Below are positions 1 through 64,000 of a DNA stretch of 64,000 nucleotides, piece after piece. Made by a program: the position numbers and the translations under genes. Numbering within the stretch: position 1 is the first letter of the stretch; every line of letters starts with the position of its first letter. The stretch comes from Gemmatimonadaceae bacterium (GTDB lineage: Bacteria; Gemmatimonadota; Gemmatimonadetes; Gemmatimonadales; Gemmatimonadaceae). The DNA is taken from positions 782 to 64,781 of the forward strand of contig JBPPMH010000100.1 in the NCBI GenBank assembly GCA_051305945.1. The letters are read 5' to 3'. A model generated the notes under the pieces. That model was not told where the DNA came from, did not search any database, and saw only the letters and a program-made list of their open reading frames with translations.

Positions 1-500
1 TCAAGCCGTCCGTCATCTTCGGGGCGCAGGACGCTTTCGTGAACGTGCTTGCCCGGATGATCCGGCTCAGCCCACTCGTCTTTCCCGTCCCTGGCGGCGG
101 CCGCGCGCGCTTTCAGCCGATTGCCGTTCGGGACGTCGCCGGCGCTGTCGGCGTCGCCCTCGATCGCGACGATACGATCGGCAGCGAGTACCCACTCGGC
201 GGACCCGCCGAGCTCTCGCTGCGGGAGATGACGGAGCGGATTCTGGTGGCGATGCGCACGCAGCGCATGCTGCTGTCCGTGCCGGTCGCGGTGCTGCGCC
301 CGCTCGTCGCGCTCATGCAGCGCGTCGTCCCGAAACCGCCGGTGACGACGGGGCTGCTCGACCTGCTCTCGATAGACAACACGGTGCCGGAAAACGAGAT
401 CAGGCGGACGTTCGGGATCACTCCAGTGCCGTTCGCGCCGGAGGAGATCGAGTACGTCAGGCGGGTTACGCTGAAAAATGCGATCGAGTCGATGTTTTGA
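1..500 (+). CDS. C-terminal part of an NAD(P)-binding SDR-type protein (NDUFA9/NmrA-like); the 5' end lies outside the window
   Basis: The frame is open from nt 3 (KPSVIFGAQDAF...) to the stop at 498-500. ORF 39..500 is its in-window tail. The family call rests on overall sequence pattern only. Confidence 0.45.
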   Translation, partial: KPSVIFGAQDAFVNVLARMIRLSPLVFPVPGGGRARFQPIAVRDVAGAVGVALDRDDTIGSEYPLGGPAELSLREMTERILVAMRTQRMLLSVPVAVLRPLVALMQRVVPKPPVTTGLLDLLSIDNTVPENEIRRTFGITPVPFAPEEIEYVRRVTLKNAIESMF

Positions 501-509
501 CTGCCACAG

Positions 510-1484
510 TTAAATCTCCCAATTCGACAGCACCACTCCGCTCTTGGGAAGCACCTCACCGTACCCTTCCACCGTCATTCGAAGGTCCGTCCACCGCACC
601 TTCGCCCCCTGCGCTACCAGAATCCGGTACGCCCCCGGGTACGCTCCCTGAACCCTGACCGACATCGTCCGCGTCCCGATCTTCCGCGCGTATGCGGCCA
701 ATTCCACGACGATCCTGGCAAACGCGTCGTCGTCGCGCGCGACCAGCTTGAGCACCCGCATCTCCTCCCGCTCGCGGCCCTCGACCAGCGGCACCGAATG
801 GCACAGCGCGAACGCCCGCAGCTCCGACCCGGCATAGCTGAGCAGCGTGTCGCCGAGTCCCAGCTCGTGAGTCAGCCGCAGCTCGCGGGTGAAATCGTAG
901 CCCGGGCATAGCGCGCCGAGCAGATCCGCGCACTGCGAGATCGCCGCGTCGCGCTGGTCGTCGCTCATCCGGCCGAGCTCCACTGCCTTGGTCGCGCCGA
1001 GCGCGGCGGGCAGCGTGAGCGTGATCGTGAGCGGACCGGGCAGAAAATCGAGCGACGAGTAAAAGCCGATATTGTCCATCGTGCGCGGCATCGTCTCGAG
1101 GCCGATCACGCGCGCGCCCCGCGCCCTGAGCCACTCCACGCCGTGCGTCACGATCAGCTTCCCCGCGCCGCGTCCCTGATACGCCTGCGCCACGGCGAGT
1201 GGACCCATCCATCCTTCCGTCCCTGATGCGTGCACCAGATTGAACGCCGCGATCCCGCCGTCCAGATCGCGCCAGAGGACGGCGCCGCGCGCGGCGTCCG
1301 CGACGGCGTACTGCCACATCTGCGGGTTGAGCCCGGGCACACGGACGCTCACCATCCCGTCCTTCCGGTAGCGCTCGGTGAACACTTCGCTGAACAGCCG
1401 GTTCAGCGCGGGAATGTCGTCGTCCACGATCTGGAAGGGGCCTTCCAGCGCTCGATCGTTCCGCCAACCCCTCGCTGCGGACAT
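510..1484 (-). CDS. GNAT family N-acetyltransferase (two-domain)
   Basis: The acetyl-CoA motif region is ...AQAYQGRGAGKLIVTHGVEWLRARG.... I chose the internal ATG at 1484 (MSAARGW...) because it overlaps the sbcC stop as TGATG. The ORF-track start at 1550 would run into sbcC. Confidence 0.7.
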   Translation of the reverse strand: MSAARGWRNDRALEGPFQIVDDDIPALNRLFSEVFTERYRKDGMVSVRVPGLNPQMWQYAVADAARGAVLWRDLDGGIAAFNLVHASGTEGWMGPLAVAQAYQGRGAGKLIVTHGVEWLRARGARVIGLETMPRTMDNIGFYSSLDFLPGPLTITLTLPAALGATKAVELGRMSDDQRDAAISQCADLLGALCPGYDFTRELRLTHELGLGDTLLSYAGSELRAFALCHSVPLVEGREREEMRVLKLVARDDDAFARIVVELAAYARKIGTRTMSVRVQGAYPGAYRILVAQGAKVRWTDLRMTVEGYGEVLPKSGVVLSNWEI

Positions 1485-3949
1485 CAGCTCGCGGCGGCGA
1501 CCGGTTCCAGCACCGGAATCGCGGCGAGCGCGGTGGCGAGATCGTCGCACGGCGCGCTCTCCTCCACGCGCGAGGCGCCGCTACCCTCGTCGTACCGCAC
1601 CGAGATGACGCGGTCGAGCCCTTCGCGCACCGACTCGATGTGCGTGATCAGGATGACCTGCTCGAACCTGTCGTGCAGTCGCCGAAGCAGGTTTATCACG
1701 TTGTGCCGCCTGGCCTCGTCGAGCGAGCCGAAGATCTCGTCCAGGATCAGCAGCGAAAACGGCTGCCCAGCGCGCTCGGCGATCATCTGCGAGATCGCGA
1801 GCCGCAGCACGAGATGCGCGACGTCCTCTTCTCCGCCGGAGATCACCGGCTTCGGGATCCCGTCGTCCAGCACCGTGAGGTCGTAGTCGTTGGTCAGCTC
1901 CAGCTCGGAATAACGCGAATCCGTGAGCTCGGACAGGAATCCACTTGCCAGCTCCGACAGCTCCGGCCGGAGCTGCGCGTTCAGGTCGCTGCGCAGGTCG
2001 GAGTAGGCGCGGTCGAGCTCGTCGTGGATCCGGCGCGCGCGCTTGAGCGCCGATAGTTTCTCCTCGCGCTTGGCCAGCTCGGCCGCCGCCTCGCGCGCGG
2101 CGTCGGCCGCGGCGTCCGCGCTGCGGAGCTCGCCTTCCGCCGTGATTCGCTCCAGCTCCGCTTTCCGCGCGGCCTCGGTGACGCGCTCGTGCTCCGACTT
2201 CGTCGAGAGGTACTCGTCCTCGGAGAACGCGATCGTCGCATGCGCTTCCCGCAGCTCCTGCGCGCGCGTGCGATGCGCCACGAGCAGCGTCGCGACCTCG
2301 TCGTACTCCGCGCGTATCTGCGGCTCGCGTTCGGCCAGCGCGGCGAGCCGCTCACCCTTCGCAGCCACCGGCGTCAGCTCCTCGATCTGCGCGCGCACCC
2401 GCGCGTGCTCCGTGGCGTCGAACCCGCCCGGCATCGCCGCGATCTCCTGCACGAGCTGCGCCTGCCGCTGCTCCTTTTGAGTCAGCTCCCGCGCGACGCC
2501 CGTCATCTCCTGCACCGCGCTTTGCACCTTCGCGAGCTGGCGCTCGAGGCCCGCGACGGTCTGCACGGCCGCCCGCCGCGCCTCGTCGAGCCCCTTGATG
2601 TCCTCCGGCATCTGGTCCAGCTCTTCCATCCGCTTTCGGAAATACTTGCCGTCGGACGTCAGCGCTTCCAGTTGCTCGGTGAGGTGCTCGACGACCTTGC
2701 CGAAATTCTCGCCGAGCGCGCGGCTGCACGTCGGGCACGCGCCGTCCGGGCCGAGGTCCGCGAGAAGTCGCAGCTGCTCCTTTACTTCCCCATGCTGGCG
2801 GAGCAGGGCCTGCCGCTTGGTCTGCGCTTCCTGCTTGTCCCGCACCCACTCGGTGCGGCGCGCCTCCAGCTTCCCCTGAATCTCCTCGAGCGCCGCCCGC
2901 TGCTTCTCCAGCTCCAGCGTGACGGTTTCTTCCTCCGCCGGCGCGCCCGCGAGGTTCGTCTTCTTCGCGATCAGTCGCTCGATCTCGACGGCAAGCTCAC
3001 GCGACTGCTCGGCGAGCGTCTGCCTCCTCCCCTCCTCCCGATACAGCGAATCCAGCCTCTGCAGCTCGGCGGTGAGCGCGGCGAGCGGCGCGGTCCGCAC
3101 GCGCAGGTCGTCGAGCTCCGCCCCGGCGACCACGATCTCGTTGAGGTCGGCGCCGATCCGCTCGCCCCGCGCCACGAGCGCGCGCACCTCCGATTCGGCG
3201 ACCTGGATCTCGGCCGCGAACTTCTGCAGCGATTCGCGCGCCTCCTGCGCGGCGGCCCAGCGCGGCGCGATTTGCTGCAACGCCGTGTCGCATTCCGTGT
3301 GCACCCGCCGCTTCTCCGTCGCCAGCCGCGCGCCGTCGGCGGCGCGCTTGCTCGCCTCGGCCAGCGTGCGCGCGATCACGTCGGGATCCGGCATTCCCGC
3401 GCGCAGCCCGGACATCTCGGCGAGGATTGTCTTTCGCCGCTCCCGCACCAGCTCCTGCGCGGTCCGCAGCTTCTCGTAGCCGAGCACGCGAGAGAGAAAA
3501 TGCGCGCGCTCCGTCGGCTTCATCGCGGCCATCACGCTGAGCTGCTTCTGGTCGGTGAAGTATGTGTTGAAGAACTCGACGCGCGTCATCCCCAGCCGCC
3601 GCTGGATAAACTCGTTCACACCGGTCTTAGTGGTCGCAACCGGAGAGTCGTCGTCGTTGACGTATACCTCCGCGCGCGACAGCTCGCGGCTCACGCGGTA
3701 GCGCTGACCGGACAGTTCGAAGTCGAGCACGACCCTGACCGGCGCGCGCTCGCCCGCGCGCTGGAAGCGGATCGTCTCCAGCTTGTCGCGCTGCGCGCCC
3801 GTGCCGTACAGACACCACGCGATCGCCTCGAGGATCGTCGTCTTCCCCGCGCCGTTGGGTCCGATGACGCCCGTGATCCCGGTGCCGAACTCGATGCTGG
3901 TGTCGGCGTGCTGCCGGAAGTTCGTGAGCTGGAGCCGGTTGATTCTCAT
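1484..3949 (-). CDS. sbcC: SbcC/Rad50-type SMC-like ATPase (double-strand-break repair)
   Basis: N-terminal Walker A is GPNGAGKTT. A long coiled coil carries a central CxxC zinc-hook (GACPTCSRAL, about nt 2725-2740). The C-terminus has ISGGEED..., Walker B LLILDEIFGSLD and ITH. Confidence 0.9.
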   Translation of the reverse strand: MRINRLQLTNFRQHADTSIEFGTGITGVIGPNGAGKTTILEAIAWCLYGTGAQRDKLETIRFQRAGERAPVRVVLDFELSGQRYRVSRELSRAEVYVNDDDSPVATTKTGVNEFIQRRLGMTRVEFFNTYFTDQKQLSVMAAMKPTERAHFLSRVLGYEKLRTAQELVRERRKTILAEMSGLRAGMPDPDVIARTLAEASKRAADGARLATEKRRVHTECDTALQQIAPRWAAAQEARESLQKFAAEIQVAESEVRALVARGERIGADLNEIVVAGAELDDLRVRTAPLAALTAELQRLDSLYREEGRRQTLAEQSRELAVEIERLIAKKTNLAGAPAEEETVTLELEKQRAALEEIQGKLEARRTEWVRDKQEAQTKRQALLRQHGEVKEQLRLLADLGPDGACPTCSRALGENFGKVVEHLTEQLEALTSDGKYFRKRMEELDQMPEDIKGLDEARRAAVQTVAGLERQLAKVQSAVQEMTGVARELTQKEQRQAQLVQEIAAMPGGFDATEHARVRAQIEELTPVAAKGERLAALAEREPQIRAEYDEVATLLVAHRTRAQELREAHATIAFSEDEYLSTKSEHERVTEAARKAELERITAEGELRSADAAADAAREAAAELAKREEKLSALKRARRIHDELDRAYSDLRSDLNAQLRPELSELASGFLSELTDSRYSELELTNDYDLTVLDDGIPKPVISGGEEDVAHLVLRLAISQMIAERAGQPFSLLILDEIFGSLDEARRHNVINLLRRLHDRFEQVILITHIESVREGLDRVISVRYDEGSGASRVEESAPCDDLATALAAIPVLEPVAAAS

Positions 3950-5175
3950 ACGGGCCCGTCGGCGAAGACCGGCTGCTCGACTGCTTCGGCCTGCGTGAGG
4001 TAGTCGAGTCCCGCGGCGACCAACTCCTCGCGATCTATCTCGGAGTCTATCGGCCGGCTGCGCAGCCCGTCACGCACGAGCTCGGCGAGCGACGCGCGCC
4101 GGCCGGGCGCGGCGTGGCCGTGCACTCTGATGACCTCGGGCCGGCGCGGATCGAGATGGAAGTGCAGCGCGCGGCGCTTGTACTCGCGCAGCGCCTTGTG
4201 GTCCAGCTCGCGCGCCACGTGCCGCGCGACGTTCTTCGCCACCAGCCGCACGATGGCTTCGTCAATCGGGACCGGCGAGCCCTCCACCCGCTCGCTGATC
4301 GCCTGATCCACCTCGGCGGCGGTCATCCCGCGCGCGTCGAGCTCGGGCAGATCGATCACCGCGCGCGTCTCGATCGGATGAAAGGTCTGCTTCCCGCTGT
4401 CGAGGTCCCACTCGATGAAGCCCTTGCCGGGCTTCCCGATCCTTTCGCGCGGCGCCGCCGCGCGCCAGGTCTTTCCGTCGAGCGCGGCTTCCTCGGCGAC
4501 CTCGCCCCAGATGGTCGTGCTCGTGTACTCCAGCGAGCCGGAGTAAAACGCGTTCGACGCGATCTCGCGCCAGACGTGATAGTGCCCGAGCGCCACGTAG
4601 TCCCAGTTCTGCGCGCCGAGCTGTTCCCTGCTGATCTCCATCGTGCCGCGCTCCGCCATGCCCACGTGCGGCGGGAGCAGCCCCTGAATCTCGCCATGCA
4701 TCAAGAGGACGTTGTACCGCTTGTTGCCCTGCGGCCGCAACACCGGCGGCTCCGCCCCGCCGAGGTCGGGGACCGCGAGGATGGACAGGTCCCGGTCGCT
4801 GATCGGGATATGCTCGTAGCCGCCGTCCACCACATAAATGTTCAGCGGCTTGAACAGCTTGAGCAGGCACCCCGTCTCGGTGGTGCGCGGCGTGTCGTGG
4901 TTGCCCGCAACCATGACGACGATCGCGTCCGGCAGCATCTGCATCAGCCGCGAGAGCTGCTTGAACGCGTGGATGATCGCCGGGTTGGTGGGCCGCACGT
5001 TGTGGAACACGTCGCCGGCGAACAGCACGATGTCGGGCTGCAGCTCGATGGTCTTGTCGATGGCCTTCCGGAACGCGAGCGCGACGTCGTGCTCACGTTG
5101 GTTGATTCCCATCGGGGTGAAGCGCTGGTACTGCCGGAAGCCAAGATGGAGATCCGACAGATGAACTAGTCTCAT
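3946..5175 (-). CDS. sbcD: SbcD/Mre11-type nuclease
   Basis: Calcineurin-like phosphoesterase motifs are present: LSDLHLG, AGDVFHN, VAGNHDTP, LLMHG and ALGHYHV. The gene has an ATGA overlap with sbcC. Confidence 0.9.
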   Translation of the reverse strand: MRLVHLSDLHLGFRQYQRFTPMGINQREHDVALAFRKAIDKTIELQPDIVLFAGDVFHNVRPTNPAIIHAFKQLSRLMQMLPDAIVVMVAGNHDTPRTTETGCLLKLFKPLNIYVVDGGYEHIPISDRDLSILAVPDLGGAEPPVLRPQGNKRYNVLLMHGEIQGLLPPHVGMAERGTMEISREQLGAQNWDYVALGHYHVWREIASNAFYSGSLEYTSTTIWGEVAEEAALDGKTWRAAAPRERIGKPGKGFIEWDLDSGKQTFHPIETRAVIDLPELDARGMTAAEVDQAISERVEGSPVPIDEAIVRLVAKNVARHVARELDHKALREYKRRALHFHLDPRRPEVIRVHGHAAPGRRASLAELVRDGLRSRPIDSEIDREELVAAGLDYLTQAEAVEQPVFADGPV

Positions 5176-6014
5176 GAACCTCGCATTGCGCGGAGTCGCT
5201 GCGTGACTTTCATCTGGAGCTGCGCCGACGGCCCTGAGGCCTTACCCGAAGTAATCACCGAATGCACGTTCAGTACGAGATACGTATCCGTGATCCAGCC
5301 CAGCCTGCGATCGAGCTGCATTCGTCCCGACAGCGTACCGGTGCTTCGTTGCGTACCGCCGCTGCGATCGGACTCACCGATTCTGCTGAGAGTTCCGTTC
5401 AGCGTGATGTATGCAATATCGCCGTTTTGGCCCAGCGAATCGAGCCTGAAATTCGCTTGCACGCGAGCCATGCCCGCGGGCCCATTGCCGATCGGAAGAT
5501 CCAGGGTCCGCCTCCATGTGCCGCCCACGCTGACCGGACGGTCGGGAAGCATCGGAGCCGTCGGCGGAAAGAAAGGCGGAGTTTCGCCGTCGTGCTCTCC
5601 GGTATCGAGCACCTGCATGCCGCCGTCATGCCCCACTATCATGGTCACGCGCGCCCCTTCCAGAGCGCTGCGGGGAGTGCTGACCGGAGATCCACCGATC
5701 GGCGTGAGAGCCATCGAGTCCGTCACGGCCTGCACCAGACTCCCGGACGCGAGCCGCCGCAGCGGGATCGCGCGCGTCCGCACGTGGATGGATCCCGTCA
5801 TGGACTTGGGCGCGCCCGGGGCATCCGGCGACGTACCGGTGACCTCGATTTGCTGGTCGAGCTGCATGTGGATCGTATCACCCACCTGCGGACGGATCTC
5901 GAGCCGGACGCGCTGGGCGTGCGCGGGCGCCGCGCACAGCAACACCGCCAGCATCGCCACCGCGCCGCCGAGCAAGCCCCGGATGCGGGACGCTCTCACT
6001 CGCTCAGAACCCAT
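5172..6014 (-). CDS. Exported hypothetical protein (signal peptide)
   Basis: The N-terminus RIRGLLGGAVAMLAVLLCAAPAHAQ looks like a Sec signal. The gene overlaps the herA stop by 11 nt and the sbcD start as ATGA. I recognise no family. Confidence 0.6.
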   Translation of the reverse strand: MGSERVRASRIRGLLGGAVAMLAVLLCAAPAHAQRVRLEIRPQVGDTIHMQLDQQIEVTGTSPDAPGAPKSMTGSIHVRTRAIPLRRLASGSLVQAVTDSMALTPIGGSPVSTPRSALEGARVTMIVGHDGGMQVLDTGEHDGETPPFFPPTAPMLPDRPVSVGGTWRRTLDLPIGNGPAGMARVQANFRLDSLGQNGDIAYITLNGTLSRIGESDRSGGTQRSTGTLSGRMQLDRRLGWITDTYLVLNVHSVITSGKASGPSAQLQMKVTQRLRAMRGS

Positions 6015-7959
6015 ACGGGTCGTCGCCCGCCGGAAGCTTGATGGGCGCGGGCCGCTGCCGCGGCGTCTCCGCGCGCACCGGCGCCAGCGGCCGCAAGCGC
6101 GACGCGAAGAACGCCTTCACATCCCGCGGCCGCGCCAGCACCGTCGCGTTGCGCGCGCGGATCACCTCGTCGTCCTCCCGCAGCGCGATGTGCTGCTTGA
6201 CCCACTCCAGCGAGATCGTCGGATCCAGCACACGAAGCGAACGCGTCACCGCGGCGTCGAGCGCAACTTCCTCGGCCTGCGGGAACAGCTCGGCGCCGTC
6301 GCGCCCCTGCATCACCGCCGGGCGCGGGAACCTGACGAAGACGGGCTGCGTGAAATGCGGATGCCGCACCATCAGCTGACCCTTCTCCAGCGTGGAGAGC
6401 TTGGTCTTGACCGCCTGGCTCAACACCGCGTACCCGGGAGCAGCGAGCTCGTCCGCGTCCATCCGCCCGAACAGCGACGTGCCGGAATTGCCGACCACGC
6501 GCCGGTGCACCTGCGAGCGGAACTGCTGCGCGCCGAACAAAACGAGACCGAGATACCGGCCCCTCTCGGCGATGTCGAGCAGCATTTTTCTGACATAAGT
6601 CTCCGGCCCCTCCGTCGCGGCGTACTTGTTCAGCTCGTCGACGAAAACCACGACATGGTCAACGCCCAGGTTTCGCCGCTCGAGGTGCTCGCGGAGCTTG
6701 GAAACGATGCGCGTGAAGATCAGGTCCTGCGCGTCCTCCTCGAGGAGCGCCACGTCAACTACGTACACTCCGCGGTCCTCGAAGCTCCCGAACGGCAGGT
6801 CGCTCACGGTGCCCTCGGCCGTGACCAGCCCGGCGCAGCGCAGGGCGATGTTGGTCAGCCGGTTGCGAACTTTCCTGATGGTCGCCACGTGGTGCGTCCG
6901 GTAGCTCTCGGAGTTGCTCTCCTCCAGCATCGAGAGGACATCGCGGAACCACTCGTCCAGCTCCGCGAACGAGTCGACGTTGTAGGTGCGCTTCGCCAGA
7001 CGCTCGTCACGGAACTCACGGCCGGCGATCTTGTCGCGGATGAAGTCGATCACCGCGTCGGCTTTCGCGTCCACGTCGTCCTTGTTGAGCAGCACCTCGG
7101 CGTACTGCAACACCTCGCGGAGCCCCCACGTGAGCGGGTGCACGTTGTGCAGCAGCGCTTCGTTAGAGCGGAGAGTGTTGAGGTTGTAGCCGCCGGCGTC
7201 GTACGCGGCGTAGTACCGCACGTTCGCGAACGGCTTGGCCGGAACGCCCATCTTCTCGTACATGATCTCGTCGGCCGGCTCGAGCTTGCCCGGCTGGTCG
7301 AGATAGCAGAGATCGGGACCTTTGACGTTGAACGCGACCGCCGCGATCGTGCCCTTCTTCTCCGGGAAGTGCGTGAACAGCGACGACAGCAGCCACTCCA
7401 CCGCGCTCGTCTTCGTCGCGAGCCCCGACACGCCGGAGATGTTGAGGTGCGCGGCCTCGGGCCCCACGAGAAAGTCCGCGTCGAGATAGATCGGCGCGTC
7501 CGTGCCGCCCGCGTGATAGATCCCGATCGGGATTCCGGTGCGCGCGCCTTCCTTGAGGTAGCCGTCCATCCGCAGCGCGACGGCGACGTCGTGCTCGTCG
7601 GCGAGGAACACCGAGCCCATCGGCACCGGCTGGAGCGGCTCCTCGGGAATCATCCGCAGCACCGCCGCGGTGTACAGCCGGATCTCCGTGCGCTCGGTGG
7701 GCGCGAAGCCCGCGCTCGAGGGCTCGCCGTCGTGGCCGAGCACGTCGTGCATCGGCGAGACGAGATCGCTGTAGCTGAATCCCTCTATCACCGCGCCGTA
7801 GATCTTCGGCAGCTGTCCGTCCACGGGATGCTCGCCGTCCACGCGCACGATCGTCCCGATCCCGACGGGCGACGTGACCGCGGTCCAAAAGTGGAACTGG
7901 TGCGGCGTGTTCGGCCGCCGCTCGGTGGCGACGACTCTTCCGAGCGCCTGCTCGCTCAC
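6004..7959 (-). CDS. herA: HerA-like (DUF87/FtsK-HerA superfamily) ATPase
   Basis: It has an atypical P-loop NISGVSGLATKTSAVEWLL and a Walker B-like VVFVDELNKYA. I chose the GTG at 7959, which overlaps the nurA TGA as GTGA (plus strand tcac at 7956-7959). The 708-aa ORF-track version is over-extended. Confidence 0.75.
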   Translation of the reverse strand: MSEQALGRVVATERRPNTPHQFHFWTAVTSPVGIGTIVRVDGEHPVDGQLPKIYGAVIEGFSYSDLVSPMHDVLGHDGEPSSAGFAPTERTEIRLYTAAVLRMIPEEPLQPVPMGSVFLADEHDVAVALRMDGYLKEGARTGIPIGIYHAGGTDAPIYLDADFLVGPEAAHLNISGVSGLATKTSAVEWLLSSLFTHFPEKKGTIAAVAFNVKGPDLCYLDQPGKLEPADEIMYEKMGVPAKPFANVRYYAAYDAGGYNLNTLRSNEALLHNVHPLTWGLREVLQYAEVLLNKDDVDAKADAVIDFIRDKIAGREFRDERLAKRTYNVDSFAELDEWFRDVLSMLEESNSESYRTHHVATIRKVRNRLTNIALRCAGLVTAEGTVSDLPFGSFEDRGVYVVDVALLEEDAQDLIFTRIVSKLREHLERRNLGVDHVVVFVDELNKYAATEGPETYVRKMLLDIAERGRYLGLVLFGAQQFRSQVHRRVVGNSGTSLFGRMDADELAAPGYAVLSQAVKTKLSTLEKGQLMVRHPHFTQPVFVRFPRPAVMQGRDGAELFPQAEEVALDAAVTRSLRVLDPTISLEWVKQHIALREDDEVIRARNATVLARPRDVKAFFASRLRPLAPVRAETPRQRPAPIKLPAGDDPYGF

Positions 7960-8936
7960 GCGATCGCCCGGAGAAACTCTTCGGAGTTGCGCACGCCGTA
8001 GCTCATCTTGTCCCAGCGCGCGTCGGGGAGCGCGAGCGGCGCCGCTTCCGCCAGCACCCAGCGGGAAATCCGGTCCACGTCGGCATTGGAGCTCACCGTG
8101 TCGCACGCTTCGATGCGCACCAGTCCCCACGTCGCGTCGTGTCCCTTGTTGTCGCGCAGCCGCAGGTACCAGCTCGACACCGGCGCGCGGCCGCCGGACT
8201 GTATCCGGAACGGCGGCGTTCTCTCACCCTGCGCGAGCCCGAGCACGACGTCGAGATCGGTGCCCTCCGCGTGAATCGTGTTGTGTGTCTTCACTACACC
8301 TACGGCGACGCCCGACCCGGCGACGCGCGCGCTCGACGCGATTCCGCCGTCTATGCAGATCGGCTCCTCGCGCGCCGCGCACCACGCTTCCGCCAGTATC
8401 ACCTCGACGCGCTCGCGATCCCTTCGGACCGACTTGATCGCGCTCTCGAGCAGCGCGGCCGGATGGCGCGAAGGCAGCTCGCCCATGCTCGCATCGGTCG
8501 TGTCCACCACAGTGAACGCGGGATCGCTCTCGCCGGCCAGCGCAGGTGCGTACGCGAACGGCAGATACAGCCGCCGCTCGACCCGCGGCGCGCACCCCGT
8601 CCATGTCACGAGCCTCCGGTCAATCCGCTCGCGAACTGCCGCCGCGACGATGCCCAACACGATGGGGACGCCGCCGTGGCGCGCGACGATGCGCACGCTC
8701 TGCGTCCCATCCAGGAACGCCGCGAATCGCGCCTCCGGCTCGCCGCCCACTTCGACAGCCCGCATCGCGCCGCCGCCGAGCATCGGCGCCGCGGAGAGCT
8801 GCGGCGGGTCCATCCGCGGAAACGCGGGATCGGACAGCTGGCCGGCCTCGACCGCGTCCACCCCCGGCAAGAGACGTTGGATGTACCTGAGGGCCGCGCG
8901 GCTGGCCGCGTCCGGACCCGGCTGCAAGAGAGCCAT
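7956..8936 (-). CDS. nurA: NurA-like nuclease (putative)
   Basis: At 326 aa it has acidic motifs AAFLDGTQSV and ICIDGGI in NurA-like positions, and it is translationally coupled to the herA-like gene. The call rests on motif pattern plus context. Confidence 0.5.
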   Translation of the reverse strand: MALLQPGPDAASRAALRYIQRLLPGVDAVEAGQLSDPAFPRMDPPQLSAAPMLGGGAMRAVEVGGEPEARFAAFLDGTQSVRIVARHGGVPIVLGIVAAAVRERIDRRLVTWTGCAPRVERRLYLPFAYAPALAGESDPAFTVVDTTDASMGELPSRHPAALLESAIKSVRRDRERVEVILAEAWCAAREEPICIDGGIASSARVAGSGVAVGVVKTHNTIHAEGTDLDVVLGLAQGERTPPFRIQSGGRAPVSSWYLRLRDNKGHDATWGLVRIEACDTVSSNADVDRISRWVLAEAAPLALPDARWDKMSYGVRNSEEFLRAIA

Positions 8937-8950
8937 CTAACGCCCCGCCT

Positions 8951-9229
8951 TCACTCGATGCCGATATCCCAGGCCTGTTCCAGGTCCTTCTTCGAGTAAG
9001 CGCGAAACGCGGTCAGCGTCTGGGTGTGGACGAGACCGGGAACCGTCGGAAAATTCTCGGTCACGACGCGCGCAACGCTCTCGTAATCCGTGACTTCGAT
9101 CATCGCGACGAGATCCCATTCGCCGGACACGGAATACACCTGCGAGACGCCCTCTATTCCCGCCAGGGCAGTGGCGCATTGCGGAATGAGTCTGGGCTCG
9201 GCTTTGACGAGAACGATCGCGGTTATCAT
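8951..9229 (-). CDS. Stand-alone Lrp/AsnC ligand-binding (RAM) domain protein with no HTH
   Basis: The 92-aa protein starts directly with the RAM beta-strand ITAIVLVKAEP... and continues ...VYSVSGEWDLVAMIEV.... The ATG is at 9229. It ends 14 nt upstream of nurA on the same strand. Confidence 0.7.
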   Translation of the reverse strand: MITAIVLVKAEPRLIPQCATALAGIEGVSQVYSVSGEWDLVAMIEVTDYESVARVVTENFPTVPGLVHTQTLTAFRAYSKKDLEQAWDIGIE

Positions 9230-9305
9230 GCGGACGCGGGGTGGTAGATTCCTGATATTACCGGGCGGCGACGGGCGACGCTATCAATGTACGACAACCA
9301 AGCAA

Positions 9306-10712
9306 ATGACCGATAAGAAAACCGAAGCCGAAGCGGCGGCCACCAGCTCGCGCTCGCAGAACGTCGTCCGTGTCCTACCGCGGGACTGGAGCTCGCTCGC
9401 CGAGGTCATCACCCCGTCCATGGAGCGGATAGACGGCACGGTCGCGGCGACACAGTTCCTGGTCGTCACGCCGGATCCGTCCAGCACCTTCGCGGTCGTG
9501 CGAGGTGCCTTCGAGCGGTTTGGAACCGTGGGCATCGATCTTTTCCCGGCTACCGCCGAGCACCGAGCGGCGCGGCTCATGGCCGGCGTGCCGGTACCGG
9601 CGGTGGCGGGGCCACCCGAGGTCCTCCGCGCGCTGATGGCCCGCTCCGTCCTCCGGGTGGACGGCGTCAAATCCGTGCTGTTCACGTGGATCGAGGACGT
9701 CATCGAGGCCGGCGGCGACCAACTCGCCGCGCTCGAGGCGGTTCTCGCCGAGGTTCCGGAAACCGCGTCCCGAACGCTGGTGGTGCGGGAGGTGACCCCC
9801 GCCGTCCAGAGCTTCATTGACCGGTACATGTTCCGCGCGCGGCGCGCGACGGCCGCGGTCGTTACGCCGGAAGGCGAGGAGCCTCAGCCGATGGCGATGG
9901 AGTACGTCACTACGCCCTCGGCGGCACGGCCGGCGTCGCTCTGGCGGCTGCTCGACGAGCTCGACCCGCCCTCGGCGGTGGTGATCGCCCGGCACCCCGA
10001 ATCGCAAGCCGACGCGAAGCGGACGCTGGCGCAGCTCGGCTATCGCCGCGGCGACGATCCTGTGACCGTGAGCACCGCGCCGGCGGGCGAGAACGTCCAC
10101 ACGATCGTCTTCTACGATCCGCCGCTGGCGCAGGCCGACGTCGAGGCCGCGCGCGCGGTGACCGCGGCGCGCGTGATCGCGTTCGTCGAGGCGGGCGACC
10201 TGACCGGGCTCAAGCAGCTCACCGGCGGACTAGCGAAGCCGCTCGCGGTGGGCGACGCCGTGCGGCAGGCGCGCCGCAAGGACGACACTCTGCGCGCGGA
10301 GCTCAGGCAGGTGCTCGATACGGGTGTCGCGTTCCGGGAGATGACGGCGCTCGAGCCGCTGCTGGAGCAGTACGACGCGGTCGAGGTGGCTGCGGCGCTG
10401 CTGCGGCTGCTCGAGCGGGAGCGCGAGCACGCGCTGACCGTCCCCGTCGCGCCGAAGCCGCCCAAGCCCGCGCGGGAGGACAGACCACCGCGCAGAGAGG
10501 AGAGACCGCCGCGCGGACGGGACGACAGACCCCCCCGCTCACGCGACGACAGGCCACCACGCGGCCGGGACGACAGGCCACCGCGCGGTCGGGATGATCG
10601 TCCGCCACGCAGTGGGCCGCCACGGGATTCCGGACGCTACGCCGGTCGCGACTCGGGCCGCGCGGGCCCGCCCCGCGGGCGCGGAGGAGATCGCGGAGGC
10701 AGCCGCAGGTGA
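9306..10712 (+). CDS. DEAD-box-helicase-like protein lacking ATPase motifs, with an Arg/Pro/Asp repeat tail
   Basis: I chose the ATG at 9306 (MTDKKTE...). The segment order resembles a DEAD-box core (LVVTPDPS.., [11 protein letters not shown].., TLVVREVTP.., AVVIARHPE.., TIVFYDPP.., RVIAFVE..). No GK[ST], DEAD or SAT motif is present. The tail is (DRPPRGRD)n. Confidence 0.5.
10475..10612 (+). repeat. About six tandem 24-nt coding repeats (E/D-D-R-P-P-R-x-R)
   Basis: gaggacagaccaccgcgcaga / gaggagagaccgccgcgcggacgg / gacgacagacccccccgctcacgc / gacgacaggccaccacgcggccgg / gacgacaggccaccgcgcggtcgg / gatgatcgtccgccacgc. Confidence 0.9.
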
Positions 10713-11320
10713 GCTCGATCTTTCAGCCCGCGGGCGGTTGGGTCGAGGTGATCGCCGGCGTGATGTTCAGCGGCAAGAGCGAAGAGCTGATCCGGCGCGT
10801 TCGCCGGTCCCTGATCGCGCGGAAGAAGGCGCAGGTGTTCAAATCGCACCTGGACGAGCGCTATTCGGGGATCTACGCCATTTCCAGTCACGACGGCCGC
10901 GTGGTCGAAGCGATTCCGGTGGATTCGTCTTTGCAGTTGGCACGCGCGGTAGATCCAGGGGCGCACGTCATTGCGATCGACGAAGCCCAGTTTCTGGATG
11001 CGGGTATCGTCGGAGTCGTGAGCGATCTCGCACAGCGCGGTCGCCGGGTGATCGTCGCGGGCACGGACACCGATTTTCGCGGCGAGCCTTTTGGCGCGAT
11101 GCCGCAGCTGATGGCCATAGCCGAGGTCGTGGACAAGCTGCACGCCATCTGCGTCATGTGCGGCGGACCCGCGAGCCGCAATCAGCGGCTGATCGACGGG
11201 AAGCCCGCCCCCTACTCATCCCCCCAGATCATGGTCGGAGCGGCCGATTCGTACGAGGCGCGGTGCCGGATGTGCCATTCCGTGCCGGCGGCGGATGCCG
11301 CGCAGGTGACTCTGCTATAA
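10709..11320 (+). CDS. tdk: Thymidine kinase
   Basis: It has the P-loop [14 protein letters not shown], the motif IAIDEAQF, and a C-terminal Zn ribbon C..C...C..C (AICVMCG...ARCRMCH). There is a 4-nt overlap with the preceding gene. Confidence 0.9.
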
Positions 11321-11351
11321 CTGCCACTATAACTGCCACATAGAACTGCCA
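11316..11351. repeat. 12-nt tandem repeat (TATAACTGCCAC x2 plus ATAGAACTGCCA) overlapping the tdk stop
   Basis: Read directly: ctaTAACTGCCACTATAACTGCCACATAGAACTGCCAag. The related word gaagctgccagc occurs at 11371-11382. Confidence 0.9.
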
Positions 11352-11592
11352 AGCTGGTAGCCGCCAGCAGGAAGCTGCCAGCTACGAGCTAAGGCCCTCG
11401 AATCCCCGCTTGCCCCCCCGCCGTTACGCCCCAACGGGCCTGCGGATAAACGGTTAACGCTTAACGCGCCCCGTATTTCCGTTCCCCGTCATGCGTTTAC
11501 ACAAACTCGGCATTGCTCCTGCCTAGTTAATCCCCCAAAGTGTACTCCCCGCCGGGCAACCGGCGGTTCACCCGCACCCGACCCCTACCGCA

Positions 11593-12219
11593 ATGCTTCT
11601 CGTTGGCCTGACAGGCAACATCGCCGGAGGAAAGACCGAGGTCAGCCGCCTCCTCGACGAGCTCGGCGCGACCATCATAGACTCCGACGTGCTGTCCCGC
11701 GAGGTCGTGGAGCCCGGCACGCCGGCGCTGGCCGCGATCGCCGCGAACTGGGGAAGGTCGGTGCTCGCCGCGGACGGCTCACTCGACCGGGAAGCGCTGC
11801 GCAGCACCGTCTTTCAGGATCCCGATGAGCTGCAGGAGCTGAACGAGATCGTGCATCCGCAGATCGAGAAGCGGCGCGATGACCTCATCGCCGAAGCGCG
11901 TGAGCGGGGTGACAGCGTAGTGGTGTGCGTCGTCCCGCTGCTGTTCGAGAAGCACCTGGTGGACGAGTTCGACAAGATCGTGCTGGTGGACGCGCCGCGG
12001 CCCATTCGCTTCGAGCGGCTGCAGAAGAAGCGTGGCATCGAGGAGGCCGAAGCGCTGCGGATGATCGCCGCGCAGATGCCCGCCGAGCTCAAGAAGGCGC
12101 GCGCCGACTACGTGCTGGAGAACACCGGATCCATCGCCGAGCTCCGGAAGGAAGTCGAGAAGCTGTGGTCCGATCTACAGAGCGAGGCCACCGTCACCGA
12201 GGAAGCGCCGGTATCCTGA
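11593..12219 (+). CDS. coaE: Dephospho-CoA kinase
   Basis: It begins MLLVGLTGNIAGGKTEVSRLL (P-loop) and has typical CoaE length and pattern. Confidence 0.9.
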   Translation: MLLVGLTGNIAGGKTEVSRLLDELGATIIDSDVLSREVVEPGTPALAAIAANWGRSVLAADGSLDREALRSTVFQDPDELQELNEIVHPQIEKRRDDLIAEARERGDSVVVCVVPLLFEKHLVDEFDKIVLVDAPRPIRFERLQKKRGIEEAEALRMIAAQMPAELKKARADYVLENTGSIAELRKEVEKLWSDLQSEATVTEEAPVS

Positions 12220-12254
12220 GCCCTGGCCTCACGGTCTGACTTCCCATCCCGGGC

Positions 12255-13655
12255 TCAACGAACGGTGAGGTTGTACTCCGAGCCATCGTCCGGACTCCCG
12301 ACCTCAAAGCTGTAGTACCCGTCAGTGAGCGGAACGAATGAGAGCTTGAGTATCCACCACACGGATTCCGCGTAACCCGTGGCCACGAGGGTGGAGCTCG
12401 CGTCACGCATCAAGAGGTAGTGGTCGCTGTAGGAAATGTCCTCGACTTCGACCGAGACTGCGACGCCCTGTTGCAGGTACACGAGGAACTTGTCGTAACC
12501 TCCCAACGGCCCCGCACAGTCCGACTGTGCCGAGGTCCTCTGCAGGGTCTCGGGGCTCCCCGGGACCACGAACATGGGATGGCAACCCGTCGCCTCACTG
12601 GTCTCCGGCGAATACACGACCGCGTATTTCCCCAGCTCGCCCGGGACTTTGGACACGACCCTGATCGTGTACCGGCCGGCTGGCAGGATGGCGTTGATCA
12701 GCGAGTTCCTGGTCCCTCCGAAATCGTCATTGAACGCAACCGGGTGGCTCCCACGGAGCGTGATCTCGGTATCGAAGTCCGCGGACGTCACCCGGATGCG
12801 AAATCCACCCTCGGGGATCTCGATCTCGACCTCGTCGTAGCTTTTCCCATCGGGCTGGATGCAGCTCGCCGCGTCCAGAGCAAGCTGGACCGGGATGGAA
12901 TGAGGGATGGTGACGCGCTCGCCGCACGCGTGCGACCAGTCAAGCACCGTGGCGGAAAAGATCACCTCGGGAAGGCCTGGTACGCTCGCCGACAGCCTTT
13001 GCACGCCGGACGCGCCGGCCACCCAGTCCCCTACCCTTGCCTCACCCTTGCCGTCGGTGACAGGGCTGGAGCCGGTGACTGAGCCTCCTCCGCTCACAAC
13101 GGCAAACGTGACGGCTACGCCAGCGATCGGGTTACGGTATGCATCCAACACCGAGACCGTCGGCCGGATCAGCAGCGCGGTCCCGGACGAGACAGTCTGT
13201 CCATCTCCCGTCACCTTTTCGATCGTTTCAGGGGCTCCCGGTCGGCCGAACGTAACGAAAGCCACCCACCTCGTTTCCGATAGGCTCGCCGTCACGAAGT
13301 TGTCTCCAGCGGGAAGGCCAATGACCCAAACCGGGCTCGCAATACCGTCCGAGCCCGTTGTCACCGTCAACGACCGGTGGGTATTGCCGGGCTCCGCGTC
13401 GTAAGTGGATCGATTTGCGACAGCGCCCAATCCCGTGGCCGTGAAGGCCACCGGCACCCCTGGCACCGGCACGCCCGCGCCGTTCGTCACGATTACCGCG
13501 AGGTGGTCGCGAAGAACCGCGGCCACGGTCGTCGTGTCGGAGGTCGCGCCGAGCGCAGCGAGCGTGTACCCGGCGACAGGGTCGGGGTCCGGAGCAGTAA
13601 CGTCTCCGCCACAGGACAGGCTCGAGACGGCGGCGAGCATCAGAATGCGCTTCAT
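12255..13655 (-). CDS. Secreted or lipoprotein with Ig-like (Big) domains and C-terminal pre-peptidase-C-like domains
   Basis: I chose the start at MKRILMLAAVSSLSCGG (13655). It has repeated VTFAVVSGGGSVTG...DGKGEARV-type Big segments and C-terminal beta-rich modules. Confidence 0.55.
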   Translation of the reverse strand: MKRILMLAAVSSLSCGGDVTAPDPDPVAGYTLAALGATSDTTTVAAVLRDHLAVIVTNGAGVPVPGVPVAFTATGLGAVANRSTYDAEPGNTHRSLTVTTGSDGIASPVWVIGLPAGDNFVTASLSETRWVAFVTFGRPGAPETIEKVTGDGQTVSSGTALLIRPTVSVLDAYRNPIAGVAVTFAVVSGGGSVTGSSPVTDGKGEARVGDWVAGASGVQRLSASVPGLPEVIFSATVLDWSHACGERVTIPHSIPVQLALDAASCIQPDGKSYDEVEIEIPEGGFRIRVTSADFDTEITLRGSHPVAFNDDFGGTRNSLINAILPAGRYTIRVVSKVPGELGKYAVVYSPETSEATGCHPMFVVPGSPETLQRTSAQSDCAGPLGGYDKFLVYLQQGVAVSVEVEDISYSDHYLLMRDASSTLVATGYAESVWWILKLSFVPLTDGYYSFEVGSPDDGSEYNLTVR

Positions 13656-13861
13656 GGGTTCCTTCCGGTTGGCTGACGGTCGGTCCCTCGAGGGCCCCAA
13701 CGGGCGGCCCCGAGGGAAATCGTTGCGTGTCATTGAGACCCCGCTCATGTTGGGCGGGCGTACTCTGGTCGCGACTCCCACTCAATAGCACGGAAAATCG
13801 CGGCTCTGCCCGACATTGACGTGCAGTTGCGCATTCCCGCAGGCGAGCGACACGTGACCAC

Positions 13862-14419
13862 ATGGACTCATTAGACGCTTCGAGAGGCCCCACGGAGCCC
13901 CCAGCCGGCCGCCGGGAAACTCTCGACCGGCTCATGCCGATCGTCTACGAGCAGCTCCGGGCCATCGCTCACCGCCAGCTCTCCGCCCGGGAGCACGGCG
14001 CGACGCTGAATACGACCGGCCTCGTTCACGAAGCATATCTGAAGCTCGTGGAGCAATCGCGAATCGCATGGCGCGACCGCGGCCATTTCTTCGCGCTCGC
14101 GTCCGTGGCCATGCGCCATGTTCTGGTTGACCGGGCACGTGCACGCCTGTCGCAGAAACGGGAGGGGACGTTTCACAGGGTGACGCTGGACAGCGAGCAG
14201 ATCCCCGTGGACGATCAGCCGCAGGCACTGCTGGACCTGAACGAAGCCATCGAGCGCCTGTCGGAGGTCGAGCCGCGGCTGGGCCAAGTCGTCGAGTGTC
14301 GTTTTTTCGGCGGTCTCAGCGAAGAGGATACGGCTGAAGCTCTCGGCGTAACGGCGCGGACGGTTCAGCGCGACTGGGCGAAGGCGAAAATGCTTCTCCG
14401 CCGGGACCTCGCCAACTGA
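13862..14419 (+). CDS. ECF-type RNA polymerase sigma factor (TIGR02999-like)
   Basis: The N-terminus is ...LDRLMPIVYEQLRAIAHRQL...TLNTTGLVHEAYLKL, with region 4 GLSEEDTAEALGVTARTVQRDW. Confidence 0.85.
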   Translation: MDSLDASRGPTEPPAGRRETLDRLMPIVYEQLRAIAHRQLSAREHGATLNTTGLVHEAYLKLVEQSRIAWRDRGHFFALASVAMRHVLVDRARARLSQKREGTFHRVTLDSEQIPVDDQPQALLDLNEAIERLSEVEPRLGQVVECRFFGGLSEEDTAEALGVTARTVQRDWAKAKMLLRRDLAN

Positions 14420-14442
14420 GCGGCGGTCCAGCCCCGCAACCG

Positions 14443-16899
14443 ATGCTTCCATCCGAATGGCGTGAGCTGGAGCCGCTCATCGACCGGATACTCGACGCGC
14501 CCGCTGCGGAGCGCGAAAAGCTCGCGTGGGAGCTGAGCGGCCCGGATCAGGCGCGCTTCGAAGCGCTGATGGAAATGACCTCGGAGTGCGAGAGCGCGGC
14601 ACCTTTTCTGTCGAGACCCGCCGGCGAACGCTTCGCGCGGCTGTTCGACGAGCCGGAAAAGCCAATGCCCGAGGCGCTGGGCAGCTACAGGATAGAGCGC
14701 GAAATCGGTCGCGGCGGGATGGCCCGCGTATACCTCGCCAGGGACGGGAAACATTCCCGCCATGTCGCGGTAAAGGTCATCCGATCCGAGCTCGCGGCGT
14801 CGCTCGGGCGCGAGCGGTTCCTCCGCGAGATCGCGATCGCGGCACGCCTCCGGCACCCGAACATCCTTCCACTGTTCGACTCGGGCGACCAGGACGGGAT
14901 CCTGTACTTCGTGATGCCGTTGGAGGAAGGCCCGTCGCTGCGCCAGTGTCTGGAGAGCGCATCTTCGTTTTCCGTGAGCGAACGGCTGGGAATCCTGCGC
15001 GACATCGCGCGCGCGCTCGCGTACGCCCACGCTCGTGGGGTAGTGCACCGCGACATCAAGCCCGACAACGTGATGTTGTCCAGCGGAGCCGCGGTGGTCA
15101 CTGATTTCGGGATCGCGACGGCCGTCAGCGCCGCGCAGGCTGGCGCTCCCGGAGTTGCGCCGGGTCCCGCCGACTTTGGAGCTGGAACGCCCGAGTACAT
15201 GGCGCCGGAACAGGCGCGCGGCGATCCGAAAACCGATCACCGCGCGGACATTTTTTCTTTCGGAGGCGTGGCCCGTGAGCTTTTCGCCGATACGGCCGCG
15301 CCCAAAGCAGTCTCGGCCCTTATCGCCCGCTGCCTGCAAGAGGATCCGGCCGCGCGGCCGCAGACTGCGCAGGAAATCCTCGCCGAGCTGGAGCGTTCTC
15401 AGGACAGCGCGCGAGGAGTAGTACCCGTGGCTCTCCGCTACCGGGTAGCGGCGGGCGCGGCGGTAGCCGCGGGCCTGCTCGCTCTCGTCGCAATCGCGTA
15501 CACGAGCACGCCCCGTGGCGCGACGGACGCTGCCGGTGACCGGACGGTGGCGGTCCTTCCGCTGGTCAGCGTCGGCGGCGACTCCATGCAGCAGGAGCTT
15601 GCGGACGGATTGAGTGACGAGGTGGCCACCGAGCTCTTCAAGGTGGATGGCGTCAGAGTGGTGAGCCGCCGCGGCGTCCGGAACTATCGCAGGAAGCGCG
15701 ACCTCGATCCCAAAGCAGCGGGCCGGACACTTGGAGCGCGCTTTCTCGTGATGGGGACGCTTCGCGAGGTGGACGGCCGGCTCGTCGTTCTGTCGCAGCT
15801 CCTCGATGCCAGGACAGGGGCGTTGTTGTGGTCGGATCGTTTCGACCGCTCGCAGTTCGATCTTGGTCCGGTTCGCGATGAGATCGTCCGATCTGTCGGC
15901 GATACCATTCGCAGAATTGCCGGCTTGAGCGTCGCGGCCGCGAAGCCACCCGAAGCCAAAGGGCGCAGCAGCAATGCCGACGCCTACCGGCTTTACATCC
16001 TGGCGCAGAATGCGCTTTATCGCCGCGGCCTGAGCATTCAGTCGAGCGTTGACATGTTCAGGCGCGCCACCCAGGTGGACACGATGTACGCGAGCGCGTA
16101 TTCCGGCCTGAGCATGGCGCTCGCACTTTCGCCGCATTTCGGCCCCACCGCGCCCGACCAGGTCGCAACGGAAGCAGCGGCGATGGCGGAGCGGGCGATA
16201 CGCCTCGATTCAACGCTCGCCCAGCCGCACATTGCGCTCGGAGTCGTGCATCAGAACGGCTACGACTGGGCGCGGGCCGGCGCAGAGTTTCGCAAAGCCA
16301 TCTCCCTCGACCCGCGCGATGTCGAAGCGCGTGTGCAGTATGGGAGGCACCTGCTCTTTCGAGGCCGCCTCGACGATGCCTTGCGCCAGTTTCTTTCGGC
16401 GCGGTCGGAAGATCCCGCCTCGGCGCTGGTGTCGAGCTGGGTCTCGTACTCGTACTACGTGCGAGGCGCCATGGATAGCGCGGTCGTGGAGAGCAATCGC
16501 GCCTTCCAGAGCGACTCGAACAACACTACAACTCTTGTTCTCGGTGCCCTCGTCCGGCTCAAGGCGGGGCGCAGTGCAGAGGCGCGCCAGTTCGTGCTGC
16601 GTGGCCCCCCGGCAAACGAGTCGGTGTTTTACGTGTTAGCTGCAATCGGCGATACCGCCGAGGCCATGAAACGGCTTCGCGCGTTCGAGAACACCAGCCC
16701 CCGGCGATGGCGCGCGGAAACAAACCGTGCGTACGCAATGCTGGGGGCAGGTGACACTGAAAAAGCTCTCGATGCGTTCGAGCGCGCAACGGACGCCAGA
16801 GAGATCTGGCCTTCGCTGCATTCCACACACGACCCCATCTTCGATCCCATCCGCGAGAACCCGCGTTTCCAGAAGCTGCTTCGTCGCGTCGGCTTGTAG
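14443..16899 (+). CDS. Ser/Thr protein kinase with a TM segment and periplasmic TolB-N-like plus TPR region
   Basis: Kinase motifs are GRGGMARVY, VAVK, HRDIKPDN, DFGIA and APE. A TM segment (AAVAAGLLALVAIAY) is followed by TVAVLPLVSVGGD... and TPR-like repeats. Confidence 0.9.
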   Translation: MLPSEWRELEPLIDRILDAPAAEREKLAWELSGPDQARFEALMEMTSECESAAPFLSRPAGERFARLFDEPEKPMPEALGSYRIEREIGRGGMARVYLARDGKHSRHVAVKVIRSELAASLGRERFLREIAIAARLRHPNILPLFDSGDQDGILYFVMPLEEGPSLRQCLESASSFSVSERLGILRDIARALAYAHARGVVHRDIKPDNVMLSSGAAVVTDFGIATAVSAAQAGAPGVAPGPADFGAGTPEYMAPEQARGDPKTDHRADIFSFGGVARELFADTAAPKAVSALIARCLQEDPAARPQTAQEILAELERSQDSARGVVPVALRYRVAAGAAVAAGLLALVAIAYTSTPRGATDAAGDRTVAVLPLVSVGGDSMQQELADGLSDEVATELFKVDGVRVVSRRGVRNYRRKRDLDPKAAGRTLGARFLVMGTLREVDGRLVVLSQLLDARTGALLWSDRFDRSQFDLGPVRDEIVRSVGDTIRRIAGLSVAAAKPPEAKGRSSNADAYRLYILAQNALYRRGLSIQSSVDMFRRATQVDTMYASAYSGLSMALALSPHFGPTAPDQVATEAAAMAERAIRLDSTLAQPHIALGVVHQNGYDWARAGAEFRKAISLDPRDVEARVQYGRHLLFRGRLDDALRQFLSARSEDPASALVSSWVSYSYYVRGAMDSAVVESNRAFQSDSNNTTTLVLGALVRLKAGRSAEARQFVLRGPPANESVFYVLAAIGDTAEAMKRLRAFENTSPRRWRAETNRAYAMLGAGDTEKALDAFERATDAREIWPSLHSTHDPIFDPIRENPRFQKLLRRVGL

Positions 16900-16906
16900 C
16901 CGGGCT

Positions 16907-18385
16907 CTACTCCGGCAAGGCACACACTTTCGCGGGGTCGTAGGCGGCCCATTTTCCGTTTCCTATCGCGGCGTCGTCAACGCTCAGCGTATTTCCCGTG
17001 CCGGCCGGATGCGAGTACCACGCATTCACCCATGGCACGTTCCCGTTGAGCGACACTTTGAAGGTTGAGTTCTTCAATGGCGCGCCCGACTGCAACCCGA
17101 CCGCCGCGGCCTGCGAATCCAGCGCAATCAACAGCGGTGCCTGACAGCTCTCGCTCAGCTTGTTGTTGTGCAAAGAGAGCTCTATGTCGCCTCGCAGCGT
17201 CGTGTTCGCGACCGGGAAGCCCGCCTCCGCGACGACGGCAAACCGGTTGGAAGACAGGTCGTTCCCGCTCACGGTGACCCGGGCGGTGCCGATGACACTG
17301 GGCGCGCCTGGCCCTATCGCCGCGACCCTTACCCCGATTCCAAACGGCGCCTCCTGGTGATCCCGAAACTCGTTGCTGGTGATAACCGCCGTTACCAGCG
17401 AGTTGGACGGCGGCGTGAATTGCTCCACACCGGGAGGGATCGCGGCAACTATGGCAGGAAACACCAGCACGGCCAGGCGATTCGCCGGGCCGGTCTGCCG
17501 GTTTCCGGTGACCTCGTAATCCCCGGGGCCGAACATGCATAGCGCACAGCTCCCGCCCTTTCCCGTCAGAAAATTCTTCTCGACCCTTCCGACGGAGGCT
17601 CGAAATTCCACGGGCTCCGCAAAACCGCCGCCGATCATGTTCCAGCGAACTACGAGGCGCGCGCGCATGGCCCAGATTGCGTTCCCTCCGACCAGGGCGT
17701 CGGATGCCTCGTTCCCGGATTGGAACCAGAATCCCTCGATGAGAACGCCCTCGCCGCGAGTTCCGCCGGAGTGGCTGTTCACGACGATCAACGGCTCGGC
17801 ATACTTGTCCAGAATGCTGCCTGTCCTGATGCTCACGAGACCGGGGCTGGCCCTCAGGATGGAGTTGCGCTCGTTGCTCATGTTGGCGGGGTACGTGGGC
17901 ATGCCGTCGCGGTCAATTCCCACCGTCGTTGCGCCGAGCAGCGTTATGTCGGGGATGTCGATCACGAGCGGCAGCTTCTCGAACGAGGGATCCGCCGAAG
18001 CGTTTACCGCTCCGTGATAAACGCCCGCGGCGACCTTTATCGTAATCCGGCAGGCGCCGGCGGCCAGCTCGTTGCGCGCGATCCTGGACGCGCGCGCCGC
18101 AGCGATTGCATCTCCGATTCGCCTGAAGTGGATCGAGTCACCGACTGTCTCCGCCGCCTTATCCACCAGCAGCTCGGCTACGTAATCTCCGTGAGCGAAG
18201 TGCACCGGCAGGTCGGAGGCGTAGACCGACGCTATCGCGCCCACGCCTCCCGTCGCGTGGCACACCGACACGAGCGGGCCATTCTGCTCCGGCGTCCAGA
18301 TTTCATTCTCGCCGCACGCGGCCATCAGCGCGACGAGGAGCGTCGCACCCTGCAGCGAACGGTTCAGGCGGGCAAACTTCGTCAT
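16907..18385 (-). CDS. Lipoprotein, probably a right-handed beta-helix repeat protein
   Basis: I chose the start at MTKFARLNRSLQGATLLVALMAACGE (18385). The sequence is repetitive and rich in G/N/V; the fold call is an impression only. Confidence 0.45.
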   Translation of the reverse strand: MTKFARLNRSLQGATLLVALMAACGENEIWTPEQNGPLVSVCHATGGVGAIASVYASDLPVHFAHGDYVAELLVDKAAETVGDSIHFRRIGDAIAAARASRIARNELAAGACRITIKVAAGVYHGAVNASADPSFEKLPLVIDIPDITLLGATTVGIDRDGMPTYPANMSNERNSILRASPGLVSIRTGSILDKYAEPLIVVNSHSGGTRGEGVLIEGFWFQSGNEASDALVGGNAIWAMRARLVVRWNMIGGGFAEPVEFRASVGRVEKNFLTGKGGSCALCMFGPGDYEVTGNRQTGPANRLAVLVFPAIVAAIPPGVEQFTPPSNSLVTAVITSNEFRDHQEAPFGIGVRVAAIGPGAPSVIGTARVTVSGNDLSSNRFAVVAEAGFPVANTTLRGDIELSLHNNKLSESCQAPLLIALDSQAAAVGLQSGAPLKNSTFKVSLNGNVPWVNAWYSHPAGTGNTLSVDDAAIGNGKWAAYDPAKVCALPE

Positions 18386-18501
18386 GAACAATCCGGAATC
18401 CGAGGTGAGAGGCAGTTCGCTCGAGCTTCTCCCGATCACGGGGAGCTCCTACCACCTATCACGGCAAATTCCGTGGGAACACGACGCCGCCGGCTATGCT
18501 G

Positions 18502-18900
18502 CTATTCGGGGCGGATCAGGGAGATCCCGCTGGCCAGCTCGCTCGCGCTGATCGCGCCGGAATGAATCTTCCGGATCGTGCCGGCGGAGTCAACGAATAT
18601 GGTCGTCGGCAGAAAAACGATGCGGTAGGCCTGCCGCGCCGCGCCGCGCGTGTCCAGCACTACGTCGAATCTGGCGTTCGACTGCTTGACGAACTGCCGC
18701 ACGTCTCTGGTGCTCTGCTCCTGATCGCGGCCGTTTATCGCAAGTATTCGAAGACCACTCGGCCCGGCTTCCCGATGCAGCGCCACCAGCTGCGCGAATT
18801 CCTGCCGGCAGGGACCACACCACGTGGCCCAGAAGGAGAGCACCACGGGATGGCCGCGCATCTGCGCGAGGGTGGTGGGCTTCCCGTCGAGCGTGCGCAA
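18502..18900 (-). CDS. TlpA/redoxin-family thiol:disulfide oxidoreductase
   Basis: The active site is FWATWCGPCRQEF. The ORF-track start is a TTG at 18900. See the finding on the in-frame signal-peptide extension up to about 18999. Confidence 0.8.
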   Translation of the reverse strand: MRTLDGKPTTLAQMRGHPVVLSFWATWCGPCRQEFAQLVALHREAGPSGLRILAINGRDQEQSTRDVRQFVKQSNARFDVVLDTRGAARQAYRIVFLPTTIFVDSAGTIRKIHSGAISASELASGISLIRPE

Positions 18901-18997
18901 CGCAATGGCCGGGGCCTGGCTTCCCTGCAGGCGCTGCGCCTCAGCAACATCGGCGACGACGAGCGCCGCCAGCGCGAGAATCAGGCGCGCTGGTTTT

Positions 18998-20059
18998 CTA
19001 CAGGCGGCGGGAATACGACAGAAAGATGAGGGTCTTTGCGAAGCCGCCGGCGTTGAGTGCGCCGGTGCGCTGCTCGAGCAAACTTTTCGTCCGATTGACC
19101 TTCACCCGGTACGGCACGCTGAGGCTCAGCATGTTCCTGCCGCTGGACACCGCCAGGCCGGGATCGGCGAACACCATGTAGGAGGTTCGTTTGGTCGTCG
19201 AATCGTCACCTCCGCCGAGCACGTCGCGGACTGGTATGCCGTCCATCCTCGCGCCGAGGCTCGCGCTCAACCCCGCGTCCGGCCACACGGCGAACGCCGC
19301 TCCCGCTCTCGCGGAATACACGTCGGGGACGGACCAGAATGGGCCGCTGACAGGCGCGGTTCGAACGTCGCTTCGTGCTTTCGGGCTGACCATGTATGAC
19401 GCGAAAGCGTAGCCGTGCGCCCGCGAGGTGAACTGCCTGAAAGCTCTCGTCTGCAACAGCAGCGCCCATCCGCCGTCGCCCGGCTGAATCGTTTGATCGG
19501 CAGGAAACTCCACCGGCGCATTGGCGCCATAGAATGTGCTTCCGATGGAATGGCTCCCTGTCGGAGCCTTGACGCCGATGCCAAAGGCGAGGTTTCCGTC
19601 TTCATTGTACAGCGGCTCGAGCGCCCACCCTTCGAGCAGCACGCTGACGTCGCCGATGCCGCGGGCACGTTGGACGTGGAATTCCTGGTCCGGCCAGACC
19701 CGCGCCAGGCTCGCCGTCGAGAACGGGACACTGACGCTCACCCTGTAGCGGTCGCTTATCGAATACGCGAGATCCGCGACTACGGTATGAATGCGGAATA
19801 CCGGCGACGTCCCGCCTGGCGCCAACGCGGGGTTCTCTCTGGTGCCTACGAACCAGTCCTTCGACACCAGCCCTCGGTACGCGAGCGTCAACTGCCACTC
19901 GCGCGCGGATAGATACGCGTCTTTTTCGCCGCCGAGGCTTACCGGCGCCGTGAATCGAATCGGCTCACAGCCCTGCGACCCGGCCCGCGACGGATAGGCC
20001 CAGGCGGCGGTAGCCGCGAAGACCGCGGGCAACAGCGCGCGGGATCTCACGGTCAACAT
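18998..20059 (-). CDS. Outer-membrane beta-barrel protein (putative)
   Basis: I chose the ATG at 20059 (MLTVRSRALLPAVFAATAAWA, a signal peptide). The longer ORF-track version overlaps gcvH antisense. The sequence has an alternating beta-strand pattern. Confidence 0.5.
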   Translation of the reverse strand: MLTVRSRALLPAVFAATAAWAYPSRAGSQGCEPIRFTAPVSLGGEKDAYLSAREWQLTLAYRGLVSKDWFVGTRENPALAPGGTSPVFRIHTVVADLAYSISDRYRVSVSVPFSTASLARVWPDQEFHVQRARGIGDVSVLLEGWALEPLYNEDGNLAFGIGVKAPTGSHSIGSTFYGANAPVEFPADQTIQPGDGGWALLLQTRAFRQFTSRAHGYAFASYMVSPKARSDVRTAPVSGPFWSVPDVYSARAGAAFAVWPDAGLSASLGARMDGIPVRDVLGGGDDSTTKRTSYMVFADPGLAVSSGRNMLSLSVPYRVKVNRTKSLLEQRTGALNAGGFAKTLIFLSYSRRL

Positions 20060-20299
20060 CCAAGGGAAGCGAGCGGCGCTCGGCAAAGCGGTGATCCCCA
20101 GCGGGAAAGAAGCGTCCGGTGCGACCTCGTGACCCAATAGATAGCCCTTTCCTGGCGAATCCGTGAGGCATTTCTTCGCGACCCGGGAAAAGAAGGTGTC
20201 GAGTGCGTGAATCGCGGCCCAAAGCCGGATTCTTGAAGCGGGCCGTGCCGCTCGCTTAATTCGAGTTGCAACTTTCCCAAGGCCCTGACCGGAGCAAAA

Positions 20300-20683
20300 T
20301 TGACGAACGTTCCTGGCGATCTGCGCTACACCGAGCAGCACGAGTACGTCCGCACTACCGCTCCCGGCGCCGTCGAGATCGGCATCACTGATTTCGCGCA
20401 GGGCGAGCTCGGCGACGTCGTCTACCTCGAGCTGCCGAAAGTCGGCGCGAAGTTCGCGCGGCACGACGTGTTCGGGACGATCGAGGCGGTGAAGGCCGTG
20501 TCGGAGCTGTTCAGTCCCGTCGCCGGCGAAGTCGTCGAGGTGAACGAGCGACTCGACAAGGAGCCCGCGCTGGTGAACAGCGATCCCTACGGCGCCGGGT
20601 GGATGATCCGGATGAAGCTCGACGACGCCGCCGAGACGGAGACTCTGATGACTGCCGAGGCGTACTCGCAGCTCACCGGTTGA
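20300..20683 (+). CDS. gcvH: Glycine cleavage system H protein
   Basis: It reads DLRYTEQHEYV...GITDFAQGELGDVVYLELP.VG...EAVKAVSELFSP, including the lipoyl-lysine motif. The start is a TTG. Confidence 0.9.
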   Translation: MTNVPGDLRYTEQHEYVRTTAPGAVEIGITDFAQGELGDVVYLELPKVGAKFARHDVFGTIEAVKAVSELFSPVAGEVVEVNERLDKEPALVNSDPYGAGWMIRMKLDDAAETETLMTAEAYSQLTG

Positions 20684-21106
20684 TCAGCTCGTTTCGTACG
20701 TCCGCTTCATGTGCTGCACCGATTCAGTAACGAGCTCCTGAAGCACGGCGTCGTCGAGGTCTGCTAGACGCTTGACGTAGAGGCACGACTTCCCCGTCTT
20801 GTGCTTTCCCAGCTTGTCGAGCAGCGCGGCATACTGATCGAAGCCGGCCATGATGTAAAGCGTCAGGTTGTCCTTGCGCGGGGAAAAGCCGGTGAGGAAC
20901 CAATCGCCCTCCCGGCCGCTGTCGTAGCGATAGTGGTAGCTGCCGAAGCCCACCATGCCTTTCCCCCAGAGCTTCGGCTCGGCGCCAGTGGCGCGCCGCA
21001 TGATCTCCACCACGCGCAAACATTCCTCACGCCGGGCGTCGTCCGTTATGGACGCCAGAAAATCCTGGACGCTGGCATCCGTGGCTTGTGTCTTCATGTC
21101 AGACAT
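20684..21106 (-). CDS. DUF1801 (YdhG-like) domain protein
   Basis: The pattern is VQDFLASITDDARREECLRVVEIMRRATGAEPKLWG..MVGFGSYHY. Confidence 0.65.
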   Translation of the reverse strand: MSDMKTQATDASVQDFLASITDDARREECLRVVEIMRRATGAEPKLWGKGMVGFGSYHYRYDSGREGDWFLTGFSPRKDNLTLYIMAGFDQYAALLDKLGKHKTGKSCLYVKRLADLDDAVLQELVTESVQHMKRTYETS

Positions 21107-21156
21107 ATGTGCCCCGTAAAGTGGTGAAGCATTCGCACCGCGCTACAATACCTTGC

Positions 21157-21942
21157 ATGCGCCTGACCATCCATACCCTCGTGGCCGTCGCGCTGGCTGC
21201 GGCCATCCCGCTCTCGGCTGAAGCTCAGGCTCGGCGGCCTCTGGTCGCCGTTTTCGCGCACCCCGACGACGAGCGCATCATCGGCCCGCTCCTGTCGCGG
21301 CTCGCGAGGGAAGGACGCGAGACCCATCTCGTGATCGCCACCGATGGCGCCAAGGGCGTTCGCGATTTCGCGCAAATTCCAGCCGGGCCAGAGCTGGCCG
21401 CCGCGCGCGTGCTGGAGGCAAGCTGCGCCGCTGAGCGGCTTGGCGTGCGACGGCTCCACCTGCTCGGCCTTCCGGACGGCGGCCTCGCGTCATTCGCCGA
21501 GCTGGGCAGGCTGCGCTCGGCGCTTGTGGCGATCCTCGACTCGCTCAATCCCGCGGCGATCATCACCATCGGTCCCGAGGGAGGCACTGGGCATCCCGAC
21601 CACCGGCTCGTGGGCAACGTCGTGACCCAGATCGTGCAGAGCGACGCGCGCTACCTGGACGTGGACCTGTTGTACGCGTCGCTGCCGACCGAGCGCCTGC
21701 GCACGGCCCCGCCGGCGCGGCCCGGTGTGAACGGCATGGCCGAGGCGCTGCTGACTGTACGCGTGCCGTTCGAGGAGCGGGACCTCGAGGCAGGTCGCGC
21801 GTCGTTCGCCTGTCATCGCACCCAGTACGCGCCGGCGGAGATGGACGCGGTCAATCGGTATCTGGCGCACGCGTGGAACGGGACTGTGTGGCTGCGTCCG
21901 TGGAACGGCGCGCTACGAGATCCCGGGCTATTCGTTCCCTGA
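21157..21942 (+). CDS. PIG-L/LmbE family deacetylase with a signal peptide
   Basis: I chose the start at MRLTIHTLVAVALAAAIPLSAEAQ. Motifs are VFAHPDDE, IATDGAKG and GHPDH. Confidence 0.8.
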   Translation: MRLTIHTLVAVALAAAIPLSAEAQARRPLVAVFAHPDDERIIGPLLSRLAREGRETHLVIATDGAKGVRDFAQIPAGPELAAARVLEASCAAERLGVRRLHLLGLPDGGLASFAELGRLRSALVAILDSLNPAAIITIGPEGGTGHPDHRLVGNVVTQIVQSDARYLDVDLLYASLPTERLRTAPPARPGVNGMAEALLTVRVPFEERDLEAGRASFACHRTQYAPAEMDAVNRYLAHAWNGTVWLRPWNGALRDPGLFVP

Positions 21943-22124
21943 GGCGCGGATGCAGGTCAAGGATAATTCGCAGCTTACGAAACAAGTTGCTAGCTGCCTA
22001 TCGACTCGGCGCGCCCGCCGAGCGTATGTTGCTGCATGCGGCCAATAGATGCTGAGTGCAGGCCTGGGATGGCGGCGTCGAGGCCAGGCGTCTACACCTT
22101 GTGTGCGCCCCAGCCGACTTCCTC

Positions 22125-22415
22125 ATGGCAACGACACGACTTCCCAGCGCGCTCCGCGAGTCGCTCGGTCCGCACGCAGCGGAGGATCTCGTGACGATCG
22201 TCGACGAGATGCGCGCAGAGCACGCTGCGTTTCGCGGCGATTTCGCAGAGTTCCAGCGCGAAATCAGCGCGCGGTTTGACCGGATCGATCAGCGTTTCCA
22301 GACGCTCGAGATCAAGCTCGGGGACGTAAAGGCCGACCTGATGAAGTGGTCGTTCGTCTTCTGGATCGGGGCGGTGACGGCCATCGCCGTGCTCGCGGGA
22401 GTGCTGGACCGCTAG
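22125..22415 (+). CDS. Small coiled-coil protein with a C-terminal TM segment (DUF1640-like)
   Basis: It reads MATTRLPSAL...FQREISARFDRIDQRFQTLEIKLGDVKADLMKWSFVFWIGAVTAIAVLAGVL. The start is uncertain (22056 or 22125). Confidence 0.4.
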   Translation: MATTRLPSALRESLGPHAAEDLVTIVDEMRAEHAAFRGDFAEFQREISARFDRIDQRFQTLEIKLGDVKADLMKWSFVFWIGAVTAIAVLAGVLDR

Positions 22416-22595
22416 GAGCCAGGATTCCCCCTGCTCAGGCTACGGACTGGAGACGCGCGGCGACAGCATGAGATCGAGCACCGTCTGGGAAACGGGCCGT
22501 GTAGCGCGCGGGCGAAGGCGAGCAGGTCGCTCGCGCGCAGGTACTCGCCTCCCGCCGCGGGGAAAACTGTGCGTGCTGATGGCAGCGGCTGATAT

Positions 22596-24533
22596 TTGGA
22601 AGTGATGCCATCGATCATACGCTTGCGGGTGACCATGGCGAGCGCCATCGCTCTGATTGCGATTGCGGCGTTCGTCGTTTCTCGGACTCGGCCAGCTCGA
22701 ATGCAATCCGGCGACAATCCCCGCGCCGAGTTCGTCGGCGCCAACGCGTGCGCATCGTGCCATTCAGCCGAGGCCGCGTCATGGAAATCGTCGCAGCATG
22801 CCATGGCCATGCAGAACGCCAAGCCAGGCACAGTGCTCGGCCACTTCGACAGCACGCGCTTCACGACTGACGACATCACGTCGACGTTCTTTCGCCGCGG
22901 CGATCGCTACTTCGTCAACACCGACGGCGAAGACGGCTCACTCCACGATTATGAGATTCGCTGGACATTCGGCGTCTATCCGCTTCAGCAGTATCTCGTC
23001 GAGCTCGCACGCGGACGCGCGCAGGCGCTTACCCTCGCATGGGATGCTCGCCCCGTGGATCAGGGTGGGCAGCGCTGGTTCTCGCTCACCACTGGCCATA
23101 GCGCGGGGCCCCAGGACCCGCTGCATTGGACCGGCGGCGGGTACAACTGGAACCACAGCTGTGCCGATTGTCATTCCACGGCGGTCAGAAAAAGATATGA
23201 CGAGAGCACGAACCAGTTCCGGACCTCTTTCGCCGAGCTCAACGTGGCTTGCGAGGCGTGTCATGGTCCGGGCTCGAAGCACGCGAGGTGGGGCCGCTAT
23301 CCTGCGTTCCTGCGGAGGATTTTCTGGCGGGACGATGGACTCGAATCAGCGCTCACCGAGCGACATGGGGTGCATTGGGCGACTGATTCGAGCTCGGGAC
23401 TGATCAGCCGCAGCGCGCCGCGTCGCACCGATCACGAGATCGATGTGTGCGCGCAGTGTCACGCTAGTCGCACTCACATTGCCGATGGCTACACGGCCGG
23501 AGCGCGCCTGCTCGACTATTACATCCCGACTATCATCGCCGAGCTCTACTATCCCGACGGGCAACAAAAGGAGGAAGTGTACGACTACGGTTCTTTTCTC
23601 CAGAGCAGGATGTACGCAGCTGGTGTGACCTGTTCCGATTGTCACGATCCGCACACCGCGAAACTTCGTCTACCCGGGAACAAGGTCTGCACCCAGTGTC
23701 ACTCTGCGCCGAAGTACGACACTCCGGCGCACCATCATCACCGTGACGGCGGTCCCGGTGCGGCGTGCGCTGCCTGTCATATGCCGGCAACTGTATATAT
23801 GGAGATCGATCCGCGGCACGATCACAGCATTCGAATTCCGCGCCCGGATCTGAGCGTCACGCTCGGTGTGCCCAATGCCTGCACAGGATGCCACGGGGAT
23901 CGGGACGGACGGTGGGCAGCCTCGCTGGTGGATGTCTGGTATCAGAATCCGCGTCGGGGATTTCAGCGATTTGCCGACGCGTTTGCGGCTGACGATCGAC
24001 GTGAATCGAGCGCGGCGGGCGTGCTGGCACGCGTTGCGACCGATTCATCACAGCCATGGTTCGTGCGCGCGTCAGCGCTCGGACGACTTGCGGCTCATCC
24101 GGGGTCGGTCTCGCTCCAAACGGCACGCGCTCAGGCGCGCGACAGCCGCCCGTTGGTTCGACTCGCCGCTCTGCAGATCGCCGAAGGCTTTGACATTTCT
24201 GATCGACTGGAGCTTGCCGTGCCGATGCTTTTCGACAGCACCCGCGCCGTCCGCCAGGGCGCCGCGTGGCTGCTTGCGCCCGTTGCCGATTCGCTGCGCA
24301 GCGGGGCTGAGCGCCGCGCGTTCGACATGGCTGCGGCGGAATTCGTGGCCAGTCAACGCTACAATGCCGACCAGCCGGGGGCCCACGTCGTTCTCGGCGT
24401 GTTTTTCATGCAGCGGGGTCAACTCGATCAGGCTGAAGCAGAGTTCAGGGCAGCGGTGCGGCTGGATCCACAAATGCCGGCGGCGGAACGCGGACTTGCT
24501 GCGATCAGGACCGCCCGGGCCGGGCCTAATTAG
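22596..24533 (+). CDS. Octaheme c-type cytochrome fused to a C-terminal HEAT/TPR-like region
   Basis: Eight CxxCH motifs are present: CASCH, CADCH, CEACH, CAQCH, CSDCH, CTQCH, CAACH and CTGCH. It has an N-terminal TM or signal segment and a helical-repeat C-terminus. Confidence 0.85.
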   Translation: MEVMPSIIRLRVTMASAIALIAIAAFVVSRTRPARMQSGDNPRAEFVGANACASCHSAEAASWKSSQHAMAMQNAKPGTVLGHFDSTRFTTDDITSTFFRRGDRYFVNTDGEDGSLHDYEIRWTFGVYPLQQYLVELARGRAQALTLAWDARPVDQGGQRWFSLTTGHSAGPQDPLHWTGGGYNWNHSCADCHSTAVRKRYDESTNQFRTSFAELNVACEACHGPGSKHARWGRYPAFLRRIFWRDDGLESALTERHGVHWATDSSSGLISRSAPRRTDHEIDVCAQCHASRTHIADGYTAGARLLDYYIPTIIAELYYPDGQQKEEVYDYGSFLQSRMYAAGVTCSDCHDPHTAKLRLPGNKVCTQCHSAPKYDTPAHHHHRDGGPGAACAACHMPATVYMEIDPRHDHSIRIPRPDLSVTLGVPNACTGCHGDRDGRWAASLVDVWYQNPRRGFQRFADAFAADDRRESSAAGVLARVATDSSQPWFVRASALGRLAAHPGSVSLQTARAQARDSRPLVRLAALQIAEGFDISDRLELAVPMLFDSTRAVRQGAAWLLAPVADSLRSGAERRAFDMAAAEFVASQRYNADQPGAHVVLGVFFMQRGQLDQAEAEFRAAVRLDPQMPAAERGLAAIRTARAGPN

Positions 24534-24758
24534 GAGTTGGGCTTCGCGACAACACGGCTCCACGCGACTAGAGTTGTCCGCTGCCCCGGACATCACATCT
24601 CCTCCAGCAGCCAGCGGGCGGCCGGCGCCCAGGTGAGTCCGTCCGGCATGCGCCGCCGCGGCGGCCGCTACCAGCGCCCGCAGCTCGCGCGACCAGGTCT
24701 CGTCGCCCTCGCTCTCCAGGCACGCCTGGATGAGAAGTGGCGCCTCGCCGGCCGGGAC

Positions 24759-24896
24759 TTAAAGCGCGGGTAGCACTATTCGTGGAACGACAACTTTCGA
24801 TTGCGTTTTCCGCAAATAGTCCAACAATATTGCGAATTCCGGTGTTCTCATCTGGAAGTCGGCCTGCAGCACGTTAGTATCGAGAACAAGGAGCAT
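24759..24896 (-). pseudogene. N-terminal remnant of a PIN-like protein
   Basis: MLLVLDTNVLQADFQMRTPEFAILLDYLRKTQSKVVVPRIVLPAL stops after 45 aa. The stop falls exactly where composition switches to high G+C at about 24770. Confidence 0.3.
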
Positions 24897-25169
24897 GAGT
24901 GTAGGGGCCGTGGGGATGCCACATTTTGATAAGACGACAACGATATCCGCAGGCGCCGTAAACAGGCTGCAAGGCAAGACGAGAAGGGACACCGATCTCC
25001 TGCAGGACCCTCTATCTCATCCTCTTTCCTACGGCGCATTTCGGAAGGCGCGAGACTCGCACAACGCGTAGCCGCCTAAGCGGGCGTCGCGGACGGTGAG
25101 GCTGAGGGCCTCGCTAGCACATCGCAGATTCGGCAAAGCATCCAAGTCCGCAGGCCATAGAGGCATGGA

Positions 25170-25703
25170 TTACGTAACGATATGAGTCCAGGCTCCGTCG
25201 ACCTGAAACACGTTGAAGCCACCGCGACGGTTCTGCACGAGAAAAGCGAGCCAGTTTCCGTCTAGATCGAACCAGTTGAAGCCGGCTCGCCCGTTGGATA
25301 CAAGGAACCCAATCCAACGATTGTTAACATCGAAAACAAGTTCTACTCGGTCACTGGCATGGAGGATATATCCCGTCGGGGTCAAATCGAGATCAAATAA
25401 GTAGTACCCATGGATCTCCGAGCTAAGATGTGGATTCTTCGATGGAGTGCGTTTCGGATCAAGCGATGGCGAGCGCGTGGGATTGATGGATGGTGATCGG
25501 AAGGGATTGATAGACGGCGATCGGGCCGGGTTCAAGGAAGGCGCGCGCGCTGGATTTATCGAGGGAGACCTCAACGGATTGATGGATGGGGACCTCGCGG
25601 GATTCAGCGAAGGCGATCTCAGGGGGTTAATCGATGGAGACCGAAATGGGTTGACTGACGGAGAATGCCTAGGATCGCGCAGTCGTGGCACTCTCATTTG
25701 CAT
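25170..25703 (-). CDS. Octapeptide-repeat protein of unknown function
   Basis: About ten copies of R-S-P-S-(I/L/V)-N-P-x are followed by a C-terminal domain with internal W..F(L)V.N.R.GFN.F..DG.W repeats. Confidence 0.6.
   Translation of the reverse strand: MQMRVPRLRDPRHSPSVNPFRSPSINPLRSPSLNPARSPSINPLRSPSINPARAPSLNPARSPSINPFRSPSINPTRSPSLDPKRTPSKNPHLSSEIHGYYLFDLDLTPTGYILHASDRVELVFDVNNRWIGFLVSNGRAGFNWFDLDGNWLAFLVQNRRGGFNVFQVDGAWTHIVT
25428..25673 (-). repeat. Tandem 24-nt coding repeats (RSPSINPx)n
   Basis: The periodicity is visible on the plus strand as ggattgat(g/a)ga(t/c)gg(t/c)gatcg... units and in the translation. Confidence 0.9.
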
Positions 25704-25777
25704 TCTCCTCTCGATTCTTGGTGCAAGGCTGCAAGGAGCAGGGTCATGTTAAACGTCACACGTAAAGATCCAAGGAG

Positions 25778-26332
25778 TCACGCTGGCTTATCCTGCTCCT
25801 TGCCGGCGGATTCTATCCAAGCCACCAGATCACCCTCGATGCCCAAGTCTTGTCGTGCTTCCCTGATGAACAGGTTCGAAGTTCGCCTAAGGGACTCTAT
25901 ATCCTTGCCTTTGTCTCGGCTACTTGGAAGCTTGCGGGCGTAGGCTTCGACGAGAAGGCCTATCTTAGCGACGGTATCTGGAGCCACTAGAAGGAGCCGA
26001 AACTCAGCGCGCGAAAACCTCTCGGCAATTTGCGAAGCTTCTTGCACCGTGACTGTCGGGATGCCGGCATACCGCAATTGGTCCGAGCTCGATAAGAACT
26101 CGGCGTACGCTTCCAAACGCTCCCTTCTCTTACCTGCTTCCGTGTCACGCTCGTGACGTAAGAGCTCGCGACGAGCGTCATCTGCTCTTCGTTCCCTATC
26201 TAGCGACGCGGCGGCGTCCGCCTGGGCTTGAACTGATTTCCGGGCGGATCGTTGGGTCAGCGCAACGCCGCTCAAAGTCGCAAGTGCGGTAATCAGCGCT
26301 ACGATGAACGGCGAAAGCGATTCGAGGGGCAT
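25778..26332 (-). CDS. Hypothetical membrane-anchored coiled-coil protein
   Basis: An N-terminal TM segment (FIVALITALATLSGVAL) is followed by a charged helical region. I recognise no family. Confidence 0.5.
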   Translation of the reverse strand: MPLESLSPFIVALITALATLSGVALTQRSARKSVQAQADAAASLDRERRADDARRELLRHERDTEAGKRRERLEAYAEFLSSSDQLRYAGIPTVTVQEASQIAERFSRAEFRLLLVAPDTVAKIGLLVEAYARKLPSSRDKGKDIESLRRTSNLFIREARQDLGIEGDLVAWIESAGKEQDKPA

Positions 26333-26604
26333 GGGTGCAAACCATCTGTGACGTTTAACTTCAGATTACGCAGCGTGATATATCGCAGAGACCGGCGAAA
26401 CGCTTCAAGCCGGCGCGGGAATCCGCGCATCGCCAAAATGGGGCTTCGCACCGCAATGTCGCTCGCGTATGCACTTGCGCACCCCGCCGGGCGTCGGGAA
26501 TATCCTGCAAAAAAATCCTGCCTCTTTCCGCGTAATCGGCACGGAGGACTGAAGGTCAGCTCGAAAGGCTCTCCGTCCCGCTTATGGCAGCACCACCTGG
26601 AACC

Positions 26605-27082
26605 GCTCATCCGCTCGGCTGCGCCTCCGCATACGCATCCGTCGGCAGACACGAGCACACCAGGTTCCGGTCCCCGTATGCGCTTTCCACCCGCGCCACT
26701 GCCGGCCAGAACTTTCTTCCTCGGATCCACGCCGCCGGAAACGCGGCCTGCTTGCGCGTGTAGCCGTGCGTCCACGCTGTCGCCGTGACCCGCTCCAAAG
26801 TGTGCGGCGCGTTTTTCAAAACGTTGTCCTGCTTGTCCGCCGTCCCGATCTCGATCTCGCGGATCTCCTCCCGAATCGAGATCATCGCGTCGCAGAACCG
26901 GTCGAGCTCGGCCAGCGACTCGCTCTCGGTCGGCTCGATCATCAGCGTGCCCGCCACCGGGAATGACACGGTCGGCGCGTGGAAGCCGTAGTCCATGAGC
27001 CGCTTGGCGATGTCCTCCACCTCCACGCCCGACGCGCCCTTCACCACGCGCGTGTCCAGGATGCACTCGTGCGCCACGGTCC
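26605..27082. repeat. Left copy of a diverged direct repeat, matching gcvP 3' end 29693-30170
   Basis: The two copies align base by base from just past the stop codon to ...gcactcgtgcgccacggtcc, with scattered, mostly third-position differences. Confidence 0.9.
26607..27077 (-). pseudogene. Displaced 3' fragment of glycine dehydrogenase (gcvP'), last 156 codons
   Basis: Compared with the GcvP C-terminus, the translation differs at 6 positions plus the start-codon position (L/V, K/E, A/E, R/K, A/V, E/D). There is no upstream coding continuation. Confidence 0.9.
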
Positions 27083-27085
27083 GCC

Positions 27086-27463
27086 TTATTTCCGCTTCGA
27101 AAAGTAGCGCACATGTGGAATCCCTTCAAAATCGCCGTCCATCGTCCAGATCGTAGCGCCGAACTGCTTCGCTGTCGCCAGAATGATACTGTCCGCCAAA
27201 GGGAGCTTGTGCGCAATCCCAAGCTGGGCGGCACTGAGCGCCAGCCCGCTGTCGAGGTCCACGACCAGGCCTTGGTGAAGCACGGCAGCTATCTGCAGCG
27301 CCTCATCCTCGCCTCGCTGCTGCATGACTCGCCGACATACCTCGACGAGGACGATGGTCGGGACCACCAACGACTCCACATCCTCGATCACGCGAGCAAA
27401 CTGCCCTGCCTGTGGCCCGGCGCCAAAGTATTCGAGCCACGCCGACGAGTCGACCAGATTCAC
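27086..27463 (-). CDS. vapC: PIN-domain toxin VapC
   Basis: It reads [13 protein letters not shown]...VLVEV...[10 protein letters not shown]...TMDGDF, with the conserved D/E/D/D acidic residues. There is a 4-nt overlap with the upstream antitoxin. Confidence 0.85.
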
Positions 27464-27666
27464 ACCCGATCCTTGTCGCGGACCACGGTCGAATCGATGC
27501 CCTTGAGGAAACCACGCATTTCCCGCATGGCGCGGACGGGAATGAACTCGATCCGGTTCTGATACTGGAGTGCCTGCACCTTCTGGCCGGGCTCCAGCCG
27601 CAAGGCCTCGCGGATATCGCGGGGGATGACGACTTGGAACTTGGGGGACACGGTGACAACGGACAT
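27460..27666 (-). CDS. vapB: AbrB/SpoVT-type antitoxin VapB
   Basis: I chose the start at MSVVTVSPKFQVVIPRDIREALRLEPGQKV..., which is the swapped-hairpin motif. Confidence 0.8.
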   Translation of the reverse strand: MSVVTVSPKFQVVIPRDIREALRLEPGQKVQALQYQNRIEFIPVRAMREMRGFLKGIDSTVVRDKDRV

Positions 27667-27731
27667 GGCGACCTCATCGATAGGCGTTCTGTACAACGAT
27701 ATGTCAATCGATGGAATCGCGCAATGCGCCG

Positions 27732-27988
27732 CTAGTCGGGCTCCACGTTCCGCTGCAGGTTAAGCCAGAACTCGGGCGACGTCCCGAACAGCTTCCCGAG
27801 CCGGAGCGCCATCTCGGTGCTCACCGTGCGGCGCTCACGCAGGAGCTCGTTCATCGACTGCCGGAGACGCCGGCAGCCTCGGCCAGCGCCGTGACCGACA
27901 GTCCATACTCCGGCAGGAACTCCTCGCGGAGGATCTCCCCCGGATGGACGGGGCGACGCGCGAGGGGACGGGTGTTGGGTATGCTCAT
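27732..27988 (-). pseudogene. higA: HigA-type HTH antitoxin, frameshifted
   Basis: From the ATG at 27988 the frame reads MSIPNTRPLARRPVHPGEILREEFLPEYGLSVTALAEAAGVSGSR* . The next frame continues RQSMNELLRERRTVSTEMALRLGKLFGTSPEFWLNLQRNVEPD* . A missing base near 27862-27866 (GTCTCC-GGCAG) explains the break. Confidence 0.75.
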
Positions 27989-28003
27989 CGGGTCACACTC
28001 CAG

Positions 28004-28186
28004 CTAGTGATAATCGCAGAACTCCACGTCGTACGCGTCACCGTCCTCGAAACGGAAGCACATGCGCCATTGATCGTTGACGGCGATCGCGTGTTGTCCC
28101 ACCCGGTCACCCTTGAGGGCGTGCAGCTGATTGCCGGGTGGCACGCGCAAATCGGAGAGCCGGGCGGCGGCAAGCGCAGCGAGCAA
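28004..28186 (-). pseudogene. higB: HigB-type (killer protein) toxin, N-terminally truncated
   Basis: Only the C-terminal part is present: ...LHALKGDRVGQHAIAVNDQWRMCFRFEDGDAYDVEFCDYH. An in-frame TAA lies three codons upstream of the TTG at 28186. The parE stop is 17 nt away. Confidence 0.7.
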
Positions 28187-28202
28187 GCCGCCTCGTTAGC
28201 CA

Positions 28203-28517
28203 TCACGCGCGCCGCAGCCAGCGGCGTGGGTCTCGGCGAGCATGCATGCAGGCGATGACACTGGTAGCCCCGGCGACTTCATTCCAAATGAAGAACACGC
28301 CATAGGGGAAGCCGTCGACCAATGAGCGTCGAATCGAGAAGTCTGGCTCTCGATGTTTCACCGGAAACCGTGCCGGCGCCTCACGGATCAAGCCGAGTGT
28401 TCCCTCGACCGCAGCGAGAAAGCGGTCGCCGAGTCCCATCGATCGGCTCTCGTACCAAGCGTATGCTTCCTCGATGTCGGCCTCTGCTTCTGGCCGGACA
28501 ACGAAGGATGAAGTCAC
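28203..28517 (-). CDS. RelE/ParE-family toxin
   Basis: The pattern is VVRPEAEADIEEAYAWYE...FPYGVFFIWNE..ATSVIACMHARRDP. There is a 4-nt overlap with the upstream antitoxin. Confidence 0.75.
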   Translation of the reverse strand: MTSSFVVRPEAEADIEEAYAWYESRSMGLGDRFLAAVEGTLGLIREAPARFPVKHREPDFSIRRSLVDGFPYGVFFIWNEVAGATSVIACMHARRDPRRWLRRA

Positions 28518-28744
28518 CGACCGCTACGTCTCGCGCCTCGGATTCGGGCTTTCACGTCAGCCCAACTTGACCCAACCTTCGGATCCCGACGATACGCATC
28601 CGCTCGACGAAGGAGCTCTACGCGTTGCGCCTCAGTGATCGGCGGCTCCTCGGAATCAGCAGGCAGGCTATCCCACAGCGCGACCGCGAGGTCGACCCGT
28701 TGGGCGGGGGTCAGATTCGTGAAGTCGAAGAGTGGGTGCGCCAT
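28514..28744 (-). CDS. Addiction-module antitoxin (TIGR02574-like component)
   Basis: I chose the start at MAHPLFDFTNLTPAQRVDLAVALWDSL...EAQRVELLRRADAY...SWADVKARI. Confidence 0.65.
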   Translation of the reverse strand: MAHPLFDFTNLTPAQRVDLAVALWDSLPADSEEPPITEAQRVELLRRADAYRRDPKVGSSWADVKARIRGARRSGR

Positions 28745-28987
28745 GACCGAAATCTGCTTCGCGAAGTCGGCCGAAGCAATGACCGCCGGTGGTATATGGC
28801 TAACGCCCACGTTCAGCTGTTGGCGAGCCAAATAAAGGCGAGCGAAGCGAGCTACCAGAAAATCGCCGTCTGCTGCAACGCATCGTTAGGCGTCACCCGA
28901 CACAAGCCCGGAATCTGTAAAGGCACCGAAAAGCAACCGCGATTGCGACATGTTCTACGAACGGCGCGCCCGATGCTCGAGGCGTGA

Positions 28988-29659
28988 CTAGAGATCGTCA
29001 ACGAAGGGAAGAATATAGGATGGACTGAAGCCGACCCCCAAGCGGGCCCTGAACTCCTTCACAAACGCGATGCTTGATGTAACGGCCCATCTTGAAGAGC
29101 CGTAGCCAAGGCAGCGCTGAATGAAGTATGGCTGATATTCTTTTGCGAGGCCATTCTCCGGGAATGAGTTCATGAGCGACCTACTCAACTTGGAGAGCTC
29201 GTTGTCCTCGCCCGGCCAACCTCCGCCTGGTTGCCATTCGGGCTTGAAGTGAATGAGCGCGTTGCGCAGGCGCATTAGAAGTGCAACAGCCTGATATGGC
29301 GCCGCGCCTCTATCGAACTTGGGTTGGTCGCACAGCGCCAACGCGAGATCGTACTTGTCGAGCACCGGACTCCTGTTCTCAAGTTCCCAAGCGGCACGAA
29401 TTCGAGCAAGCACGATTGGATCTTTGGCAATGCCATCTGCGGCGCCCTCCTCGGCGGCATCAGCAAAGAACTCGTTGATGTCGGCTTCGAGGTAGGCAAC
29501 AGTGGCGAAAACACACGAGATGCAAGCAGATGTATGTTCTGCACTGATGTGGAAGAGAATAGGTTCGCGCTTGCCTCTCTCGAACTCGCGCGCCTGCGTG
29601 GCGGACAGCACAGCGGCCATCAGATGGTCGAGCGACAACGGAAGTTTGTGGCGGATCAT
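28988..29659 (-). CDS. Hypothetical protein with an Rx4H (HEPN-like) motif
   Basis: I chose the start at MIRHKLPL (29659). The ORF-track N-terminal extension is an out-of-frame read through the gcvP 3' end. The motif LMRLRNALIHF (CGC AAC GCG CTC ATT CAC, 29249-29266) is present. Confidence 0.45.
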   Translation of the reverse strand: MIRHKLPLSLDHLMAAVLSATQAREFERGKREPILFHISAEHTSACISCVFATVAYLEADINEFFADAAEEGAADGIAKDPIVLARIRAAWELENRSPVLDKYDLALALCDQPKFDRGAAPYQAVALLMRLRNALIHFKPEWQPGGGWPGEDNELSKLSRSLMNSFPENGLAKEYQPYFIQRCLGYGSSRWAVTSSIAFVKEFRARLGVGFSPSYILPFVDDL

Positions 29660-29692
29660 CTCTGTGCCGCCGAGGAAAACCCCACGGCGAGC

Positions 29693-32595
<2,903 letters not shown>

Positions 32596-32671
32596 TGATT
32601 GATCTTGAGTGGTGCCCGGTCGCTTCGGACCGATACTATGCAATCCTCTCTAATTTACCCGCTCCGACTCC

Positions 32672-33487
32672 ATGAGCCCACCGATTTCCGGGATGCAGAT
32701 GACGGCCGAGAGCCGGGCAGGTCTGGCTCGGTTGAAATGGCGAATCCTGCTGTCCGAGCCGTTGTCCGGATCGGAGAACATGGCCTGCGATCTCGCCCTG
32801 ATGGACCGCGCGCGACGGACCGGCGAGGCAACCCTTCGCGTGTACTCCTGGAGCGGGCCGACGCTGTCCTTCGGCCGGAATCAGAAGACCGGCGGATACG
32901 ACCGGGACGCACTCGAGCGCGCGGGCATCGCGATCGTCCGGCGCCCGACCGGCGGACGCGCGATCCTGCACCACCGCGAGATCACCTACAGCGTGACCGC
33001 GCCCGCGCCGCCCGGAGAGTCCATCGCGGCGGCGTACGACTGGATCAACGGCCTGCTGCTTCGCGCGCTGCTCTCACTCGGCGTCCAGGCGGCGATCGCG
33101 ACGCGAACGGGCCGCGCGCCGGCGCCCGACGCCAACCCATGTTTCGCCGAGCCGACCGCCGGCGAGATCGTCCTCGGCGGGCGCAAGCTCGTCGGGAGCG
33201 CGCAGTACCGTGAAGCCGGCGCGATGCTGCAGCACGGATCCATCCTGATCTCCGACGACCAGTCGTCGCTCGCGGCGCTCGCCGGCGGCGGCGCGGCTCC
33301 GCCTCCCGCCACGCTCGAGCAGGCGCTGGGACGCGCGCCTGATCCCGCGGAGCTGCGCGACGCGCTGCTCGCGGCCATGCGAGAGGACGGGATCGAGCCG
33401 CGGCCGCTCGCAGCCGCGGAATTGACGGACTCGCTCGCGCGGCACCTCCCCGCGTTCGAGGATTCGCAATGGACATGGCGCAGGTGA
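32672..33487 (+). CDS. Lipoate-protein ligase / octanoyltransferase family protein (LplA/LipM-like)
   Basis: It reads SGSENMACDLALMD...LRVYSWSGPTLSFGRNQ...RRPTGGRAILHH.EITYS...KLVGSAQYR...LQHGSILI. The start could be 32672, 32693 or 32699. Confidence 0.8.
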   Translation: MSPPISGMQMTAESRAGLARLKWRILLSEPLSGSENMACDLALMDRARRTGEATLRVYSWSGPTLSFGRNQKTGGYDRDALERAGIAIVRRPTGGRAILHHREITYSVTAPAPPGESIAAAYDWINGLLLRALLSLGVQAAIATRTGRAPAPDANPCFAEPTAGEIVLGGRKLVGSAQYREAGAMLQHGSILISDDQSSLAALAGGGAAPPPATLEQALGRAPDPAELRDALLAAMREDGIEPRPLAAAELTDSLARHLPAFEDSQWTWRR

Positions 33488-33504
33488 GGCGCAATCTTCC
33501 GCCG

Positions 33505-35178
33505 ATGCAATCAATGGCGAAACCCACCGCGGCCGGACTCCTCTGCCTGCTCGCTCTGGGCGCGTGCGACAAAGGCGCCGACTCCGACGCCGTCACGGGC
33601 GGCACGATCGTCGTCGCCGTCGCCGCCGACGTGGACGCGCTGATCCCGCCGCTGGTGGCATCTGTGCAGGGGCGGCAGGTCACGGACCTCATCTTCGACC
33701 GGCTCGCCGACGTCGGCGATTCGCTCAATACCACGGGCGACTACGGCTTCCGGCCGCGGCTCGCGGAGCGCTGGATGTGGAGCGCCGACTCGCTGCAGAT
33801 CACGTTCACGCTCAACCCGCTCGCCCGCTGGCACGACGGGCGCGCCGTCACCGCGCGCGACGTCCGCTTCACGCACCAGCTCTTCCAGGATCCCGACGTA
33901 GCCGCGCCGCTGGCCGCGCTGCTGGCGAACATAGACTCGGTGAGCGCGCCCGATTCGCTCACGGCGATCTTCTGGTTCAGGGGCCGCTCGCCGCGGCAGT
34001 TCTTCGACGCGGTGTACAACCTGCTCATCGTTCCCGAGCACATCCTCGGCGCCGCGCCACGTGGCGAGCTCCGCGGGACGGCATTCGCCCGATCGCCGGT
34101 CGGCAGCGGCCGCTTCCGCTTCGCGCGCTGGCAGCCGGCGGTCTCGCTCGAGGTGGTCGCGGACACCAACAATTACGCCGGACGCCCGAACATCGACCGC
34201 GTGATCTGGACGATCTCGCCGGACTTCACCACTGCCTCCACCAAGCTGCTCGCCGGCGAGGCCGACGCGTTCGACGCCGTGCGGCCGGAGATGATCCCGG
34301 AGATTCAGAAAAACCCCGCGCTCCGGCTCGTCACCTATCCCGGCCTGGAATACGGCTTCCTTCAGTTCAACATGCGCGACCCGCGCCGGCGCACGCTGCC
34401 GCATCAACTCTTCGGCGACCCGCGGCTGCGCGTAGCGATATCACACGCGCTCGACCGCGAGTCCATGGTGCGCAATGTGTTCGACACCCTCGCGAAGGTG
34501 GCAGTCGGTCCGACGGTGCAGGGCTACATGGGAGCGGGCACGGACCTGCCGCGGATCGCTTACGACACCACGGCAGCCAACCGGCTGCTCGACTCGCTCG
34601 GATGGAGCCGCGGCACCAACGGCATGCGCGCGCGGAACGGCGGGCAGCTAACGTTCTCGCTGGTGACGCCGACGTCGAGCCGGAACAGGGGGAGGATGGC
34701 CGTGCTGATCCAGGAGCAGCTGCGCAGCCTCGGCATCGCCGTCGAGATCGAGTCACTCGACAACGCGGCTTTTCTGACGCGCATGAAGGACCGGTCGTTC
34801 GACGCCGCCCTCGGTGGCTGGCGGCTGGACCCCGCGCCCGGGATCAGGCAGACGTGGGGCACCGCCGGCTCGCGCGCTCCCGGTGGAACCAACTTCGGCT
34901 CGTACGAGAGCCCGGAGTTCGACCTGCACGTGGACAGCGCACTGTCCACGATGGTTCCCGTACAGGCGCACGCCCACATGCGCCGCGCGTATGAGGTGAT
35001 CATCCGCGACGCGCCCGCGGTCTGGCTGTACGAGCCGCTCTCGATGCTCGCGCTGCACAGCCGCATCCGGCCCGGCGTTCTACGGCGGGACGCCTGGTGG
35101 GCGCACATCGCCGACTGGACGATAGACCCCGCCGCACGGCTCCCGCGCGACAACATCGGTCTGAATCCGACGCCGTGA
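33505..35178 (+). CDS. ABC transporter substrate-binding lipoprotein, family 5 (peptide/nickel)
   Basis: It has the lipoprotein signal AAGLLCLLALGAC and typical SBP_bac_5 length and pattern. The start is taken at ATG 33505 (33514 is also possible). Confidence 0.85.
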   Translation: MQSMAKPTAAGLLCLLALGACDKGADSDAVTGGTIVVAVAADVDALIPPLVASVQGRQVTDLIFDRLADVGDSLNTTGDYGFRPRLAERWMWSADSLQITFTLNPLARWHDGRAVTARDVRFTHQLFQDPDVAAPLAALLANIDSVSAPDSLTAIFWFRGRSPRQFFDAVYNLLIVPEHILGAAPRGELRGTAFARSPVGSGRFRFARWQPAVSLEVVADTNNYAGRPNIDRVIWTISPDFTTASTKLLAGEADAFDAVRPEMIPEIQKNPALRLVTYPGLEYGFLQFNMRDPRRRTLPHQLFGDPRLRVAISHALDRESMVRNVFDTLAKVAVGPTVQGYMGAGTDLPRIAYDTTAANRLLDSLGWSRGTNGMRARNGGQLTFSLVTPTSSRNRGRMAVLIQEQLRSLGIAVEIESLDNAAFLTRMKDRSFDAALGGWRLDPAPGIRQTWGTAGSRAPGGTNFGSYESPEFDLHVDSALSTMVPVQAHAHMRRAYEVIIRDAPAVWLYEPLSMLALHSRIRPGVLRRDAWWAHIADWTIDPAARLPRDNIGLNPTP

Positions 35179-35179
35179 C

Positions 35180-36151
35180 GTGATCGCGTTTCTGCTGCGT
35201 CGCGCCGCTCATACACTGGTAGTAGTCGCCGCAGTCGCAACGCTCGTTTTCGTCCTGATTCACGCGGCCCCCGGCGATCCATTCGCCGGCTCGCTCGACA
35301 ACCCGAACGTCACCGAGGAAGTGCGCGCGCGCTGGCGGGCGTCGTACGGGCTCGACCAGCCGCTCCCCGTGCAGTACGGGCGATACCTCGCGCGCCTCGC
35401 CCGCGGCGACCTCGGCTGGTCGTTCTCGAGGCAGCAGCCCGTCGTCGCGGTGATCCGCGATTCCCTGCCGCGCACGCTTCTGCTCGTGGGGCTCGCCCTC
35501 GTATTCGCCTTCACCGCCGGCATCGCCGTCGCGCTCGCGCAGACGCGCAGGCGAGGGCGGCTGTTCGACCGCGCGGCCGGCGGCGTGTCGCTCGTGCTGC
35601 TCTCGATTCCCGACTTCTGGCTCGGCCTGCTGCTGCTGCTCGCCTTCAGCTACTGGATTCCGCTGTTCCCGGTGGGCGGCATGACGGACGCCGTGCTGTA
35701 CCCGCATCTGGGAGCGGGGGCGCAGCTGCTCGACCGCGCGCACCACATCGTCCTCCCCCTCGCTACTCTCGTTCTTGCCGCGGGCGCGGCCGTCGCGCGC
35801 TACCAGCGCGCGGCGCTGCTCGAGGTTTTGCCGCGCGACTACATCCGGTCCGCGCGCGCCAAAGGCGTCGAGGAGCGGACCGTCGTCCGCAGGCATGCTC
35901 TCAGAAACGCGCTCATGCCTTCGATCACCCTGCTCGGAACCAGTCTGCCCGCGCTCGTGGGTGGCGTCGTCTTCGTCGAGAAAATCTTCTCCTGGCCCGG
36001 GATGGGGCTCGTGGCCGTGGACGCCGTCTCCTCGCGCGACTACCCGCTGGTCCTGGCGGTGGTGATCGTCGGAACGATCGTGGTGGCCGCCGGCAACCTG
36101 CTGGCGGACGTGCTTTACCGCGTGGCCGACCCGAGGCTGCGCGATGCTTGA
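35180..36151 (+). CDS. ABC transporter permease (DppB/OppB-like)
   Basis: N-terminal IAFLLRRAAHTLVVV is followed by six TM segments and an EAA-like loop YIRSARAKG. Confidence 0.9.
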   Translation: MIAFLLRRAAHTLVVVAAVATLVFVLIHAAPGDPFAGSLDNPNVTEEVRARWRASYGLDQPLPVQYGRYLARLARGDLGWSFSRQQPVVAVIRDSLPRTLLLVGLALVFAFTAGIAVALAQTRRRGRLFDRAAGGVSLVLLSIPDFWLGLLLLLAFSYWIPLFPVGGMTDAVLYPHLGAGAQLLDRAHHIVLPLATLVLAAGAAVARYQRAALLEVLPRDYIRSARAKGVEERTVVRRHALRNALMPSITLLGTSLPALVGGVVFVEKIFSWPGMGLVAVDAVSSRDYPLVLAVVIVGTIVVAAGNLLADVLYRVADPRLRDA

Positions 36152-36971
36152 CCGCACGGGAACGAGAGTGGCACTCATCGCGCTCGCCGTGATCGTGATC
36201 GCCGCGGCGGCGGCCCCGCTGCTCGCGCCGTACGATCCGTTTGCGCAGCCGGACATCGTCGGCGGCAACACGCTCGCGCCGTCACCGGAGCACCCGCTGG
36301 GTACCGACCAGTTCAGCCGCGACGTCCTGACCCGGCTGCTGTTCGGAGCGCGCATCTCCCTCATCGTCGGAATCCTCGCGACCACCGTGGCCGTCACCGT
36401 GGGCGCCGCCTGGGGGCTGGCCGCGGGCTACCTCGGTGGCGTCGTGGACGAGGTCATGATGCGGCTGGTGGACGCCCTGATGTCCATCCCGCGCGTTCTG
36501 CTCGTGCTGGCGCTCGTGGCGCTGTGGGGGCGGATGTCCACCACCGGGCTGGTGCTGCTGCTGGGCCTGACGGGCTGGTTCCAGCTCAGCCGCCTGGTAC
36601 GCGCCGAGGTACTGACGGCGCGGGAAACGGACTACGTGGCCTCGGCCCGGGCGCTGGGCGCGCACGACTTTCGCATCGCGGTTCGCCATGTGCTCCCCAA
36701 CGTGCTCCCGCCCATTATCGTTTTTGCGACGATCGGACTCGGCAATGTCATCGTGCTGGAAGCGGGGCTGTCCTACCTTGGATTCGGCGTGCAGCCTCCG
36801 ATCCCGAGCTGGGGCAACATGATCCGCGACGGCTCCGAGCTGATGACGGCGGCGTGGTGGATCTCCCTCTTTCCGGGCCTTGCCATAGTGGCGACGGTGG
36901 TGGCGGTGAACGCTCTGGGCGACGGACTCCGGCAGGCGCTCGGACACTCGGACAGCTACGCGCATGAGTAA
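36144..36971 (+). CDS. ABC transporter permease (DppC/OppC-like)
   Basis: It is a TM-rich protein with an EAA loop DYVASARALGA, and it overlaps both neighbours. Confidence 0.9.
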   Translation: MLDRTGTRVALIALAVIVIAAAAAPLLAPYDPFAQPDIVGGNTLAPSPEHPLGTDQFSRDVLTRLLFGARISLIVGILATTVAVTVGAAWGLAAGYLGGVVDEVMMRLVDALMSIPRVLLVLALVALWGRMSTTGLVLLLGLTGWFQLSRLVRAEVLTARETDYVASARALGAHDFRIAVRHVLPNVLPPIIVFATIGLGNVIVLEAGLSYLGFGVQPPIPSWGNMIRDGSELMTAAWWISLFPGLAIVATVVAVNALGDGLRQALGHSDSYAHE

Positions 36972-37994
36972 TCCGCTCCTCACCGTGAAGGATCTGCGCA
37001 CGTACTTCTATCCCGGCGGCGGCGCCGTGGCGCGCTCGGTGGACGGCGTGTCCTTCAGCATAGACGCGGGCGAGACGGTCGGGATCGTCGGCGAATCGGG
37101 GTGCGGCAAGTCGGTGACCGCGCTCTCGATCATGCGGCTGATCCGCTCCCCCGGCAGAGTCGAGGCGGGGAGCAAGATCGAATTCGACGGCAAGGACCTG
37201 ATCGCGCTCGACGAGGAATCCATGCGGCGGATCCGCGGCAACCGGATCGCCATGATCTTCCAGGAGCCGATGTCCGCGCTGAACCCCGTGTTCACCGTCG
37301 GCGACCAGATCGCCGAAGTCGCGCGGATTCACGCGGGCGCGACGCGGCGCGAGGCGTGGAAGAAGGCCGTGGAGATGCTCGGGCTCACCGGCATCCCCGC
37401 GCCCGACCAGCGGGCAAAACAGTACCCGCATCAGCTCTCCGGTGGAATGCGCCAGCGCGTGCTGATCGCGATGGCGCTGGTGATGAACCCGGCGCTCATC
37501 ATCGCGGATGAGCCGACGACTGCGCTCGACGTCACGATTCAGGCGCAGATCCTCGAGCTGCTGCGCGAGGTGCAGGAGAAGTTCGGCACCGCCGTGCTGC
37601 TGATCACGCACGACCTCGGCGTGATCGCCGAAATGACGCAGCGCGTGATCGTGATGTATGCCGGAGAGGTGGTGGAGGAGACGTCCACGCCCGAGCTGTT
37701 CACGTCCGCGCACCATCCGTACTCCGAGGGGCTGCTGTACGCGATGCCGCGGGTCGGCGACAAGCGCGCGCGGCTGAACGTGATTCCCGGCACCGTGCCG
37801 CCACCGACCGCGTGGCCGGCCGGCTGCCGCTTTCACGACCGGTGCAAGTACTCGTGGGAGCGCACCGAGCACGAGCACCCGCCGCTGTATCCCATCGGGC
37901 CGGGCCACGTGAGCCGCTGTCACCTGGCCGAAGAGCCGCAGCGGCGGAACGAGCCGCACAGGCCGCTCGTCGCGCGGCGGAGCATCGACGCGTC

Positions 37995-37998
<4 letters not shown>
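36964..37998 (+). CDS. ABC transporter ATP-binding protein (DppD/OppD-like)
   Basis: It has Walker [10 protein letters not shown], signature LSGGMRQR and Walker [13 protein letters not shown], plus the oligopeptide C-terminal CRFHDRC motif. Confidence 0.9.
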
Positions 37999-39089
<1,091 letters not shown>

Positions 39090-39110
39090 CCGGAAAACCG
39101 AGGGTAGAGC

Positions 39111-40661
39111 ATGTCGGGCATTGTCGACGTAGGAGCTACGACCATCGATAGGCCGCCTGCACTGGACGACCGCGCGCTGTTCGGACATCCGCGCGGCCTC
39201 GGGCTGCTGTTCGTGGTCGAGATGTGGGAGCGGTTCTCGTACTACGGCATGCGGGCGCTGCTCGTCCTGTATCTCGTCAACGCGCTCCATTGGCCCGACG
39301 GCGACGCCGCGAGGCTGTACGGCGCGTATACCGGCCTGGTCTACCTCACGCCGCTGATCGGCGGCTACCTCGCCGACAGAATCATCGGCACCCGGCGCTC
39401 GCTCGTGATCGGTGGAATCATCATCGCGCTCGGGCACTTCGTGCTCGCCTTCGGCCCCGGCGGCTCGCCCGACGGCGTCCCGCTGAAGGACATGGGACAG
39501 CTCATCCCGTTCTATCTCGGGCTCGCGCTCGTCGTCATCGGAACCGGCTTCTTCAAGCCGAACGTCTCGACGATGGTCGGACAGATCTACACCGAAGGCG
39601 ACTCCCGCCGCGATTCGGGCTTCACGATCTTCTACATGGGCATCAACCTCGGCGCGTTCATCGCGCCACTGATTTGCGGGTACCTCGGACAGAAAGTCGG
39701 CTGGCACTACGGCTTCGGCGCCGCGGGCGTGGGCATGACGCTCGGCCTCATCATCTACATGTGGGGGCGGGACAGGTACCTGCCGGGAATCGGACTGAAC
39801 GTCAAGCACGATCCGAACAATGCGGCCGCCGTCGCTGCGGAGTCCATGGAGCAACCGTGGAACCCGTGGGCCGTAACGATCGGCGCCGCGCTGGGCGCGG
39901 GACTCGTGTTCCTCGGAGCCGGCGACATCCACCCCGTTGATCTCACGATCCGCATGGCGATCGCCGGCATGGGCGTGGCCGCAGCGGTGCTCGCGATATC
40001 CGGCACGCGCGGCGAAGAGCGCAACCGCGTGATCGCGCTGTTCATCGTCGTCTTCTTCGTGATCTTCTTCTGGATGGCGTTCGAGCAGGCTGGCAGCTCC
40101 ATGAACCTGTTCGCCGACCGCCATACCAACATGAACATCGGCGGCTGGGAGATGCCGTCGAGCTGGTTCCAGTCGATGAACCCGCTGTTCATCCTGTTGT
40201 TCGCGCCCGTCTTCGCGATCATCTGGACGTCGCTCGGCCGGGTCGGCAAGGAGCCGTCCACTCCGCTGAAGATGGTGCTCGGCCTCGTGCTGCTCGGCAC
40301 GGGCTTCCTGTTCCTGGTCGTCGCCGGCCGCTCGGTGGATCAGGGGTTCCAGGTGAGCGCGATGTGGCTCACCATAGCGTACCTGTTTCACACGCTGGGC
40401 GAGCTGTGCCTGTCGCCCGTCGGGCTGTCCTACGTCACCAAGGTGGCGCCGTACAAGTTCGCCTCGCTGCTGATGGGCGCGTGGTTCCTCGCGAGCTCCG
40501 CCGCGAGCTACCTGGGCGGCTGGCTCGCCGCGCAGACCGAGACCATCACCTCCCAGTCGCAGTTCTTCACGATTCCCGTCGCGACCTCCTTCGGAGCGGC
40601 GTTCCTGCTGCTGCTCCTGGTCCCGCTGCTCAAGCGCCTGACGAAGAGCGTCAAGGCCTGA
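39111..40661 (+). CDS. Proton-dependent oligopeptide transporter (POT/PTR2 family)
   Basis: It reads FGHPRGLGLLFVVEMWERFSYYGMRALLVLYL, has a GGYLADR motif, and has multiple TM segments. Confidence 0.9.
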   Translation: MSGIVDVGATTIDRPPALDDRALFGHPRGLGLLFVVEMWERFSYYGMRALLVLYLVNALHWPDGDAARLYGAYTGLVYLTPLIGGYLADRIIGTRRSLVIGGIIIALGHFVLAFGPGGSPDGVPLKDMGQLIPFYLGLALVVIGTGFFKPNVSTMVGQIYTEGDSRRDSGFTIFYMGINLGAFIAPLICGYLGQKVGWHYGFGAAGVGMTLGLIIYMWGRDRYLPGIGLNVKHDPNNAAAVAAESMEQPWNPWAVTIGAALGAGLVFLGAGDIHPVDLTIRMAIAGMGVAAAVLAISGTRGEERNRVIALFIVVFFVIFFWMAFEQAGSSMNLFADRHTNMNIGGWEMPSSWFQSMNPLFILLFAPVFAIIWTSLGRVGKEPSTPLKMVLGLVLLGTGFLFLVVAGRSVDQGFQVSAMWLTIAYLFHTLGELCLSPVGLSYVTKVAPYKFASLLMGAWFLASSAASYLGGWLAAQTETITSQSQFFTIPVATSFGAAFLLLLLVPLLKRLTKSVKA

Positions 40662-40802
40662 TCGCCCCGGGGATTTTGGGGAAGGTGTCCCCACAGGGAG
40701 CGTCTTAGCGAGCGTAGTTTGCTCGCGTAGCGCCGAAACGGGATACCCGTCCACGCGCCCACGGGGTCACCTTCGCACGGACCCCCCGCAACCCGGAAAG
40801 AG

Positions 40803-42545
40803 CTATGGCCAGTTGAACACGCTCGCGGGCCGGCTGCGCTCACGAGCGTCACGCAGGTCGTTGGGTTCTTTCCAGAATATGCGGCCGAAATCGCGGACCG
40901 TGACGCGCAGCTCCGGGTGCCGCTTGCCGTCGGTGTTGATCGGAAAGGCGAGATCGAGCCGTGCCAGCAGCCGCGAGCGCGGCGGGGCCGCCGCGAGCAA
41001 TCCCACGCCCACGCTGTATCGCACCGGCGTGTCCACGCCAAAAGGCGAGTCTCCCGCCCAGATCTTGCCCGCGTCCGCGAACGCCGCGATACCGACCGTC
41101 GCGTACTGCTTGTACCGGCCCCAGACGTACTTGTCCTCGGTTCGAAGCACCATCCGGCGCGCGCCCCCCTCCTGCGAGCCGCGGTACGCGCGCAAACCTC
41201 CGTCGCGCGAAGCGAAAGTCAGCTGATACGGCACGCGCGATCTCCATCCGCCGCTCCACTCCAGACTCGTAGTCGCCGTGTGCCTGAGGAACGGGCGCAT
41301 GAACAGCGCGAACCGCCCGCTCGACGACACGCTGTTCCAGTTGTCCTCCTTCCCCGCGCGCCGCCCTTCGACGTTCAGCTCCAGTGCGCCGAACGCGGAC
41401 GGCGATCCCATGCCGGCGTACGCGCTGACCGACGCGAAGAAATCCTCGTCGCTCTTGGAGTCGAGGAAAGTGAATCCGCGTCCAAGCACGAACCCGAGCT
41501 GCAGGCCTCTGCGCACGTCCTGCCTGGCGTCGAGCGCGTCGAAACCCGTCACCTCCATGAACCTCAGCATGCGGACGCCGAGCAGCGCGTTCACTCTCGC
41601 CTGCCGCTGTTCCGTGTAACGCCCGATCAGCGCGCTGGACGTGTCGGCCACGAGCTCGCCCGCGACCAACCGGACCGGCTCTTCGCCGGGCATGATCCGT
41701 TCTCGCGTAAGCGAGCCTCCAGTAAGCAGGAACCGTCTGACAGGCCCCACGCGGACGATACCGCCGGCCTCCAAGTAATCCCGGTCCACGGCGATGTGCA
41801 CGGGATCGGCGCCCGGACGCCGGAAGCGCGTGTAAGTGTCCAGCTCGCCCGCCCCCACTCGCCAGGCTATGCGCTGCAGGTCCGTGAGGAAGGGATGGCT
41901 CGCGTCCAACAACCACTCCGTACCGAGATGCTTGCGTCCGGCCTCCGCCGAGAGCTGATACGGGCGCCCGAAGAACTGGTAATCCGTGATGCGAACGTCG
42001 AACGCGTCGCGAAACTCGCGGCCGTCCTCCCATCTCACCTCGCCCTGCAGGCCGGCGCCGAAGAAGTTCCGGTTGCCAAGCTTCACGGAGCGGAAGTACG
42101 GCGAGGCCGAAGAGATGGATCCGCCCACGATCAGCGAGATTTCGTCCACCGTCGTGACGCTCAGCACGACTCCGCCCTGGCCATCGCTCAGAGCGACGAC
42201 GGTCGCTTCGGAGATGAACGGCTGGGCGCGCAGGATGCGCTCCGACTCCGCGCGGCGCAGCTCGTCGCACCGGTCGCCCAACCCGAGCGCGAGATACCTC
42301 AGGACCGTCTCGGCGCGGGTGGTCGTATGCAGCTTGCTCGCCGCCCGCCCGGTGCGCCCGATGATCGTGCCTTCGCCCTTGGGAAAGGGCGGCCGGGTGT
42401 CGATTTCCGTCGCCGTGATGACCTGCCCCGAGCACGGAACGGCCCCGCGCTGCGGTGCCTGCGCAAGCACGGCAGCCGGAAAGGCGGCCGCGAGGCAGCA
42501 GGCGACGGCTGACAACCACGGGGGTCGCGCGAAGTGAACGCTCAT
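40803..42545 (-). CDS. Outer-membrane protein with a POTRA-like N-terminus and a beta-barrel (BamA/ShlB-type)
   Basis: I chose the start at MSVHFARPPWLSAVACCLAAAFPAAVLAQA (42545). It has the POTRA-like ...TRAETVLRYLALGLGDRCDELRRAESERILRAQPFISEATV... and a C-terminal barrel ending in ...SVFNWP. Confidence 0.55.
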   Translation of the reverse strand: MSVHFARPPWLSAVACCLAAAFPAAVLAQAPQRGAVPCSGQVITATEIDTRPPFPKGEGTIIGRTGRAASKLHTTTRAETVLRYLALGLGDRCDELRRAESERILRAQPFISEATVVALSDGQGGVVLSVTTVDEISLIVGGSISSASPYFRSVKLGNRNFFGAGLQGEVRWEDGREFRDAFDVRITDYQFFGRPYQLSAEAGRKHLGTEWLLDASHPFLTDLQRIAWRVGAGELDTYTRFRRPGADPVHIAVDRDYLEAGGIVRVGPVRRFLLTGGSLTRERIMPGEEPVRLVAGELVADTSSALIGRYTEQRQARVNALLGVRMLRFMEVTGFDALDARQDVRRGLQLGFVLGRGFTFLDSKSDEDFFASVSAYAGMGSPSAFGALELNVEGRRAGKEDNWNSVSSSGRFALFMRPFLRHTATTSLEWSGGWRSRVPYQLTFASRDGGLRAYRGSQEGGARRMVLRTEDKYVWGRYKQYATVGIAAFADAGKIWAGDSPFGVDTPVRYSVGVGLLAAAPPRSRLLARLDLAFPINTDGKRHPELRVTVRDFGRIFWKEPNDLRDARERSRPASVFNWP

Positions 42546-42619
42546 GGATACGATATAGGGGCCTGGCGCGACCACGGACAGGGCCGGGCCGGCCGATCGG
42601 TTACGCGCGCGGTCACACA

Positions 42620-43372
42620 ATGGTACTCAGGGAGAAGCACTTGTACACAAGCCCGGTCGTCGCGATCACGGCATCCATCCAGGAAGAGAAACAGCCTCGC
42701 CGCGTTCGGTTGAACGCCGCGTATCTCACCGCCGTGGAGAACGCAGGGCTCGTACCACTCTTGGTTCCGCCCCTGGCGGACCCGCACGCAGCCGACCGGA
42801 TCCTCGCGGGCGTGGACGGGCTGGTGCTCACCGGCGGAGAAGACGTCGCTCCCGAATACTTCGGCGAAAAGCGGCATCCCGGGCTCGGCACGGTCAATCA
42901 GGTGCGGGACGCGACGGAGATCGCGCTCATCTCCGCGGCGCGGCGGCTGCGCCTGCCGCTGCTGGCCATCTGCCGGGGGATACAGGTGCTCAACGTCGAA
43001 TGTGGGGGCAGCCTGATCCAGGACATCCGGGCACAGCGCCCGGACGCCCTCGAGCACGACGGCCATGCCGGCGGTCGGGATGAAGCGCTCCACGCCGTCG
43101 AGATCGAGAAGGGTTCCATCCTCGCTCTCGCGACGGGCGCCACCCGCCTCGACGTGAACTCGCTCCACCATCAAGCCGTCGACCGGTTGGGCGACGGGCT
43201 GCGCGTGACCGCGACCGCCCCGGACGGGATCATCGAAGGCGTGGAGAGCACGGACGACTGGTGGGTGCTTGCCGTGCAGTGGCATCCGGAAGAGATGGAC
43301 CGCGGCGCGGAGCCTGGGGCGGAGCCGGGACCGCTGTTCAAGGCGTTCGCCGAGGTGGTACGGGCGGTGTAG
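42620..43372 (+). CDS. Class-I glutamine amidotransferase / gamma-glutamyl hydrolase family (peptidase C26, PuuD-like)
   Basis: I chose the ATG at 42620. It has GLVLTGGEDV, the nucleophile elbow LAICRGIQVLN, HHQAV, and the QWHPE C-terminal motif. Confidence 0.8.
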   Translation: MVLREKHLYTSPVVAITASIQEEKQPRRVRLNAAYLTAVENAGLVPLLVPPLADPHAADRILAGVDGLVLTGGEDVAPEYFGEKRHPGLGTVNQVRDATEIALISAARRLRLPLLAICRGIQVLNVECGGSLIQDIRAQRPDALEHDGHAGGRDEALHAVEIEKGSILALATGATRLDVNSLHHQAVDRLGDGLRVTATAPDGIIEGVESTDDWWVLAVQWHPEEMDRGAEPGAEPGPLFKAFAEVVRAV

Positions 43373-43375
43373 CCA

Positions 43376-44475
43376 TCAGGCGTGCTCCAGCACGCGCCGG
43401 TACACCTGGATCGTCAGGTCCGCGGTGCGCTCGACCGAAAAATCCCCGGCGCGATTTCGCGCCCCTGCCGCGAGACCCCCCGCGAGCGACGAATCCTCGA
43501 GTATCGAGGCGATGTCCGACCCGAGCTTCCCGGCGTCGCCCACCGGACTCAGCAACCCGGACACGCCCTGCTGCACCGTCTCGGGAATCCCGCCGCCTGC
43601 CGTTGCCGCGATCGGCTTGCCCATGGACATGGCGTCGAGGATCACCGTGCCGAGTCCCTCTTCCCTCGAGCTCAACGTCACGACGTCGGCCGCCGCGAGC
43701 AGCGAGTCGGCGTCGGTGCGGTAGCCCGTGACCCGGAGCACGTCGGTCAATCGTAGCCGCGCCACCTCCGCTTCCACGACGGGGCGAAGCGGCCCGTCCC
43801 CGACCAGCAGCGCTCGCACGTCCGGAATTCGTTGTCGGACTTCCGCGACCGCCCGCACGAAGGTGAGCGGGTCCTTGTGACCGACGAGCTGCGCGACCTG
43901 GACGACCAGCGGGTGGCCGGCCGGCACGCCGAGCTGCGCGAGCGTCTCCGGCGTAGCCGGCGAGAACACTCGCGTGAGATCTATTCCGCTCGGCACTAGC
44001 TCGACGCGATCCCCGGGGATTCCGCTGGCGACAAGCGCGCTCGCGACGGCCCGGGAGATCGCGATGATGGCGGCAGCCCGCCCGTATATCCAACGCGATC
44101 CAGGGTTCGATCGCAGCCTGAATCAACTCTGCGCGTAACGACCGTCTTCGCGTCGGTTCCGATCGTAGCCAGAGCGGCGAGGGCGACAGCGTGCCCGGTA
44201 TGCGCGTGCACGATCTGCACGCGTCGGCGCCGGATGACCGCGCGCAGCTCCAACACCGCGACAGGGTCGAACTCGAATCCCGGCGCGCACGGCACCACTG
44301 TCAGTCCCGCTTGCGCCGCGCGCTGCGCGAACGGCTCGCCCGGGCGCGCGGCCACCATGGAGACGTGTCCGCGGTCCGCGAGCGACCGGGCCAGCCACAG
44401 CGCCTGCCGCTCGCCGCCACGCCAGCCACGCTCCGTATCGAGGTGAAGAACGACGAGTCTCGAAGGATCAGTCAT
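43376..44475 (-). pseudogene. GT4-family glycosyltransferase interrupted by a -1 frameshift (or a sequencing error)
   Basis: The N-terminal frame reads ...KTVVTRRVD and then becomes nonsense to a stop at 43996. The adjacent frame reads FRLRSNPGSRWIYGRAAAIIAISRAVASALVASGIPGDRVELVPSGIDL... and continues into ORF 43376..43996 (EEGLGTVILDAMSMGKP). The shift is at GAT-TCAGG, plus-strand 44117-44127. Confidence 0.75.
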
Positions 44476-44536
44476 TGCAGGCGGCGTGAGGAACGGCCCG
44501 GCTGTTGCCGGCAGGGAGCTTCGGCGTCCTACAAGG

Positions 44537-44580
44537 GTACATCAAGTAGCTCATCGGACTATTTTCCGCGTACATCAAGT
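44537..44580. promoter_or_regulatory. Two exact 11-nt direct repeats GTACATCAAGT, 33 nt apart, in the divergent GT4/GT2 intergenic region
   Basis: The copies are at 44537-44547 and 44570-44580. The second ends 23 nt before the GT2 GTG start at 44604. Confidence 0.35.
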
Positions 44581-44603
44581 TTACTCCGGAGTCCCGCCAG
44601 GCC

Positions 44604-45368
44604 GTGATATACATCTGCATTCCGACTTACAACGAAGCACCGACCGTCGGAGTCCTGCTCTGGCGGATAAGGTCGGTATTCCAGGAGTATTCCCGGGAGT
44701 ACGAGATCGTCGTGTATGACGACGCCAGCACCGACTCCACCGCGGAGACGCTGGAGCCGTACAGGGAAGTCCTGCCATTGTCCGTCATCGGCGGAAAGAC
44801 CCGGACGGGCTATGCCGGGGCCCTCGAAGCTTGCTTCCGCGAGGTGGTGCGCCGGACGCGGTACCCTAGGCGCGACGCGATCATCGTGATGCAGGCCGAC
44901 TTCACCGACGTGCCCGAGCAGCTCCCCGAGCTCGTGCGGCGCTTCGAGGGTGGCGCGGACGTGGTCGTGGCGGACCGCACGGCGTCGCCGGGGCTGCCGA
45001 AGCCGGTTCGCAGGCTCAAGCTGCTGCAGTCGCTGCTGGGGAAGCGGTTCACCGGGCTGACCGGCGTGAGCGACCCCTTCAGCGGATTCCGGCTGTATCG
45101 CGTCTCGGTGATCAAGGACCTGCTCGCGGCGCGAGGCAGTGCGGGACTCGTCTCGCCTCCGGGAGTGGGCGCCAATCTCCAGCTTCTGCTGGCGGCGTCG
45201 CGCGTCGCGCGCCGCGTCGAGAGCGTTCCGCTTCCGGCGAGCTACGACGTGCGCATGCGCGAGAGCAGGGTGCAGCCGTTCAGCGATGCAGTCGAGCTGT
45301 ACAAGTTCGCCCTGGCCAACTGGAAAGCGCCTGTCGCGCAAGCGTCCCCTGCCAGGAGCGCCCGATGA
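44604..45368 (+). CDS. GT2-family glycosyltransferase (polyprenyl-phosphate sugar synthase-like)
   Basis: It reads IYICIPTYNEAPTVGVLL...YEIVVYDDASTDSTAE...MQADFTD. The start is a GTG. Confidence 0.85.
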   Translation: MIYICIPTYNEAPTVGVLLWRIRSVFQEYSREYEIVVYDDASTDSTAETLEPYREVLPLSVIGGKTRTGYAGALEACFREVVRRTRYPRRDAIIVMQADFTDVPEQLPELVRRFEGGADVVVADRTASPGLPKPVRRLKLLQSLLGKRFTGLTGVSDPFSGFRLYRVSVIKDLLAARGSAGLVSPPGVGANLQLLLAASRVARRVESVPLPASYDVRMRESRVQPFSDAVELYKFALANWKAPVAQASPARSAR

Positions 45369-46093
45369 TCGCCGCCGTGGCGCTCGCGATCCTCACCGGA
45401 ATCGGCTCGGCCGTAGCACCGCCGGCTGTGGACCACCCGTTCGGCGTCGGCGAGAAGCTGGTGTTCGACGTGCGATTCGGTCCTGTCAAGGTCGGAACCA
45501 GCACGATGGAAGTGCGTGAGATCAGTCACATCCGCGGCCGCGCCGCGTACAAGACTTACTTCCGCGTGCAGGGCGGGACCTTCTTCTACAAGGTGGACGA
45601 CATTCTCCAGAGCTGGATAGACACGGAAACGCTGTCTTCCCTGCGCTTTGTGCAGCACCTGCAGGAAGGGTCGCGCGACCGGGAGCGGCACTTCGAGATC
45701 TACCCTGACCGCTCCGTCTACGTGGAAGTCACCAAGAGCCCGACGGAGCACCCGTCGGTGTCGAATCCGCTGGACGACGCATCCTTTCTGTATTTCATCC
45801 GGACCATTCCACTCGAGGTCGGGCAGAGCTACGAGTTCAACCGCTACTTCAGGCCCGATCGCAATCCGGTACGGGTCCGCGTGCTGCGACGCGAGCGGAT
45901 AGTCGTGCCAGCGGGGACGTTCAACGCCATCGTTGTGCGGCCGACGATCAAGACCAAGGGAATCTTCGCGGAGGGCGGCGAAGCTGAGCTGTGGCTGTCC
46001 GACGATGACCGCCGGATGATGCTTCAGCTGAAGACCAAGGTGGCGTTCGGATCGCTGAACCTGTACCTGCGGTCGTTTACACCGGGCAGCTAG
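45365..46093 (+). CDS. DUF3108-like protein
   Basis: It has a signal-like N-terminus and the pattern GEKLVFDVRFGPVKVGTSTMEV. There is an ATGA overlap with the GT2 gene. The family call is from memory. Confidence 0.55.
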   Translation: MIAAVALAILTGIGSAVAPPAVDHPFGVGEKLVFDVRFGPVKVGTSTMEVREISHIRGRAAYKTYFRVQGGTFFYKVDDILQSWIDTETLSSLRFVQHLQEGSRDRERHFEIYPDRSVYVEVTKSPTEHPSVSNPLDDASFLYFIRTIPLEVGQSYEFNRYFRPDRNPVRVRVLRRERIVVPAGTFNAIVVRPTIKTKGIFAEGGEAELWLSDDDRRMMLQLKTKVAFGSLNLYLRSFTPGS

Positions 46094-46096
46094 CAG

Positions 46097-46123
46097 TGAC
46101 TAGCGACTAGTCACTAGTCACCG
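46097..46123. repeat. Heptamer tandem repeat GTGACTA GCGACTA GTCACTA GTCACC
   Basis: Read directly. It starts 4 nt after the stop of the DUF3108-like gene and lies between convergent genes. Confidence 0.9.
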
Positions 46124-46127
46124 TATT

Positions 46128-46361
46128 TCAATATGTGCTGACCCGAGTATCCGACCACCGCTCGCGCAGGCGCCGCGCTGTTCCCGGGCTGACCACACGG
46201 ATCGCGAGATAAGCGATCGCTCCGACGACGGCTATCTTGACCGCCATCACGACCAGCCAGATGGCGATACCCAGCAACCCGCCGAAGATCTTGAACACCA
46301 GACCGAGCGCGAACAGCCCCAGCATGGCGAATAGGCCGGTCATCAGAATTGTGCGGATCAT
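46128..46361 (-). CDS. Small two-to-three-TM membrane protein
   Basis: It reads MIRTILMTGLFAMLGLFALGLVFKIFGGLLGIAIWLVVMAVKIAVVGAIAYLAI.... A GGAGA sits about 8 nt upstream of the ATG. Confidence 0.55.
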   Translation of the reverse strand: MIRTILMTGLFAMLGLFALGLVFKIFGGLLGIAIWLVVMAVKIAVVGAIAYLAIRVVSPGTARRLRERWSDTRVSTY

Positions 46362-46376
46362 GTGAATCTCCAGAGA

Positions 46377-46410
46377 GCTGTTGGCTATTGGCTATTAGCT
46401 GTTGGCTAAT
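46377..46410. repeat. Heptamer tandem repeat CTGTTGG CTATTGG CTATTAG CTGTTGG CTAATC (reverse complement of the CCAACAG type)
   Basis: Read directly. It lies between the divergent small membrane gene and the thiO-like gene. Confidence 0.9.
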
Positions 46411-46448
46411 CAAATCCTTTAGCTCGTCACAGTAAATACGAACCCCGA

Positions 46449-47525
46449 TTGCCAGTGTTTCACTCCGCAGACGTCGCCATCGCCGGCGGCGGGCTCATCG
46501 GCAGGGCCTGCGCGGCCGCGCTGGTCGAGCGCGGAGCCCGGGTGCTCCTCCTCGAGCACGCGAGCATCGGCGAAGCGTCCGTGGCGTCCGCGGGGATGCT
46601 CGCTCCGTCAGTAGAGCGGGCGGACGCCGCCGCGAACAAGCTCGCGCTGGCCGCGCGAGACCGGTATCCGACGTACCTCGAGTGGCTGCGCGAGCGGTCG
46701 GGCATCGAGGTCCCGCTCAACCGCCTCGGCATTCTTCAGGTCGCGCTGTCCGCGGCGGGAGTGAAAGGGCTGCGGAAGTCCGCCAATCCGGAGTCGCAAT
46801 GGCTCGACCGCGCCGAGCTCACCGCCCTCGAGCCCGCGCTGGCTCACGCCTTAGGCGCGTTGTACTCGGCAAGCGACGGCTGCGTGGACAACGTCGCACT
46901 GCTTTCCGCATTGGACGCGATGCTATCGCGAAATCCGCTCGTGAATCGCGACTCCGCACGCGTCACCGGCGTTATTTCCACGGCGGAATCGGTCGCTGTG
47001 ACCACCGCGGATGGTACCCGCTACTCCGCAAGCCACGCTCTGATCGCAGCGGGCGCATGGTCCGCGCAGATCGAGGGCGCGCGACTCGCCGCGGTCGTCG
47101 AGCCGATGCGGGGGCAGCTCGTATCCTTCGCGGCCGCGCCCTGCCGGCACACTCTATATGGGCCACGCGGATACCTCGTCCCGCGCGGAAGCTCTACCAT
47201 CGCCGGCGCGACTTCGGAGCGAGTGGGCTTCACGCCCGGGACGACCGCTCAGGGCACCGCGCGGTTGCGTTCGGCAGCCGGGGAGATCTGCCCGGTGCTG
47301 GCGTCGGCGGCTCCGGCCGCCGCGTGGTCCGGCTTCCGACCGATGACTCCCGACATGCTTCCGCTCATCGGCCCGGACCCCGAGGCGCCCAGGATCCTGT
47401 ACGCCACGGGCCATTCCCGGAACGGCATTCTGCTCGCCCCACTGACCGCCGACATAGTGGCGAATCTGCTTTTTGAGGACGTCCTAAATTTGAATGTCGA
47501 ACGATACCGTCCGGACAGGTTCTAG
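46449..47525 (+). CDS. FAD-dependent oxidoreductase, glycine oxidase (ThiO)-like
   Basis: It has the dinucleotide fold DVAIAGGGLIGRACAAALVERGARVLLLE and DAO-family length, with ...GHSRNGILLAP near the C-terminus. Confidence 0.7.
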   Translation: MPVFHSADVAIAGGGLIGRACAAALVERGARVLLLEHASIGEASVASAGMLAPSVERADAAANKLALAARDRYPTYLEWLRERSGIEVPLNRLGILQVALSAAGVKGLRKSANPESQWLDRAELTALEPALAHALGALYSASDGCVDNVALLSALDAMLSRNPLVNRDSARVTGVISTAESVAVTTADGTRYSASHALIAAGAWSAQIEGARLAAVVEPMRGQLVSFAAAPCRHTLYGPRGYLVPRGSSTIAGATSERVGFTPGTTAQGTARLRSAAGEICPVLASAAPAAAWSGFRPMTPDMLPLIGPDPEAPRILYATGHSRNGILLAPLTADIVANLLFEDVLNLNVERYRPDRF

Positions 47526-48486
47526 GGTACATTCAGAAAATCCAGTGCCGCCTTCCGACCCCGGGGACGCAGCTTTGAATCAACCGCTCTACCAGATTCT
47601 GGGACGCCATAAATCGGAAGCGCTGCCCGACCGGAAGCCCTCGTGGCTGAAGGTTCGCGCCCCGGGTGGAGGTAATTACCTGAAGCTCCGGCAGATGATG
47701 CGGGAGCTCGACCTGCACAGCGTCTGCGAGGAGGCGCGCTGCCCCAACGTGGGCGAGTGCTGGGAGCACGGCGCCGCCACGTTCATGATCCTCGGCGACA
47801 CGTGCACGCGAAACTGCGCGTACTGCGCGGTGAAGCACGGCCGCCCGCCGGCGTACGACGTCGCGGAGCCCGCGCGCGTGGCGGAAGCGATCGCGCGCAT
47901 GGATCTCCGGCACGCCGTGATCACCTCGGTGGACCGCGACGATCTCCCCGACTTCGGCGCGTATATCTTCGCCGAGACTATCCGCCAGATTCACGACCGT
48001 CTGCCCGGCTGTTCCGTGGAAGTTCTCGTGCCCGACTTTCAGGGCAGCGAGACGAGCATCCGCATGGTGCTCGATGCCGGTCCGGAGATCTACAATCACA
48101 ACACCGAGACGGTGCCGCGGCTGTACAAGCGCTGCCGCCCGGGCGGGCGCTACGAGCGCGTGCTGAACATCTTCCGGATAGCGAAGGAAATCGCGCCCCA
48201 CATCCCGACGAAGACCGGAATCATTCTCGGCATGGGCGAGACGATCGAGGAAGTGAAGCAGACGATGGCCGAGCTGCGCCAGGTGGACGTGGACATCCTG
48301 ACGCTCGGGCAGTACCTGCGCCCGTCGAGCTCGCACATCCCGCTCGACCGGTACGTAAAGCCGGAAGAGTTCCGCGACCTGTACGAAACGGGCATGGCGA
48401 TAGGCTTCCGTCACGTGGAGTCGGGCCCGCTCGTGCGCTCGAGCTACCACGCGTGGGAGCAGGTGCAATCGGCGGGCGTGGCGTAA
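47494..48486 (+). CDS. lipA: Lipoyl synthase
   Basis: It has the auxiliary cluster CEEARCPNVGEC and the radical-SAM CTRNCAYC. The ATG at 47494 overlaps the thiO-like 3' end by 32 nt. Confidence 0.95.
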   Translation: MSNDTVRTGSRVHSENPVPPSDPGDAALNQPLYQILGRHKSEALPDRKPSWLKVRAPGGGNYLKLRQMMRELDLHSVCEEARCPNVGECWEHGAATFMILGDTCTRNCAYCAVKHGRPPAYDVAEPARVAEAIARMDLRHAVITSVDRDDLPDFGAYIFAETIRQIHDRLPGCSVEVLVPDFQGSETSIRMVLDAGPEIYNHNTETVPRLYKRCRPGGRYERVLNIFRIAKEIAPHIPTKTGIILGMGETIEEVKQTMAELRQVDVDILTLGQYLRPSSSHIPLDRYVKPEEFRDLYETGMAIGFRHVESGPLVRSSYHAWEQVQSAGVA

Positions 48487-49484
48487 TGGCAAAGAAGCTG
48501 GGCAAAACCAGCAGCTCGAAGGGTGACGCGGAGCTCAACCGCGCATTCCTCCGCTCCATGCTGCTGCAGCGGCGGTTCGAGGAGCGCTCCGCGGAGGCGT
48601 ACGCGCTCGGCAAGATCGGCGGCTTCTGCCACTTGTACATCGGGCAGGAGGCTATCAGCACTGGTGCGCTCTCCGTGATTCGACCCGACGACTACGTGGT
48701 GACCGCGTACCGGGATCACGGCCAGGCGCTCGCGCGCGGAATGACTCCACGCTCGGTCATGGCGGAGCTGTTCGGGCGGCGCGACGGCTGCTCCGGCGGC
48801 AAGGGCGGCTCCATGCACCTGTTCGACGCCAAGATCAACTTCCTCGGGGGGCACGGCATCGTGGGCGGCCACATTCCGCTCGCCGCCGGCGTCGCCTTCG
48901 CGATCAAGTACCGCGGCGGCGACCAGGTCTGCCTGTGCTTTTTCGGCGAGGCCGCCGTCAACATCGGCGCGTTTCACGAGGCGCTGAACATGGCCGGACT
49001 GTGGAAGGTGCCGGCCGTGTTCATCATCGAGAACAACCGCTACGGGATGGGGACGGCGGTATCGCGGGCCATGGCGAACGAGGACGTGGCCGCGCGCGCG
49101 GCGACGTACAGCATGCCTTCGGAGTCCATCGACGGGCAGGACGTATTCGCGGTGCGCGACGCCGTGTCGCGCGCGGTCGAGCGCGCGCGGTCGGAGAAGA
49201 CTCCCACTCTCCTGGAGATGCGTACGTATCGCTTCATGGGCCATTCGATGTCGGATGCGGTCAGCGGCACGTACCGGACGAAGGCCGAACTCGAGGAGGA
49301 GATGCGACGCGACCCGATCATCCTGCTGCACAACCGCATGACGGAGGCGGGAGAGATCGACGACGACGCCTACGCCAAGCTGGACGAGGAGATCAAGGCC
49401 GAAGTCCAGGACGCCTGGGACTTCGCCGACGCAAGCCCGGAACCGGATCTCGAAGAGCTGTACGCGCACTTGCTGGTGGAGTAA
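48486..49484 (+). CDS. pdhA: Pyruvate (2-oxoacid) dehydrogenase E1 alpha subunit
   Basis: I chose the ATG at 48486 (TAATG overlap with lipA). It reads ...LLQRRFEERSAEAYALGKIGGFCHLYIGQEA... and has the TPP motif GGKGGSMH. Confidence 0.9.
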   Translation: MAKKLGKTSSSKGDAELNRAFLRSMLLQRRFEERSAEAYALGKIGGFCHLYIGQEAISTGALSVIRPDDYVVTAYRDHGQALARGMTPRSVMAELFGRRDGCSGGKGGSMHLFDAKINFLGGHGIVGGHIPLAAGVAFAIKYRGGDQVCLCFFGEAAVNIGAFHEALNMAGLWKVPAVFIIENNRYGMGTAVSRAMANEDVAARAATYSMPSESIDGQDVFAVRDAVSRAVERARSEKTPTLLEMRTYRFMGHSMSDAVSGTYRTKAELEEEMRRDPIILLHNRMTEAGEIDDDAYAKLDEEIKAEVQDAWDFADASPEPDLEELYAHLLVE

Positions 49485-49486
49485 CC

Positions 49487-50470
49487 ATGGCCATCGTGAC
49501 GTACAGAGATGCGCTCAACCAGGCGCTCCGCGAGGAGATGCAGCACGACGACCGCGTCTTCCTGATGGGCGAGGAGGTTGGCGAGTACAATGGCGCGTAC
49601 AAGGTCTCGCGCGGACTGCTGGACGAGTTCGGCCCGATGCGCGTGGTGGACACGCCCATCGCGGAGCTGGGATTCGCCGGCATCGGCGTGGGCGCAGCGA
49701 TGGTCGGCTTGCGGCCGGTCATCGAGTTCATGACGTGGAACTTCGCGCTGCTCGCTATCGACCAGGTGGTGAACGCCGCGGCCAAGATGCTGTACATGTC
49801 CAACGGGCAGTTCCCCATGCCGATGGTGTTCCGCGGTCCGAACGGGGCTGCGCTGCAACTTTCCGCGCAGCATTCCCAGGCCTGGGAGAGCTGGCTCGCC
49901 CACATCCCCGGCCTCAAGGTCGTGACACCCGCGACGCCGTACGACGCGAAGGGCCTGCTGAAGAGCGCGATCAGGGACGACAACCCCGTGGTCTTCCTCG
50001 AAGGCGAGATGCTGTACAACACCAAGGGCGAGGTCCCCGAGGGTGAGGAGATTCTCATTCCGCTCGGCAAGGCCGAGCGCAAGCGCGAGGGCGAGCACTG
50101 CTCGATCATAGCGCACGGCAAGACCGTGCTCATCGCCATCCAGGTGGCCGACGCGCTCGCCAAGGAAGGAATCACCATCGACGTCATCGATCTCCGCACG
50201 GTGCGTCCCATGGACGTGGACGCGATCACCGAGTCCGTGAAGAAGACCAATCGGGCGGTCGTCGTAGAGGAAGGGTGGGAGCTGTGCGGTGTCGGCGCGC
50301 AGGTGGTGGATTACATCCAGCGCGAGTGCTTCGATTTTCTCGACGCCCCGGTGTTGCGGGTGCACCAGGCCGACACGCCGATGCCGTACGCCAAGAACCT
50401 GGAGCGCGCGGCCAAGCCCGACGCGCAGAAAGTGACCGCCGCCGTGCGCAAAGTCCTGTACCTCGAGTGA
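49487..50470 (+). CDS. pdhB: Pyruvate (2-oxoacid) dehydrogenase E1 beta subunit
   Basis: I chose the ATG at 49487. It reads MAIVTYRDALNQALREEM..DDRVFLMGEEVGEYNGAYKVS.GL. Confidence 0.9.
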   Translation: MAIVTYRDALNQALREEMQHDDRVFLMGEEVGEYNGAYKVSRGLLDEFGPMRVVDTPIAELGFAGIGVGAAMVGLRPVIEFMTWNFALLAIDQVVNAAAKMLYMSNGQFPMPMVFRGPNGAALQLSAQHSQAWESWLAHIPGLKVVTPATPYDAKGLLKSAIRDDNPVVFLEGEMLYNTKGEVPEGEEILIPLGKAERKREGEHCSIIAHGKTVLIAIQVADALAKEGITIDVIDLRTVRPMDVDAITESVKKTNRAVVVEEGWELCGVGAQVVDYIQRECFDFLDAPVLRVHQADTPMPYAKNLERAAKPDAQKVTAAVRKVLYLE

Positions 50471-50476
50471 TCGCCA

Positions 50477-51889
50477 ATGGCCACTAAAGTCGTGATGGAG
50501 GCGCTCTCGCCGACGATGGAAGAGGGCCGTCTCGTCAAATGGACGAAGAACGAAGGTGACGCGGTCAAGTCCGGCGAGATCCTCGCCGAGGTGGAAACCG
50601 ACAAGGCCGTGATGGAGCTGGTCGCGCGCGGCGACGGCGTCCTGCGCAAGCGGCTGATCAACGAGGGCGACACCGCCCCCGTGGGCCAGCTGATCGCGAT
50701 CGTGGCCGCGGCCGACGAGAACATCGACGAGCTGGCGGGTGGCGGGGCCGCGGCGCCGCCGGCAGCCAAGCCAGAAGAGGCTGCGCCGGAATCCGGCGCA
50801 GGCAAGACCGAAGGGGCTGCAGCGCCCGCCGAACCGCCCGCGGACCGCGTAGCCGACGGCCGAACCTCCGTTCCCGAAGACGCCTCGCACTCCCAGGGCG
50901 AGGCCTCAATGCCCCCGCAGGAACGCGACCGGAGAGGCGCGGAGCGATTCGCGACCGATTCGCGCGGTGCCGCGGTCGGCGGAGGCCAGGCGGAGCCCGG
51001 CGATCGCGTGCGCTCTTCCCCGCTGGCGCGAAAGCTCGCTTCCGACCGCGGCGTCGAGCTGGGAGGCATTCAGGGATCGGGCCCGGGCGGCCGCATCGTC
51101 AAGCGCGACATCGAGCAGGCCGCGACTCAGCCGCAGCGCGGCGCGGCAGCGGCGGGCACGCACCGCGCCGCGGCTCCGGTGGCCGAGCGGAAGATCTCCA
51201 CCGAGGGTGATTACCAGGACATCCCACTCACGCAGATCCGCAAGACGATCGCGCGCCGGCTCGCCGAGTCCATCGGCCCTGTGCCGACTTTCTATCTCAC
51301 CGCCGAGCTCGATGTCGAGCGCGTCGCGGAGATGCGCGAAGCGATGATCGAGCTCGGCGACCAGTACAAGGTCTCGTTCAACGACATCGTGCTGAAGGCA
51401 GCGGCTACCGCGCTCCAACAGCACCCGGAAGTGAACGCGCACTGGCTCGGCGACAAGATGCGCTACTTCAACCGCGTGCACGTGGGAATGGCCGTGGCCG
51501 TCGAGGACGGGCTCATCACGCCGGTCATCTTCGACGCCGACAAAAAGGGCCTCGCCGACATATCGCGCGAGGCGCGCGAGCTCGCCAAGCGCGCCCGCGA
51601 CCGGAAGCTCAAGCCCGACGAATACACGGGCGCCACGTTCTCCGTGTCGAACCTCGGGATGTTCGGGATCGAGCACTTTACCGCGATCATCAATCCGCCC
51701 GAAGCCGCGATCCTCGCCGTCGGCGGCGTGGAGGAGCGCGTCGTGGCGGTGGACGGCGCGCCCGCCATCCGCAAGCGGATGACCGTGACGATGAGCTGCG
51801 ATCACCGCGTCATTGACGGCGCCACGGGCGCGAAGTTCCTGCAGACACTTCGCCGTCTCATCGAGAATCCGCTCATGCTCGTCTACTGA
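50477..51889 (+). CDS. Dihydrolipoamide acyltransferase E2
   Basis: It has a lipoyl domain (EVETDKAVMEL), an E3-binding domain (SSPLARKLASDRGVELGGIQGSGPGGRIVKRDIE) and a catalytic DHRVIDG. Confidence 0.9.
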   Translation: MATKVVMEALSPTMEEGRLVKWTKNEGDAVKSGEILAEVETDKAVMELVARGDGVLRKRLINEGDTAPVGQLIAIVAAADENIDELAGGGAAAPPAAKPEEAAPESGAGKTEGAAAPAEPPADRVADGRTSVPEDASHSQGEASMPPQERDRRGAERFATDSRGAAVGGGQAEPGDRVRSSPLARKLASDRGVELGGIQGSGPGGRIVKRDIEQAATQPQRGAAAAGTHRAAAPVAERKISTEGDYQDIPLTQIRKTIARRLAESIGPVPTFYLTAELDVERVAEMREAMIELGDQYKVSFNDIVLKAAATALQQHPEVNAHWLGDKMRYFNRVHVGMAVAVEDGLITPVIFDADKKGLADISREARELAKRARDRKLKPDEYTGATFSVSNLGMFGIEHFTAIINPPEAAILAVGGVEERVVAVDGAPAIRKRMTVTMSCDHRVIDGATGAKFLQTLRRLIENPLMLVY

Positions 51890-51890
51890 G

Positions 51891-51920
51891 CCAACAGCCA
51901 ACAGCCAAGAGCCAACAGCT
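51891..51920. repeat. Heptamer tandem repeat CCAACAG CCAACAG CCAAGAG CCAACAG ct, filling the E2-lpd intergenic gap
   Basis: Read directly. It runs from 2 nt after the E2 TGA up to the lpd ATG at 51921. Confidence 0.9.
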
Positions 51921-53324
51921 ATGTCTTCCTTTGACGTGATCTTCATCGGCGGCGGACCGGCCGGGTATGTCGGCGCCATTCGCAGCGCGCAGCTCGGCAT
52001 GTCGGTCGCGGTCGTCGAGCGCGACGGACTCGGCGGCACCTGCGTGTTGTGGGGATGCATCCCCGCCAAGGCGCTGCTCGAGGCGGCTTCGATCGCCAAT
52101 CGCGTGAAGCACGCGGCCGACTTCGGCGTGAACGTCGGCGAGATCAAGCTCGACTACTCCGTGGCCATGAAGCGCTCACGCGCGGTCAGTACGCAGAACT
52201 CGAAGGGCGTGGAGTTCCTCTTCAAGAAGAACAAGATCACGCACATCAAGGGCACGGCGAGGCTCGCGGGCAAGAACTCCGTCTCGGTCAAGACCGCGGA
52301 CGGGAAGGAAGAGAAGCACGACGCGAAGAAAGCGATCGTCGTCTCCACCGGCTCGCGGGTGAAGGGCCTGCCGCAGGCCGGCCTCGAGCTCAACAAGACC
52401 ACCGTCATCTCGTCCGACGAGGCGCTCGTCCTGGAGCAGGCGCCGAAGACAATGGCGATCGTCGGCGCGGGCGCGGTCGGCTGCGAGTTCGCGGACGTGT
52501 TCAACGCCTTCGGCACGGCGGTGACGCTGATAGACATCGCGCCGGTGATTCTCCCGCTCGAGGACGCCGACTGCTCAGCCGAGCTGACGAAGGCGTTCAA
52601 GAAGCGGAAGATCGACGTGATCACTGGCGCGAAGATCTCCAACGTGAAGGTCGGCAAGAGCTCGGTGAAGCTGAGCGTGGAGGCCGGCGGCAAGAAGACC
52701 GATCTGGAAGTGGAGAAGGTGCTCGTGGCCGCTGGACGCGCGCCGAACATCGACGACATCGGCCTCAAGGAGGCGGGAGTCAAGATCAACGAGCGCGGCT
52801 TCGTCGAGATTAACGAGCGGATGGAGACGAGCGCGAAGGGCATTTACGCCATCGGCGACGTGGCCGGCCCGCCGATGCTCGCGCACAAGGGCTCGCGCGA
52901 GGGCTTGGTGCTCGCGGAGATCCTGGCGGGCCACGCGACGCACGGGGTCAACTACTCCAACATCCCGAACGCGACCTACTGTCATCCAGAGGTCGCGTCC
53001 ATCGGCCTGACCGAGCAGCAGTGCAAGGAAAAGAAGCTCGAGTACAAGGTCGGCAGGTTTCCCTTCTCCGCCAACGGCCGCGCGCGCACGTCAGGCGAAA
53101 CGGAAGGATTCGTAAAGATCATTCGCGACGCCAAGTACGGCGAGATCCTCGGCGCCCACATCGTCGGCGCGCACGCCACGGAGCTGATTCACGAGCTGGC
53201 TGTCGCGCGGGAGAACGAGTTCACGGTAGAGGAGATTGATCTCGCGGTTCATGCTCATCCCACGCTGGCGGAGGCTGTGGCGGAAGCGGCGCTGGATTCG
53301 CTTGGCAGGTTGATTCACGCCTGA
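51921..53324 (+). CDS. lpdA: Dihydrolipoyl dehydrogenase E3
   Basis: I chose the ATG at 51921. It has FDVIFIGGGPAGYVGA, the redox-active GGTCVLWGCIPAK and the C-terminal HAHPTLAE. Confidence 0.95.
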   Translation: MSSFDVIFIGGGPAGYVGAIRSAQLGMSVAVVERDGLGGTCVLWGCIPAKALLEAASIANRVKHAADFGVNVGEIKLDYSVAMKRSRAVSTQNSKGVEFLFKKNKITHIKGTARLAGKNSVSVKTADGKEEKHDAKKAIVVSTGSRVKGLPQAGLELNKTTVISSDEALVLEQAPKTMAIVGAGAVGCEFADVFNAFGTAVTLIDIAPVILPLEDADCSAELTKAFKKRKIDVITGAKISNVKVGKSSVKLSVEAGGKKTDLEVEKVLVAAGRAPNIDDIGLKEAGVKINERGFVEINERMETSAKGIYAIGDVAGPPMLAHKGSREGLVLAEILAGHATHGVNYSNIPNATYCHPEVASIGLTEQQCKEKKLEYKVGRFPFSANGRARTSGETEGFVKIIRDAKYGEILGAHIVGAHATELIHELAVARENEFTVEEIDLAVHAHPTLAEAVAEAALDSLGRLIHA

Positions 53325-53349
53325 TTGGTGACTAGTCACTAGTCACCAA
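53325..53349. repeat. Perfect 25-nt palindrome TTGGTGACTAGT-C-ACTAGTCACCAA ((GTCACTA)-type units)
   Basis: Read directly. It occupies the whole gap between the lpd TGA (53322-24) and the lipB ATG (53351), apart from 1 nt. Confidence 0.95.
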
Positions 53350-53350
53350 C

Positions 53351-54025
53351 ATGCCCCAGCTCTGGACCGCCGCGCTCGGCACAATGCCCTACGGCGAAGC
53401 GCTGGAGCTGCAGCGCGCCGTGGCCGCAGATCGCATCTCCGGAAAGATTCCCGAGGACGTGCTGCTGCTCGTGGAGCATCCGCCCGTCGTCACTCTGGGA
53501 AGGTCCAGCAAGGACGCGCACCTCACGGCGTCGCCCGAACTGTTGAAGCTGCGCGGCGTCGGGCTGTTCGAGGTTGAGCGCGGCGGCGACGTGACGTTTC
53601 ACGGCCCCGGACAGCTCGTCGGCTACCCGATCATCGACCTCAAGCGGCACAAGCAGGATCTGCACTGGTATCTGCGAACGGTCGAGCAGGCGCTCATAGA
53701 CACGCTGGAAGCGCTCGGAATCGCCGCGGGGCGGAACACCGGCTACACCGGCGTATGGACGGGCGGGAAGAAGATCGCGTCCATAGGCGTCCACGCGCGC
53801 GACTGGGTGACGTGGCACGGCTTCGCTCTCAACGTGACCACGGACCTCTCGTACTTCGACCTGATCGTCCCGTGCGGAATTCAGGACGTGACGATGACCT
53901 CGATCGCGCGCGAGCTGCCCGCGGGCGAGGTGGCCTTCGAGCGCGTCGCGAAGACGGTCACGAACGCGCTCGCAAAGCTCCTCGAGCTCACCCCGGTATC
54001 GGTGTCGCCAGGTCAGTTACGCTGA
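53351..54025 (+). CDS. lipB: Octanoyltransferase LipB
   Basis: It reads ...LLLVEHPPVVTLGR...RGGDVTFHGPGQLVGYPI...KIASIGV...HGFALNV. Confidence 0.9.
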   Translation: MPQLWTAALGTMPYGEALELQRAVAADRISGKIPEDVLLLVEHPPVVTLGRSSKDAHLTASPELLKLRGVGLFEVERGGDVTFHGPGQLVGYPIIDLKRHKQDLHWYLRTVEQALIDTLEALGIAAGRNTGYTGVWTGGKKIASIGVHARDWVTWHGFALNVTTDLSYFDLIVPCGIQDVTMTSIARELPAGEVAFERVAKTVTNALAKLLELTPVSVSPGQLR

Positions 54026-54071
54026 GTCTGTCAAAGGTCTGCACATCGGGTGCAGCCGTATATTTTGAGAA

Positions 54072-56147
54072 GTGACCGATATACCGCGCACCTATCAGCG
54101 CCGCGCGCGCGTCGCCGATCCCGCGGCGGCACGGAGCGACCTCGCCGCCGACCTCAATCCCGTCCAAGCCGCGGCGGCGACGCACGGCGACGGCCCGCTG
54201 CTGATCATCGCTGGCGCCGGCACCGGCAAGACGCGCACGCTGGTGTATCGCGTGGCGCATCTCATCGAGCGCGGCGTCAGGCCGGAGAGAATCCTGCTGC
54301 TCACCTTCACCCGCCGCGCTTCGCAGGAGATGCTGTCGCGCGCGGAGCGGCTGGCCGGCGGGAGCAGTCGCAGCGTGCACGGCGGAACGTTCCACGCCAC
54401 GGGGCACCGATTGCTACGGCGCTTCGGCGAGAGCGCCGGAATCCCGAAGGACTTCAGCATCATGGATCAGGGCGACTCCGAGGACCTGATGCAGCTCTCA
54501 CGCGCGCAGCTCGGCTACGCCAAAGGCGCGAAGCGGTTTCCCAAGAAGGAGACGCTGCAATACGTGTACTCCAGGCACGTGAACACGGGCTTCGAGATAA
54601 AGGAGATCATCCGCGACGAGTACCCGCAGTTCACCGACTACATCGACGATTTCCGCAAGATCTACGGTGATTACACCAAGCGGAAGCACGAGCGAAACCT
54701 CGTGGACTACGACGACCTGCTGCTGTTCTGGGCGGGGCTGCTGGAGGAAGCGCCGGCGCTCGCCGACCGGATCGCCGCGCTGTACGACCACATCCTGGTG
54801 GACGAGTACCAGGACACGAACGCGCTGCAGGCGCGCATCCTCCGCGGCATGTGCCGCACGCACTCCAACATCACCGTCGTCGGCGACGACGCGCAGAGCA
54901 TCTACTCTTTCCGCGGCGCCAACTTCCGCAACATTCTCGATTTCCCCGGGCAGTTCCCCGGCACGACGGTCGTGGCGCTCGAGCAGAACTACCGCTCCAC
55001 ACCGGAGATACTCGACGCGACCAACGAGCTGATTGCGCGGGCGCAGGAACGGTTCACCAAGCAGCTCTGGACCGAGCGGTCGGTCGGGGAGAAGCCGTGG
55101 CTCGTGGCCGCGCGCGACGAGCAACAGCAGACCATTTTCGTGGTGGACCGCATCCTCGAGCTGCACGAGGAGGGAATGAACCTGCGCGACATGGCCGTGC
55201 TGTTCCGCGCGGGATACATGTCGGCGGATCTCGAGATCGAGCTGACCAACCGCAAGATCCCGTTCGAGAAGTGGGGCGGGATCAAGTTCCTCGAGACGGC
55301 GCACGTTAAGGACGTGCTCGCGTTCCTGCGCATCCTGGAGAACCCGCGCGACGAAGTGAGCTGGTATCGGATCCTCCAGCTGCTGCCGGGCATCGGCGAG
55401 ACGACGGCGCGCGCGGCGATTGACTCGATGGCCGCCCTGGCGTGGGAGTCCGGCGCGTTCGGCCGCTTCAACCCGCCCGCCCGCGCGCGCGCGGCCCACA
55501 CGGCCCTCGTAGCGTTGCTCGACAGACTGCGCACGGGCGAGAGCGCCGACGCGGGTTCGGTGAGCGCGGAGATCGCCGGCGTGCGATCCATGTACGACGG
55601 CATTCTCAAGGAGCGTTACGACCGCGCGGAGCCGCGACTCGCCGACCTCGACCAGCTCCAGGTCATCGCCGCTGGCTACCCCGACCGCGAAGCGTTTCTC
55701 TCGGCGCTCGCCCTGGAGCCGCCGCAGGCGACGCAGGACCTGGTCGGCGACAAGTCCCGCAGCGAGGACGACTGCCTCGTGCTGAGCACCGCGCACTCCG
55801 CCAAGGGAAAGGAGTGGAACGCCGTGTTCGTCATCTGGGCGCTCGACGGCTGGTTCCCATCCTCGCGCTCGCTGTCGGACCCCGAGCAGCTGGAGGAGGA
55901 GCGCCGCCTGATGTACGTGGCGATGACCCGCGCGCGTGACCACCTCGCGGTGATCTACCCCTTGAACAGCTACGGCTCGCGCATGGGCTCCGATTATTTC
56001 GTCGCCCAGCTCTCACGCTTCATCGACGCCGGCGTGCGCGAGAAGATGGAGCGCGTCACCCTGGCCGCCCCACCAATTGAGCAGGCCCCCGAGACCCAGC
56101 TCCCGACCGTCGATCTCCGCGCCCTTCTCCGCGGCCGCTTCGGGTAG
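54072..56147 (+). CDS. UvrD/Rep/PcrA-family ATP-dependent DNA helicase
   Basis: It has LNPVQAAAA, the Walker A AGAGTGKTRTL, DEYQDTN, and the later motifs VVGDDAQSIYSFRGA, TAHSAKGKEW and YVAMTRAR. The start is a GTG. Confidence 0.9.
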   Translation: MTDIPRTYQRRARVADPAAARSDLAADLNPVQAAAATHGDGPLLIIAGAGTGKTRTLVYRVAHLIERGVRPERILLLTFTRRASQEMLSRAERLAGGSSRSVHGGTFHATGHRLLRRFGESAGIPKDFSIMDQGDSEDLMQLSRAQLGYAKGAKRFPKKETLQYVYSRHVNTGFEIKEIIRDEYPQFTDYIDDFRKIYGDYTKRKHERNLVDYDDLLLFWAGLLEEAPALADRIAALYDHILVDEYQDTNALQARILRGMCRTHSNITVVGDDAQSIYSFRGANFRNILDFPGQFPGTTVVALEQNYRSTPEILDATNELIARAQERFTKQLWTERSVGEKPWLVAARDEQQQTIFVVDRILELHEEGMNLRDMAVLFRAGYMSADLEIELTNRKIPFEKWGGIKFLETAHVKDVLAFLRILENPRDEVSWYRILQLLPGIGETTARAAIDSMAALAWESGAFGRFNPPARARAAHTALVALLDRLRTGESADAGSVSAEIAGVRSMYDGILKERYDRAEPRLADLDQLQVIAAGYPDREAFLSALALEPPQATQDLVGDKSRSEDDCLVLSTAHSAKGKEWNAVFVIWALDGWFPSSRSLSDPEQLEEERRLMYVAMTRARDHLAVIYPLNSYGSRMGSDYFVAQLSRFIDAGVREKMERVTLAAPPIEQAPETQLPTVDLRALLRGRFG

Positions 56148-56163
56148 TTCCTATGTCTTGGCA

Positions 56164-56197
56164 GTTACTAGTCACTAGTCACTAATCACTAGTCACC
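56164..56197. repeat. Heptamer tandem repeat GTTACTA GTCACTA GTCACTA ATCACTA GTCACC followed by TTTTT
   Basis: Read directly. It lies between convergent uvrD-like and aminopeptidase genes. Its last unit supplies the aminopeptidase codons ...GD and the TAG stop on the minus strand. Confidence 0.9.
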
Positions 56198-57298
56198 TTT
56201 TTCAAGCGCCCCCACCCATTCTCGAATGGCGCTAAACGGATCCCCCGGCGACGCCTTCGCCAGCCGAATCACTCGAGTGATGGTCGCCCGGAGATCGCGG
56301 TCCTCCGCCCGATAGACTTCATCGAACAGTGCCAGCTCGTTCGCGTACACCACCCGCGCCAGCACGTACGCATTGTTCAGCGGCACCCGCTCGGCGTACC
56401 ACGGACCAATCGTGCGGAGCAGCGGTCCGACGCTGTCCCTCAGCGCGACTCGCGCATTGGCATAGACCGTGTCGCGCACGAGCAGCCGCCTCTCCCGGCT
56501 CCCGGGATGCGCGGCGAACGCCGAGTCCAGCGACCGCGAGAGGGACGCCCAGAAAGAGCTCAGCACCTTCTGATCCTGCCACGCGGCGTCGCTCATCGCC
56601 GCGGCCTCGACCGACCCACGGGACCGAAAAAACCGCTCCGCGCCGCGCGCCCCGACGAAGCTGGCGAAGGATTCGTTGAACACGGCCTGCCCCTTGGGGA
56701 AGTAGGTGCTGTGGGTGATCTCGTGTATGACGGTGTTCACGAGGTCCAGCGAGTCGTGGCGCAGCGTGGTGCTGAGCAAAGGATCGTCGAACCAACCCAG
56801 CGTGCTGAACGCGTCGGATGTGCGGAGGTAGGTGTCGTAGCCATTCGCCTCGAGCTCGCGCCTGGCGTCGAGCGCGTCCGACAGGTCGAAGAACCCCCGG
56901 TATGGGAGTCGCCCCACGACCGGGTACCGCCAGCTGTAGCCGGCAAGCGTGTCGCGTCGCGCCGCGCTGAGCACCAGGACGAGCGTGTCGCGGCCGATGT
57001 CGGAATAGGTCGTAAAGCTCGCCCCCGCGTCGAGCCCCAGGGAGTCCAGCGCGTACCGGCGCGCGGACACCACGAGCCGCAACTTGAGCTTCACCGAGTC
57101 CGCGACGGTGCGGTCCTCCAACAGTTCGGGAATGGGGCGGCGGGCGGCCAGGATCCGGGCCTCCTCGACGGCCGCCCGGGCCAGATAACAGCCCTGGATC
57201 AACACCAGGCCCGTCAACAGCAACGCCCCACCGGAACGCCGCGCTGAAGCGCTCCGCCGCGGGTTCGGGGTAGGGGCGCATCTCGGTAACTGTGCCAT
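56189..57298 (-). CDS. Putative zinc aminopeptidase lipoprotein (HExxH)
   Basis: It has a lipobox-like LVLIQGC and the metal motif NTVIHEITHSTYF. It resembles the putative-aminopeptidase family (the PF10023 assignment is from memory). Confidence 0.65.
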   Translation of the reverse strand: MAQLPRCAPTPNPRRSASARRSGGALLLTGLVLIQGCYLARAAVEEARILAARRPIPELLEDRTVADSVKLKLRLVVSARRYALDSLGLDAGASFTTYSDIGRDTLVLVLSAARRDTLAGYSWRYPVVGRLPYRGFFDLSDALDARRELEANGYDTYLRTSDAFSTLGWFDDPLLSTTLRHDSLDLVNTVIHEITHSTYFPKGQAVFNESFASFVGARGAERFFRSRGSVEAAAMSDAAWQDQKVLSSFWASLSRSLDSAFAAHPGSRERRLLVRDTVYANARVALRDSVGPLLRTIGPWYAERVPLNNAYVLARVVYANELALFDEVYRAEDRDLRATITRVIRLAKASPGDPFSAIREWVGALEKGD

Positions 57299-57358
57299 TC
57301 TTGCGCTGTCCGTGAGAGACGCCGCAGGTTGGCCCCTGCGAACCCGGGTACCCTTTCT

Positions 57359-57364
57359 TATAAT
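57359..57364 (+). promoter_or_regulatory. Possible -10 hexamer TATAAT upstream of the Big_2 gene
   Basis: This is a perfect TATAAT in an otherwise GC-rich intergenic region. It sits 27 nt before the TTG start, with GGAG at 57380-83. The -35 is weak (CTGCGA at 17-nt spacing). Confidence 0.3.
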
Positions 57365-57390
57365 ACAAAGAACCCCATCGGAGCAGACAA

Positions 57391-57777
57391 TTGTCGAGAA
57401 AAATGTTCGTGCGGATCGTGGCGGTTTCGCTTGTCACGGGTGCGACGCTCGCCTGCGACGATAAGCTCGACCCGAGGTCGTCTGAAGTGGCCCAGGTTCT
57501 TGTCGCGGGTGCCGTAACCGATGTTCTGATCGGCCAGAGCATTCATTTTGAGGGCAGGGCGGCCACGTTCGCCGCCGTGCGCGTCGACAGCCTCGTCACC
57601 TGGTCAATCTCCGATGCGAGCATAGCGACCCTCACCAGCGGGATGACGACGGTCGGAGGCACGAGGATGAATCGCGCTACGGTGACCGGAGTTAGCACGG
57701 GTCAGGTCGAGCTGATCGGCACGGCCGGGGCGGCGGCCGATACGGTGGAGATCACGGTGCGGCGCTTCGGCGCTTAG
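57391..57777 (+). CDS. Ig-like (Big_2) domain lipoprotein
   Basis: It has the signal/lipobox VAVSLVTGATLAC, then ...VTWSISDASIATL...ATVTGVSTGQVELIGTAG. Confidence 0.6.
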   Translation: MSRKMFVRIVAVSLVTGATLACDDKLDPRSSEVAQVLVAGAVTDVLIGQSIHFEGRAATFAAVRVDSLVTWSISDASIATLTSGMTTVGGTRMNRATVTGVSTGQVELIGTAGAAADTVEITVRRFGA

Positions 57778-57784
57778 GCCGCTT

Positions 57785-59605
57785 GTGCCGGGCGGATACC
57801 TCCTGGGAATATCCGCGTTTTATCACGACAGCGCCGCATGCCTGATTCGTGACGACAACGTCCTTGCGGCTTCGCAAGAGGAGCGGTTCAGCAGGGTAAA
57901 GGGCGACGAGCGGTTTCCGGCGCGAGCCGCAGCGTACTGCCTGCGATCGGCCGGGATCACGCCGGCCGATCTCGAGGCGGTCGTGTTTTACGAGAAGCCG
58001 CTGCTCAAGTTCGAGCGGCTGCTCGAGACGTACATGGACGTCGCCCCCCGGGGGTTCGCCTCCTTCCGTCGCGCCGGGCCGCTGTGGATGAGGGAGCGGC
58101 TGTTCGCGGAACGGCAGATCCGCGATGGCCTCGGGGGCTACGCCGGAATGCTGCTCTACGCCGAGCACCACGAGTCCCACGCGGCGAGCGCGTTCTTCCC
58201 TTCACCGTTCGACGAGGCGGCGATCCTCACCATCGACGGAGTGGGTGAGTGGGCCACGGCGACGATCGGCGTCGGCCGCGGCGCGGAAATGGAGCTGCTG
58301 GAGGAGATGCGCTTCCCCGACTCGCTGGGCCTGCTGTACTCCGCATTCACCTACCAGGCCGGCTTCAAGGTCAACAGCGGCGAGTACAAGCTGATGGGGC
58401 TCGCTCCGTTCGGGGAGCCGCGGTACGTGGAGAGGATCTATTCGCAGCTCCTGCGGCGCCACGACGACGGGTCGTTTGCGCTGGATCAGAAATACTTCGA
58501 TTACCGGGGCGGCCTGCGGATGACGAACCGCCGGTTCGACCGCCTGTTCGACGGCCCGCCGCGCCGCCCTGAGGGCCCCCTCACCCAACGTGAGATGGAT
58601 CTTGCCCGCTCGGTGCAGGTGGTGACAGAGGACATCGTGCTGCGCATGGCGGCGCACGCGCACGAGCGGACGGGGCTCGACAAGTTGTGCATGGCGGGGG
58701 GAGTGGCGCTGAACGCGGTCGCCAACGGCCGCCTTCTGCGCGAAGGCCCCTTCGCCGAGGTCTGGGTGCAGCCGGCCTCGGGCGATGCGGGTGGCGCCTT
58801 GGGCGCCGCGCTGCTCGCTGGTCACCGGTATTTCGGACGCGCGAGAGCGTCACGCCACGGCCGGGACTCCATGTCCGCGGCCCTACTCGGCCCGGAGTTC
58901 GGACCCGACGAGATCAGATCGGCGCTGGACGAGGCCGGGGCGTCGTACGGGGAAGTGACCGGCGGGAGCCCGGGCGAGGCGGCCGCCGGGCTGGTGGCCG
59001 AAGGCGAGGTCGTGGGCTGGTTCCAGGGCCGAATGGAGTTCGGTCCCCGCGCGCTGGGCGCGCGCAGCATTCTGGCAGACGCCCGCGAGCCGGGAATGCA
59101 GTCGCGGCTGAACCGGAAGATCAAGTTTCGCGAGGGGTTCCGTCCCTTCGCGCCCGCCGTGCTGGCCGAGCGCGCGAGCGATTACTTCGACATTAAAGCG
59201 ACCTCGCCCTACATGACCTTCGTGTTTCCCCTGGCGCAACCCCGCAGGCGCGAGCCCGCCCACGGCGCCCCGGGGCTGGCCCGCGTGCACGAAGTCCGCT
59301 CCGACATCCCCGCGGTCACCCACCTCGATTATTCGGCGCGCGTGCAAACAGTCGCCGGGGGGGACAATCCGGCGTTTCACGGGTTGATCTCGAGCTTCGC
59401 CGCGAGGACGGGATGTCCGCTCGTGGTCAACACGTCGTTCAACGTTCGCGGCGAGCCGATCGTCTGCACCCCGCGGGACGCGTTCGCGTGCTTCGCGCGG
59501 ACGAAGATGGACGCTCTCGTAATCGGTCCCTTTCTCGTCCGCCGCTCGGAGCAGAGCGAAGCAACAGTGGCGGCGGCCGGCTCCGCCGTGCTCGCGCTCG
59601 ACTGA
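57785..59605 (+). CDS. Carbamoyltransferase (NodU/CmcH family)
   Basis: It reads LGISAFYHDSAACLIRDDNVLAASQEERFSRVKGD..FP and has the C-terminal LVVNTSFNVRGEPIV. Confidence 0.9.
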   Translation: MPGGYLLGISAFYHDSAACLIRDDNVLAASQEERFSRVKGDERFPARAAAYCLRSAGITPADLEAVVFYEKPLLKFERLLETYMDVAPRGFASFRRAGPLWMRERLFAERQIRDGLGGYAGMLLYAEHHESHAASAFFPSPFDEAAILTIDGVGEWATATIGVGRGAEMELLEEMRFPDSLGLLYSAFTYQAGFKVNSGEYKLMGLAPFGEPRYVERIYSQLLRRHDDGSFALDQKYFDYRGGLRMTNRRFDRLFDGPPRRPEGPLTQREMDLARSVQVVTEDIVLRMAAHAHERTGLDKLCMAGGVALNAVANGRLLREGPFAEVWVQPASGDAGGALGAALLAGHRYFGRARASRHGRDSMSAALLGPEFGPDEIRSALDEAGASYGEVTGGSPGEAAAGLVAEGEVVGWFQGRMEFGPRALGARSILADAREPGMQSRLNRKIKFREGFRPFAPAVLAERASDYFDIKATSPYMTFVFPLAQPRRREPAHGAPGLARVHEVRSDIPAVTHLDYSARVQTVAGGDNPAFHGLISSFAARTGCPLVVNTSFNVRGEPIVCTPRDAFACFARTKMDALVIGPFLVRRSEQSEATVAAAGSAVLALD

Positions 59606-60006
59606 TGCCGGTCCCGCGCGGGACGGCGTCCGCCAGGGCGCTGCGACACAGCGGGCGCGTGTTCGCGTTCACGCTGATGGGCGGCTTCCTCGTTGTCGCC
59701 GGCGTCGCGTACTGGCGGGGATCCGACACCGTGCGGACGGTCGCACAGCTATTGGCGCTGGTCGCTTTTCTGGCGGGTGTGCTGGTTCCGGGCCGGCTCG
59801 AGCCTGTCCGGGCAGGGTGGATGCGCTTCGGCGAGGCCATCGGCCGCGTGACCACGCCTGTCCTCCTGGCGATCGTGTACTATGGGGTCCTGACGCCTAC
59901 GGCGCTTGTGAGAAGGCTGACAGCCGGGCGCGACGAGGCGCTGGCCTCCGGATGGCACGAGCGTCCTCCTTCACCGGCGCCGGCCCGGATGGAGCGTCAG
60001 TTCTAA
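59605..60006 (+). CDS. SxtJ-like membrane protein
   Basis: I chose the ATG at 59605 (TGATG overlap with the carbamoyltransferase). It has two to three TM segments (FAFTLMGGFLVVAGVAYW, LLALVAFLAGVLV, VLLAIVYYGVLTP). The family call comes from context and pattern. Confidence 0.55.
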   Translation: MPVPRGTASARALRHSGRVFAFTLMGGFLVVAGVAYWRGSDTVRTVAQLLALVAFLAGVLVPGRLEPVRAGWMRFGEAIGRVTTPVLLAIVYYGVLTPTALVRRLTAGRDEALASGWHERPPSPAPARMERQF

Positions 60007-60022
60007 TGGGAGAGGTGAGTCG

Positions 60023-60175
60023 ATGCTGAGCGTGATCCGCGAGCTGTGGGCGTTCATGCGCGAGCGAAAGAAGCTCTGGCTGGCGCCGATCATCGTGGTG
60101 ATGGTCCTGATAAGCGGCCTGCTCTTTTTGGCCCAGGGAACGGCGCTGGCGCCCTTCATCTACTCGATCTTCTAG
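60023..60175 (+). CDS. 50-aa DUF5989/SxtK-like small membrane protein (absent from the ORF track because it is under 60 aa)
   Basis: My translation is MLSVIRELWAFMRERKKLWLAPIIVVMVLISGLLFLAQGTALAPFIYSIF*. A GGAGAGG sits 7-13 nt upstream. Confidence 0.6.
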   Translation: MLSVIRELWAFMRERKKLWLAPIIVVMVLISGLLFLAQGTALAPFIYSIF

Positions 60176-60187
60176 CGCGCCGCGCGC

Positions 60188-60227
60188 AAAAAAAACCGGG
60201 TGCGCGCTCCGAAGAACGCGCACCCGG
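60188..60227 (-). terminator. Rho-independent terminator for the SusC/SusD operon (could also act on the plus-strand cassette)
   Basis: The 11-bp stem CCGGGTGCGCG / CGCGCACCCGG has a 10-nt loop. It is followed on the minus strand by T8 (plus-strand A8 at 60188-60195). It lies 24 nt downstream of the susD stop. Confidence 0.75.
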
Positions 60228-60250
60228 CCGTGTTGCGTGTAGCGTGGAGC

Positions 60251-61768
60251 TTACATGCCCGTCGGGTTCTCTGCAGCGCCGCCGAACGTGTAGATCTGCT
60301 GTCCGAGCGTCTCCAACTCCTTCGCAGGAAGCGGAAGGTGGCGCCACGTACCCGGTTGGAGCCTGTCCGTCAGGCCATGCCGCGCCCAGAACAGATCGTT
60401 ACCGTTCGTGAACAGCAACTCGACCTGTCGCTCGTAGTCAACCGCGGTAAGCAGCACCGCGTCCGACTCCGCGCCGGTCAGAGGCGTCATCTGGCCCCTG
60501 CCCACGCGGCTGTTATTTATCAGCCCGGCCGCGGTGACCTTGCTGCCGCCCGAGCGGATGAGAGCCTCGGCGCGAACGAGATCGCTCTCGGCCGCGAGGA
60601 CGTACGGCATCGGGCCAAGGCCCGGCGTCGCCGCTTCCCACGAGCAACAGATATACCGCTTGTGGAACCACGGGCTCTGCATGTAGATGCCGCGGCCCGG
60701 GTCGCCGATGACCCCCCCGACGTGGAGGAAGTCCGACGTGTACCGCGCGTCGGGCGACGTGCCGGCCGGCTTGATCGTGCCGTTGAACTTCTCGTCCGTG
60801 GTCTTCGGCTCTTCCATCAGCCTGATGAGGCGTTGGTCGATGCGAACCCAGCTTCTGAGATTACCGTACAGGAGCAGGTACGACCACCAGTCCGTGCCGT
60901 CACCCATGATGGTGAAGTCGAACGGCGCGCCGGCCGAACCGGTTCCGATCCCCTTGTCGGCAAGCTGAGCGACCTTCGCCCAGTTCACCGCCGCCGCTTC
61001 CGTCGCGTTGCGCGGCGTAGCAGCCATGGTGATCGCGGCCATGGTGTTCGCGATACGGGCCATACGGCTCGAGTTGAAACCGCCCTGTATCGGGAACTCC
61101 GCGGGGTCGTACGTGAAGCTGGTTCCGGCAGCGGCCGTAGCCAGCGCTTCCCACTTGGCCAGCGCGGCCGCCGACACGTCGGCGTACGGCTGCAGCACGG
61201 GGAGCGCGCCAGACAGGTCGAACGTCTCGTCAATGATGAAGGCCTGGTCGAACACGAGCCCGACCTTCATCAGGGTCGCAGCCTGCGTGAACTGCGCGAG
61301 ATGCTTGTACTTCTCCGTGTTTCCGGTGCCGGGGATGACGATCCCCCCGGTGGTCAGCGCCCGAAGGGCGTCGTTGGCAGCTCCCAGAGCGGCGTAGTTG
61401 TAGTTCCATGGATTCTCGGTAACCCAGCGGTCTGGGCCAGACGAGTTGTTATTGTAGGGGATACGCGGCTCGAGATTGTTGAACCGCATGCCGAAGTTAC
61501 CGTAGTTCCCCGTCGCCATGTCGGCCGTCACGGACGAAACCATTTCGAAGCCGGCGTCATCTAGGCGCCCCGGGCCAAATGGCAGCGTATTTGACAGATA
61601 CCATGACCTGACGGACGAAACCGCGATGTTCTGCACGTCCGCCGGAGAGGCCAGCGCCCGGACGATGTCCGGGTTGTTCGGGTTGGTTACTTCGAGGTCA
61701 CCACAGCCGCTACCAACCAGCAGCGCGGCCGCGCCGACCATCGTGTAAAGCTTTCTCAGTCTAATCAT
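60251..61768 (-). CDS. RagB/SusD-family outer-membrane lipoprotein
   Basis: It has the lipoprotein signal AALLVGSGCGD and typical length, and it lies immediately downstream of a SusC-like gene. Confidence 0.8.
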   Translation of the reverse strand: MIRLRKLYTMVGAAALLVGSGCGDLEVTNPNNPDIVRALASPADVQNIAVSSVRSWYLSNTLPFGPGRLDDAGFEMVSSVTADMATGNYGNFGMRFNNLEPRIPYNNNSSGPDRWVTENPWNYNYAALGAANDALRALTTGGIVIPGTGNTEKYKHLAQFTQAATLMKVGLVFDQAFIIDETFDLSGALPVLQPYADVSAAALAKWEALATAAAGTSFTYDPAEFPIQGGFNSSRMARIANTMAAITMAATPRNATEAAAVNWAKVAQLADKGIGTGSAGAPFDFTIMGDGTDWWSYLLLYGNLRSWVRIDQRLIRLMEEPKTTDEKFNGTIKPAGTSPDARYTSDFLHVGGVIGDPGRGIYMQSPWFHKRYICCSWEAATPGLGPMPYVLAAESDLVRAEALIRSGGSKVTAAGLINNSRVGRGQMTPLTGAESDAVLLTAVDYERQVELLFTNGNDLFWARHGLTDRLQPGTWRHLPLPAKELETLGQQIYTFGGAAENPTGM

Positions 61769-61795
61769 TTATGGCTCCCTCGGTCGAGGCAGAGA

Positions 61796-64000
61796 TCAGA
61801 ACGTGATCTCTACCTGACCAGTGAATGTCCGGAAGTTGGGATACTTGAAACCGTCCATGCGGAAGTTGAAGTCCGAGCCGGAAGTGACGTCCGGATCGAA
61901 CCCGGTGTAATCGCTCCACGTCAGCAGATTCCGGCCAATGAGCGCCAGCTTGATGCCGCTGGCGAACCGGTTGAGACCGGCAACCTGCAACGCGCGATCG
62001 CCCAGACGGTACGCGACCGACAGCTCACGCAGCTTCACGTAGGAGCCGTCTTCCACGAAGTAGTCGTTCGCGACAAGACCGTTGTACAACCCGGCCGCGA
62101 AAAAGTTCAGCGGAACCTTGTCGGCGTCCGCCTTGCCCGCCATGTCCAGATCGCCATGACGGTGATCCTGGAACATCCACTGCTTGGTGAAGTTGTACAC
62201 GTCACCACCCCTCTGCCCGTCGAACAGGGCGTAGATCGAGAAGGCGTTCCAGCGGATGTTGTTCGCGAACCCGAAGCTGAGGTCGGGGTTTACGTCACCG
62301 ATAATGTGCTGGGTCTCACCAGCGGCATTGATGTACGGGATCGCCGCGTTACGGCCGGCGGGCGTATTACGAACGAGGTAACCCAGAGCGTTGACGATGT
62401 AGTCACTCTCCGTGCACAAGACTGGTGCCGCCACGGTGCCGCAGTTCTGGTTGATGGCCCGCTTGGGATCATCCGCCAGCTCCGCGAAGCTACGGACCCA
62501 CTTGGCGCCGTAGATGATTCCGAGCGGCGCGCCTTCCTTGTAGTAGAAAGCATCCTGACCCTGGTCGCCCTCGGGGTTAACGCGGAACGGCGCGCGACCG
62601 AGCTTGAGGATCTTCTGGCTGGTCTTGTCGCCGGTCAGGCTGAACGAGTAGCCAAAGGTCGGCCGGTCGAACACCCTGGTCTGCAACATGAACTCGGTGG
62701 TCTTGGCTTCGACGTCGGCCGCGTTCCGAACCTGCTGCGAGAAGCCGCCCGACTGCGCCACGGAGAGCGGGATGTTCAGGAAGGCGCCACGGGTGATGCG
62801 ATTCGCCTGCACCAGCTCCAGGTCGAACCGGCTGCCGAACGTGGTGTTGATGCCGAACTCCTTCTCGGTCTGAATTGCCGGCTTCAGCAACACGTTGCCG
62901 AGCTGGGCCTTCGAGATGGTTCCGGAGCCCAGGGAGTAGTACTCGTACTGGTCGAGGAAGCTCGGGCGAAGGCCCGCCGTTCCCTGCGCCGCACGAATCT
63001 TGAATTCCTGAACGCCAGGAATCGTGAAGTCTTCGCTGATTCTCCACGCTCCGGAGACACGATAGAAGTTCTCGCGGCGGTTGTCCGGGCCGAACAGCGA
63101 GGATCCATCGCTACGGAAGAGGAAGTCCAGCAGGTACCGATCGCGGATGTCGAACGCCTGCGATCCGAGATAGTTGATCGTGCGCGACGTCGCGTCGAAT
63201 GAGTTTACGAAGTTGTTAGCCGGGTCCACGGCGCCCAGATCGGTCACTCCGGTGACGTTCAGCTTGTTGCCCGACGCCGTGAAGAAGCTCTGGTTGAACT
63301 CTTCGTACGAATACCCCAGACGGGACGTGGAGACCACACCGCCGAACCTTCCGGTCGCCGTGGCGTTCAGTGCCGCATTCTCGGAGACGTTGTTGTCCGT
63401 ATCCCGCTGAATGTAGCCCTCGCTCGGAACACCGACCGTGCTCAGGTAGCCGCGGAAGTCATACGTGCTCTCACGCGCATTCAGACGGTCCGTGCCGTAG
63501 CTGGCCTCGAGGCGCAGCCAGTCAACCGGACGATACCGCGCCGACGCGGAGCCGATGATGCGCTCGCGGCGGAGCGTGTACTCCCGGTTCGCCAACGCGT
63601 ACAGCGGGTTGTCCCGCGCGCTGGGGGATGGGACCTTGGGATAGAACTCGACCGAATCCGGGTACGGCTTCCGAAGGTCGATTTCCGGCGGCATTTGCAT
63701 GAACGTAAACCATGACTGTGCGCCGTTGGGGTTGTAGTCGTTCTTGTTGACACCGTACGTAGCGCTGAAGGAAACGTCGGCCCGCGAACCGATACCCTGG
63801 TCCACGTTCAGGCGGACGTTCTGCCGGAACTGACCGGACGTGAGCGGCAGAATTCCACCGTTGCGGTCGGCGGTGTAGGAACTGTGGAAATTCGTCGCCC
63901 CACGCCGCGCCCCCATCTGGAAATTGTTGCTGTAAAAGACGCTGCCGTCTCCCAGCCAGTCCTTCAGGTGATTGCGCCACCGGCTCGGGCCGGTCGTCAG
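61796..64000 (-). CDS. SusC/RagA-family TonB-dependent outer-membrane transporter; N-terminus lies beyond the window end
   Basis: The frame is open to nt 64000. It has a beta-barrel pattern and a C-terminal ...FRTFTGQVEITF with a terminal Phe. Confidence 0.85.
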   Translation of the reverse strand: MTTGPSRWRNHLKDWLGDGSVFYSNNFQMGARRGATNFHSSYTADRNGGILPLTSGQFRQNVRLNVDQGIGSRADVSFSATYGVNKNDYNPNGAQSWFTFMQMPPEIDLRKPYPDSVEFYPKVPSPSARDNPLYALANREYTLRRERIIGSASARYRPVDWLRLEASYGTDRLNARESTYDFRGYLSTVGVPSEGYIQRDTDNNVSENAALNATATGRFGGVVSTSRLGYSYEEFNQSFFTASGNKLNVTGVTDLGAVDPANNFVNSFDATSRTINYLGSQAFDIRDRYLLDFLFRSDGSSLFGPDNRRENFYRVSGAWRISEDFTIPGVQEFKIRAAQGTAGLRPSFLDQYEYYSLGSGTISKAQLGNVLLKPAIQTEKEFGINTTFGSRFDLELVQANRITRGAFLNIPLSVAQSGGFSQQVRNAADVEAKTTEFMLQTRVFDRPTFGYSFSLTGDKTSQKILKLGRAPFRVNPEGDQGQDAFYYKEGAPLGIIYGAKWVRSFAELADDPKRAINQNCGTVAAPVLCTESDYIVNALGYLVRNTPAGRNAAIPYINAAGETQHIIGDVNPDLSFGFANNIRWNAFSIYALFDGQRGGDVYNFTKQWMFQDHRHGDLDMAGKADADKVPLNFFAAGLYNGLVANDYFVEDGSYVKLRELSVAYRLGDRALQVAGLNRFASGIKLALIGRNLLTWSDYTGFDPDVTSGSDFNFRMDGFKYPNFRTFTGQVEITF

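Follow-up and report, generated by a model that had tools for sequence, protein, structure and literature searches.

A seven-gene cluster in the 64,000-nt stretch of Gemmatimonadaceae bacterium DNA analysed here (the window) is predicted to encode a NurA nuclease, a HerA ATPase, and an SbcD-SbcC pair, all on the minus strand. Our preferred reading, held with moderate confidence, is that the genes form a co-expressed, two-module DNA-end-processing operon, chromosomal and vertically inherited in Gemmatimonadales, in which the modules may contact one another and would act in recombinational repair.

The seven open reading frames were tightly packed from position 9229 down to 510. A 14-nt gap separated the RAM-domain gene (8951-9229, 92 aa) from nurA (7956-8936, 326 aa), whose stop codon was overlapped by the GTG start of herA (6004-7959, 651 aa) in a 4-nt GTGA. 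The herA gene and the exported-protein gene (5172-6014, 280 aa) overlapped by 11 nt. ATGA overlaps joined the latter to sbcD (3946-5175, 409 aa) and sbcD to sbcC (1484-3949, 821 aa), and the tandem-GNAT gene (510-1484, 324 aa, ATG start) followed in a TGATG, with a 1-nt overlap at the sbcC stop. Coordinates and a direct reading of the sequence agreed with the layout and all six junctions given in an earlier note on this DNA. Third-codon-position G+C was 0.86-0.91 in nurA, herA, sbcD, sbcC, and the GNAT gene, and lower in the exported-protein (0.75) and RAM (0.74) genes. The sole non-coding gap upstream of the RAM gene, a divergent intergenic region at 9230-9283 (no strand assigned), is the presumed promoter region. 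No sigma-70-type promoter matching the consensus was found across positions 1-10000, this gap included, and terminator-like sites in the same interval did not rise above shuffled controls. Co-transcription of the seven genes was therefore inferred from the stop/start overlaps.

The 651-aa protein is a bacterial, Deinococcus-type HerA, predicted to act as a hexameric dsDNA translocase/ATPase, in line with the earlier assignment as HerA. A phmmer search aligned residues 4-316 and 398-556 with D. radiodurans HerA (7F6D_B, E = 5.5e-45). The window protein carries a Walker A at 176 (GVSGLATKTS; K183/T184), the catalytic acid D216 within NVKGPD at 211, a Walker B at 440 (VDELNK; D441/E442), and an RGR motif at 466. 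These motifs align with K175/T176, D220, and D487/E488 of DrHerA, and the unusual Walker A pattern G-x-S-G-x-A-T-K-T-S is common to the two proteins. Among 30 diverse homologs the Walker A, catalytic acid, and Walker B were invariant. Residues 557-651 form a C-terminal extension specific to the clade, with DDPY at its end. General models responded poorly: there was no Pfam match at E ≤ 0.01 (DUF87/HerA models), the PADLOC HerA model gave a weak match (4.4e-4), and the DUF87 protein 8YHO in the PDB reached E = 0.13.

The 326-aa protein is likewise a NurA of the bacterial (Deinococcus) type with an RNase H-like fold, and hence a predicted nuclease; the earlier note had proposed it as NurA-like. 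Single-sequence similarity to DrNurA was E = 0.09, and a profile built from 28 homologs matched DrNurA (7F6D_H) at E = 0.002. Foldseek with the AlphaFold2 model (pLDDT 80.6) returned DrNurA as the best match (7F6D_G, 4.7e-11), then T. maritima TM1739 (1ZUP, 1.7e-9) and P. furiosus NurA (3TAI, 8e-3), with modest TM-scores of 0.46-0.57 for 7F6D_G and 1ZUP. Residues D76, E183, D196, and H218 were invariant in the 28 homologs. On the protein's own predicted model, rather than by superposition on a solved active site, they fall in strand 1, a long helix, strand 4, and just past the 211-216 strand, respectively. No Pfam family, PF09376 included, matched at E ≤ 0.01, nor did any NCBIfam model. Profile searches with the Pfam NurA and DUF87 models had been put forward as the check on both identities; as both proteins were blank, that check on its own would have led to two true identities being wrongly dismissed.

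The identities given earlier for SbcD and SbcC were upheld, with all catalytic motifs present. By its motifs, the sbcD product appears to be an intact Mre11-type nuclease. All five phosphoesterase motifs were found (DLH 8, GDVF 54, GNHD 91, MHG 159, GHYH 197), Pfam Metallophos matched at 1.8e-11, and the closest PDB match was M. jannaschii Mre11 (3AUZ, 6.9e-15). The NCBIfam model Mre11_Sulfo (2e-20; 73.4 bits, cutoff 500) and TIGR00619 sbcd (1.4e-18; 67.6 bits, cutoff 77.65) both scored below their cutoffs. The sbcC product is similarly predicted to be an intact Rad50-type SMC-like ATPase with a zinc hook, carrying Walker A (GPNGAGKT 30), hook (CPTC 405), signature (SGGE 704), Walker B (LDE 736/743), and H-loop (THI 769) motifs. 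Pfam SMC_N (3.4e-23; 82.7 bits, cutoff 40), AAA_23 (2.2e-20), and SbcC_Walker_B (3e-7) all matched, and the closest PDB match was M. jannaschii Rad50 (3AUX, 1.4e-35). The top NCBIfam match, archaeal Rad50 PRK03918 (6.9e-64; 216 bits, cutoff 700), and TIGR00618 sbcc (3e-26; 91.7 bits, cutoff 478.5) fell below both curated equivalog thresholds, which marks this protein as a divergent member of the family.

Analysis of 154 related loci, with HerA at least 45% identical, showed that the arrangement is conserved beyond chance. Same-strand sbcD and sbcC lay downstream of herA in 86 of the 87 loci with more than 5.5 kb of downstream sequence, and the order nurA-herA-(x)-sbcD-sbcC spanned HerA identities from 47% to 96% within the clade. 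The operon was present in all 80 genome loci examined (the best 80 of 592 matches), the four-gene linkage was found throughout the Gemmatimonadales sampled, and nurA-herA adjacency was kept in every clade sampled. The herA-sbcD interval was enlarged by insertions of 1.7-6.4 kb in eight related loci. Upstream, the neighbourhood of CoaE, thymidine kinase, and a 540-aa ORF was syntenic across the order, so the operon sits in a core-genome setting and in no variable island. The earlier note had regarded linkage of the four genes as unusual in bacteria. Within the Gemmatimonadota-type HerA clade it is close to the rule, and it also occurs in Oceanithermus, published in 2017, and on plasmids of three other phyla.

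The earlier note had also treated the remaining three genes as insertions, which held for one of them. In all but 2 of 86 related loci (84 of 86) the tandem-GNAT gene came after sbcC in the same orientation (median gap 47 nt), making it a fifth member of the conserved core alongside nurA, herA, sbcD, and sbcC. Its product is a predicted acetyltransferase (Pfam Acetyltransf_1, 1.4e-10), and its AlphaFold2 model (pLDDT 90.6) retrieved the tandem-GNAT proteins 3DDD (8.8e-14), 3TT2, VipF, MAB_4324, MshD, and Eis by Foldseek. The exported-protein gene does lie inside the cluster. Its product has a signal-peptide-like N-terminal segment, predictive of export, and resembles DUF6263 (E = 1e-5; 25.7 bits, just short of the 26.7-bit cutoff). 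Of 130 related loci, 71 had a homolog in the herA-sbcD interval, and in 32 herA abutted sbcD directly. The gene was missing from the most divergent clade members and from the plasmid clusters, and is therefore a lineage-specific insertion. The RAM protein is a stand-alone Lrp/AsnC ligand-binding domain without an HTH (Pfam AsnC_trans_reg, 2.6e-13). Same-strand upstream copies of its gene occurred at 76 related loci; the distance to nurA was within 150 nt in only 33 of them and exceeded 1 kb in 37. No RAM gene was detected in 34 loci for which over 3 kb of sequence upstream was available. The exported-protein and RAM genes are thus variable, lineage-specific passengers. PADLOC returned no match for the GNAT, RAM, or exported protein.

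Clusters of the same four genes were found on plasmids from the Cyanobacteriota, Chloroflexota, and Actinomycetota, namely in Sphaerospermopsis NIES-73, Aulosira NIES-50, Ca. Chlorohelix allophototropha, and Streptomyces sp. BB1-1-1. As in the window, all four genes share a strand and their junctions are short or overlapping, and the window NurA family profile recognised the plasmid NurA-like genes (E = 2.7e-15 to 4.4e-7). The plasmid HerA, however, is only 24-32% identical to that of the window. The plasmid SbcCD is of the canonical long bacterial type, whereas the window pair has a short, Mre11-Rad50-like form. The plasmid clusters lack the GNAT gene and adjoin ImmA/IrrE, sigma-70, or defence-type genes, unlike the chromosomal window operon. 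In Streptomyces and Nonomuraea the order is herA-sbcD-sbcC-nurA. In the HerA tree the four-gene linkage appeared in two clades, and it involves two SbcCD lineages; this recurrence argues for functional coupling. TIR, HEPN, and Wadjet-like genes neighbour the plasmid copies, and two-gene relatives occur on viral contigs, so that for the wider family a role as a conflict system is conceivable.

Biochemistry of the archaeal and D. radiodurans proteins suggests how labour might be divided in the window operon. SbcD-SbcC would recognise DNA ends, hairpins, or protein-blocked ends in an ATP-driven manner, then cut them open or clean them. A HerA hexamer, as dsDNA translocase, would thread the duplex into a dimeric, RNase H-fold NurA, which would degrade the 5′ strand while HerA translocates, leaving a 3′ tail for RecA. 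Five of the six junctions carry start/stop overlaps, which would couple translation and with it, probably, stoichiometry. In archaea, HerA binds Mre11 and all four proteins cooperate in resection (PMC2288612, PMC3326311), from which contact between the modules and a role in recombinational repair may be inferred. DrNurA-HerA digests a 5′ tail in a translocation-dependent manner (PMC9960219). Deletion of nurA-herA in D. radiodurans or T. thermophilus left damage resistance unchanged or improved (PMC9960219, PMC4663267), which counts against a physiological role of bacterial NurA-HerA in repair.

The lack of sensitisation in Deinococcus (PMC9960219) would also suit a system directed at foreign DNA, in which SbcCD and HerA-NurA degrade the unprotected ends of phage, plasmid, or incoming linear DNA, with chromosome repair not their primary task. 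The Chlorohelix plasmid version adjoins TIR, Swt1-HEPN, and ImmA/IrrE genes, the Streptomyces version TIGR02680/TIGR02678/DUF2397 genes, and two-gene nurA-herA relatives are found on IMG/VR viral contigs, beside DruA-domain genes, and near integrases, restriction enzymes, and AbiGi. SbcC also matched the PADLOC SMC-type models mad3 (5.7e-39) and LmuB (6e-36), and HerA matched mad8 (5.7e-9), but these matches reflect generic ATPase-head similarity. Those of SbcD were only weak (PDC-S60 2.3e-5, PDC-S10 1.3e-4), NurA had no PADLOC defence-model match, and no complete known defence system was matched by the operon proteins. Furthermore, the operon lacks a component, for example a methyltransferase, that would tell self from non-self, and its conserved housekeeping neighbourhood in all 80 loci (the best 80 of 592) contrasts with the patchiness of defence islands. 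For the window operon we consider such a role unlikely.

That the linkage is mere synteny, with SbcCD and HerA-NurA acting independently in separate pathways and sharing only regulation or history, seems rather improbable. Without an adjacent sbcCD the nurA-herA pairs do function in D. radiodurans and T. thermophilus, as in the two-gene clade as a whole, and eight loci tolerate the herA-sbcD insertions. Against this, the linkage recurs across HerA clades and different SbcCD lineages and survives reordering in Streptomyces and Nonomuraea, stop/start codon overlaps join the window genes, and the archaeal HerA-Mre11 interaction is physical. It is very doubtful that the main task of HerA-NurA is in the transfer, uptake, or segregation of DNA, the resulting ends being trimmed by SbcCD. 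A DNA-pumping role for HerA was proposed by Iyer et al. 2004 (cited in PMC4663267), and Thermus HerA relatives reportedly participate in DNA donation (PMC5365140). No transfer, competence, or division genes occur in the conserved neighbourhood, however, and conservation of the putative NurA nuclease residues speaks against such a main task.

The co-expressed end-processing operon that we favour may be compared with the herA-mre11-rad50-nurA operon of thermophilic archaea, reportedly described by Constantinesco et al. in 2004 and by Hopkins and Paull in 2008. Both hold the same four protein families, so the same division of labour may be supposed, and the models and structures giving the best scores for the window SbcC and SbcD are those of archaeal Rad50 and Mre11. 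The earlier picture, in which an archaeal-style arrangement had been fused into a bacterial operon, nevertheless does not fit. Unlike their archaeal counterparts, the window HerA and NurA are of bacterial type and are missed at Pfam and archaeal NCBIfam thresholds, with the archaeal HerA model NF040937 giving 17.9 bits against a cutoff of 800. Bacterial-type HerA and NurA are less than 20% identical to the archaeal proteins (PMC9960219). The host is moreover a mesophilic soil bacterium, and the window adds the conserved GNAT gene and the inserted exported-protein gene.

The closest solved structure for both window proteins is D. radiodurans NurA-HerA (7F6D, 7WRW, 7WRX; PMC9960219). DrHerA shares its deviant Walker A and its Walker B with the window HerA, and the gene order is nurA-herA in both. 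The aligned C-terminal core of the window HerA is only ~40% identical to that of DrHerA, however, and its C-terminal tail of ~95 aa is extra. As the earlier note said, the D. radiodurans pair lies away from sbcCD, unlike that of the window; in both D. radiodurans and Thermus thermophilus, nurA-herA is an unlinked two-gene unit (PMC4663267, PMC5448004). The Sir2-HerA and DUF4297-HerA anti-phage systems similarly combine a HerA-family hexameric ATPase with an effector enzyme, which is Sir2 or DUF4297 there and NurA plus SbcCD in the window.

In Oceanithermus profundus, known here from PMC5448004, sbcD-sbcC lies directly downstream of herA, and Blesa et al. 2017 read its nurA-hepA(herA)-sbcD-sbcC cluster as an archaeal-like DSB repair architecture. 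As in the window, a bacterial-type HerA is followed by SbcD and SbcC. The host belongs to a different phylum, the Deinococcota, and its HerA, 66% identical to Thermus HepA (PMC5448004), would on that identity and the HerA tree fall in the Deinococcus/Thermus clade, not the Gemmatimonadota clade. GNAT, exported-protein, and RAM genes, all present in the window, are not reported for the O. profundus cluster in PMC5448004. The window operon is thus a new example of an arrangement already known once in bacteria, in Oceanithermus profundus.

Seven consecutive minus-strand ORFs occupy positions 510–9229 of the window, as the earlier note had described. Read in the sequence, they are a RAM-domain gene (8951–9229), a nurA-like gene (7956–8936), a herA-like gene with a GTG start (6004–7959), a gene for a predicted exported protein (5172–6014), sbcD (3946–5175), sbcC (1484–3949) and a GNAT gene (510–1484). 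All of the claimed junctions were found: a gap of 14 nt separates RAM from nurA, nurA and herA overlap in GTGA, herA and the exported-protein gene overlap by 11 nt, the exported-protein gene/sbcD and sbcD/sbcC junctions are ATGA overlaps, and sbcC meets GNAT in TGATG, a 1-nt overlap. Third-position G+C was 0.86–0.91 in nurA, herA, sbcD, sbcC and GNAT, and lower in the exported-protein gene (0.75) and RAM (0.74). No sigma-70 promoter turned up in a consensus scan, and terminators in positions 1–10000 were no commoner than in shuffled sequence. As these scans gave no signal, it is from the overlaps that we infer co-transcription. Across the whole 64-kb window, no tRNA genes and no Rfam families at gathering threshold were found.

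The 651-aa product of the herA-like gene aligned over nearly its full length with Deinococcus radiodurans HerA (DrHerA, chain B of the NurA-HerA structure 7F6D) in a sequence comparison with the PDB (E = 5.5e-45), which bears out its assignment as HerA. The two proteins have in common an unusual Walker A motif, NISG-x-SG-x-ATKTS, and the DrHerA residues K175/T176, D220 and D487/E488, shown to be functional (PMC9960219), are matched exactly by K183/T184, D216 and D441/E442, respectively. A Pfam scan of this protein returned no match, the NCBIfam archaeal HerA model NF040937 scored 17.9 bits (7.9e-4) against a cutoff of 800, and PADLOC models matched weakly (mad8, 5.7e-9; HerA, 4.4e-4). Past the region aligned with DrHerA lies a C-terminal extension of ~95 aa (residues 557–651, window positions 6004–6288), present with a conserved DDPY end in 25/25 members of the Gemmatimonadota clade sampled; it is a candidate docking tail.

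The 326-aa protein had no match in Pfam, NCBIfam or PADLOC. Compared with D. radiodurans NurA (DrNurA), the single sequence gave E = 0.09 and a profile of 28 homologs gave E = 0.002. In a Foldseek search with its AlphaFold2 model (pLDDT 80.6), three NurA structures led: D. radiodurans NurA (7F6D_G, 4.7e-11), followed by Thermotoga maritima TM1739 (1ZUP, 1.7e-9) and Pyrococcus furiosus NurA (3TAI, 8e-3), with Argonaute PIWI domains far lower. Residues D76, E183, D196 and H218 were invariant among homologs and, in the predicted model, sit on secondary-structure elements expected of a putative RNase H-type active site. Profile and fold comparison together thus uphold the identification as NurA.

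Because profile libraries gave no or weak matches, the identities of NurA and HerA were drawn from PDB sequence and fold comparison; the profile test proposed in the earlier note would have missed both. Unlike these two, SbcC, SbcD, GNAT and RAM were readily recognised by profile libraries. In public annotation, the NurA family appears as 'hypothetical protein' and the HerA family as 'ATP-binding protein', although over 1,800 relatives of the former and over 1,300 of the latter are present in protein collections. Under such labels nurA-herA-sbcD-sbcC clusters are overlooked in public genomes, and the analysis exposes an annotation gap in which Pfam is blind to these HerA and NurA families.

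SbcC matched Pfam SMC_N (3.4e-23) as well as SbcC_Walker_B, and carries Walker A, a CPTC zinc hook, an SGGE signature, Walker B and an H-loop; SbcD matched Metallophos (1.8e-11) and has five of five phosphoesterase motifs. For both proteins, archaeal-type models and structures were the best scorers. Among NCBIfam models, SbcC scored 216 bits with Rad50 PRK03918 vs 92 bits with sbcc TIGR00618; it matched Methanocaldococcus jannaschii Rad50 at 1.4e-35, and SbcD matched the Mre11 of that species at 6.9e-15. As the scores were far under equivalog cutoffs, the two are taken as divergent members of their families, and the short Rad50-like SbcC is a lineage-specific trait of window-type operons. Wholesale transfer of an archaeal operon was ruled out, HerA and NurA being of bacterial type. 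The GNAT protein (Acetyltransf_1, 1.4e-10) is a tandem-GNAT, whose predicted model (pLDDT 90.6) matched 3DDD in Foldseek (8.8e-14), and MshD, VipF and Eis too. The RAM protein matched AsnC_trans_reg (2.6e-13).

Conservation of the cluster was assessed by a HerA scan over one genome per GTDB species, which returned 592 relatives. The best 80 of these were examined, and all came from Gemmatimonadota, the closest (96% identical) from a Gemmatimonadaceae MAG. Where the contig allowed, nurA, herA, sbcD, sbcC and GNAT lay in this order on one strand in 80/80 of these loci, and most had dephospho-CoA kinase, thymidine kinase and a 540-aa ORF as upstream housekeeping neighbours. A metagenome scan added 74 further contigs with the same HerA clade, so that statistics were taken over 154 loci. 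Both sbcD and sbcC were present in 86/87 loci with >5.5 kb downstream of herA, and GNAT followed sbcC in 84/86 (median gap 47 nt). Between herA and sbcD, an exported-protein homolog was found in 71 of 130 loci; herA directly abutted sbcD (gap <200 nt) in 32/130, and insertions of 1.7–6.4 kb occurred in 8/130. RAM lay <150 nt from nurA in 33 and >1 kb away in 37 of the 76 loci having it upstream, and was undetected in 34 loci despite >3 kb of upstream sequence. These counts indicate that the selected unit is nurA-herA-sbcD-sbcC-GNAT. The exported-protein gene is a later insertion, and RAM a frequent neighbour only.

The exported protein is DUF6263-like with a predicted signal peptide, and its gene, overlapped on both sides, was absent from deeper-branching relatives. 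Its variable presence, differing codon composition and signal peptide make it unlikely to be a working part of the machine. A role for RAM as operon regulator was likewise unsupported, since RAM is not consistently found beside nurA. Three members of the Gemmatimonadota-type HerA clade were of low GC (L102, L122 and L158). L158 (GC 0.39) showed no sbcD-sbcC in the 7.7 kb that follow herA, and nurA was undetected there; L170 showed none within 5.0 kb. These apparent absences could be losses or larger insertions. The operon is flanked by a divergent upstream ORF (9090–10712, plus strand, ~470–540 aa) and a convergent downstream ORF (39–500, plus strand, 153 aa), both conserved, devoid of Pfam domains and syntenic with it in many Gemmatimonadaceae genomes.

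Beyond Gemmatimonadota, evidence was drawn from plasmids, metagenome contigs and look-ups of encoding contigs. A tblastn search of PLSDB plasmids with the window HerA gave six records. Plasmids of Ca. Chlorohelix allophototropha (Chloroflexota), Sphaerospermopsis NIES-73 and Aulosira NIES-50 (both Cyanobacteriota) share a layout annotated as hypothetical, 'ATP-binding protein', SbcD and SbcC/SMC ATPase, while a linear plasmid of Streptomyces sp. BB1-1-1 and an unannotated Nonomuraea record (both Actinomycetota) have the order herA-sbcD-sbcC-hypothetical. The flanking hypothetical proteins proved to be NurA homologs (2.7e-15 to 4.4e-7 with the window family profile). In contrast to the short Rad50-like form of the window operon, the plasmid SbcCD is of the canonical long bacterial type (TIGR00619 above cutoff; SbcC of 1006–1117 aa). 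The Chlorohelix (L090:4838-14152) and Aulosira (L092:4645-13957) plasmids have a common seven-gene module of sigma-70 factor, hypothetical, ImmA/IrrE metalloprotease, nurA, herA, sbcD and sbcC, with upstream proteins 29–37% identical. On the Streptomyces plasmid, a divergent ImmA/IrrE gene was seen, and the cluster also adjoins TIGR02680, TIGR02678 and DUF2397 genes.

Six distant metagenomic HerA relatives had only the nurA-herA pair or herA alone, and 19 predicted viral contigs from IMG/VR (L175–L193) carried bacterial-type nurA-herA without sbcCD. A neighbour-joining tree of the HerA C-terminal ATPase region (157 residues; a quick distance tree, and so indicative) placed D. radiodurans HerA with the plasmid copies, where all sampled non-Deinococcus members were sbcCD-linked; the sbcCD-linked Gemmatimonadota type formed another clade, and the two-gene form without sbcCD a third. 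Near the two-gene loci L081 and L086 lie integrases, a restriction enzyme and AbiGi, and DruA-domain genes adjoin two others. With the viral contigs, these settings hint that the two-gene form is linked to mobile elements or to conflict.

The best-supported reading is that the operon encodes a co-expressed two-stage DNA-end-processing machine, in which SbcCD would act on ends, hairpins or blocked termini and HerA-NurA would perform ATP-driven 5' resection. This reading is carried over from archaeal and D. radiodurans biochemistry, and is supported by cluster conservation, by the translational overlaps, and by recurrence of the linkage in two HerA clades and two SbcCD lineages. The wider nurA-herA(-sbcDC) family may instead serve in defence against foreign DNA: plasmid copies adjoin TIR, HEPN, ImmA/IrrE and Wadjet-like genes, and two-gene relatives occur on viral contigs and beside DruA-domain (PF14236) genes (metagenome loci L085 and L088). 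The Gemmatimonadales operon, however, has a conserved housekeeping setting and was found throughout the sampled order, which speaks for a core function in the cell and against a mobile defence island. We consider it improbable, if worth stating, that the Gemmatimonadota operon is a five-component 'resectosome', with SbcCD docked on HerA tail 557–651 and the tandem-GNAT turning resection on or off by acetylating one of the components or a protein that binds DNA ends, or else a chromosomal anti-foreign-DNA system. Should the former hold, bacteria would have their own counterpart of the archaeal/eukaryotic Mre11-Rad50 resection machinery, under the control of acetylation.

Deletion of nurA-herA in Deinococcus and Thermus brought no DNA-damage sensitivity, or better tolerance (PMC9960219; PMC4663267). 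What NurA-HerA does in bacteria is acknowledged to be an open question, and the Deinococcus authors left the SbcCD connection undecided. To this question the present data add comparative evidence: order-wide linkage and independent recurrence, with a different SbcCD lineage, on plasmids of three other phyla suggest that the nurA-herA and sbcDC modules cooperate in bacteria, as in archaea.

Our literature search found no paper on a nurA-herA-sbcD-sbcC system in Gemmatimonadota. SbcD and SbcC homologs are, however, encoded downstream of hepA (herA) in Oceanithermus profundus (Blesa et al. 2017, PMC5448004), so that the four-gene bacterial linkage is on record at least once. With this precedent, the order-wide conservation and the plasmids of three other phyla, the rarity proposed in the earlier note does not hold. 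The window operon is a new, well-conserved example of an already known kind of cluster, and besides its lineage-specific short Rad50-like SbcC it has the HerA C-terminal extension, the conserved tandem-GNAT partner and the inserted exported-protein gene. The GNAT is the one element of the Gemmatimonadota operon without precedent in described archaeal or bacterial clusters.

Follow-up and report, generated by a model that had tools for sequence, protein, structure and literature searches.

Intergenic heptamer arrays of a Gemmatimonadaceae genome are probably reduced copies of a lineage-wide hairpin repeat family tied to PF05635 cassettes

The window, a 64,000-nt stretch from the 2.7-Mb genome of a soil Gemmatimonadaceae bacterium, contains five intergenic 7-nt tandem arrays of two types, GTCACTA (family A) and CCAACAG (family B). 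They had been singled out in an earlier sequence-only reading, and all five were recovered by Tandem Repeats Finder (TRF). At 46095..46123 (TRF match 46095-46121, AGTCACT, 3.9 copies), a family-A collapsed palindrome, AGTGACTAG-CGA-CTAGTCACTAGTCAC, which has no strand, separates the convergent genes of a DUF3108 protein (stop 46091-46093) and of a 77-aa membrane protein (minus strand, stop 46128-46130). Its RNA is predicted to fold at -14.2 kcal/mol (z -3.3) on the plus strand and at -19.8 kcal/mol (z -4.6) on the minus strand. The other end of the 77-aa gene faces a family-B single arm on the minus strand (46377..46410, from TRF and sequence; TRF match 46377-46408, 4.6 copies), which reads (CCAACAG/CCAATAG)n on that strand, is unstructured (z +0.25) and, lying in a divergent gap, stops 15 nt short of the ATG (46361). 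The earlier claim that the gaps are almost filled by arrays adjoining stop codons fails for this arm, which is flanked by two start codons and takes up about one-third of a 93-nt gap.

The E2-lpd gap is, in turn, made up entirely of an array. A family-B single C-rich arm on the plus strand, (GCCAACA)x4.4 (51889..51920; TRF match 51889-51919, AGCCAAC, 4.4 copies), runs from the E2 stop (51887-51889) to the lpd ATG (51921), a 31-nt gap that lacks a Shine-Dalgarno sequence; this arm is also unstructured (z +0.9). From the lpd stop (53322-53324) to the lipB ATG (53351), the gap is occupied by a second strandless family-A collapsed palindrome, UUGGUGACUAG-UCA-CUAGUCACCAA (53325..53349; TRF match 53331-53346, ACTAGTC), with an RNA fold of -18.8 kcal/mol (z -5.9). 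The last array, at 56160..56197 (from TRF and sequence; TRF match 56163-56196, AGTCACT, 4.9 copies), is a family-A single arm whose minus strand reads as the G-rich arm GGTGACTAGTGATTAGTGACTAGTGACTAGTAACTGCC and which terminates in a conserved inner-end motif, TAGTAACTGC, enriched in 19 of 39 spacers; it folds weakly (z -0.5 on the plus and -2.5 on the minus strand). Its adjacency to a stop codon stands in modified form: the array begins 16 nt past the uvrD stop, while its other end overlaps and provides the TAG stop (56189-56191) of the minus-strand aminopeptidase gene. The window displays reduced forms only, namely two collapsed mini-palindromes (46097 and 53325) and three single arms, and none of the five arrays has a full-size stem.

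A genome-wide scan, which the sequence-only reading had proposed, revealed 379 period-7 arrays, compared with 138 of period 8 and 26 of period 5 (TRF). Of the period-7 arrays, 276 are intergenic, whereas those of other periods are 74-100% coding, except for period 14, which is TRF's call of the same arrays. On concatenated intergenic DNA, 270 period-7 arrays were found versus 4-11 in each of five first-order Markov simulations of this DNA; taking periods 7 and 14 together, the 282 intergenic arrays are ~35-fold above simulation. In the window as in the genome, the heptamers follow each other head to tail in at least three copies, 17.9 in one array, and are over-represented and concentrated in non-coding DNA, as in heptanucleotide LSSR/STRR-like repeats. 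The units called by TRF are ACTAGTC, AATCACT, AACAGCC, AATAGCC, AGCAGCT and AATCACC; those of the named families (STRR1-3, GGGAATC, TAACTGA) are not among them. By our own comparison, some units differ by a single change, CCAACAG resembling the STRR3 unit CAACAGT and TGATAAC resembling TAACTGA. The avoidance of CTAG and its concentration in the arrays, both stated in the sequence-only reading, are confirmed for the whole genome: CTAG occurs 1391 times versus 8416 expected from base composition, 51% of these sites fall in the intergenic 10% of the genome, and ACTAGT is intergenic in 285 of 346 cases, practically all of the 285 lying within arrays. The five arrays of the window are probably local, mostly truncated copies of a hairpin-forming intergenic repeat family of ~280 members.

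The complete element opens with a G-rich arm of ~31 nt (~4.4 units, such as GTGACTA or GCTRTTG), continues with a 4-130-nt spacer and closes with a complementary C-rich arm (TAGTCAC or CCAAYAG). It is the same on both strands and folds to a ~30-bp stem, with folding energies of the pairs ranging from -16 to -134 kcal/mol. The arms show a length peak at 31 nt (interquartile range 29-34). In families A and B, the G-rich arm comes first in 44 pairs and second in none, all seven pairs between convergent genes obey this order, and only two of the 44 mix arm families; outside the genus, 13 pairs are G-first versus one C-first. Convergent pairs of the Xanthomonas type, with G-rich strands converging and able to form stem-loops, are therefore found genome-wide, as are inverted hairpin doublets with remnant singlets resembling REPINs. 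[quoted passage not shown] Note that sense and antisense strands fold equally (p = 0.10), which gives no pointer to selection on one transcript strand. Hairpins are present in the 16S-23S spacer and around 5S, 23 of the 50 tRNA genes are no more than 120 nt from an array, and arrays also lie upstream of start codons in divergent gaps.

We then compared six gaps around the lipA/E1/E2/lpd/lipB operon among five congeners, and the presence, absence and copy-number differences for which the sequence-only reading had suggested looking are all seen. Gaps are empty or hold a single arm, a collapsed palindrome or a full pair; the full hairpins measure 105-118 nt, sometimes of a different unit, and unit types comprise GTGACTA, GTGATCA, ATCAGGT and GGTTTGT. 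The E2-lpd gap is empty in L002 (TGATG overlap), holds 3.4 copies in L004 and 4.6 in L008, and in L001 and L010 is taken up by full hairpins (G-arm/spacer/C-arm) of 110-118 nt. The lpd-lipB gap harbors a shorter palindrome, GGTGACTAGTCACC, in L010, full 109-112-nt pairs with oppositely oriented spacers in L001 and L002, a full pair of GTGATCA units in L004, and no array in L008. In L004, a full 59-nt pair with GTGATCA arms replaces the palindrome of 46095..46123, and the gap of the 46377..46410 arm carries an array in L004 and L010 as well. Units switch genome-wide between congeners and are wholly different in related species and genera (mostly stop-free in the latter), with the architecture unchanged. 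No two gene-less spacers are near-identical, so nothing indicates that families A and B moved in a recent burst; no target-site duplication, bar a possible TA, was seen at empty versus filled sites or at a duplicated cassette.

The same arms bracket a small gene. It encodes a 125-aa protein (PF05635, E 4e-36; also TIGR02436; PDB 2GSC, E 6e-22) of the 23S-rRNA-intervening-sequence or Avd-like four-helix-bundle family, with 6 copies in this genome and 5-14 per genome across the genus, versus presence in one of 14 control genomes. The copy at C119:21072-21383 is flanked by (GTGATTA)4.6 and (ACTAATC)4.3, and copies in sister genomes sit between GTGACTA, GCTATTG or GTGATCA arms, in agreement with the dispersed arrays of each genome. 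Bracketing by inverted repeats exceeds the 99th percentile of 400 random genes for 24 of 26 PF05635 copies (Mann-Whitney p = 9e-16). Protein clades map one-to-one to arm families, a correspondence mostly borne by orthologous loci; the clades of A and B are sisters. In samples of 20-40 kb per genome, 13 genomes without PF05635 have no array in ~310 kb and 16 genomes with it have ~27 arrays in ~400 kb, a correlation partly confounded with phylogeny; two PF05635-rich genomes (11 and 5 copies) are without arrays in their sampled 20-40 kb.

One genome carries a 682-nt cassette at two loci with 98.7% identity. The cassette interior, ~480 nt, has a single ORF, and no transposase is present in the PF05635 cassettes. 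Gene-less spacers show no similarity to the family-A cassette interior (mean local score 15.1 versus 15.7 for shuffles), so only the arms are common and an origin by internal deletion lacks support. Together with the missing transposase and target-site duplication (bar the possible TA), this led us to reject a MITE; an accessory Avd of a DGR was also discarded, given the NF033474 match (E 0.0023, 18 bits versus a cut-off of 80) and the short one-ORF interior. From the shared arms, and from the one arm family per paralogue, the gene-less hairpins are most likely a non-coding population belonging to the PF05635 cassettes, in the way that REPINs go with RAYT genes. ORF-less short 23S intervening sequences exist in Salmonella.

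Reports of intergenic heptamers began in 1990 with cyanobacteria and were later extended to Xanthomonas, Beggiatoaceae and Geobacter, without an established origin, partner or function. The GGGAATC/GGGGAYT heptamers of Xanthomonas and Nostoc form ~70 convergent stem-loop-capable pairs per Xanthomonas genome, mostly transcribed (Rehm et al, 2015; PMC4692102). They share with the present arrays the intergenic 7-nt tandems and the convergent pairs, and the nearest solved PF05635 structure, 2GSC, comes from Xanthomonas campestris, although Rehm et al make no mention of a PF05635 gene; the units here differ, are not G-quadruplex-forming, occur in another phylum and belong to several families per genome. 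The STRR of filamentous cyanobacteria and the TAACTGA repeats of Beggiatoaceae, Cyanobacteria and Bacteroidetes are likewise intergenic heptamers, in 2-6 copies, placed in forward orientation directly 5' of starts in lieu of a ribosome-binding site, next to genes without functional bias (MacGregor, 2015; PMC4679880). Unlike TAACTGA, almost all direct with one inverted set, the present elements have the inverted pair as their basic form, with units specific to the genus. For Geobacter metallireducens, Aklujkar et al (2009; PMC2700814) describe multicopy elements of 4-5 heptamers in tandem with an annotation as putative global regulatory sites; these lie within as well as between genes, unlike here, and the parts of that paper describing them report no hairpin pairing or associated gene. 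The sequence-only reading knew of no description of the element; this applies to Gemmatimonadota, for which nothing on heptamer repeats was found, the lineage and the PF05635 link being new to the searchable literature, but not to heptamer repeats including convergent pairs, already published for Xanthomonas, Nostoc, Beggiatoaceae and Geobacter (PMC4692102, PMC4679880, PMC2700814).

Two other systems combine inverted repeats with a protein gene. As in REPIN-RAYT (Bertels & Rainey, 2011; PMC3116915), there are hundreds of intergenic copies, spacered inverted doublets giving long hairpins, singlets that resemble decayed remnants, and protein paralogues each flanked by their own repeat family. 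Of the four roles proposed from the window, only that of a REP-like mobile repeat captured the dispersed hairpin-forming intergenic family, gained and lost as a unit between species, but not the transposase: RAYT (Y1_Tnp, PF01797) gave no match in any of 10 genus genomes, with a search that works on controls and is positive in other genera. Instead, the associated gene encodes a four-helix bundle with no known catalytic activity, and heptamer tandems make up the arms in place of a fixed 20-25-nt palindrome. The 23S intervening sequences with an S23p ORF of Coxiella and Leptospira have a ~28-bp stem, cut by RNase III in Coxiella (PMC4990558), and here too terminal inverted repeats enclose a PF05635 (S23p) ORF. 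In contrast, the present cassettes and hairpins occupy intergenic positions and the spacers of rRNA and tRNA genes, with heptamer arms and in hundreds of copies, and the 23S genes of G002 and G006 (2964 nt, matching the full 2925-position model) have no large insert at helix 9, 25 or 45.

The reading that we consider probable is that the arrays are reduced copies of lineage-wide palindromic intergenic elements with heptamer arms, tied to PF05635 cassettes. The elements reside in presumably transcribed spacers (operon junctions, gene ends, tRNA and rRNA spacers) and, between species, are gained, lost, replaced, collapsed by spacer deletion or halved, with arm copy number shifting by slippage; their decay would yield the mini-palindromes and single arms of the window. 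By analogy with the 23S intervening sequences, RNase III may cut the stems from RNA, which would render inter-cistron insertions almost harmless. The polarity could stem from the need for a G-poor, start-codon-free arm just upstream of a start, and the PF05635 protein may recognise or propagate its cognate arms. Only tentatively do we propose that these proteins, Avd-like pentameric four-helix bundles, are dedicated sequence-specific partners of the heptamer-array hairpins, each paralogue recognising its own ~31-nt arm (~4.5 heptamers) and maintaining or propagating the gene-less hairpins without a transposase.

Ordinary slippage-prone simple repeats under replication bias (Mrazek and colleagues, 2007), with no element identity, partner protein or function, would also account for the varying copy numbers upstream of lpd (3.4, 4.4 and 4.6), the array of 17.9 copies, the drift of units between species, and the prevalence of heptamers, which outnumber the other long repeat classes in many bacteria (PMC4679880, PMC4692102). 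We hold this to be unlikely, as it predicts neither the sharp 31-nt length peak, the 44:0 inverted pairing nearly always within one arm family and the appearance or disappearance of entire 105-118-nt units where stop and start codons overlap, nor the PF05635 bracketing (24 of 26) and the absence of arrays from the sampled parts of related PF05635-less genomes. It is less likely still that the arrays are RNA or ssDNA platforms for an abundant host protein, tuning translation initiation or coupling at cistron junctions. Candidates with a footprint of ~7 nt would be a cold-shock-domain protein, several units holding a Y-box core (ATTGG/CCAAT), or ribosomal protein S1; the CCAACAG arrays are unstructured, and the C-rich arm of family A prevails within 30 nt upstream of starts (49:3). 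There the array takes the place of the Shine-Dalgarno sequence: none of the 47 genes with an array within 12 nt upstream has a GGAG/GAGG motif, found in just 24% of genes overall, and a parallel role has been proposed for the Beggiatoaceae TAACTGA repeats (PMC4679880). However, units that differ completely between relatives while the architecture stays constant are hard to square with a conserved housekeeping binder, and arrays are equally common between convergent genes and around tRNAs.

Two of the functions suggested from the window alone fare worse. The three GTCACTA-type arrays do have stop codons in all six frames, the family-A G-rich type bearing TGA/TAG faces the gene within 10 nt past the stop (60:15), and many genes have their stop codon in the array itself (offsets -1 to -9), as expected if the arrays insulated translation in six frames or backed up the stop codons where genes end. 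Yet a gene ending inside a stop-containing array that abuts it is trivial, CCAACAG arrays are free of stops (none across the six frames at 51891), most units of other genera are stop-free too, and divergent gaps as well as tRNA and rRNA spacers also contain arrays; with the genome-wide survey arguing against it, a general insulator role is very improbable. Slightly more remote are intrinsic, possibly bidirectional, terminators and an assembly or vector artefact. The TTTTT run after the 56164 array and the seven pairs between convergent genes would fit termination, but the neighbours of 30 of the 44 pairs are co-directional genes, among them those of the E1-E2-E3-lipB operon, the CCAACAG arrays lack structure, and no array is among the 10 terminator-like sites (G+C-rich stem and T run ending a transcription unit) between 45500 and 57500. 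ACTAGT is indeed a SpeI site; an artefact is refuted by the recurrence of arrays, with sequence variation, at the orthologous gaps of MAGs assembled independently in separate studies.

The association of PF05635 with the arms, preferred here over these alternatives, offers a testable lead on the nature of bacterial heptamer repeats: a small, poorly understood gene carries the same arms and co-varies with the arrays, which are absent from the sampled genomes without it. If true, the partnership would explain the heptamers of cyanobacteria, Xanthomonas, Bacteroidota, Geobacter and Gemmatimonadales, and would give the '23S rRNA intervening-sequence protein' a function. The essential-operon gaps that are empty, half-filled or filled among sister species constitute a natural experiment. 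The arrays break short-read assemblies and supply the stops and upstream regions of many genes, features that gene callers and models of ribosome-binding sites in Gemmatimonadales ought to consider.

On re-examination, the five heptamer arrays of the window were located where the sequence-only reading had placed them (46095-46123, 46377-46410, 51889-51920, 53325-53349 and 56160-56197), and its observation as a whole is confirmed. The source genome is a 2.7-Mb draft of 66% G+C in 184 contigs, in which the window spans 782-64781 of contig C100, and the nearest relatives of the window are Gemmatimonadaceae MAGs. Over the whole genome, period 7 is the most enriched repeat period, with 379 arrays versus 138 for period 8 and 26 for period 5. 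Using a codon-usage gene finder built for this analysis (2452 genes, 90% coding), we placed 276 of these 379 in intergenic DNA; for the other periods, 74-100% of arrays are coding, with the exception of period 14, under which TRF lists the period-7 arrays again. A genome-wide scan, which the earlier reading had proposed as a check, returned 270 period-7 arrays in intergenic DNA versus 4-11 in Markov simulations. The canonical units (ACTAGTC in 88 arrays, AATCACT in 40, AACAGCC in 29, AATAGCC in 27, AGCAGCT in 20 and AATCACC in 18) are linked as a chain of variants one or two bases apart. The expectation that CTAG is avoided and concentrated in the arrays also held: CTAG is six-fold under-represented genome-wide, and half of the CTAG sites and 82% of the ACTAGT sites fall in the intergenic tenth of the genome, almost all within arrays. 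The longest array, (GTCACTA) x17.9 over 125 nt (contig C168, 3986-4110), lies between convergent genes and overlaps both of their stop codons.

We then examined the 282 intergenic arrays together with their flanking sequence. Their basic organisation is not the single array but an inverted pair: a G-rich arm, e.g. (GTGACTA)n in family A or (GCTRTTG)n in family B, is followed by a spacer of 4-130 nt and by the complementary C-rich arm, (TAGTCAC)n or (CCAAYAG)n. In these two families, 44 pairs have the G-then-C order and none the reverse, with the order kept in all gene contexts (16 and 14 co-directional, 7 convergent, 6 divergent). Arm length peaks sharply at 31 nt (interquartile range 29-34) in paired and single arms alike, the inner ends carry conserved TAGTAAC(T/G)GC and its complement GC(A/C)GTTACTA, and the pairs fold into long stems. 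The arrays form a dispersed family of hairpins whose arms have a fixed length and polarity. Single arrays are polarized too: in the 30 nt preceding a start codon, the C-rich type lies on the sense strand in ratios of 28:3 (family A) and 16:7 (family B). Among family A arrays within 10 nt past a stop codon, paired or single, the G-rich type is ahead by 60:15, and the first repeat units supply the stop codon of many genes (offsets -1 to -9). GGAG or GAGG was found in none of the 47 genes having an array within 12 nt upstream. For predicted genes in general, one of these motifs lies at -18 to -4 in about 24%, an approximate figure given that the start codons come from a crude gene finder, and Shine-Dalgarno use in the genome looks low.

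By eye, many spacers seemed to share a conserved core, AACGGCGGAA..GGG, but k-mer counts traced the strong enrichment to the inner stem ends described above. The G-rich spacer strand has no fixed orientation relative to gene direction (10:5), no near-identical spacers were seen among the hairpins, and Rfam gave only sub-threshold matches to miRNA-precursor models, i.e. generic long hairpins.

The window arrays are reduced forms of this hairpin element. The array at 53325-53349 folds into a hairpin of 11 bp with a 3-nt loop (-18.8 kcal/mol, z -5.9), and 46095-46123 is a collapsed palindrome resembling it. The two CCAACAG arrays (starting at 46377 and 51891) are unstructured single arms, and 56160-56197, likewise a single arm, has the inner-end motif and gives the minus-strand aminopeptidase gene its stop codon. 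The flanking genes encode a DUF3108 protein, a 77-aa membrane protein, an FAD oxidoreductase, LipA, E1 alpha, E1 beta, E2, Lpd, LipB, UvrD and the aminopeptidase. Two details of the earlier description did not stand: the 46377 array, said to adjoin a stop codon, sits between two start codons, and no frame of the CCAACAG array at 51891 contains a stop.

The comparison across relatives that had also been proposed revealed differences in presence, absence and copy number at the orthologous gaps of five congeneric MAGs (loci L001, L002, L004, L008 and L010). Between lipA and E1 alpha, the window has an empty TAATG overlap, L001 and L010 carry a 107-nt family B hairpin, and L004 carries a 103-nt (GGTTTGT)n hairpin. 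The E1 alpha-E1 beta gap is empty in the window and in L004, and is occupied by a 105-nt hairpin in L001 (GTGACTA) and in L010 (ATCAGGT). Between E2 and lpd, single arms are present in the window (4.4 copies), L004 (3.4) and L008 (4.6), a full hairpin of 110-118 nt in L001 and L010, and nothing in L002 (TGATG). The lpd-lipB gap holds a collapsed palindrome in the window and a shorter one in L010, no array in L008, full pairs with spacers in opposite orientation in L001 and L002, and a full pair with GTGATCA arms in L004. The hairpin family therefore turns over at orthologous gaps: between species, whole elements are gained, lost, replaced, inverted, collapsed and halved within an essential operon. 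On a broader scale, 9 of 10 genomes of the genus are rich in the ACTAGTCAC pattern, which other genera almost entirely lack; in one congener (G004), the GTGATCA type takes its place. Other Gemmatimonadaceae genera have their own units (GGTGATC, AGGTCAA, GGTCCGT, GAGGTGC, AGGGTTT and others) with the architecture kept, at about 4.4 copies per arm and a G-first order of 13:1. In 20-kb samples, arrays are present in two families of the order and were not found in three genomes from other families of the class or five from other classes. Note that one contig labelled Thermoanaerobaculia (Acidobacteriota; L023) encodes an Lpd 82% identical to the Gemmatimonadaceae protein of the window, and is probably mis-binned.

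Array frequency per kb of intergenic DNA is about equal in co-directional, convergent and divergent gaps. Genome-wide, an array lies no more than 120 nt from 23 of the 50 tRNA genes; at two sites (C16:5145-5333 and C184:4836-5060) a single tRNA is enclosed by an inverted pair. In relatives, complete heptamer hairpins lie in rRNA operon spacers (L159, 1353-1487 and 4475-4728; L156, 4822-4896; L157, 1246-1306), one of them ending 14 nt before the 5' end of 23S, and arms lie on either side of the expected 5S position downstream of 23S. A classical intervening sequence within the 23S gene was not present, this gene being uninterrupted in two genomes of the genus. The hairpins thus occur in operon-junction, tRNA and rRNA spacers, which are normally transcribed, and from this placement the elements are almost certainly transcribed. 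Nearly every spacer of a seven-tRNA gene cluster (C119:10416-11224) has heptamer arrays. On the same contig, infA (translation initiation factor IF-1; 15974-16446), enclosed by G-rich and C-rich arrays of family A, is the sole ordinary gene so enclosed by same-family arms.

The hairpin family is associated, physically and phylogenetically, with cassettes encoding a PF05635 protein (23S-rRNA-intervening-sequence/Avd-like four-helix bundle). Searches with the cassette protein gave hits to PF05635 (E 4e-36), to TIGR02436 ('four helix bundle protein') and to structure 2GSC from Xanthomonas campestris (E 6e-22), and a weak one to the DGR Avd model. There are six copies in the source genome and 5-14 per genome of the genus; the domain is found in 36 of 41 relatives versus 1 of 14 well-known control genomes. 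One copy (C119:21072-21383) lies exactly between (GTGATTA)4.6 and (ACTAATC)4.3, four others have different G-then-C tandem arms on their two sides, and the sixth has none. In sister genomes, the arms around the gene are (GTGACTA)/(TAGTCAC) or (GCTATTG)/(AGCCAAC), with (GTGATCA)/(TGATCAC) in G004; they are always of the unit type dominant among the dispersed arrays of that genome. For 24 of 26 copies, the flanking inverted repeats exceed the 99th percentile of 400 random genes (p = 9e-16). In a maximum-likelihood tree, each well-supported clade corresponds to one arm family, a match mostly carried by orthologous loci, and the family A clade is sister to the family B clade, mirroring the similarity of their units. 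Genomes without PF05635 (n = 13) have no array of at least three copies in ~310 kb, versus ~27 arrays in ~400 kb for those with it (n = 16), a contrast also seen within the order, from a sampling that is thin and partly phylogenetic; the samples of two PF05635-rich genomes had no arrays. A 682-nt cassette of another arm family is present at two loci of one genome (L127 and L128) with 98.7% identity and unrelated flanks, and so has been copied as a unit. These duplicates end TAACTGCC...GGCAGTTA, possibly reflecting a TA target. No target-site duplication is visible and the cassettes contain no transposase. In the window, a half element of the arm family of this duplicated cassette lies directly past a stop codon at 11315-11382 (TAACTGCCAC.., then AGCTGCC-type heptamers); its full form brackets a PF05635 gene in sister genomes.

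Several explanations can be set against these data. The sequence-only reading had offered six-frame translational insulators, which the stop-free CCAACAG array rejects, and hairpin terminators, also rejected as a terminator and promoter scan gave nothing at the arrays. Selection for a strand-specific RNA does not fit the equal folding energies of sense and antisense strands (p = 0.10, 30 co-directional pairs). Telomerase-like break healing with G-rich repeats would explain the G-then-C order, but it predicts about 38% mixed-family pairs, versus 2 of 44 observed. G arms resembling Shine-Dalgarno sequences, and C arms resembling their complement, are seen in several genera (GAGGTGC, GGTGATC) but are not general (GCTGTTG, GGTTTGT). 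Nor is there support for a derivation of the gene-less hairpin spacers from the cassette interior, to which they have no detectable relation. The hairpin/PF05635 system works like REPIN-RAYT (PMC3116915), but a RAYT or IS200-like partner is absent and there is no Y1 transposase, which defines that system. The cassettes likewise resemble protein-coding 23S intervening sequences but lie outside the 23S gene.

We propose that the PF05635 protein recognises the arms cognate to it, or propagates them. Points that sit poorly with this partnership are the lack of detectable kinship between gene-less spacers and the cassette interior, the absence of near-identical spacers, of target-site duplications and of a cassette-borne transposase, and the equal folding of both strands, together with the orthology and sampling limits noted above. 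The ~30-bp RNA stems may be RNase III substrates, by analogy with Coxiella, where this enzyme cuts a 28-bp stem enclosing a gene of this type (PMC4990558); such cutting would account for the tolerance of insertions in tRNA and rRNA spacers and at junctions of overlapping cistrons. Polarity is perhaps partly under selection, because the GTG/TTG starts and TGA/TAG stops of the G-rich arm would do harm immediately ahead of a start codon. The element itself may also impose this polarity, given the 7:0 ratio for pairs between convergent genes, a context that lacks start codons. Passages of published work on other phyla describe heptamers as the dominant long simple repeat, convergent pairs capable of forming stem-loops, positions that sister species share while array length varies, and arrays immediately before start codons (PMC4692102, PMC4679880, PMC2700814). 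Our literature search found no paper on heptamer repeats in Gemmatimonadota or tying PF05635 to such repeats. The family is a novel form of a known sort of repeat, and PF05635 is a testable candidate for its partner gene.

Of the heptamer arrays, 16 lie at contig ends, which suggests that they break short-read assemblies. Other dispersed intergenic repeats, distinct from the heptamer hairpins of families A-C, are found at C10:22227-22266, C111:35802-35894, C18:7278, C152:5346 and elsewhere; these additional families include ..ACTACAATCGACGATCGACGACTAA.. and GGACTGAGGACTGAGGACCCTTGCGGCCTCAGTCC hairpins.
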